Source of the DNA: an uncultured Clostridium sp.
Lineage (GTDB): Bacteria; Bacillota_I; Bacilli_A; RF39; UBA660
Direction: 5' to 3'
Assembly: GCA_964456325.1 (NCBI GenBank)
Contig: CAYVZW010000001.1
Location: 1-29,279 of the forward strand
DNA: 29,279 nt
Both the position numbers and the translations under genes were made by a program. The notes under the pieces are model-generated. The model did not search any database. It saw only the letters and a program-made list of their open reading frames with translations, and was not told the DNA's origin. Positions 1 through 29,279 of this stretch are shown piece by piece (position 1 is the first letter of the stretch; the number at the start of each line of letters is the position of its first letter).

Positions 1-74
1 ATAAATAGTTTAAGAATATTATTATGTTTGATAATAAGTAATAATAATGATAAAATAATTATTAAGGAGAAATT

Positions 75-1061
75 ATGGGACTATTCAGCAAAATTAAAAA
101 TATGTTCACTCATGAAGTAAAAGAAGATACAAAAGAAAAGAAAGAAACTGAGATTTATGAAAAAGGTTTAGAAAAATCAAGGGATGAATTTGTAAGTAAA
201 CTATCATTACTAGGAATCAAATATACTAAAATAAACGATTCGTTTTATGATGAATTAGAAGAAATACTAATATCTGCTGATATTGGAGTAAACACAGTAA
301 TGGATTTTGTTGATAGACTTAAAAAAAGAGTTAAAAGTGAAAATATTGAAGACTTTGAATATTTAAAAGAAGTTATTGTTGATGAATTATTTATGATATA
401 TGTAAATGAAGAAATCTTATCAAGTAAACTTAATATAAAAGATGGAGAAACAAATGTAATCCTTTTTGTTGGAGTAAATGGTGTTGGTAAAACAACAAGT
501 ATTGCTAAAATAGGAAAGAAGTTAATAGATAGTGGTAAAAAGGTTATGTTTATAGCAGGAGATACATTTAGAGCAGGAGCAGTTACTCAATTAAATGAAT
601 GGGCTAGCAAAGTAGGTGCTTCATTCTTTGGAGACTCTAGGACTGACCCTTCAGCTGTAATATATGATGGTCTTAATAAAGCAAAAGAAGAAAAAATAGA
701 TGTTGTTTTAATAGATACAGCAGGTAGACTTCAAAATAAAGTAAACTTAATGAAAGAACTTGAAAAGATGAATAAGGTAATAAGTGATATTATTCCAAAT
801 AATCCATGTGAAACATTACTAGTAATTGATGCAACTACTGGACAAAATGGAATAAGTCAAGCAAAAAGTTTTAAAGAAATTACTAACATTACAGGAATAA
901 TACTTACTAAATTAGATGGGACAGCTAAAGGTGGTATAGTTCTAGCAATCAAGGAGTTAGTTGGAATTCCAGTTAAGTATGTAGGACTTGGTGAAAAAGC
1001 TGAAGATTTAATTACATTCGATATAGAAAAGTACATTTATGGATTATTTAAGGAGTTTTAA
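75..1061 (+). CDS. ftsY: Signal recognition particle receptor FtsY (short, NG domain only)
   Basis: SRP-GTPase motifs GVNGVGKTT, DTFRAGA, DTAGR, TKLDGTAKGG; RBS AAGGAG upstream. Confidence 0.97.
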   Translation: MGLFSKIKNMFTHEVKEDTKEKKETEIYEKGLEKSRDEFVSKLSLLGIKYTKINDSFYDELEEILISADIGVNTVMDFVDRLKKRVKSENIEDFEYLKEVIVDELFMIYVNEEILSSKLNIKDGETNVILFVGVNGVGKTTSIAKIGKKLIDSGKKVMFIAGDTFRAGAVTQLNEWASKVGASFFGDSRTDPSAVIYDGLNKAKEEKIDVVLIDTAGRLQNKVNLMKELEKMNKVISDIIPNNPCETLLVIDATTGQNGISQAKSFKEITNITGIILTKLDGTAKGGIVLAIKELVGIPVKYVGLGEKAEDLITFDIEKYIYGLFKEF

Positions 1062-1355
1062 ATGAACGAAAGAGAAAAACTAGTAGAATTATATTTAATA
1101 TATGGAAACTTATTAACAAATAATGAGAGAACATATTTTGAATACTATTATTATGAAGATTATTCACTTACAGAAATAGCAGAGAATCATAATGTAACTA
1201 AAGCAAATGTTAGTAAAGTGTTAAATGTAGTAAGTGATAAATTAAATGATTATGAAGAAAAACTTAAAATTAATGAAAATCATAAAAAGATAAAAGATAT
1301 TATTAGTGGGTTGAATAATAAAGATTTACAAGAAAAAATAGATGAATTATTATAG
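1062..1355 (+). CDS. ylxM: YlxM/UPF0122 family HTH protein
   Basis: YGNLLT..Y..YYY.EDYSL.EIAE...V....V and L..YEEKL pattern of YlxM; directly after ftsY. Confidence 0.85.
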   Translation: MNEREKLVELYLIYGNLLTNNERTYFEYYYYEDYSLTEIAENHNVTKANVSKVLNVVSDKLNDYEEKLKINENHKKIKDIISGLNNKDLQEKIDELL

Positions 1356-1387
1356 AAAATATATTATAATGTATATAGGGTGAGAAT

Positions 1388-1816
1388 ATGAAGAAAAATG
1401 GATGGGGTTTAAGAACGGAATTGTTATTTATATTAATGTTTTTAATGTGTTTAGTTATAGCAACTATAGGTCTTAATAAAATGGGATTACTAGGTGGAAA
1501 TAGTGATTCTATAGATGAGTTTAAAACAGATGTTAACTCTGAAGAAACATATGAAAGTATGGAAGAAAGACTTAATAATGCTGCAAAAGATTATGTAGTG
1601 AAGTATTATGGAGGGGAAAATATTAGTGACTCTATTGTAGTTAGATATTCTTCACTATATTATAATTCATACATTGCAAAATTAGTTGATAATAAAGGTA
1701 GAAGTTGTAGTGGATATGTTGAAGTTGAAAACATTAATTCTAACCTAATATATTATTCATATTTAAAATGCCCTGAATATAAGACTAGTGGATATGATTC
1801 TAGTAAGGATTGGTAA
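1388..1816 (+). CDS. Membrane-anchored pilin-like hypothetical protein
   Basis: KKNG-WGLRTE followed by a hydrophobic helix; C-terminal Cys pair (CSGYV...YLKC). Confidence 0.55.
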   Translation: MKKNGWGLRTELLFILMFLMCLVIATIGLNKMGLLGGNSDSIDEFKTDVNSEETYESMEERLNNAAKDYVVKYYGGENISDSIVVRYSSLYYNSYIAKLVDNKGRSCSGYVEVENINSNLIYYSYLKCPEYKTSGYDSSKDW

Positions 1817-2151
1817 TGAATAGTAAAATAATGTTTTTGTGGGGATTCTTAATAGTAATGATATGTGCATCATTATTAGTTTTAGGAAATATTGGTAATG
1901 ATTATACATTATATAAATTAGAAAGAAATCTTAAATTATCTTCTAAAACTTATTTAGAAAAAAACAATAGAATGCCTGAATATAATGAAACTGAAATAGT
2001 TTATGTTAATGAGTTAATAGATTCGGAAATTATTAAGGAAGACCCAAATATTGATAAATATTGCATAAAAGAAATAATGATAAAAAAAGGATTGCTTTTT
2101 AATAAATATGAAGTTTATAAAGAATGCAAAGTAGAAATGAAACAAGAATAG
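1816..2151 (+). CDS. Membrane-anchored hypothetical protein, probable distant paralog of the 1388 gene
   Basis: ATG at 1816 overlaps the upstream TAA (TAATG) with AAGGA RBS; N-terminal TM helix; C-terminal Cys pair. Confidence 0.6.
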   Translation: MNSKIMFLWGFLIVMICASLLVLGNIGNDYTLYKLERNLKLSSKTYLEKNNRMPEYNETEIVYVNELIDSEIIKEDPNIDKYCIKEIMIKKGLLFNKYEVYKECKVEMKQE

Positions 2152-2200
2152 TATTATATTTTTGTTTTTTATTGTATAATAAATATGAAAGGAGTTAAAA

Positions 2201-2995
2201 ATGAATTATTTAACAATAACAATTATTATTGTATTCGTAATTATACTATTAAAAAGTATAGTACAAATTGATGAATACGAAAGAGGAGTAAAGTTTACTA
2301 GAGGAAGATTTAGTGAAATAATGAATCCTGGATGGAATATTGTATGGCCAATATTTCAAAGTTATAAAAAAATTGACATAAGAGTAAAAGCCGTAGATGT
2401 TCCAGAACAAGAGGCAATTACAAAAGATAATGTTTCTGTCAGAATAAATGCAGTTATTTACTATAAAGTATTTGATGCATCTAAAGCAATTTTAGAAGTT
2501 GAAAACTTTTTCTATGCAGTTAGTCAATTAGCACAAACAACCATGAGAAATGTAGTTGGCTCAGTATCTCTTGATGAATTATTAGCGGAACGTGAAAAAG
2601 TATCTTCAGCAATTTGTAAAATAATTGATGAAGCAACAGACCCATGGGGCGTAAAAGTAGAAAATGTTGAATTAAAAGACGTTTCACTTCCTGAAGATAT
2701 GAAGAGAGTAATTGCTAAAGTAGCAGAAGCAGAACGTGAAAAATTAGCAGTTATTACAAAAGCTGAAGGGGAAGTTGAGGCATCAAAGAATTTAGCCATT
2801 GCTGCTGAAACTATGGCATCTACTCCGGGAGCTCTTCATTTAAGAACTTTAGCAACAATCAATGATGTTAGTAGTGATCAATCAAATACATTAGTATTCT
2901 GTATTCCACTTGAAATATTAAAATCATTTGATGCAGGAAATGGTTCTGCAGTAGTGAAAAAAATAATTGATCATAATAAAAATAATGAAATGTGA
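2201..2995 (+). CDS. SPFH/band 7 (stomatin-like) membrane protein
   Basis: N-terminal TM; ITKDNVSV.INAV, AQTTMRNVVG...LDELL..RE, WGVKVENVELKDV.LP, AEAERE coiled region. Confidence 0.93.
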   Translation: MNYLTITIIIVFVIILLKSIVQIDEYERGVKFTRGRFSEIMNPGWNIVWPIFQSYKKIDIRVKAVDVPEQEAITKDNVSVRINAVIYYKVFDASKAILEVENFFYAVSQLAQTTMRNVVGSVSLDELLAEREKVSSAICKIIDEATDPWGVKVENVELKDVSLPEDMKRVIAKVAEAEREKLAVITKAEGEVEASKNLAIAAETMASTPGALHLRTLATINDVSSDQSNTLVFCIPLEILKSFDAGNGSAVVKKIIDHNKNNEM

Positions 2996-3011
2996 GAAAT
3001 CACATTTTTTT
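2988..3011 (+). terminator. Intrinsic terminator after SPFH gene
   Basis: AAATGTGA-GAAA-TCACATTT then T-run. Confidence 0.85.
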
Positions 3012-3053
3012 AATAATTAATTTATTTATTCATACTATTTATTAGGTGATATA

Positions 3054-4205
3054 TTGAAAAAGATTTTTTTGACAATTTTATTAATAATAATTTGTATTGT
3101 AAAAGTTAATGCATCTGTAGATTATACTCCAAATGCAAAAAGTTCTATATTGATTGAAGCAAGTACAGGGAAAATATTATATGAAAAGAATATAGATGAA
3201 AAGAGAAGCCCTGCATCAATGACAAAAATAATGACTTTATTATTAACAATGGAAGCAATAGAAAGTGGAAGAATCAAATTAGATGATCAGGTATTTATTT
3301 CTAAGAATGCTTCTAGTATGGGTGGAACACAAATATTTGTACAAGAGAATACTTATGTAAGTGTTGAAAATTTAATAAAGGGAATGGGTATCGCTTCAGC
3401 TAATGATGCTGCGGTAGCTATGGCAGAGTATATTGGAGGTACTGAAGAAAATTTTGTTAATATGATGAATGAGAGGGCAATTGAACTTGGATGCAAAAAT
3501 ACAAATTTTATGAATCCACATGGATTAGATGAAGAGAATCATTATACAACTGCATATGATTTATCATTGATAGCAAAAGAACTTGTAAAACATGAATATG
3601 CAATTAATATAACAAGTACATATGAAGACTATATTAGTGTCTCTGGTCAGAACCATTGGTTAGTGAATACAAATAAACTTGTAAAATTCTATAAAGGAAT
3701 AGATGGCTTAAAAACAGGATATACAGATAATGCTTTGTATTGTTTAACTGCAACAATGCTTAAAAATGATATGAGACTTATTAGCATAGTAATGGGAGTA
3801 GATACAAAAGATCATAGAAGTAGTGATACAGTTTCTTTATTAGAATATGGATATAGTATGTATGGAAGTAAAATTATAATTGATAAGAATAAATATGAAG
3901 GAAAAACTTATATATCAAATAGTAATAATAGAGAAGTAAAATATTATTTAAAAGATGATGTAAAATTGATAGTGGATAAAAATACAAAAGATATTGAGTA
4001 TAAAATAGAAGAAAAAATAGATAAGTTAAAAGCACCATTATCAAAGGATTCTACGATTGGGACACTATATTTAAAAGTTGAAGATCAAACATACGAATAT
4101 GATTTAATAATAAAGGAAGATGTTGTTAAGTCAAATTACTTTAGAACTATAGTTAATCTATTTGGTGATGTAATAAATGGTAAAGTAAACACTATATTAA
4201 AGTAG
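3054..4205 (+). CDS. D-alanyl-D-alanine carboxypeptidase (peptidase S11, DacF/DacB-like)
   Basis: Signal peptide; ASMTK (SxxK), SAND (SxN), LKTGYT (KTG); TTG start after AGGTGA. Confidence 0.93.
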   Translation: MKKIFLTILLIIICIVKVNASVDYTPNAKSSILIEASTGKILYEKNIDEKRSPASMTKIMTLLLTMEAIESGRIKLDDQVFISKNASSMGGTQIFVQENTYVSVENLIKGMGIASANDAAVAMAEYIGGTEENFVNMMNERAIELGCKNTNFMNPHGLDEENHYTTAYDLSLIAKELVKHEYAINITSTYEDYISVSGQNHWLVNTNKLVKFYKGIDGLKTGYTDNALYCLTATMLKNDMRLISIVMGVDTKDHRSSDTVSLLEYGYSMYGSKIIIDKNKYEGKTYISNSNNREVKYYLKDDVKLIVDKNTKDIEYKIEEKIDKLKAPLSKDSTIGTLYLKVEDQTYEYDLIIKEDVVKSNYFRTIVNLFGDVINGKVNTILK

Positions 4206-4213
4206 TGTTTTTT
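4187..4213 (+). terminator. Intrinsic terminator after carboxypeptidase gene
   Basis: AAACACTA-8 nt-TAGTGTTT then TTT. Confidence 0.7.
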
Positions 4214-4321
4214 AACTTCTATTTTTGAATTTTTAGTAAAAGTGAAAAATTCAATTTTATGTTTCTAATATTATTTAACTATTATATAAAAATGATGTAT
4301 AATGATAATGGAGGTAATAAG

Positions 4322-4972
4322 ATGAAAAAAATATGGAAAGGAATTAATAAAAGAAAATATCTAGATTACTTAATTAAAGGAATTTATGCAGGAATATTAA
4401 TTGGAATTGGAGGAACTATTTTTTTATCACTTGATAATAAAATAATGGGATCTTTTCTATTCTCAATAGGTTTATTAATGATATGTATGTACGGAATGAA
4501 CTTATATACTGGTAAAGTAGGATATGTTCTTATTAATAAAGTTGATTATATTTGGGAATTACTTATATCATTAGTTGGAAACTTTATTGGAACATTCTTA
4601 GTTGGATTCCTTATGAGAAATACTAGATTTATTGCATTAAGTGAAAAAGCATTAACTATATCAAATGCTAAATTAAATGATAATTTACTTAGTATATTTA
4701 TATTATCATTGTTCTGTGGAATGCTTATGTATATTGCTGTAAATAACTATAAAAAAGTATCTGGAGAAATTGGAAAATATATAGGTATATTTCTATGTGT
4801 AATGGTATTTATACTATGTGGATTTGAACACTGTGTTGCGAATATGTATTATTTTACAGTAGCTAACGTATGGTCTCTTAAAACATTCTTATACTTATTA
4901 ATAATGATATTAGGAAATAGTGTTGGTTCAATAATAATTGCATTTTTCTACAATAGATATTATAAAAACTAA
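4322..4972 (+). CDS. Formate/nitrite transporter (FNT) family channel
   Basis: GIYAGILIGIGG, LYTG, NFIG, FILCGFEHCVANM; start moved to ATG 4322 behind GGAGG. Confidence 0.9.
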   Translation: MKKIWKGINKRKYLDYLIKGIYAGILIGIGGTIFLSLDNKIMGSFLFSIGLLMICMYGMNLYTGKVGYVLINKVDYIWELLISLVGNFIGTFLVGFLMRNTRFIALSEKALTISNAKLNDNLLSIFILSLFCGMLMYIAVNNYKKVSGEIGKYIGIFLCVMVFILCGFEHCVANMYYFTVANVWSLKTFLYLLIMILGNSVGSIIIAFFYNRYYKN

Positions 4973-4984
4973 TTTTTAATTAAC

Positions 4985-5026
4985 AAAAACATCTAATAAT
5001 TTAATTATTTAAAATTAGGTGTTTTT
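4985..5026 (+). terminator. Probable intrinsic terminator after FNT gene
   Basis: AAAAACATCTAAT / ATTAGGTGTTTTT stem with 16-nt loop. Confidence 0.65.
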
Positions 5027-5105
5027 ATTTGTCATAATTTGATGCCTCAAAAAAAAGTGTTTTCACATAAAAAAGGTAATAATTAAGTAGAAGGGAGGAA
5101 ATGGA

Positions 5106-6296
5106 ATGAAAAAAAGTCTATTTGCTATATTATTACTTTTGATAAGTATAAATACTGTTAATGCTTATACTTATTCAAGTTATAGTGAAGAATATCCTGA
5201 AGGGGTAAATGAAATTCTAATAGAAAGAGAGGTAAGATATAAATGGTACAAAGAAACTATAACAGATATAGAATATTTACCTAGAAGTCAGTTCGGAAAT
5301 AAAGAGTATGATTTAAATGATTTTATTTATTCAAATGAAAGTGAAGAGACAATGGATAAAATTGAAAGCACTGAAGACAGGATAGTCACACAAGAATATA
5401 AATCACATACATTTTCTGAAGATGATATTAATCACGTATTAATAAGTGACATGTATTATCAAAGTAGAGTGTACTTTAGCGAAATTGAAGTGTATGACAC
5501 GAATACTAATAAGAAAATAGAATATACTTTTGAAAATGAATATAACGATATTTATCATAACGATATATTAAATGATGGTGAGACTAACTTATATATGGAA
5601 GTATATGCTCCAATGAGGATATCTTTAAACTTAGGCAAAAAGTACAATATGAATAATTTGTTAGTAAAAGTATATTATAAGTCTGAAGGAACTGAGTACA
5701 AGAGATTTACTAATATGTTTGCTTATGGAATAAATCTTGGTTTAGCATTTCAATATAACATAGTTGGAGATTGTCCTAATGGATGTGTTTTCTCTTTACA
5801 AAAAGATTCTTCATACAAAGGAACACTTACACATACAATACCATTTTATAAATATAACGATAAATTATATAAAACATATAATGTGAACAAAGAATATGAA
5901 AATGACTACTATAAAGAATTAGATGGTTATGTTAAAGATGAAGAAACTAAAACCATATTCTATAGATATATTACAGATGATCATTATTATATAGATTTAG
6001 ATGGTAATTTAGTTAATATTGAAAGTGGATATTGCGATAAAAACTATTGCTCATACATAAGAATAAAGAAAGAAGAAGTATCAAGCCCTGTAATAGAAGA
6101 TATTTCAAGTACTATAGATATTATACAAAATCCTAAAACTTATGATGACATTGATAGATATTTATTAAGCGGTATTATTTGTACTGCAGTAATATTATTA
6201 ATAACCATTGGAACTATATTACTTAAAAAATATGTAAAAAAAAGTCACACGAATAAAATATCTAAATTTGTCGAAATTCACAAATTGGATCAATAA
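5106..6296 (+). CDS. Secreted/surface protein with C-terminal NPKT motif and TM anchor
   Basis: Signal peptide ending VNA; acidic Tyr-rich body; NPKTYD, hydrophobic helix, basic tail; GGGAGG RBS. Confidence 0.8.
   Translation: MKKSLFAILLLLISINTVNAYTYSSYSEEYPEGVNEILIEREVRYKWYKETITDIEYLPRSQFGNKEYDLNDFIYSNESEETMDKIESTEDRIVTQEYKSHTFSEDDINHVLISDMYYQSRVYFSEIEVYDTNTNKKIEYTFENEYNDIYHNDILNDGETNLYMEVYAPMRISLNLGKKYNMNNLLVKVYYKSEGTEYKRFTNMFAYGINLGLAFQYNIVGDCPNGCVFSLQKDSSYKGTLTHTIPFYKYNDKLYKTYNVNKEYENDYYKELDGYVKDEETKTIFYRYITDDHYYIDLDGNLVNIESGYCDKNYCSYIRIKKEEVSSPVIEDISSTIDIIQNPKTYDDIDRYLLSGIICTAVILLITIGTILLKKYVKKSHTNKISKFVEIHKLDQ
6267..6276 (+). promoter_or_regulatory. Candidate Spo0A box (TTTGTCGAAA)
   Basis: Perfect TGNCGAA core at 6269-6275, about 50 bp upstream of the SpoIIAA-like start. 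Confidence 0.55.
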
Positions 6297-6324
6297 TGTA
6301 GTAAAGTTATATTCAGGTGATGAA

Positions 6325-6669
6325 ATGTCTACAGATATAGAGTTTAGGAAAGGAATATTGTTTGTAAGAATTAAAGGTATTTTAGTAGGAAATAAAGTAA
6401 GAAAATTTGAAAGTGAGGTTATTCCAATATTATTAGGACTAGAAGCTAAAAATGTAACTCTTAATTTATATGATGTTAAACTTATAGATAAAAGAGGACT
6501 TGATTCAATAATTAAGTTATCAGAGTTAGTTAATAATAAGAATAAAGGTAAGTTGGCTATTTGCGAAATCAATGAAAATATTTCAAATAACTTTGCACAA
6601 AGTGATGTATTTGAATATTGTTTTAGAACAAAAAATGAACTTACATCGTTAGGAGTGTTTTCTATATGA
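6325..6669 (+). CDS. STAS-domain anti-sigma antagonist, SpoIIAA-like, lacking the phospho-acceptor serine
   Basis: GILFVRIKG, VTLNLYDVKLID.RG, GKLAIC..N, SDVF pattern of SpoIIAA; DSSG reads DKRG; start at ATG 6325 after AGGTGA. Confidence 0.85.
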   Translation: MSTDIEFRKGILFVRIKGILVGNKVRKFESEVIPILLGLEAKNVTLNLYDVKLIDKRGLDSIIKLSELVNNKNKGKLAICEINENISNNFAQSDVFEYCFRTKNELTSLGVFSI

Positions 6670-7295
6670 TAGATACTATTATTGAAGAATGTGATGGACT
6701 TATTTATTCAATAGCGTCTCAATATAAAAATAATTATAATATAGAAGATTTATATCAAGCTGGATGTATTGGTGTAATGAAAGCATATAAAAACTTTAAT
6801 GGAAATTTAAATGTTAAATTCTCTAGTTATGCTTATAAATATATTGTTGGCGAAATGATTGATTACATAAGAAAAGATAGGAATATTAAAGTAAGTAATG
6901 AATATTATGATGTATATAAAAGATATGAAAAGACTAAGAATCTTTTAAGAAATAGATTTTGTAGAGAACCTAAATTCCAAGAAATATGTGAATTCATGGG
7001 ACTTAATGAACAAGAACTATTATGTATAATTGAAAGCACTGCATTTACTAAAAGCATAGAACAAGAAGAAATGATAGAGTCTTATGTTAGCGAAGATGAT
7101 AAACTAATAAATCGTTTAGCACTTGACGCAGAACTTGAAAATATTGAAGAGCCTGCTAAAAGCATAATTAAATATAGATACTATTATGGAATGTCTCAAC
7201 AAGAAACAGCAAGTATAATGGAATTATCTCAATCAAGAATTTCAAGAGAGGAGAGTCATGCTCTTAAAAGAATAAAAAGTAAAATAGTTGCATAA
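6666..7295 (+). CDS. RNA polymerase sigma factor, SigF/SigG/SigB subfamily
   Basis: EDLYQAGCIG.MKA...F....KFSSYA...I.GE...YIR, REP...EI, region 4 YYYGMSQQETA..MELSQSRISREE; ATGA overlap with STAS gene. Confidence 0.9.
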   Translation: MIDTIIEECDGLIYSIASQYKNNYNIEDLYQAGCIGVMKAYKNFNGNLNVKFSSYAYKYIVGEMIDYIRKDRNIKVSNEYYDVYKRYEKTKNLLRNRFCREPKFQEICEFMGLNEQELLCIIESTAFTKSIEQEEMIESYVSEDDKLINRLALDAELENIEEPAKSIIKYRYYYGMSQQETASIMELSQSRISREESHALKRIKSKIVA

Positions 7296-7310
7296 AAAAT
7301 GCAACTTTTT
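7286..7310. terminator. Terminator between convergent genes
   Basis: AGTTGCAT-AAAAA-ATGCAACT then TTTT. Confidence 0.8.
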
Positions 7311-7971
7311 AGTTGCCTTTCTTTCTTTTAATAAGAGCAGATATAATATAACCAAGTATTCCTGCTATAACACCTACGACTATTATTTGATTCCTTCTAC
7401 TATCAAAGAAACCTTCTAATTTAATCTCACTGTCATTAATTTTAAAACTCTTTAATAAAGTTTTTGCTTCACTTGATGTTTGTGCTTCTTCAGTAGTAGT
7501 CGAGTATGTTAATGTTGTAATATAGTTTTCAGTTGTAATAACATAATTCTTTTGATACATATCATATCCAAACGAATCTTTTGTTGGCCATGTAGCAGTA
7601 TAAGTAAGAGCGGAATAATCATTTAATTTAGTGATTTCCAAATCACTTACTTGAACAGTAATGTCATATTCACTAAGCTCTGTAGCAATTGAATTTTCAA
7701 TTGTTTTCTTATAATCTTCTAAATCAGTTTTTGTAAACTTATCAACATTTTGCTTTTTAGTTGCAGGATTCTTTTCGATAGTTACAAAAATACTTGGAGA
7801 ATTTTCAGCATTATTACTTTCCCAAACATAAGTATTATCAGTTTGTTCTAATTCTTTATAAGTATCAGGAATATCAATACTAAAATAATCATTTTCATAA
7901 GCACAAACTACGTTAGGTAGTAGTAATAAACATATTATTAACATTGTTTTTTTAATAAACATATAATTCAC
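7309..7971 (-). CDS. Exported protein with C-terminal TM anchor, possible PsbP/DcrB-like fold
   Basis: Signal peptide; FSIDIP..Y, IFVTIE, ALTY, YITTLTY, LLKSFKI pattern; C-terminal TM plus KRKK; only - strand gene. Confidence 0.65.
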   Translation of the reverse strand: MNYMFIKKTMLIICLLLLPNVVCAYENDYFSIDIPDTYKELEQTDNTYVWESNNAENSPSIFVTIEKNPATKKQNVDKFTKTDLEDYKKTIENSIATELSEYDITVQVSDLEITKLNDYSALTYTATWPTKDSFGYDMYQKNYVITTENYITTLTYSTTTEEAQTSSEAKTLLKSFKINDSEIKLEGFFDSRRNQIIVVGVIAGILGYIISALIKRKKGN

Positions 7972-8006
7972 CTTAAAAACATTATATCATATCTTACATA
8001 TTTTAT

Positions 8007-8034
8007 TTGATTTTAGTAATTAAAATGTTATAAT
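8007..8034 (+). promoter_or_regulatory. SigA-type promoter
   Basis: TTGATT-16 bp-TATAAT with TGn extension. Confidence 0.65.
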
Positions 8035-8056
8035 TTTATTATAGAGAGGAAAAATT

Positions 8057-9523
8057 ATGAAAAAATCTTTATTTATAGTACTGTGTTTAGTATTTAGTGT
8101 GGTTTCTATTAAAGCTACTTCATTTGTAAATAGAAATAGTGCAGTTACCTATAATAATAAATATATTCTTGACTTTAATAATTATAAAGCCTATATTATT
8201 TATAATAAAACCTCAACTGCCGAGATTCCATTTTATTTTTCCACAAATAGCAATATAGTGAGTAAATATGTCAATGGTGGTTTTCTATGTTTAGCAGAGT
8301 ATAAAATAGCTGGAAGCAATTTATCATATTTATTTAATCCTAATGGATATTGGATGATGGACGAAAGCGGAGAAGATAGTTACATAGTAATTAATAATGA
8401 TAATGGATATGGCCTAATCAATAAAAATGACATTTCTATGGTAAAAGATACGCAATTTATAAAGAAAAATACACAAGTTACCGGTTCTGGATCATATTCT
8501 AACCCTTGGAAGTTTGTTAAAATACCTAGTAGTGTTTCGTACAACATCTCATCAACAATTAACGGAGCTTTTCCTACTGAAACAGGAAATATTGATTATG
8601 GTGAAGATGCGAAAATAACAATTAGTATATCAAGTAACTATACTTTTAATAATATGACGTACTCTTGTGGAAATACTTTATCTGAAAAAGAAATTTCTTC
8701 TGATGGAAGAACATTAACACTGTCATTTAAAGAGGTAGTTAATAACATAGTTTGTACTATAACTCCAAAACTTAATGTATTCACGGTATACTTTAATATA
8801 AATAATTCAAATGGTGGTAGTGTGTCTCCTTCGACTATTAGTGTGACAAATGGTAAACAATATAACACATTACCAGTGGCATCTTTGAATTCACAATGCC
8901 AATCATTTGATGGGTGGTACACATCGTCAAGTGGTGGAACACAGATTCTTTCAAACACAATTGTTTCTTTGAGCAACAATCAAACTCTATATGCTCATTG
9001 GTTATCAAATACAAGTGGAGGAACATGGGGAAATTGTCTTCCGTCATATATGTCTGGATCGTATGCGAGTGGAACAATGTATAATTCGTGTGGAGCAAGT
9101 CAGTCTTGTTCTGTAAGCTGTTCCTACACAGGAACATATTATGATAATGGAACTTGTGGTAATTATTACTATAATTATAATTGTGGAGGATATTCTTTTT
9201 CAACATATGCAGGGTATCAAGAATGTGTTGTTATTCCTACATGTACTGTTGATATAGGAAATCATTATCCAACATGTGGGGTTGCTGGAGATTTTGAAAT
9301 AGAAGGGTATGCTGATACAAATATTACTTCATGTTCATGGTCTGGATTAAAATCCGGAAACAATTGTGGAGAAGCATGGGGAGAGTTGTGTTATATGTGT
9401 GATAATGCTATTATCGGAGTATATCCAAGAGGTACTTGGTGTAATAAAAATAATACTTTAACGTTAAATGTATGTAATTCAGCAGGATGTGGTAGCTGCA
9501 GTAACTGGTATTATCCTAATTAG
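8057..9523 (+). CDS. Multi-domain secreted surface protein with InlB B-repeat (Listeria-Bacteroides repeat) and Cys-rich C-terminus
   Basis: Signal peptide; FTVYFN..GG......V..G..Y..LP......FDGWYT...GG......TLYAHW repeat; 17 Cys in the last ~170 aa. Confidence 0.8.
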   Translation: MKKSLFIVLCLVFSVVSIKATSFVNRNSAVTYNNKYILDFNNYKAYIIYNKTSTAEIPFYFSTNSNIVSKYVNGGFLCLAEYKIAGSNLSYLFNPNGYWMMDESGEDSYIVINNDNGYGLINKNDISMVKDTQFIKKNTQVTGSGSYSNPWKFVKIPSSVSYNISSTINGAFPTETGNIDYGEDAKITISISSNYTFNNMTYSCGNTLSEKEISSDGRTLTLSFKEVVNNIVCTITPKLNVFTVYFNINNSNGGSVSPSTISVTNGKQYNTLPVASLNSQCQSFDGWYTSSSGGTQILSNTIVSLSNNQTLYAHWLSNTSGGTWGNCLPSYMSGSYASGTMYNSCGASQSCSVSCSYTGTYYDNGTCGNYYYNYNCGGYSFSTYAGYQECVVIPTCTVDIGNHYPTCGVAGDFEIEGYADTNITSCSWSGLKSGNNCGEAWGELCYMCDNAIIGVYPRGTWCNKNNTLTLNVCNSAGCGSCSNWYYPN

Positions 9524-9532
9524 GAGGTGAAA

Positions 9533-10303
9533 ATGAAAAATATTAATGTTTTATTGTTACTAATATTTATATTTATAATGATGTGTTCTTGCCAATCTAA
9601 AGATAATAATGTGCAAACCGATCTTGACAATGAAAATATCATAAATAAGAACATAGAAAAATTATCATCGATTAATTTAATGTCAGATACAATTTCTGAT
9701 ACAGATGAATCTAAATATAGTTTTTCTTCATACATGATGATTATAAATCCTGCGATAACATATCAAAATAATGATACGAAAACAGATACAAGCGAAGATA
9801 ATAATTCAAATATAAACTTGTCATATAGATTTTCATTACTATTAAACACAAACGGATTAAATCCTAAAGAAATAATAATAAAAAGTATTAAGACAACAAC
9901 AAAACCTAAATATGGAAATATAAAATACTATGCAATAGACACAGCTAAAGGAGAACAAGATTACACATTAAAGATGAGGGAAAATGAAATAAGTGAGGAT
10001 TATGTGTATGGAAATTATGGAATTGTTGACAACTCAAGAATTAACATTTCTTTTTCAATAACATTAGAAAATATATTAACTGTTAAGAAAGAGGATCTAT
10101 TTAAAAATAATTACAAACAAATACTATTATCAAATAACATAGATAATTCTAATTTGTATTTTGAGTCAACTGTAGTTATTTGTATCCATGACGATGAATA
10201 TTATTGTTTGCCAATAATTATTAACAATAAAGATGTGGATTATAGTAAAGATATATATGGTATATATAATTTAGATAAACTAATATATTTCCAAAAAATA
10301 TAA
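9533..10303 (+). CDS. Hypothetical lipoprotein
   Basis: Basic N-terminus, hydrophobic stretch, lipobox-like MCSC, then low-complexity D/N/S/T linker; GGAGGTGA RBS. Confidence 0.65.
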   Translation: MKNINVLLLLIFIFIMMCSCQSKDNNVQTDLDNENIINKNIEKLSSINLMSDTISDTDESKYSFSSYMMIINPAITYQNNDTKTDTSEDNNSNINLSYRFSLLLNTNGLNPKEIIIKSIKTTTKPKYGNIKYYAIDTAKGEQDYTLKMRENEISEDYVYGNYGIVDNSRINISFSITLENILTVKKEDLFKNNYKQILLSNNIDNSNLYFESTVVICIHDDEYYCLPIIINNKDVDYSKDIYGIYNLDKLIYFQKI

Positions 10304-10315
10304 AAAAGGAGTATT

Positions 10316-11056
10316 ATGAAAAAAAGAAATTTTATTTTAGTAAAATTAATATCAATATTGATAGTGGTTGTATCATTATATGCATGCAATAATAAATCTG
10401 ATACAATTACAATGGCCACTGAAGCCGGATTTGCACCATATGAATACTATGAAGATAATGAAATAGTAGGAGTAGATATTGAAATTGCTAAACAAATAGC
10501 AAGTTATTTAGGAAAGGAACTAGTAATAAAGGATATTGCTTTTGATTCACTTATAAATGAACTTAATTCAGGAAAAGCAGATTTTGTATCAGCTGGTATG
10601 AGTATTACTGAAGATAGACTTAAGAATGTTGACTTCTCAGTTGAATATGCTACTAGTAAACAAGTTATTATCGTTAAAAAAGGATACAATAAAATTAATT
10701 CACTTGATGACTTAAAGGATAAAACAATTTCAGTTCAATTAGGTAGTGTAGCTGACTCTTGGGCAAGTAAAAAATATCCAAATGCTACAGTTAAATCACA
10801 AAAGAAGTTTCTTGCTGGAGCAGAAGATGTTAAAACTGGAAAATCTGATTGCCTTATAATGGATAGTTTACCTGCTGAAGAAATGGTAAAAAATAATACT
10901 GATTTAGAGATATTAAATCTTGATGTGTTTACAGACAAATATGCAATTGCAGTTAAAAAAGGTAATACAGAATTATTGGATTCAATAAATACTGTATTAA
11001 ATAGATTAATTGAAGAAGGAAGGATAGAAGAATATATAATAAAATATTCTTCATAG
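10316..11056 (+). CDS. Polar amino-acid ABC transporter substrate-binding lipoprotein
   Basis: LYAC lipobox; TEAGFAPYEY, GVDIEIA, FDSLI..L.SGKADF..AGMSITEDR. Confidence 0.95.
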   Translation: MKKRNFILVKLISILIVVVSLYACNNKSDTITMATEAGFAPYEYYEDNEIVGVDIEIAKQIASYLGKELVIKDIAFDSLINELNSGKADFVSAGMSITEDRLKNVDFSVEYATSKQVIIVKKGYNKINSLDDLKDKTISVQLGSVADSWASKKYPNATVKSQKKFLAGAEDVKTGKSDCLIMDSLPAEEMVKNNTDLEILNLDVFTDKYAIAVKKGNTELLDSINTVLNRLIEEGRIEEYIIKYSS

Positions 11057-11059
11057 TGT

Positions 11060-11776
11060 ATGGAAGGGTTTGCTAGATGGTTATTAGGAGTAATTGATAC
11101 TTTTAGATTTACAGTTATATCTGAAAATAGATATATGCTTATTTTAAATGGATTAAAAAATACTATATTAATATCAATTGGAGCAGTAATATTAGGAGTA
11201 TTACTTGGCTTTTTAATCGCAATAATAAGATATACTAATAAAACAACTAATAAATTTAAAGTACTTAATGCCATAGGCAAATTCTATGTAACAATTATTA
11301 GAGGAACTCCTTCAGTATTACAATTAATGATTATATATTACATTATATTTAAAACATCTAGTATAAATCCAATATACATTGGAATGCTTGCATTTGGTTT
11401 AAATAGCGCAGCATATAGTTCTGAAATATTAAGAACTGGTTTTGAGAGTATAGATAAAGGACAAATGGAAGCGGGTTTATCACTAGGATTAAAGTATTCA
11501 CAAGTTTTAAACAAAATAATAATACCACAAGCAGTAAAAACAAGTTTACCAGCAATGGGAAATGAATTCATTACATTAATTAAAGAAACAGCAGTCGCAG
11601 GTTATATAGGCATTATGGATTTAACTAAATCATCTGACATAATCGCATCAAGAACATATGATTACTTCTTTCCACTTATAATAATCGCACTTATATACTT
11701 ATTAATAACTGGAGTTTTATCTTCACTTCTTAGAAAATTAGAAAGAAGGTTAGATGTCGATGTTAAGAATAAATAA
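11060..11776 (+). CDS. Polar amino-acid ABC transporter permease
   Basis: IIRGTP..LQL, LNSAAYSSEILR.G..SIDKGQMEAG.SLG, PQA, GNEFI.LIKET. Confidence 0.95.
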   Translation: MEGFARWLLGVIDTFRFTVISENRYMLILNGLKNTILISIGAVILGVLLGFLIAIIRYTNKTTNKFKVLNAIGKFYVTIIRGTPSVLQLMIIYYIIFKTSSINPIYIGMLAFGLNSAAYSSEILRTGFESIDKGQMEAGLSLGLKYSQVLNKIIIPQAVKTSLPAMGNEFITLIKETAVAGYIGIMDLTKSSDIIASRTYDYFFPLIIIALIYLLITGVLSSLLRKLERRLDVDVKNK

Positions 11777-12470
11777 TATAAGTAAAAAATTTAATGATAA
11801 TGAAGTATTTAAAAAGATAAGTTTTGAAGTAGAAGAAAATGATAGATTATTAATAATAGGTCCTTCTGGAGGTGGTAAAACCACATTACTTAGATGTTTA
11901 AATAAACTAGAAATTCCTGATTCTGGCAATATATATTTAAATAAAGATAATTATAAAGACTTAGAAGATAAATATATAAGAAGAAAAGTTGGAATGGTAT
12001 TTCAAAGTTTTAACTTGTTTCCCCATTTAACAGTTAGAAAAAATATAACACTAGCTCCAAAATTACTTAATATTGGTACTAAAGAAGATATAGAAGAAAA
12101 AGCTGAAAACCTACTTGAAATAGTTCACATATTAGATAAAATAGATGAGTATCCTAAAAATTTAAGTGGTGGGGAGAAACAAAGAGTAGCAATTGCTAGA
12201 ACTTTAGCAACAGACCCAGACATCTTATTATTTGATGAACCAACCTCTGCATTAGACCCTGAAGTAGTAAAGGATTTTATTGATTTATTAAAGGAACTCT
12301 CTAAAACAAAAACAATCATAGTTGTATCACATGAAATGGATTTAATAAAATCATATGCTACTAAAGTACTATTTTTAGCAGAAGGAAAAGTATTAGAATA
12401 TGGTACTCCATCAAAACTTATGAAATCAAAAAATGAAAAAGTAAAGAAATTCTTAGAACAAATAGATTAA
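11754..12470 (+). CDS. Polar amino-acid ABC transporter ATP-binding protein (GlnQ/ArtM-like)
   Basis: GPSGGGKTT, VGMVFQSFNLFPH, LSGGEKQR, LLFDEPTSALDPE. Confidence 0.95.
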   Translation: MSMLRINNISKKFNDNEVFKKISFEVEENDRLLIIGPSGGGKTTLLRCLNKLEIPDSGNIYLNKDNYKDLEDKYIRRKVGMVFQSFNLFPHLTVRKNITLAPKLLNIGTKEDIEEKAENLLEIVHILDKIDEYPKNLSGGEKQRVAIARTLATDPDILLFDEPTSALDPEVVKDFIDLLKELSKTKTIIVVSHEMDLIKSYATKVLFLAEGKVLEYGTPSKLMKSKNEKVKKFLEQID

Positions 12471-12485
12471 TAATGTTCTTTTTTC

Positions 12486-12514
12486 TTGTGTTCATTTTAA
12501 CTGTATGTTATGAT
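12486..12514 (+). promoter_or_regulatory. SigA-type promoter
   Basis: TTGTGT-17 bp-TATGAT with TGn extension. Confidence 0.6.
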
Positions 12515-12545
12515 ATAGAGCCATAAACAAGTGGAGGTTTTAAAA

Positions 12546-13181
12546 ATGGAAAATAATGATAAAAAAGAAACAAGAGACAATTATGATGATTATAAAGCAG
12601 CGTTTTTTATTGATAGTGATAAAGAATTTAATTTGATAGACAGTTTTATTAAATATGGAATGCAAATCAATTCGTTAAATGGTGTATTTTGCGGAAGAGA
12701 TGTAATTTATGTGCCAAGCGAAGAATATGAAAGAGTGCTACTATATGGTAAAAAGTTTATTACTAGCAATAATTTTGATAATACTCGCTGGGTTAATTAT
12801 TATGATGAAGTTAGAAATTGCTATTACATTGATATAGCTTATGCAATTGTTAATCCTTTTGATTCAGAAGTAAAAGCAAAAATGGACTATGTAGAAGATT
12901 TTATGTATGGTGTATCCGATGATTCTACACCTAAAGAATTATTATCTTATTTTAAAGATATGTCAAATTATTTAAAAGTAGAAAGAATAGCTAGAAATCG
13001 TAATAGGATAGATAATGCATTATTACTTCAACCATTAAGCAATGACTATGAAAGAATGTATAAATTAACAAGAGATTTTATTGAAAAAGAAGGCTATGGT
13101 CCATTCAAAACAATATATCCAGTATCATTTGATGGAGAAGTTAAAAAAGAAGAATATCCAATATTAGCAAAAAGGAAATGA
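12546..13181 (+). CDS. Hypothetical cytoplasmic protein
   Basis: GGAGG RBS, own promoter and terminator; no family recognised. Confidence 0.75.
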   Translation: MENNDKKETRDNYDDYKAAFFIDSDKEFNLIDSFIKYGMQINSLNGVFCGRDVIYVPSEEYERVLLYGKKFITSNNFDNTRWVNYYDEVRNCYYIDIAYAIVNPFDSEVKAKMDYVEDFMYGVSDDSTPKELLSYFKDMSNYLKVERIARNRNRIDNALLLQPLSNDYERMYKLTRDFIEKEGYGPFKTIYPVSFDGEVKKEEYPILAKRK

Positions 13182-13186
13182 GTAGT

Positions 13187-13214
13187 AAACCAGTTCTTAC
13201 GAATTGGTTTTTTT
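13187..13214 (+). terminator. Intrinsic terminator
   Basis: AAACCAGTTC-TTAC-GAATTGGTTT then T-run. Confidence 0.85.
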
Positions 13215-13255
13215 GTAAGCAATTTTTAATTTTTTGATGAAAAAACATAGAATTG

Positions 13256-13284
13256 TTTACTTTTTTTTTATTTAAAGTTATAAT
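13256..13284 (+). promoter_or_regulatory. SigA-type promoter of arcAB with T9 tract in the spacer
   Basis: TTTACT-17 bp-TATAAT; T9 at 13261-13269. Confidence 0.65.
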
Positions 13285-13318
13285 TAAACTAATAAGAATA
13301 AAAGAAGGAGAGTGTAAT

Positions 13319-14542
13319 ATGTCAGGAATTCACGTTTATAGTGAAATTAAACCATTAAAGAGGGTTTTGTTACATAGGCCAGGGGATGAATTTTTAAATC
13401 TAACACCAAATACTTTAGAAAGATTATTATTTGATGATATTCCATTTCTAAAGAAAGCACAAGAAGAACATGATGTTTTTGCAGGTGCATTAAGAGCAGA
13501 AGGAGTAGAAGTAGTATATTTAGTTGATTTAGCAGCTGAAGCACTCGATACTCATCCAAAAGTAAGAGAAAAGTTTTTAAAACAATTTATTAAAGAAGGT
13601 GGAGTTACATCTGATAGAGTATTTAATATTGTATATGATTATTTAAATAGTTTTAAAGATAATAAAACTCTTATAAGCAAATGTATTGCTGGAATTGATT
13701 CTGAAGACTTAAAAGGTTATAGACCAAGTAGTGGATTCTTTGCTACAAGAGATATTGGAAAGATGATATTAGATCCACTTCCAAATCTATATGCACCTAG
13801 AGATCCATTTGCTAGTATAGGAGATGGAATTACATTACATAGAATGTATTCAGTAACTAGACAAAGAGAAACAATATTGGCTGAATATATATTTAAATAT
13901 CATCCTGAGTATAAAGATACTCCTAAATATTATGATAGATACAATGCATATCATATTGAAGGTGGAGATATTGAAGTATTAAGTGATGAAGTAATAGCGA
14001 TAGGAATTTCAGAAAGAACTGAACCTGATGCGATTGCATTATTTGCTAAAAACTTATTTGAAGATAAAAAGAATAAATTTAAATATGTTCTTGCGATTGA
14101 TATACCTGATGAAAGAAGTTTTATGCATTTAGATACTGTTATGACAAGAGTAGATGTTGATAAATTCGCAGTTCACTCTCAAGTTATGTTAGTTTCAACA
14201 GTATTTGAATTAAGCATGGGTGAAGATGGAGAAGTTAAAATAGTTGAACTTCACACATCACTTGACAAACTACTTGAAAAATATTTACATATAAAAAATG
14301 TAAAACTAATTAAATGCGGTGGTGGTAAAAGAATACCAGCTGAAAGAGAACAATGGTCTGATGGAGCTAATTTATTAACAATTAGACCAGGAGTAGTAGT
14401 GGCATATGATAGAAATCATGTGTCTAACGAAGTATTTAGACAAGCTGGATTAAAAGTAATAGAAGTACCTAGTTCAGAGTTATCTCGTGGAAGAGGTGGA
14501 CCACACTGTATGAGTATGGCTTTAGAAAGAGAGGATGAATAA
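13319..14542 (+). CDS. arcA: Arginine deiminase
   Basis: VYSEI..LKRVLLHRPG, LLFDDIP, EGGD, MHLDT, ELSRGRGGPHCMS; start at ATG 13319 behind AAGGAG. Confidence 0.93.
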   Translation: MSGIHVYSEIKPLKRVLLHRPGDEFLNLTPNTLERLLFDDIPFLKKAQEEHDVFAGALRAEGVEVVYLVDLAAEALDTHPKVREKFLKQFIKEGGVTSDRVFNIVYDYLNSFKDNKTLISKCIAGIDSEDLKGYRPSSGFFATRDIGKMILDPLPNLYAPRDPFASIGDGITLHRMYSVTRQRETILAEYIFKYHPEYKDTPKYYDRYNAYHIEGGDIEVLSDEVIAIGISERTEPDAIALFAKNLFEDKKNKFKYVLAIDIPDERSFMHLDTVMTRVDVDKFAVHSQVMLVSTVFELSMGEDGEVKIVELHTSLDKLLEKYLHIKNVKLIKCGGGKRIPAEREQWSDGANLLTIRPGVVVAYDRNHVSNEVFRQAGLKVIEVPSSELSRGRGGPHCMSMALEREDE

Positions 14543-15537
14543 TGGTAGATTTAAGAGGAAAAAGTTTCCTAAGAATGTTAGACTTTAATGAAGAAGAAAT
14601 AAGATATTTACTTGATTTAGCAATTGACTTTAAAAAGAAAAAACATGCTCATGAATCACATAGATATTTAAGAGGTAAAAATATTGCATTAATATTTGAA
14701 AAGACTTCTACAAGAACAAGATGTTCTTTTGAAGTGGCAGCTTATGACTTAGGAATGAATACAACTTATTTAGATTCAAGTGGAAGTCAACTTGGTAAAA
14801 AAGAAAGTGTTGCGGATACAGCTAGAGTACTTGGAAGAATGTATGAGGGAATTGAATTTCGTGGATTTAAGCAAAGTTCAGTTGAAGAACTTGCTAAATA
14901 TTCAGGAGTTCCTGTTTGGAATGGACTTACTGATTCATTCCATCCAACTCAAGTTTTAGCAGACTTTATGACTATGGAAGAACACTTTGGAAAACTAAAA
15001 GGTTTAAAACTTGTATTTATGGGTGACACAAGAAACAACATATCTAGATCTCTAATGGTTATGAGTGCTAAAATGGGTGTTAATTATGTAGCATGTGGAC
15101 CTAAAGAATTATGGTGCCCTGATGAAGAATTAATTAAAGAATGTAAAGAAATTGCTCATAAAAACGGATGCACTATTGAACAAACTGATAACGTAGAAGA
15201 AGGTTTAAAAGATGCAGATGCATTATATGCTGATGTATGGGTTTCAATGGGTGAACCAGATGAAATATGGGAGAAGAGAATTAATTTATTAAAAGATTAT
15301 CAAGTTAATAAAAAAACTATGTCATATGCTAAAAAAGATGCTGTATTTATGCATGCATTACCTTCATTTCATGATTTAAATACATCTATAGCAGTAGATA
15401 TTAATAAAAAATTTGGAATACCCGAAATGGAAGTTACAAATGAAGTATTTGAATCAAAACAATCAATAGTATTTGATGAAGCAGAGAATAGAATGCATAC
15501 TATTAAAGCAGTTATTTATGCAACACTTAAAGAATAG
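14542..15537 (+). CDS. arcB: Ornithine carbamoyltransferase (catabolic type by context)
   Basis: FEKTSTRTR, HPTQ, DVWVSMG, ENRMHTIKA; TAATG coupling to arcA; HCLP reads HALP. Confidence 0.9.
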   Translation: MVDLRGKSFLRMLDFNEEEIRYLLDLAIDFKKKKHAHESHRYLRGKNIALIFEKTSTRTRCSFEVAAYDLGMNTTYLDSSGSQLGKKESVADTARVLGRMYEGIEFRGFKQSSVEELAKYSGVPVWNGLTDSFHPTQVLADFMTMEEHFGKLKGLKLVFMGDTRNNISRSLMVMSAKMGVNYVACGPKELWCPDEELIKECKEIAHKNGCTIEQTDNVEEGLKDADALYADVWVSMGEPDEIWEKRINLLKDYQVNKKTMSYAKKDAVFMHALPSFHDLNTSIAVDINKKFGIPEMEVTNEVFESKQSIVFDEAENRMHTIKAVIYATLKE

Positions 15538-15546
15538 GAGTTTTTT

Positions 15547-16275
15547 GTGAAAGTAGTTAGAAAAATATTTATAATATTAATAATATTAGTGATAGTTATA
15601 GGGGGCCTTTCATATTTAGATTACTTTCTAGTAAAGACTAATAATGAATTACCAAGATTATCAATAAAAAAAGAAGATAAAGAAAAGAATATTGTTACTT
15701 ACAATGCATTATTTTATAAGGTATGGTATTGTAAAAATAGTGGAACTATAACAATAGGGGATTATAGTGATCCAAGTCCAGTATGTGAGAATGATTACAA
15801 TTTTGTAGATGATTATTATACAAATGCTTCATCTCTTAAAATATCTAAAAAGAATTTGTTACTTATGACAGATAAAAATATATATACAAAAGAAATGATA
15901 GATATAATGTCTACAGAAGATGATGTTAAGACAGCAGTATATGTATCTGAAACATATGGCAAAACTATTTCAAAGAATGTTGACTCAGCAAAAGGCACTA
16001 TTAGTGGCGCATCTAAAGAATATCAAATAGTTGTATTTCCAACATTTGAAAAAGATAAAGACACATATGGATGGGTTTATGATACTGAAAATGAAGAAAA
16101 CTATTATTGTTCTATTAAGAATAGTGATGGCGAGATGACTTATTCAAAGTATACTGATGGGTATTGTAAAGGCAAATTTGAACCATTAAGATTAGAAAAG
16201 AAATGGTGCGAACTATATAAAAATACAACACTTGTTTATAACGAAGATATGATAGGAAAGCTATGTGAAGAGTAG
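15547..16275 (+). CDS. Membrane-anchored extracellular hypothetical protein
   Basis: GTG start after AGGAG; N-terminal TM; several Cys. Confidence 0.7.
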   Translation: MKVVRKIFIILIILVIVIGGLSYLDYFLVKTNNELPRLSIKKEDKEKNIVTYNALFYKVWYCKNSGTITIGDYSDPSPVCENDYNFVDDYYTNASSLKISKKNLLLMTDKNIYTKEMIDIMSTEDDVKTAVYVSETYGKTISKNVDSAKGTISGASKEYQIVVFPTFEKDKDTYGWVYDTENEENYYCSIKNSDGEMTYSKYTDGYCKGKFEPLRLEKKWCELYKNTTLVYNEDMIGKLCEE

Positions 16276-16295
16276 AAATACTCTTTTTCTTTTTT
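16268..16295 (+). terminator. Intrinsic terminator
   Basis: AAGAGTA-GAAA-TACTCTT then T-rich tail. Confidence 0.8.
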
Positions 16296-16296
16296 C

Positions 16297-16325
16297 TTGT
16301 TAAATGTAGTAATACATGCTATAAT
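16297..16325 (+). promoter_or_regulatory. SigA-type promoter of cdsA-rseP
   Basis: TTGTTA-17 bp-TATAAT with TGn extension. Confidence 0.75.
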
Positions 16326-16342
16326 TAATTGTAGGTGATAGT

Positions 16343-17140
16343 GTGAAAAAGAGAGTTATTAGTGCTATAGTTGCACTAGCAATAGTTATACCACTTATTA
16401 TATTAGGTGGATTATGGTTCTATATAGGAGCGGGATTAATCGGAGTAATTGGATTCAATGAAATGTTAATGGCAAGAGATAAAAAGAAGAAAATTCCAGT
16501 TCTTATGAAACTACTATCTATGATATCATTCGTTGTTATAATGTTATCATCAATAAATAGTACATATGAATTTGTTATTGATTATAAATTTATTGCTATT
16601 CCATTCTTACTTTGCTTAACACCTATTATTTTCTATATAGATAGTGGAAAATATGATATAGAAGATGCATTATATTTGCTTGGAAGTATATTCTTTTTAG
16701 GAGTTTCATTTAATTTTTTAATTACTATTAGAAATATGAATCTATATTACTTCCTTTACTTAATTATTATTACAATAATGACTGATACTTTTGCTCATTT
16801 TTTTGGAACACAAATAGGTAAACATAAATTATGTCCTAAAGTGTCACCAAATAAAACAATTGAAGGTTTTATTGGAGGACTTCTTTTTGGAACATTTATT
16901 GGAACAGTATTCTATACAACAATGTTAGAAAGTAATCTTTCATTATTAGTTATCATATTAATTACTATGCTATTATCTATAATGGCCTCTATGGGAGACC
17001 TTGTATTCTCAGCTATGAAAAGACATTTTAATATAAAGGATTTTGGAAATATAATGCCAGGACATGGTGGCGTTCTAGATAGAGTAGACAGCATATTATT
17101 TGCTGCATTAACAATGGCATTATTTATATCAATTTTATAG
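16343..17140 (+). CDS. cdsA: Phosphatidate cytidylyltransferase
   Basis: DTFAHFFG..IGKHKL.PKVSPNKTIEG, GDL.FSAMKR...IKDFGNIMPGHGGVLDR.DS. Confidence 0.97.
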   Translation: MKKRVISAIVALAIVIPLIILGGLWFYIGAGLIGVIGFNEMLMARDKKKKIPVLMKLLSMISFVVIMLSSINSTYEFVIDYKFIAIPFLLCLTPIIFYIDSGKYDIEDALYLLGSIFFLGVSFNFLITIRNMNLYYFLYLIIITIMTDTFAHFFGTQIGKHKLCPKVSPNKTIEGFIGGLLFGTFIGTVFYTTMLESNLSLLVIILITMLLSIMASMGDLVFSAMKRHFNIKDFGNIMPGHGGVLDRVDSILFAALTMALFISIL

Positions 17141-17149
17141 GAGAGACAG

Positions 17150-18205
17150 ATGAATTTTATTATTACATTATTATTGTTACTAATTATTTTAAGTGTGATT
17201 ATTTTTATACATGAATTTGGACATTTTATAACAGCAAAGAAATGTGGTGTTTATGTAGATGAATTTTCTTTAGGTATGGGTCCAGTTATTTGGAAACATA
17301 AACCTAAAAAGAGTGAAACTACATATTCCCTAAGGGCATTTCCAATTGGTGGATTTGTTTCAATGGCTGAAAAGCAATCGCCAGAAATTAAATTAAAGAA
17401 GAATCAAGTACTTGAAAACAAAAGTTTTATTCAAAAATTATGTGTTTTATTAATGGGAATAGTAATGAATTTCGTACTTGCTATTGTACTATTCTTTATT
17501 AGTGGATTATTTTATGGAAGACCAACAAGTGATTCAATAATTGGTGCTGTTTTAGATAGTTCACCCGCTCAAAATGCTGGTATAGAAGTTGGAGACAAAG
17601 TATTATCAATTAATGGAACTAAAACAAGTAGTTGGGATGATATAATACTTGAAATATCTGATAAAAAATTAGAAAAAACATACACATTTGTTGTTGAGAA
17701 GAGCAGTGGTGATACTGCTACATATAATGTTGTTCCATTAGTTGAAGAAACCGAAAATGGAGAAAAAAGGACATTTGGTATTGGATCAAATGTTACTAAA
17801 TATGAAAAAGGATTTGTAAATGCATTAAAATATGGAATAGAAGGATTCATTAGTAATTTAAACACTATATTTAAAGTAATAGGTTCATTATTTACAGGTA
17901 AAGTTTCTTTAGATTCATTAAGTGGTCCTGTTGGAATATATTCAATTGTTGATACACTAAAATCATCCGGATTACAAGCAATACTGTATTTAACAGCATA
18001 CTTAAGTATAAATGTTGGAGTAATAAACTTAATTCCAATTCCTGTATTTGATGGTGGTAGAGTATTATTAGTAATAATAGAAGCAATAACAAAAAAGAAA
18101 ACAAGTGATAAAACTGAAGCAATAATTAATTATGTTGGATTTGGATTAATGATATTATTAATGCTTTATGTAACATTTAATGATATAATAAGACTCATCA
18201 GGTGA
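17150..18205 (+). CDS. rseP: RIP metalloprotease RseP/RasP (M50, PDZ domain)
   Basis: HEFGH, FSLGMGP, SPAQNAGIEVGD PDZ segment, NLIPIPVFDGG. Confidence 0.96.
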   Translation: MNFIITLLLLLIILSVIIFIHEFGHFITAKKCGVYVDEFSLGMGPVIWKHKPKKSETTYSLRAFPIGGFVSMAEKQSPEIKLKKNQVLENKSFIQKLCVLLMGIVMNFVLAIVLFFISGLFYGRPTSDSIIGAVLDSSPAQNAGIEVGDKVLSINGTKTSSWDDIILEISDKKLEKTYTFVVEKSSGDTATYNVVPLVEETENGEKRTFGIGSNVTKYEKGFVNALKYGIEGFISNLNTIFKVIGSLFTGKVSLDSLSGPVGIYSIVDTLKSSGLQAILYLTAYLSINVGVINLIPIPVFDGGRVLLVIIEAITKKKTSDKTEAIINYVGFGLMILLMLYVTFNDIIRLIR

Positions 18206-18209
18206 TTTT

Positions 18210-18581
18210 GTGGAAAACAGTTTTTTAAAGAATAAAATAATAATTAAATATTGTAAGGATTATTATAGAATAATAAATGAAAGATTTAGTGAACTGGATT
18301 ATATGAGTGATAAAGTTATACAAGTATATCAATCATTTATATTTTCTGTTGACCCTAGAAATAAACTTGAATTAAAGCGTGCAGTTGCATTAAATAATGC
18401 GATTGTAAAGTATTTTGATGACGTTGAATTTAAGAGTGAATTATCTTCTTCTCTAAAAGCATTAAAAGTACCTAAGGGAACTAAAGATATATTATTATAT
18501 ATAGTAAATACTGTATTAGAAAGATATAGTAGATATATGGAAGGATATACAAGAAATTTATATATACCAAAATGGATTTAG
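18210..18581 (+). CDS. Hypothetical protein
   Basis: GTG start after AGGTGA; tight spacing with neighbours; no family recognised. Confidence 0.7.
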   Translation: MENSFLKNKIIIKYCKDYYRIINERFSELDYMSDKVIQVYQSFIFSVDPRNKLELKRAVALNNAIVKYFDDVEFKSELSSSLKALKVPKGTKDILLYIVNTVLERYSRYMEGYTRNLYIPKWI

Positions 18582-18585
18582 AAGT

Positions 18586-19074
18586 ATGAAAAAATTATTA
18601 AAAGAATATTATGACATTTATAATGAATTTTATAGTGTTAATAAATATAGAGAAATGAAAACAATAATACATCATGGAAATAATAGATTAGCACATATTA
18701 ATAGAGTTGCTAAAATGAGTTTTTACTTATCTAAAAAGTTACATTTAGATTATATTTCATGTACAAGAGGAGCAATGCTACATGATTTCTTTATCAAAGA
18801 AGATATTAATAAGAAACAATATAAGAATTTTTTAGAAAATCATCCTATTATAGCTCTTCAAAACTCAAAAGAATACTTTGATGTAAATGAAGTAGAAGAA
18901 GATATTATTAAAACACATATGTTTCCTCTTACACATATAAAACCATTATATAATGAATCAAAAGTAGTTTGTTTTTCAGATAAAATAGTAAGTATATATG
19001 AGTTTTTAAGATATGAAGTAAGACTTACAACAGATATATTAATAATATTTATTATAAATACCTTGTCCTTGTAG
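18586..19074 (+). CDS. HD-domain phosphohydrolase
   Basis: HHG..RLAH..RVA, RGAMLHDFF, HP, HMFP, SDK; stop codon lies inside the tRNA. Confidence 0.88.
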   Translation: MKKLLKEYYDIYNEFYSVNKYREMKTIIHHGNNRLAHINRVAKMSFYLSKKLHLDYISCTRGAMLHDFFIKEDINKKQYKNFLENHPIIALQNSKEYFDVNEVEEDIIKTHMFPLTHIKPLYNESKVVCFSDKIVSIYEFLRYEVRLTTDILIIFIINTLSL

Positions 19075-19141
19075 CTCAGCTGAATAGAGCACCTCCCTCC
19101 TAAGGAGGTTGTCGGAGGTTTGAATCCTCTCAGGGACGCCA
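19065..19141 (+). tRNA. tRNA-Arg (anticodon CCT, reads AGG), CCA encoded
   Basis: Acceptor GTCCTTG/CAGGGAC, D arm GCTC/GAGC, anticodon arm CCTCC-CTCCTAA-GGAGG, T arm GGAGG-TTTGAAT-CCTCT, G73, CCA. Confidence 0.97.
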
Positions 19142-19150
19142 CTAAAAAAT

Positions 19151-19173
19151 AACTCACTTTATAGTGAGTTTTT
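19151..19173 (+). terminator. Intrinsic terminator after tRNA
   Basis: AACTCACT-TTAT-AGTGAGTT then TTT. Confidence 0.85.
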
Positions 19174-19297
19174 AATAGAATAATATTTTAGATGAATTAA
19201 TAAATTTATGATAAAATAGTATTGTTAATATTTAAAAAGAATATTAATAAGGTATAAGCATTAAATAATGTATACAAACAAATCAATCGGAGGGAAA

Positions 19298-19663
19298 ATG
19301 AAGAATTTAATAAATAATATTTTAGAACATCGAACAGAATCAAATAAAGACTATATTGATTATTTGGTTGATATAATAAAAGATAATGAAATCAATACAA
19401 TTGATGAACTAGATAAATATGAGAGTATCAATGATATAGATAGAAAACTATTGAATGCTTACAATGTAGTTAAAAAAGATTTATACAAATATGATTCACT
19501 TAATTATGCTGAATCACTTGAATTAGGTAAATTAATGGATGAATATTTAAATTATGATACTAATGAAAAGATTAAAAGTGTAATAAAAATGTATAAAATA
19601 TTATCATTAGAACCGATATTCTATAAGGAAAGTTATAATCTAATAATTAACAATCAGTTGTAG
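19298..19663 (+). CDS. Hypothetical alpha-helical protein
   Basis: ATG 19298 after GGAGGG; no family recognised. Confidence 0.7.
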   Translation: MKNLINNILEHRTESNKDYIDYLVDIIKDNEINTIDELDKYESINDIDRKLLNAYNVVKKDLYKYDSLNYAESLELGKLMDEYLNYDTNEKIKSVIKMYKILSLEPIFYKESYNLIINNQL

Positions 19664-19702
19664 TGTATTACATAATTGTTAGTTTATTTCATAGTATTAG
19701 AG

Positions 19703-19711
19703 TGGTATACT
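19703..19711 (+). promoter_or_regulatory. Extended -10 element
   Basis: TGGTATACT 19 bp upstream of the ATG at 19730. Confidence 0.5.
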
Positions 19712-19729
19712 TAATAAGTCGAGATAAAT

Positions 19730-20767
19730 ATGAATAAAGAAATTAATAAAACTAAAATTAGATTTGACTTTATATTTTTCATTATATTAATAGTGGTTAC
19801 ATTCTACATATTATTTAATGGAAAAGATTTAAATAAAATACTTTCTATAATACATACTGTACATTTTAGGTATATTGTAGTTGGTTTTTTATGTATGTGT
19901 TTATACATGGTATTTGAAGCAATTAATATAAAATACATAATGTCTATTTTAAATAGTAAAATAACGTTCTTGAATTCAATTAAATATACACTAATAGGGT
20001 TCTTTTATAGTGCAATAACACCTGGAAGTAGTGGTGGACAACCAATGGAAGCATATCACATGAATAAAGATAAATTACCTTTATCAAACTCATTATTAAC
20101 ATTATTAATAAATATAAGTAGTTATCAAATAGTGATGATAACATTATCAATAGTTGGATTCATTTATAATTATTCTTATATTGCAAGTCATCCGTTAATA
20201 AAATATATGTATTTAGTGGGAGTAATTCTAAATGGTTCATTATTAACTATATATTTCATATTAATATTTTCAAAGAAATTATATATTAAAATTATTAGAT
20301 TTGTAATAAACATTCTTAGCTTCTTTAAAATTAAAAACATAGATAAAAGAAAAGAAAAATTAGAATCAAGTATTAATGAATATAGAGATGGAGTTAAATA
20401 TTTAAAAAATAATAATAAAATGATTTATAGAGTACTTTTTACTACATTACTTCAAATATTATCATTCTATAGCATTTCATTCTTTATATATAAATCATTT
20501 GGATTAAGTTCATATAATATTATTAGTTTTCTTACTTTACAATCAATTCTATATGTATCAGTTTCTGCTTTACCATTACCTGGTTCAGTTGGTGTTAGTG
20601 AAAGTGGATATATGATTTTATATAAAAAAATATATTCTGATAAATTAGTTAATAGTGCAATGCTTTTAAATAGAGGAATAAGTTTCTATTTATTTGTTAT
20701 GATAAGTGGATTAACAGTTTTAGGAGTATCTATTTACAATAAGTATAAACATACTACTAAAGATTAG
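19730..20767 (+). CDS. Lysylphosphatidylglycerol synthase TM / UPF0104 flippase-like membrane protein
   Basis: Multi-TM; FYSAITPGSSGGQP, LPLPGSVGVSE, MLLNRGISFY. Confidence 0.88.
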   Translation: MNKEINKTKIRFDFIFFIILIVVTFYILFNGKDLNKILSIIHTVHFRYIVVGFLCMCLYMVFEAINIKYIMSILNSKITFLNSIKYTLIGFFYSAITPGSSGGQPMEAYHMNKDKLPLSNSLLTLLINISSYQIVMITLSIVGFIYNYSYIASHPLIKYMYLVGVILNGSLLTIYFILIFSKKLYIKIIRFVINILSFFKIKNIDKRKEKLESSINEYRDGVKYLKNNNKMIYRVLFTTLLQILSFYSISFFIYKSFGLSSYNIISFLTLQSILYVSVSALPLPGSVGVSESGYMILYKKIYSDKLVNSAMLLNRGISFYLFVMISGLTVLGVSIYNKYKHTTKD

Positions 20768-20790
20768 AATTATTTGGTATAATTATTATT

Positions 20791-23334
20791 ATGAAAAAGA
20801 ATAGGGTATTTAATAAAAATGATTTAATTAATATATTAGTATTAACATTTATATTTATAGTTATTATTGTTTTAACATTAAGAAATGAATTGATTTGGGG
20901 TTCAGAGTTAGACTGGATAGATCAGCATTCAGTTATTCCAGAATACTTTAGAACATTATTTTATGATACACATAATTTATTACCTAATTTAGCATTGAAC
21001 TTAGGGTCAGGACAAAATATTTACAACTTTGCTTATTATGGGCTTTTAAATCCAATAATAATGTTATCTTACTTATTGCCATTTATAAGTATGAGAGATT
21101 ATGTAATATATTCAACTATTTTGCTTGTATATTCATCTGTAATTTTATTTTATTACTTTTTAAGAAGTAATAAATATAATGAAAAAGTTTCTTTCTTGAC
21201 TGCATTATCATTTTTAACAGCTAGTCCATTATTATTTCACTCACATAGACATATTATGTTTATAAATTATATGCCATTTTTAATACTTGCTTTAATTGGA
21301 GTTGATAAATACTTTGAAAAAGATAATAAAATCTTATTAATATTTTCAATACTAATGATAATATTAATGAGTTTCTACTACAGCATTTCATCAATAATTT
21401 GTATTGTTGTATATGGAATATATAAGTATCTTAGTATCAATAAGAAGATTACATTTAAATCATTTATGAAAGACGGTTTTAAATTTATATTACCAATATT
21501 TATCGCAGTACTTATTTCTTCAGTACTTATACTTCCGGAAATGTATGCTATATATGCTGGAAGAATGGGCATAAGTGTCAAACTCACTATATTTGATTTA
21601 TTAATTCCTAATATAAATATTACATATTTACTATATAATCCATATGGAGTGGGATTAACATGCATTTCAGTAGTGGCATTAGTATCATTATTCTTTAATA
21701 AGAAAAAAGAAAATAGATTTTTATTTACTATTTTAACATTATTAATAATATTTCCAATATTCATTTATGTTATAAATGGATTTATGTATGCTGATTCAAA
21801 AGCATTGATACCATTTTTACCTTTATACTCACTAGTAATATCAATATTTATTGATAACTATTTCAAAAATAAAATAGAAATTAATAAAGTGGTAATAATA
21901 ACAATTATTATTGCAATTCTTTGCTATATTTTAAAAACATATAAAAGTGTATATTTATTTTATGAAATAGCTTTAACACTTATAGTAATATTTATAACAT
22001 ATAAAAGGAAATATCATGAAGTATTCTATATTTATTTAACTATAATATTTGTATTATTTTCATTAATTGCGAATAGTTATGATAAATTAATTAGTAAAGA
22101 TGATAATATTTATACAAATGATATAAAAGAAAAAGAATTAATAGATAATATAACCAATAATGATAAAGGTATGTATAGAATAACAACCCTAGTGGATAAA
22201 AAACATACTTCAAATTCAGTATTTAGTAATATAGATATGTATCAAGATACAATATATTCATCAATATATGATGCTGGATATAATAAATTCTATTATGATG
22301 TTTTTAATAATCCAATACAATCAAGAAATAGAATACTTACAACACCAAGTGATAACATACTATTTTTAATGTTTATGGGAAACAAGTATTTATTAAGTGA
22401 GGAAGAATTAATTGGTTATACAGAGTATGAAAAAAATGATTCTATTACTTCCTATGTAAATGAAGATGTGCTTCCATTTATGTATGTCACTAATAATACA
22501 TTCAGTGAAAGTGAATTTAATAATTTATCATTTCCATATTCAAATGAAGTATTATTAAACTATGTTGTTACAAATGATGGAAAAAGTACTAAAAGTAGAA
22601 CAAATATTCATGAATTTGAAGTATCAAAAGCTGTATTTAAAAATGTTACAGTGACTAAAAACATTGAAGGTTACACATTAAGCGCTAAAGAAAATGCTAC
22701 AATAAATATTGATATAGATGAAAAAGCAAAAAATAAAATAATACTAATTAAATTTGATATGGATTTAAAACAAAGTTGTAGAAAAGGTGATCAAGCAATT
22801 ATAATAAATGGTCAAATAAACAAACTAACTTGCAAAGAATGGAAGTATTATAATTCAAATACAGTGTTTACTTATGTATTATCAAACGCTAATATTAATT
22901 CATTAAACATTGAACTCTTTGAAGGCAACTATGTAATAAGTGACATTAAACTATATTATTTGGATTATGATGACATTAAGAATATAAATGATAAAGTAAC
23001 TGAAGTAATTATAGATAAAGACAAAACTAAGGGAGACTATATTTATGGAACAATAAATGTAGAAGAGAATGATTCATATTTAGTAACATCAATTCCATAT
23101 CAAAAAGGTTTTATAATATATGTTGATGGAAAAGAAGTGACATATGAAAAAGTAAATACAAGTTTTATTGGATTTAAAATAGATGAAGGAATGCATAATA
23201 TTGTATTTAAGTATACTTCACCATTGAAAAAAGAAGGAATAGCCCTTTCAATAGTTGGTTTAATTGGTTTAATAATAATTATAATAAGAAGTAGGAGTAG
23301 TAAAAATGAAAGAAAATATAGAACTATTAAATAG
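20791..23334 (+). CDS. YfhO family GT-C membrane glycosyltransferase
   Basis: D...QH, LG.G.N....FAYYGLLNP, many TMs, large extracellular loop, C-terminal SIPYQKGF..YVDG, IDEG.H.I.F.Y and last TM. Confidence 0.9.
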   Translation: MKKNRVFNKNDLINILVLTFIFIVIIVLTLRNELIWGSELDWIDQHSVIPEYFRTLFYDTHNLLPNLALNLGSGQNIYNFAYYGLLNPIIMLSYLLPFISMRDYVIYSTILLVYSSVILFYYFLRSNKYNEKVSFLTALSFLTASPLLFHSHRHIMFINYMPFLILALIGVDKYFEKDNKILLIFSILMIILMSFYYSISSIICIVVYGIYKYLSINKKITFKSFMKDGFKFILPIFIAVLISSVLILPEMYAIYAGRMGISVKLTIFDLLIPNINITYLLYNPYGVGLTCISVVALVSLFFNKKKENRFLFTILTLLIIFPIFIYVINGFMYADSKALIPFLPLYSLVISIFIDNYFKNKIEINKVVIITIIIAILCYILKTYKSVYLFYEIALTLIVIFITYKRKYHEVFYIYLTIIFVLFSLIANSYDKLISKDDNIYTNDIKEKELIDNITNNDKGMYRITTLVDKKHTSNSVFSNIDMYQDTIYSSIYDAGYNKFYYDVFNNPIQSRNRILTTPSDNILFLMFMGNKYLLSEEELIGYTEYEKNDSITSYVNEDVLPFMYVTNNTFSESEFNNLSFPYSNEVLLNYVVTNDGKSTKSRTNIHEFEVSKAVFKNVTVTKNIEGYTLSAKENATINIDIDEKAKNKIILIKFDMDLKQSCRKGDQAIIINGQINKLTCKEWKYYNSNTVFTYVLSNANINSLNIELFEGNYVISDIKLYYLDYDDIKNINDKVTEVIIDKDKTKGDYIYGTINVEENDSYLVTSIPYQKGFIIYVDGKEVTYEKVNTSFIGFKIDEGMHNIVFKYTSPLKKEGIALSIVGLIGLIIIIIRSRSSKNERKYRTIK

Positions 23335-24217
23335 CAGAGTAATTGATGCATTAGATAATACATCAACCAATAAAATAAATGACTTACTTGAAAGCATAGA
23401 TTCACCATTAATAATAACGGGAGTAGGTGGTTTAAAAGTGGTAAGTGACTTTGCAAGTAAAGTTATTTCGAAAGAAAATAGAATATTATCTATTAGTAAA
23501 GAACCAAGAAGTATGTTATATGAAGATACAAGTTTCTTTAAAAATGTTCTTTGTTGTAGCTATAGTGGTAATAATTTAGGAGTGGATGCTTCATTTAAAA
23601 ATGACTTAAATAAATATTTACTTTCAAATAATGAATCAAATAGACAAGATGTAGTAAATGTTACTTATAATACTACTATGCCAACAGAAAGAAGCTTTAT
23701 ATCATTAGCGGGAACATTAATACCAATGGCAATATTATTAAGATACTATACAAAAAAGGGAGATTTTGTAAAAGACTTATTAAAAGAATATAGTTATGAA
23801 ATACATAGTAAAGACACTGATATTTATGAAATAATGTCAGGCTCAGATACTTCAGTGACATCATCATTTTTAGAGTCAACACTTACTGAAAGTGGTATTG
23901 CTGTTCCAATAGTTCATGATAAATATTCTTATTGCCATGGAAGAAGTACATTGAGTAAAGGAAGAGATTCTTCATTAATATTCATTGACTCAGGAAGTGA
24001 ATTAGATAAGTTATTACTACAAGAAATAGATGGACTATATAAAGAAGTATTTGAATTAAAACAAACATGCGGAGATGAAGTGATTAACGAATTTATAAAT
24101 GTATTAAAATCTGTATATATCTCTTATGCATTAGCGAAAACAAAGAACAAAGACTTGTCAAAAGTAGATTATCAAAGAGTAGTAAAGAAACTATATAAAT
24201 ATAATGGAAGTATGTAA
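23306..24217 (+). CDS. Tandem SIS-domain (sugar isomerase-like) protein
   Basis: IITGVGG, CCSYSGNN phosphosugar-binding-like loop, E..F..., second half ESTLTESG...YCHGR; 29-nt overlap with YfhO gene. Confidence 0.65.
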   Translation: MKENIELLNSRVIDALDNTSTNKINDLLESIDSPLIITGVGGLKVVSDFASKVISKENRILSISKEPRSMLYEDTSFFKNVLCCSYSGNNLGVDASFKNDLNKYLLSNNESNRQDVVNVTYNTTMPTERSFISLAGTLIPMAILLRYYTKKGDFVKDLLKEYSYEIHSKDTDIYEIMSGSDTSVTSSFLESTLTESGIAVPIVHDKYSYCHGRSTLSKGRDSSLIFIDSGSELDKLLLQEIDGLYKEVFELKQTCGDEVINEFINVLKSVYISYALAKTKNKDLSKVDYQRVVKKLYKYNGSM

Positions 24218-24221
24218 AACA

Positions 24222-24299
24222 GGAATTTTGTGATAAAAACACAAAAAAACTGTGAAAAAATGTGAAGATATTGCTTGAGAATATCGGAATTTTGTGATA
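24222..24299 (+). repeat. 14-bp direct repeat GGAATTTTGTGATA x2 and four TGTGA motifs
   Basis: Copies at 24222-24235 and 24286-24299; TGTGA at 24229, 24251, 24261, 24293. Confidence 0.85.
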
Positions 24300-24303
24300 T
24301 TAT
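24275..24303 (+). promoter_or_regulatory. SigA-type promoter with overlapping inverted repeat
   Basis: TTGAGA-17 bp-TATTAT with TGn; GATATT-N7-AATATC at 24267-24285 straddles the -35. Confidence 0.65.
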
Positions 24304-24322
24304 TGTTATGGGAGAAATAAAT

Positions 24323-25657
24323 ATGAAGAGATTAAAAAGAAAAATTGATGATTATCTAATTAAATGGAAGAAGGAAACCAATAGGCTACCATTAATAGTA
24401 AAAGGAGCAAGACAAATTGGAAAAACTGAATCAATAAGACATTTTGCCAAAAATAATTATAAAAATGTTGTAGAAATTAATTTCGTATTACAAAAACAGT
24501 TTAAAGTAATTTTTGATGAAGGATATGATGTTGATACAATTATCAAAAACATTTCTTTAATAAATCCAAACTTAGAATTTATTCCACATGATACATTATT
24601 ATTTTTTGATGAACTTCAAGATTGTATAAATTGCGCCACATCATTAAAATCGTTTAAAGAAGACGGAAGATATGATGTGATATGTTCAGGGTCATTAATG
24701 GGAATTAATTATAAAGAAATAGAATCAAATAGCGTTGGAAATAAAGAAGACTATGAAATGTATTCATTAGATTTCGAAGAATTTCTATGGGCTAAAGGGT
24801 ACAAAAAAAATCAAATAGAAGACTTATATAAGCATATGAAAGATTTAAAACCATTTTCAGAATTAGAATTAAATACTATGTTTTCTAATTTCAAAGAGTA
24901 TATGATAGTTGGAGGTATGCCAGCCATTGTTTATACTTTTATAACAAATAACAATTATAGTGGGACACTGAAGATGCAAAGACAAATACTATTAGATTAT
25001 GAAGAAGATATTACAAAATATGCTGAAGGATTGGATCAAGGAAAAATATTAAGTGTTTATAGGAAAGTACCTATATTCCTTGGAAATGAAAATAAAAAAT
25101 TCCAAATATCTAAAATAAGTGAAAGTGCAAGAAACAGAGAATATGTAGGAACTATTGATTGGCTTAAAAATGCGGGGATTATTAATGTTTGTTATTCATT
25201 AGAAAAAGCAGAATTACCATTAAAAGGAAACTATAATCCGGATAATTATAGAGTTTATTTTGGGGATACTGGTTTACTTATTGGGAGTTTAGATGATGAA
25301 GTTCAGGAAGACTTAAGAAATAATCAAAATTTTAATACGTATAAAGGAGCTATATATGAAAATATAGTAGCGGACATGTTAATTAAATCAGGGTATTCTT
25401 TGTTTTTTTACAAAAACGAAAAAAGTACTATAGAAATGGATTTCATTGTTAGAGACAAGAATAGTTTAATTCCCGTTGAAGTAAAAGCGATTGATGGAAG
25501 TACAGCATCTCTTAATAAACTGATAAGCAGTGAAAAATATAAAGATATAAAATATGGAATTAAACTTGGATATAAAAATATTGGCTTTAATGATAAGTTT
25601 TATACATTTCCTTATTTCTTAACATTCCTATTAAAAAGATATTTAAAAGAAAAATAG
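24323..25657 (+). CDS. AAA+ ATPase with C-terminal DUF4143 (PD-(D/E)xK-like) domain
   Basis: GARQIGKT, FFDELQ, CSGS, VGGMP, GAIYEN, EMDFIV...PVEVK; start moved to ATG 24323 after GGAG. Confidence 0.92.
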   Translation: MKRLKRKIDDYLIKWKKETNRLPLIVKGARQIGKTESIRHFAKNNYKNVVEINFVLQKQFKVIFDEGYDVDTIIKNISLINPNLEFIPHDTLLFFDELQDCINCATSLKSFKEDGRYDVICSGSLMGINYKEIESNSVGNKEDYEMYSLDFEEFLWAKGYKKNQIEDLYKHMKDLKPFSELELNTMFSNFKEYMIVGGMPAIVYTFITNNNYSGTLKMQRQILLDYEEDITKYAEGLDQGKILSVYRKVPIFLGNENKKFQISKISESARNREYVGTIDWLKNAGIINVCYSLEKAELPLKGNYNPDNYRVYFGDTGLLIGSLDDEVQEDLRNNQNFNTYKGAIYENIVADMLIKSGYSLFFYKNEKSTIEMDFIVRDKNSLIPVEVKAIDGSTASLNKLISSEKYKDIKYGIKLGYKNIGFNDKFYTFPYFLTFLLKRYLKEK

Positions 25658-25682
25658 AAGTTAACAATGTTAATTTCTTTTT
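25656..25682 (+). terminator. Probable intrinsic terminator
   Basis: AGAAGTTAAC-AAT-GTTAATTTCT then TTTT. Confidence 0.65.
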
Positions 25683-25703
25683 AATTGTGATAAAATAAGT
25701 TGT

Positions 25704-27866
25704 ATGAAAAATTATATCAGTGGAAACGTTAGAAAAATTATTTATGAAAGCGCATCTAGTTCTTATAAAGTAGGTATTTTTAAGGTACGTGAAACTAATA
25801 TAAGTGACTTAGATGAATACATTGATAAAATAATTAGTTTTACTGGTTCATTTACTGAAATTAATATGGATTTAGATTATATATTCTATGGAAAACTAAC
25901 TACACATCCTAAATACGGAACACAATTTACAGTTGAAAATTATGAAATAAAAGAACCTAATGATAATGAAAGTTTAGTAATATATTTAAGCAGTGGATTA
26001 TTTAAAGGAATAGGACTTAAAACAGCTAAAAAAATTGTTGAAAAATATGGATCTGATACAGTAAATATAATTAAAAATGAATATGAAAAATTAGCATTAG
26101 TTAATGGAATGACAGAATCAAAAGCTAAGAAGATGCATGATAAAATGGTGGATAATGAACTAAATCAAGATTACATAATTAAATTAAATGCATTAGGATT
26201 TAGTGTAAAAGAAGCAATTGATTTAATAACATTATATAAATCAAAACTATTTAATGTAATAGAAAACAATATATATGACTTAGTAGAATATATTGCATTT
26301 GAAAAACTTGATACAATATACTTAAAGAATTATGATGAAATAACTCCAGTTAGAATAGAAGCACTAATTAAACATAACATTTATAATATGTGTTATGAAT
26401 CAGGGGATACTTTAGTAACAAAAGAAGAACTATTAATTAAAATGAAAAGTTGTTTTAGGGGAGTTTTTTCATTAGATACATTTTTATTATATTTGAACAA
26501 ATTAATAAAAGAAAAAGAAATAGTTGAAGTTAATGAAATGATTACACTTAAAAATTTCTATGATACTGAAGAATTAATATATAGAAATATAATAAGACTT
26601 AATAGTATAAAAAATAATTATGATATAGATAAACTAGAACATTTTATAGATGAATATGAAACAAGAAACAATATTAAATTTGCAAGTAATCAAAAAAATG
26701 CAATAATAGAAAGTATAATGAATAACTTTTATATAATAACAGGAGGGCCAGGTACTGGAAAAACAACTATTATAAAAGCAGTTGTGGAAATACTTAAAGA
26801 TTTAAATGAATATACAGATGAAGATATAGCTCTATTAGCTCCAACTGGAAGAAGCGCTAAAAGAATGGCTGAATTAGTATTATTCCCTGCATCAACAATA
26901 CATAAATATTTAAAATGGAATAAAGAAAGTAATGACTTTCAAATTAATGAAGATAATAAAAGTACAAGCAAAGTTATTATAATAGATGAATCAAGTATGA
27001 TAGATATATTCTTATTTAGTTCATTGTTAAAAGGATTACAATTAAACATAAAACTTATTTTAGTAGGAGATGCTAATCAACTTCCTAGTATAGGACCTGG
27101 GGATGTACTTAATAATTTACTTCACAATGATGAAATTAAAAAGAAATATCTAACAGATATATACAGAGTTAAAGAAGGAAGCTATATTACATATTTAGCT
27201 AATGATATTAAAGATATTAAAACATTTGAATCATTTGATAAAAAATATGATGACTTTAAATTCATTGAAGCAACTGATGAAGAAATAATACCATACTTAA
27301 ATAAAATATGTGAAAGTGCGATTAAAAAAGGTATTAAAACAGATAATTTTCAAGTGTTAGCTCCGATGTATAAAGGATATAATGGAATAGATAATTTAAA
27401 TAAAATAATGAAAGATATATTTAATCCTAATGCAAAAACTTATTCAATAAATGATGTATATTATAGTGTTGGAGATAAAGTAATACAACTTGTAAATGAT
27501 GTAGATAATAATGTGTTTAATGGAGATATAGGTTATATAAGAGAAATAGAATACTTAGAAAAGAAATTAGTAATAACAATAGACTATTTGGGTAATATAG
27601 TTGAATATAGTTCAGGAGAATTTGATAAATTTATGTTAGCTTACGCTATTAGTATTCATAAATCACAAGGAAGTGAATATGATAATGTAGTAGTAATACT
27701 TGCTAAAAGTTTTGGAAGAATGTTTTATAATAAATTAATTTATACAGCAATTACAAGAGCAAAACAAAGTTTAATAATAATTGGAAGTATAGATTCACTT
27801 AATAAATCAATAAATACACTTTATGCAACAAACAGAAAAACATATTTAAAATGTATAAATAAATAA
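25704..27866 (+). CDS. recD2: ATP-dependent RecD-like helicase RecD2
   Basis: HPKYG.QF, HhH GIGLKTAKKI, GGPGTGKT, APTGRSAKR, DESSM, GDANQLPS, YAISIHKSQGSEY, YTAITRAK. Confidence 0.95.
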   Translation: MKNYISGNVRKIIYESASSSYKVGIFKVRETNISDLDEYIDKIISFTGSFTEINMDLDYIFYGKLTTHPKYGTQFTVENYEIKEPNDNESLVIYLSSGLFKGIGLKTAKKIVEKYGSDTVNIIKNEYEKLALVNGMTESKAKKMHDKMVDNELNQDYIIKLNALGFSVKEAIDLITLYKSKLFNVIENNIYDLVEYIAFEKLDTIYLKNYDEITPVRIEALIKHNIYNMCYESGDTLVTKEELLIKMKSCFRGVFSLDTFLLYLNKLIKEKEIVEVNEMITLKNFYDTEELIYRNIIRLNSIKNNYDIDKLEHFIDEYETRNNIKFASNQKNAIIESIMNNFYIITGGPGTGKTTIIKAVVEILKDLNEYTDEDIALLAPTGRSAKRMAELVLFPASTIHKYLKWNKESNDFQINEDNKSTSKVIIIDESSMIDIFLFSSLLKGLQLNIKLILVGDANQLPSIGPGDVLNNLLHNDEIKKKYLTDIYRVKEGSYITYLANDIKDIKTFESFDKKYDDFKFIEATDEEIIPYLNKICESAIKKGIKTDNFQVLAPMYKGYNGIDNLNKIMKDIFNPNAKTYSINDVYYSVGDKVIQLVNDVDNNVFNGDIGYIREIEYLEKKLVITIDYLGNIVEYSSGEFDKFMLAYAISIHKSQGSEYDNVVVILAKSFGRMFYNKLIYTAITRAKQSLIIIGSIDSLNKSINTLYATNRKTYLKCINK

Positions 27867-27893
27867 AAACACTTAATAATAATATTAAGGAGA

Positions 27894-28031
27894 GTGATAT
27901 TTATAAAGCTTATTAATACTACAATTGCTTTTGGATGTGGAGTAGGTGCTGGATTATTATATGATAAATATAATAAAGATATAATGAATTATTTCAAAAA
28001 AGCAAATAAAAAGGTTAAAGAAATTAAATAG
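27894..28031 (+). CDS. Small 45-aa membrane-associated protein, YtxH-like (absent from supplied ORF track)
   Basis: Open frame MIFIKLINTTIAFGCGVGAGLLYDKYNKDIMNYFKKANKKVKEIK*; AAGGAG nearby; followed by terminator; exact start uncertain. Confidence 0.65.
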   Translation: MIFIKLINTTIAFGCGVGAGLLYDKYNKDIMNYFKKANKKVKEIK

Positions 28032-28055
28032 TTCATAGTTGGAACTATTTTTTTT
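28027..28055 (+). terminator. Intrinsic terminator after small ORF
   Basis: AATAGTTC-7 nt-GAACTATT then T-run. Confidence 0.75.
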
Positions 28056-28087
28056 CAAAAAAATGTGTTAATATTATCTTATAGGAT

Positions 28088-29254
28088 GTGAATAAAATGT
28101 TAAGAAAAAAAACAGATGAAAAAAAAGTAAACACTGGAAGACTTAATGAATTATTATCAACTGGAAATAAAATATTAAGTTTACTATATGTACTATTTAT
28201 AATATTACTTGTTTATATTATAAGTTTAATATGTAAGGAATGGGGAGTTCTTTCATTTATTGGTAAGATATTATCAGTAATATCTCCATTATTCATTGGA
28301 TTCTTTATTGCTTGGTTATTAAACCCACTAGTAAAGAAATTAAAAGAGAAAAAAGTTAATAGAACACTTGCGGTTATAATAGCATACTTGATTTTATTAG
28401 CAGTTATATATTTAGTATTCGCATTTACAATACCAGCTTTAGGAGATCAAATGTCTGATATAGTTAGTGCTATACCTGATATAGTGGATGATGTTAATAA
28501 ATGGATTAATAATATATTCTTAAAATTATCTAATTTATCATTACAAAACTTAGATGCAGTTAAGGCATCATTCTTAACTAAAATAACTGAAATAGCTTCA
28601 GGTATTCAAAAAGATTTACCAACTACAGCAGTTAATATTATATCAAGTGTTGCGAGTGGAATAGGTACCATATTATTAAGTTTAATTATAGGATTCTATT
28701 TATTATTTGATTATGATAAGTTTGTTGATGGTATTATTAAATTATTCCCAAAGAATTGTAGAAAAGAAGTAATGACATTAACTAGTAGATTAAGTGAATC
28801 ATTATATTCATTTGTAAATGGAACATTATGGTTATCAATATTATTATTTGTTGTATCAATTATCGGTTTTTCAATTATTGGATTAAATGCACCTGTTTTA
28901 ATAGCGTTTATATGTGTTATAACTAATTTAATACCTTATATAGGACCATATATGGGTGCTGCGGTTGCTGGAGCAATAGGGCTTGCAGAAAGTCCTGTAA
29001 TTGGAGTATTGACTTTAATATTCATTCTTATAGTTCAAACTATAGATGGTAACTTATTACAACCATTAGTGATGAGTAAAAAGATGAATTTAAGTCCAAT
29101 AACAATATTATTATCATTATTAGTATTTGGATACTTTTGGGGTATATTTGGAATGGTAATAGCTACTCCTTTAATAGCAATATTAAAAATAATATATGAA
29201 TTCTTAGATGAGAAGTTTCACTTCTTTGATTATAAGAGTAATAATGAAGAATAG
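28088..29254 (+). CDS. AI-2E family (PerM/UPF0118) transporter
   Basis: PLFIGFFIAWLLNPLV, NLIPYIGP, Q.IDGNLLQP.VMSKKMNLSP, G..GMVIATP; start at GTG 28088 or ATG 28097. Confidence 0.93.
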   Translation: MNKMLRKKTDEKKVNTGRLNELLSTGNKILSLLYVLFIILLVYIISLICKEWGVLSFIGKILSVISPLFIGFFIAWLLNPLVKKLKEKKVNRTLAVIIAYLILLAVIYLVFAFTIPALGDQMSDIVSAIPDIVDDVNKWINNIFLKLSNLSLQNLDAVKASFLTKITEIASGIQKDLPTTAVNIISSVASGIGTILLSLIIGFYLLFDYDKFVDGIIKLFPKNCRKEVMTLTSRLSESLYSFVNGTLWLSILLFVVSIIGFSIIGLNAPVLIAFICVITNLIPYIGPYMGAAVAGAIGLAESPVIGVLTLIFILIVQTIDGNLLQPLVMSKKMNLSPITILLSLLVFGYFWGIFGMVIATPLIAILKIIYEFLDEKFHFFDYKSNNEE

Positions 29255-29278
29255 TCTTGATTAAGTTCAAGGCTTTTT
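29253..29278 (+). terminator. Intrinsic terminator
   Basis: AGTCTTGA-TTAAGT-TCAAGGCT then TTTT. Confidence 0.75.
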
Positions 29279-29279
29279 A

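What the first reader, a model, noticed from the sequence alone, without database searches (positions are those of the whole stretch)
5106..7295. Minimal spoIIA-like module: surface protein + serine-less STAS + SigF-like sigma, with no SpoIIAB
Seen: the STAS gene is coupled to the sigma gene (ATGA) with nothing between them. Its phosphorylation motif DSSG reads DKRG (6487-6498) and the GELDHH segment reads GILVGN. The sigma lacks the N-terminal region 1.2 and has changed recognition segments (YKYI for VPMI; SQSRISREE for SQVQVSRLE). No terminator separates them from the upstream TM-anchored surface protein. Known: SigF is controlled by SpoIIAA/SpoIIAB partner switching via phosphorylation of SpoIIAA Ser58. 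Inference: a kinase-independent derivative in which STAS acts directly on the sigma or relays a signal from the surface protein, probably with new promoter specificity. This is the best candidate for an undescribed system here.
Basis: partly seen in the sequence, partly recalled or inferred. Interest (0 to 1): 0.78.

Follow-up and report, generated by a model that had tools for sequence, protein, structure and literature searches.

The report
Sigma-F operon without its kinase
This is the operon that starts spore-specific gene expression in an uncultured small-genome bacterium of the order RF39. It keeps sigma-F and its small STAS partner, but the whole order has lost the SpoIIAB kinase/anti-sigma factor, the SpoIIE phosphatase and the phosphorylated serine, so the textbook sigma-F switch cannot work here.

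Summary
A 114-aa STAS gene (6325-6669) overlaps a 209-aa sigma gene (6666-7295) by ATGA. DSSG reads DKRG and GELDHH reads GILVGN.

It is the spoIIA operon of an RF39 (family UBA660) bacterium, not a new kind of module. The sigma falls with SigF of related genomes and apart from SigG. The genome also holds Spo0A, SigH, SpoIIGA-SigE, SigG, half of sigK, SpoIIR and SpoVAC.

- SpoIIAB and SpoIIE were not found in 121 genomes of the order.
- Relatives in the same class, including a 0.9-Mb genome, have both, plus an invariant DSSG.
- A Spo0A box (TGTCGAA) lies 30-91 nt upstream of the STAS start in 37 of 40 loci.
- In five species of this genus the STAS gene is missing and the same box sits directly before sigF.

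The surface protein has its own conserved upstream motif and no shown link to the pair. New promoter specificity is not supported.

How sigma-F is held in check is unknown. The STAS is conserved but dispensable.

Published work already lists RF39 as lacking spoIIAB and spoIIE. This scan has reported the same thing in at least eight other RF39 genomes. It is a new variant of a known system, of moderate interest.

The parts
3054..4205 (+). DacF-like D-alanyl-D-alanine carboxypeptidase; context gene, in the position dacF holds upstream of spoIIA in related genomes
   Evidence: Pfam Peptidase_S11 at 264 bits plus PBP5_C. A dac gene lies upstream of spoIIAA in outgroup loci L079-L085 and in several RF39 loci.
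4985..5026 (+). Terminator-like hairpin after the formate/nitrite transporter gene; separates that gene from the surface-protein gene
   Evidence: Fold of -12.3 kcal/mol, z -3.57, followed by a run of T.
5106..6296 (+). Lineage-specific membrane-anchored surface protein ('surf'): signal peptide, beta-rich ectodomain, C-terminal membrane helix, short tail. A neighbour of the operon, not shown to belong to it.
   Evidence: No Pfam or NCBIfam match. AlphaFold2 mean pLDDT 81, with no informative fold match in PDB or AFDB clusters. A homologue lies upstream of the STAS gene in 31 of 51 RF39 loci. Its own conserved upstream motif is AGTGTTTT...TAATAAT.
6262..6276 (+). Spo0A box (TGTCGAA at 6269-6275, within TCTAAATTTGTCGAA) inside the 3' end of surf; probable promoter region of the STAS-sigF operon
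   Evidence: It is the only TGTCGAA in the window. The same box lies 30-91 nt upstream of the STAS start in 37 of 40 RF39 loci. In five STAS-less loci of the genus it lies 45-55 nt before sigF. Spo0A is present in 5 of 5 genomes of the genus.
6325..6669 (+). SpoIIAA-derived STAS protein, 114 aa, without the phosphorylatable serine (DKRG at 6487-6498)
   Evidence: Pfam STAS 35.5 bits. Best PDB matches are SpoIIAA chains. The N-terminus is nearly identical to SpoIIAA of the related genome G030. It is the only STAS gene in the genome.
6666..7295 (+). Divergent SigF orthologue, 209 aa, overlapping the STAS stop by ATGA
   Evidence: NCBIfam spore_sigF is the best model at 138.8 bits, below the cut-off of 321. 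Best PDB match is SigF 1l0o_C. It falls in one clade with other RF39 copies, sister to a SigF that keeps SpoIIAB and apart from SigG. ATGA overlap occurs in 24 of 39 loci.
7286..7306 (.). Two-way terminator closing the operon and the convergent gene
   Evidence: 8-pair stem followed by a run of T on both strands. Fold of -13.8 kcal/mol, z -3.57.
7309..7971 (-). Convergent gene for a 220-aa protein with a signal peptide and a C-terminal membrane helix, function unknown. It holds this position in 18 of the 19 other loci of the genus; in other UBA660 genera spoVAC-spoVAD lie here.
   Evidence: tblastn matches next to the sigma gene in 18 of the 19 other genus loci; none in L023. spoVAC and spoVAD lie downstream of sigF in locus L049, and ORFs of the same sizes follow sigF in many other UBA660 loci. 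In this genus the spoVA genes lie elsewhere.

Best explanation
This is the spoIIA operon of an RF39 (UBA660) bacterium. A Spo0A-box region drives a SpoIIAA-derived STAS protein and the orthologue of the forespore sigma factor SigF. The rest of the partner switch is gone from the whole order: the anti-sigma kinase SpoIIAB, the phosphatase SpoIIE, and the serine they act on. Shown: the identity of the two genes, the order-wide absence of the kinase and phosphatase, the decay of the motifs that are invariant in the SpoIIAA of relatives that keep SpoIIAB, the conserved Spo0A box, tight translational coupling, and retention of the downstream sporulation cascade. Inferred: sigma-F is controlled mainly by Spo0A-dependent synthesis. 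The STAS protein survives as a non-phosphorylated, dispensable modulator made in step with the sigma. It most likely binds sigma-F itself or an unidentified partner. The neighbouring surface protein is not part of the switch.
For: - Identity: STAS and SpoIIAA matches. SigF is the best model and best PDB match. In the tree all 51 RF39 copies form one clade (support 97), sister to SigF of G030, which keeps SpoIIAB, and apart from the SigG clade (support 99).
- Synteny: dacF lies upstream; spoVAC-spoVAD lie downstream in other genera.
- Cascade kept: SigE, SigG, the N-terminal half of SigK, SigH and SpoIIGA in the own genome. Spo0A 5 of 5, SpoIIR-like 5 of 5, SpoIVA full length in 3 of 4, SpoVAC 5 of 5.
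- Loss: PF13581 matches only ORFs of at least 200 aa (all but one over 390 aa) in 50 genomes of the genus. TIGR01925 is 0 of 121 over cut-off in the order. TIGR02865 is 0 of 121. PF07228 is 0 of 5.
- Positive control: SpoIIAB is over cut-off in 40 of 151 genomes of the same class, including a 0.9-Mb genome, and SpoIIE-like proteins are in 5 of 5 of those tested.
- Serine: the Ser58 column varies (R, K, S, Y, N, G). GELDHH, DSSG and GRYNQ are nearly invariant in outgroups and decayed in RF39.
- STAS still constrained: one intact copy per genome next to sigF in 83 of 121 genomes. Population SNPs are 4 synonymous to 2 nonsynonymous.
- Spo0A box in 37 of 40 loci. ATGA coupling in 24 of 39.
Against: - No expression or interaction data exist. 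No RNA run holds the locus.
- The STAS gene is missing in 5 of 20 species of the genus, and is degenerate or absent in some other genera, while sigF stays. Sigma-F branch lengths do not differ with or without it. This argues against an obligatory STAS-sigma-F pairing.
- A non-homologous anti-sigma factor elsewhere in the genome cannot be excluded.
- The own genome is only 70.65% complete, although the order-wide searches used genomes at least 90% complete.
- Whether RF39 forms spores at all is disputed: predicted yes in PMC10868615, and given 0% probability by a classifier in PMC12536801.
Confidence: 0.8

Rival explanations
1. The partner switch has collapsed to two parts: the STAS protein binds sigma-F directly, without phosphorylation, as its anti-sigma factor or chaperone, and is relieved by dilution, proteolysis or a ligand.
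For: One intact STAS copy per genome, always next to sigF. Translational coupling by ATGA in 24 of 39 loci. The motifs that are invariant in SpoIIAA of relatives with SpoIIAB have decayed, while other positions stay conserved. No other partner was found.
Against: The STAS gene was deleted in 5 of 20 species of the genus with sigF and its Spo0A box kept. It is degenerate in other genera. Several of the conserved positions are ancestral and shared with SpoIIAA of G030.
Confidence: 0.3
2. A non-homologous anti-sigma factor encoded elsewhere has replaced SpoIIAB, and the STAS protein still acts as its antagonist without phosphorylation.
For: The STAS is retained under constraint. From general knowledge, not tested here: non-phosphorylated STAS antagonists exist, such as the redox-controlled RsfA of Mycobacterium tuberculosis acting on UsfX.
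Against: No small GHKL protein was found in 50 genomes of the genus or 121 of the order. No extra conserved gene lies in or beside the operon across genera.
Confidence: 0.2
3. The pathway is a relic: RF39 no longer sporulates, and STAS-sigF are decaying or reused leftovers.
For: SigF scores far below its model cut-off (138.8 against 321) while SigG and SigE score close to theirs. The STAS is repeatedly lost. Only about two thirds of genomes in the order have the sigma. A classifier gives RF39 0% sporulation probability (PMC12536801).
Against: Reading frames are intact across more than 50 genera. SNPs are mostly synonymous. The Spo0A box is conserved family-wide. Spo0A, SpoIIR, SpoIIGA, SigE, SigG, SpoIVA and SpoVA are retained.
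Confidence: 0.15
4. The surface protein, STAS and sigma form one three-part signalling module, in which the surface protein's cytoplasmic tail signals through the STAS.
For: There is no terminator between the genes. The adjacency is conserved in the genus and in several other genera.
Against: The conserved tail residues (SSFVES) are simply the translation of the Spo0A-box DNA. In other genera the box is intergenic. The surface gene has its own upstream motif. It was not detected in 18 of the 51 RF39 loci. STAS-less species keep the surface gene.
Confidence: 0.05

Closest known systems
spoIIA operon of Bacillus, Geobacillus and Clostridia (SpoIIAA-SpoIIAB-SigF with the SpoIIE phosphatase; PDB 1TH8, 1L0O)
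   Same: Orthologous STAS and sigma genes. dacF lies upstream and spoVAC/AD downstream in sister genera. There is a Spo0A box upstream. The downstream cascade is kept: SpoIIR, SpoIIGA, SigE, SigG, SigK.
   Different: No SpoIIAB, no SpoIIE, no conserved Ser58. The GELDHH, DSSG and GRYNQ motifs have decayed. The STAS gene overlaps the sigma gene directly.
RF39 gene-content survey (Microb Genom 2024, PMC10868615)
   Same: [quoted passage not shown] It predicts spore formation with different regulation.
   Different: That work is at the level of gene presence and absence. It does not mention spoIIAA or sigF, so it does not cover loss of the serine, the Spo0A box or loss of the STAS gene.
Mycobacterium tuberculosis SigF-UsfX-RsfA/RsfB (from general knowledge, not tested here)
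   Same: A SigF-type sigma with a STAS antagonist (RsfA) that is not controlled by phosphorylation.
   Different: An anti-sigma factor (UsfX, SpoIIAB-like) is still present there. No such protein was found in RF39.

Membership tests
SpoIIAA (anti-sigma F antagonist, TIGR02886) | STAS fold | tested here: met
   Pfam STAS 35.5 bits against a cut-off of 22.6. phmmer matches to SpoIIAA structures over residues 2-105.
SpoIIAA (anti-sigma F antagonist, TIGR02886) | Phosphorylatable serine (Ser58 of DSSG) | tested here: not met
   DKRG in the window. The column varies across RF39 and is invariant in relatives that keep SpoIIAB.
SpoIIAA (anti-sigma F antagonist, TIGR02886) | Score above the curated equivalog cut-off | tested here: not met
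   30 bits against a cut-off of 114.75.
SpoIIAA (anti-sigma F antagonist, TIGR02886) | A SpoIIAB partner encoded in the genome | tested here: not met
   0 of 121 over cut-off in the order. Matches fall only in long, histidine-kinase-sized ORFs. The control found SpoIIAB in 40 of 151 genomes of the class.
SpoIIAA (anti-sigma F antagonist, TIGR02886) | First gene of the Spo0A-dependent operon that encodes SigF | tested here: met
   ATGA overlap with sigF. Spo0A box in 37 of 40 loci.
SigF (sporulation sigma factor, TIGR02885) | Sigma-70 regions 2, 3 and 4 | tested here: met
   Region 2 at 58.1 bits and region 4 at 41.2 bits are over cut-off. Region 3 is weak at 15.5 bits.
SigF (sporulation sigma factor, TIGR02885) | Score above the curated equivalog cut-off | tested here: not met
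   138.8 bits against 321.45. It is still the best-scoring model.
SigF (sporulation sigma factor, TIGR02885) | Falls with SigF and apart from SigG in a tree, with spoIIA synteny | tested here: met
   The RF39 clade (support 97) is sister (support 88) to SigF of G030. The SigG clade is separate (support 99). Synteny.
SigF (sporulation sigma factor, TIGR02885) | Held inactive by SpoIIAB | tested here: not met
   No SpoIIAB in the order.
SigF (sporulation sigma factor, TIGR02885) | Directs transcription of spoIIR and sigG in the forespore | not testable with these tools
   Only a hint: GAATA-N18-CAATA lies before sigG in four genus genomes (own, L092-L094) and before spoIIR in two.
Partner-switching module (STAS + GHKL kinase/anti-sigma + PP2C phosphatase) | GHKL serine kinase/anti-sigma factor | tested here: not met
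Partner-switching module (STAS + GHKL kinase/anti-sigma + PP2C phosphatase) | PP2C phosphatase (SpoIIE) | tested here: not met
   TIGR02865 is 0 of 121. PF07228 is 0 of 5. It is present in 5 of 5 relatives that keep SpoIIAB.

The most novel reading that the evidence does not exclude
In RF39 the three-protein sigma-F switch has collapsed to two parts. The serine-less SpoIIAA descendant binds sigma-F directly as a phosphorylation-independent anti-sigma factor or chaperone, so forespore-specific activation is achieved without a kinase or phosphatase.
Probability: 0.3. Interest if true: 0.8.

Novelty: new variant of a known kind. Interest (0 to 1): 0.55.

Why it matters
SpoIIAA, SpoIIAB and SpoIIE are treated as a universal core of endospore formation. 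One classifier even counts spoIIAB among the genes present in all predicted spore formers (PMC12536801). RF39 is a large, widespread and uncultured order. It keeps Spo0A, the four sporulation sigma factors, SpoIIR-SpoIIGA signalling, SpoIVA and SpoVA, but drops the kinase, the phosphatase and the phosphosite.

If these bacteria sporulate, cell-specific activation of sigma-F has another solution, and gene-based predictors of sporulation misjudge the order. If they do not, this is a clear case of a developmental regulon kept or reused after its switch was lost. Species of one genus with and without the STAS gene form a natural experiment for telling these apart.

Tried and rejected
- **Fold of the surface protein.** The model is confident (pLDDT 81), but there was no informative match in PDB or AFDB clusters. 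The language-model look-up gave only weak discoidin-like leads at or below 0.86.
- **RNA evidence.** No RNA run holds the locus, so there is no transcription start or expression data.
- **Number of STAS losses in the genus.** The best tree needs four. No bootstrap tree allows one. The AU test does not reject a single loss (p 0.10), so this is unresolved.
- **Faster decay of region 3 in particular.** Rejected. RF39 SigF is less like outgroup SigF than RF39 SigG is like outgroup SigG in every region, and the gap is largest in region 2.
- **Short N-terminus as a consequence of losing SpoIIAB.** Rejected. Relatives that keep SpoIIAB also have a SigF of 207-236 aa.
- **Local decay or misassembly.** Rejected.
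- **Co-fold of STAS and sigma.** Not attempted. The structure tool folds single chains and returns no inter-chain confidence.
- **Experimental reports of RF39 spores.** None found.
Full report
**What is there**

The window is contig 1 of a 1.08-Mb metagenome-assembled genome, 70.65% complete, with about 25% G+C. On the + strand the genes run in this order:
- a DacF-like carboxypeptidase (3054-4205)
- a formate/nitrite transporter (4259-4972)
- a 396-aa protein with a signal peptide and a C-terminal membrane helix and no family match (5106-6296, 'surf')
- a STAS gene whose likely start is ATG 6325, behind AGGTGA (6325-6669)
- a 209-aa sigma-70 family gene (6666-7295) that overlaps the STAS stop as ATGA

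A convergent gene for another membrane-anchored protein follows (7309-7971).

Terminator-like hairpins lie after the transporter gene and right after the sigma gene. None lies between surf and the STAS gene.

The STAS protein's best solved relatives are SpoIIAA chains. In those alignments DSSG pairs with DKRG (6487-6498) and GELDHH with GILVGN. The sigma's best solved relative is SigF in the SpoIIAB complex 1L0O.

Contigs from runs of three other studies cross the surf-STAS-sigma junctions with only point differences. The arrangement is therefore not an assembly artefact.

**What the sigma is**

The same genome encodes a SpoIIGA-like protease followed by a SigE-like sigma, a SigG-like sigma, the N-terminal half of a SigK-like sigma, and a SigH-like sigma. 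The window's sigma scores best on the SigF model, at 138.8 bits against a cut-off of 321.

I built a tree with the short sigmas of 51 related loci, SigF and SigG of genomes in the same class, and the RF39 SigG copies. The short sigmas form one clade (support 97). That clade is sister (support 88) to the SigF of a 0.9-Mb relative (G030) that still has SpoIIAB. It is separate from the SigG clade (support 99).

In other genera of the family the sigma gene is followed by spoVAC and spoVAD, and a dac gene often lies upstream. This is the layout seen in the outgroup operons. The sigma is therefore the SigF orthologue. The STAS is the SpoIIAA orthologue, and its N-terminus is almost the same as that of G030's SpoIIAA.

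**Which organism**

One related locus comes from Clostridium sp. CAG:914. A recent paper lists CAG-914 under RF39, family UBA660. The locus is held by bioreactor and wastewater metagenomes from 2019 to 2025.

**Loss of the kinase and the phosphatase**

| Search | Scope | Result |
|---|---|---|
| HATPase_c_2 (PF13581) | own genome; 50 genomes of the genus | matches only in ORFs of at least 200 aa, all but one over 390 aa |
| SpoIIAB (TIGR01925) | 121 genomes of the order, 120 of them at least 90% complete | 0 over cut-off |
| SpoIIE (TIGR02865) | the same 121 genomes | 0 matches |
| PP2C domain (PF07228) | 5 genomes of the genus | 0 matches |

The method does find these genes in near relatives. 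In the same class, 40 of 151 genomes have a roughly 150-aa SpoIIAB over cut-off, including G030. All five such genomes tested have a SpoIIE-like protein. Their operons read spoIIAA (with FMDSSG)-spoIIAB-sigF.

The kinase, the phosphatase and the phosphosite therefore occur together in relatives, and all three are missing in RF39.

**State of the STAS protein**

Across the order 83 of 121 genomes have a STAS match. All but one have a single match, in a small ORF; where the sigma's position was also listed, the STAS lies right beside it.

The column that aligns with Ser58 varies (R, K, S, Y, N, G and others). The motifs GELDHH, DSSG and GRYNQ are nearly invariant in the outgroup SpoIIAA proteins and are not conserved in RF39. 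Other positions stay conserved, and some of these are shared with G030.

The STAS stop and the sigma start overlap as ATGA in 24 of 39 loci. In the rest they overlap by a few bases or lie at most 12 nt apart. Point differences among the four runs laid on the locus are mostly synonymous: surf 7 synonymous to 1 nonsynonymous, STAS 4 to 2, sigF 1 to 0, and the convergent gene 5 to 1.

**The STAS is dispensable**

In 5 of 20 species of this genus there is no STAS gene, and surf is followed directly by sigF. On the sigma tree the best reconstruction needs four losses and no bootstrap tree allows a single one. The AU test does not reject a single loss (p 0.10). Sigma branch lengths do not differ between species with and without the STAS.

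In a few other genera the gene upstream of sigF is barely recognisable as a STAS or is missing.

**Promoter**

The only TGTCGAA in the window (6269-6275) lies inside the last codons of surf. A TGTCGAA box, usually within TCTAGTTTTGTCGAA, lies 30-91 nt upstream of the STAS start in 37 of 40 RF39 loci. The background rate in these loci is about 0.1 per kb. In the five STAS-less species the same box lies 45-55 nt before sigF, as expected from a clean deletion of the STAS gene.

Spo0A itself is present over cut-off in 5 of 5 genomes of the genus. The conserved tail 'SSFVES' of surf in this genus is the translation of the box. In other genera the box is intergenic, so the constraint is on the DNA.

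**Rest of the pathway**

A SpoIIR-like protein is present in 5 of 5 genomes. SpoIVA is full length in 3 of the 4 other genomes tested; it was not found in the incomplete own genome. SpoVAC and SpoVAE-like genes are present in 5 of 5, at another place in this genus.

sigG in four genomes of the genus (own, L092-L094), and spoIIR in two, are preceded by GAATA-N18-CAATA, which resembles SigF/SigG-type promoters. This is only a hint. It gives no support for a new promoter specificity.

**The surface protein**

It is a beta-rich, lineage-specific protein (pLDDT 81) with no informative structural match. It has its own conserved upstream motif. Homologues were detected upstream of the STAS gene in 31 of 51 RF39 loci. 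Nothing ties it to the switch beyond adjacency and the lack of a terminator.

**Mechanism**

Shown: sigma-F here cannot be controlled by SpoIIAB, SpoIIE or phosphorylation of SpoIIAA.

Inferred: its synthesis depends on Spo0A, and the STAS is an accessory, non-phosphorylated modulator. Odds for each reading:

| Reading | Odds |
|---|---|
| STAS binds sigma-F directly | about 0.3 |
| STAS antagonises an unidentified, non-homologous anti-sigma factor | about 0.2 |
| STAS is a largely dispensable remnant, with sigma-F set by Spo0A-driven transcription alone | about 0.3 |
| The pathway is vestigial | about 0.15 |

**Novelty**

A published survey already lists spoIIAB and spoIIE as reduced or absent in RF39 and predicts spore formation with different regulation (PMC10868615). 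It does not discuss spoIIAA or sigF. A classifier paper treats spoIIAB as present in all predicted spore formers and gives RF39 0% sporulation probability (PMC12536801). This scan has reported the same operon in at least eight other RF39 genomes.

New in this window:
- the family-wide Spo0A box
- loss of the STAS gene within one genus, with the box kept
- replacement of spoVAC/AD downstream of sigF in this genus
- the evidence against a role for the surface protein

Noticed in passing
own genome, contig C21:5650-6096 (locus L032:1414-1860, minus strand): A 148-aa ORF matches only the N-terminal half of SigK (model positions 8-151 of 235). It lies next to two 320-330-aa ORFs that are similar to each other and whose family was not checked. 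This may be a sigK gene split by an inserted element, as in Bacillus subtilis, or a truncated gene.
   Followed up: partly
window 7309-7971 (minus strand): A 220-aa protein with a signal peptide and a C-terminal membrane helix, with no family match. It holds the convergent position after sigF in 18 of the 19 other genus loci, where other genera have spoVAC-spoVAD.
   Followed up: partly
window 8057-9523: A secreted 488-aa protein with a Listeria-Bacteroides repeat (Flg_new) and a C-terminal region rich in Cys, Gly, Tyr, Ser and Asn.
   Followed up: no
window 5030-5105 and the matching regions of L013, L016, L021, L023, L024: A conserved motif AAAAAGAAGTGTTTT, followed about 20 nt later by a TATAAT-like hexamer, lies upstream of the surface-protein gene across the genus. 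Which sigma reads it is unknown.
   Followed up: partly
own genome C15:15250-15372 (sigG upstream), C4 about 22900-22950 (spoIIR upstream), and L092-L094, L102: A shared GAATA-N18-CAATA motif lies before sigG and spoIIR. It is a candidate SigF/SigG-type promoter of this genus.
   Followed up: partly
window 4900-8100: Near-identical sequence is held by bioreactor and wastewater metagenomes of several studies from 2019 to 2025. This RF39 species therefore lives, or persists, outside an animal gut.
   Followed up: partly
L077 (G030:C3:38298-41702): A 0.9-Mb genome of the same class keeps the full spoIIAA-spoIIAB-sigF-spoVAC layout and a 772-aa SpoIIE-like protein. Genome reduction alone therefore does not explain the loss in RF39.
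   Followed up: yes
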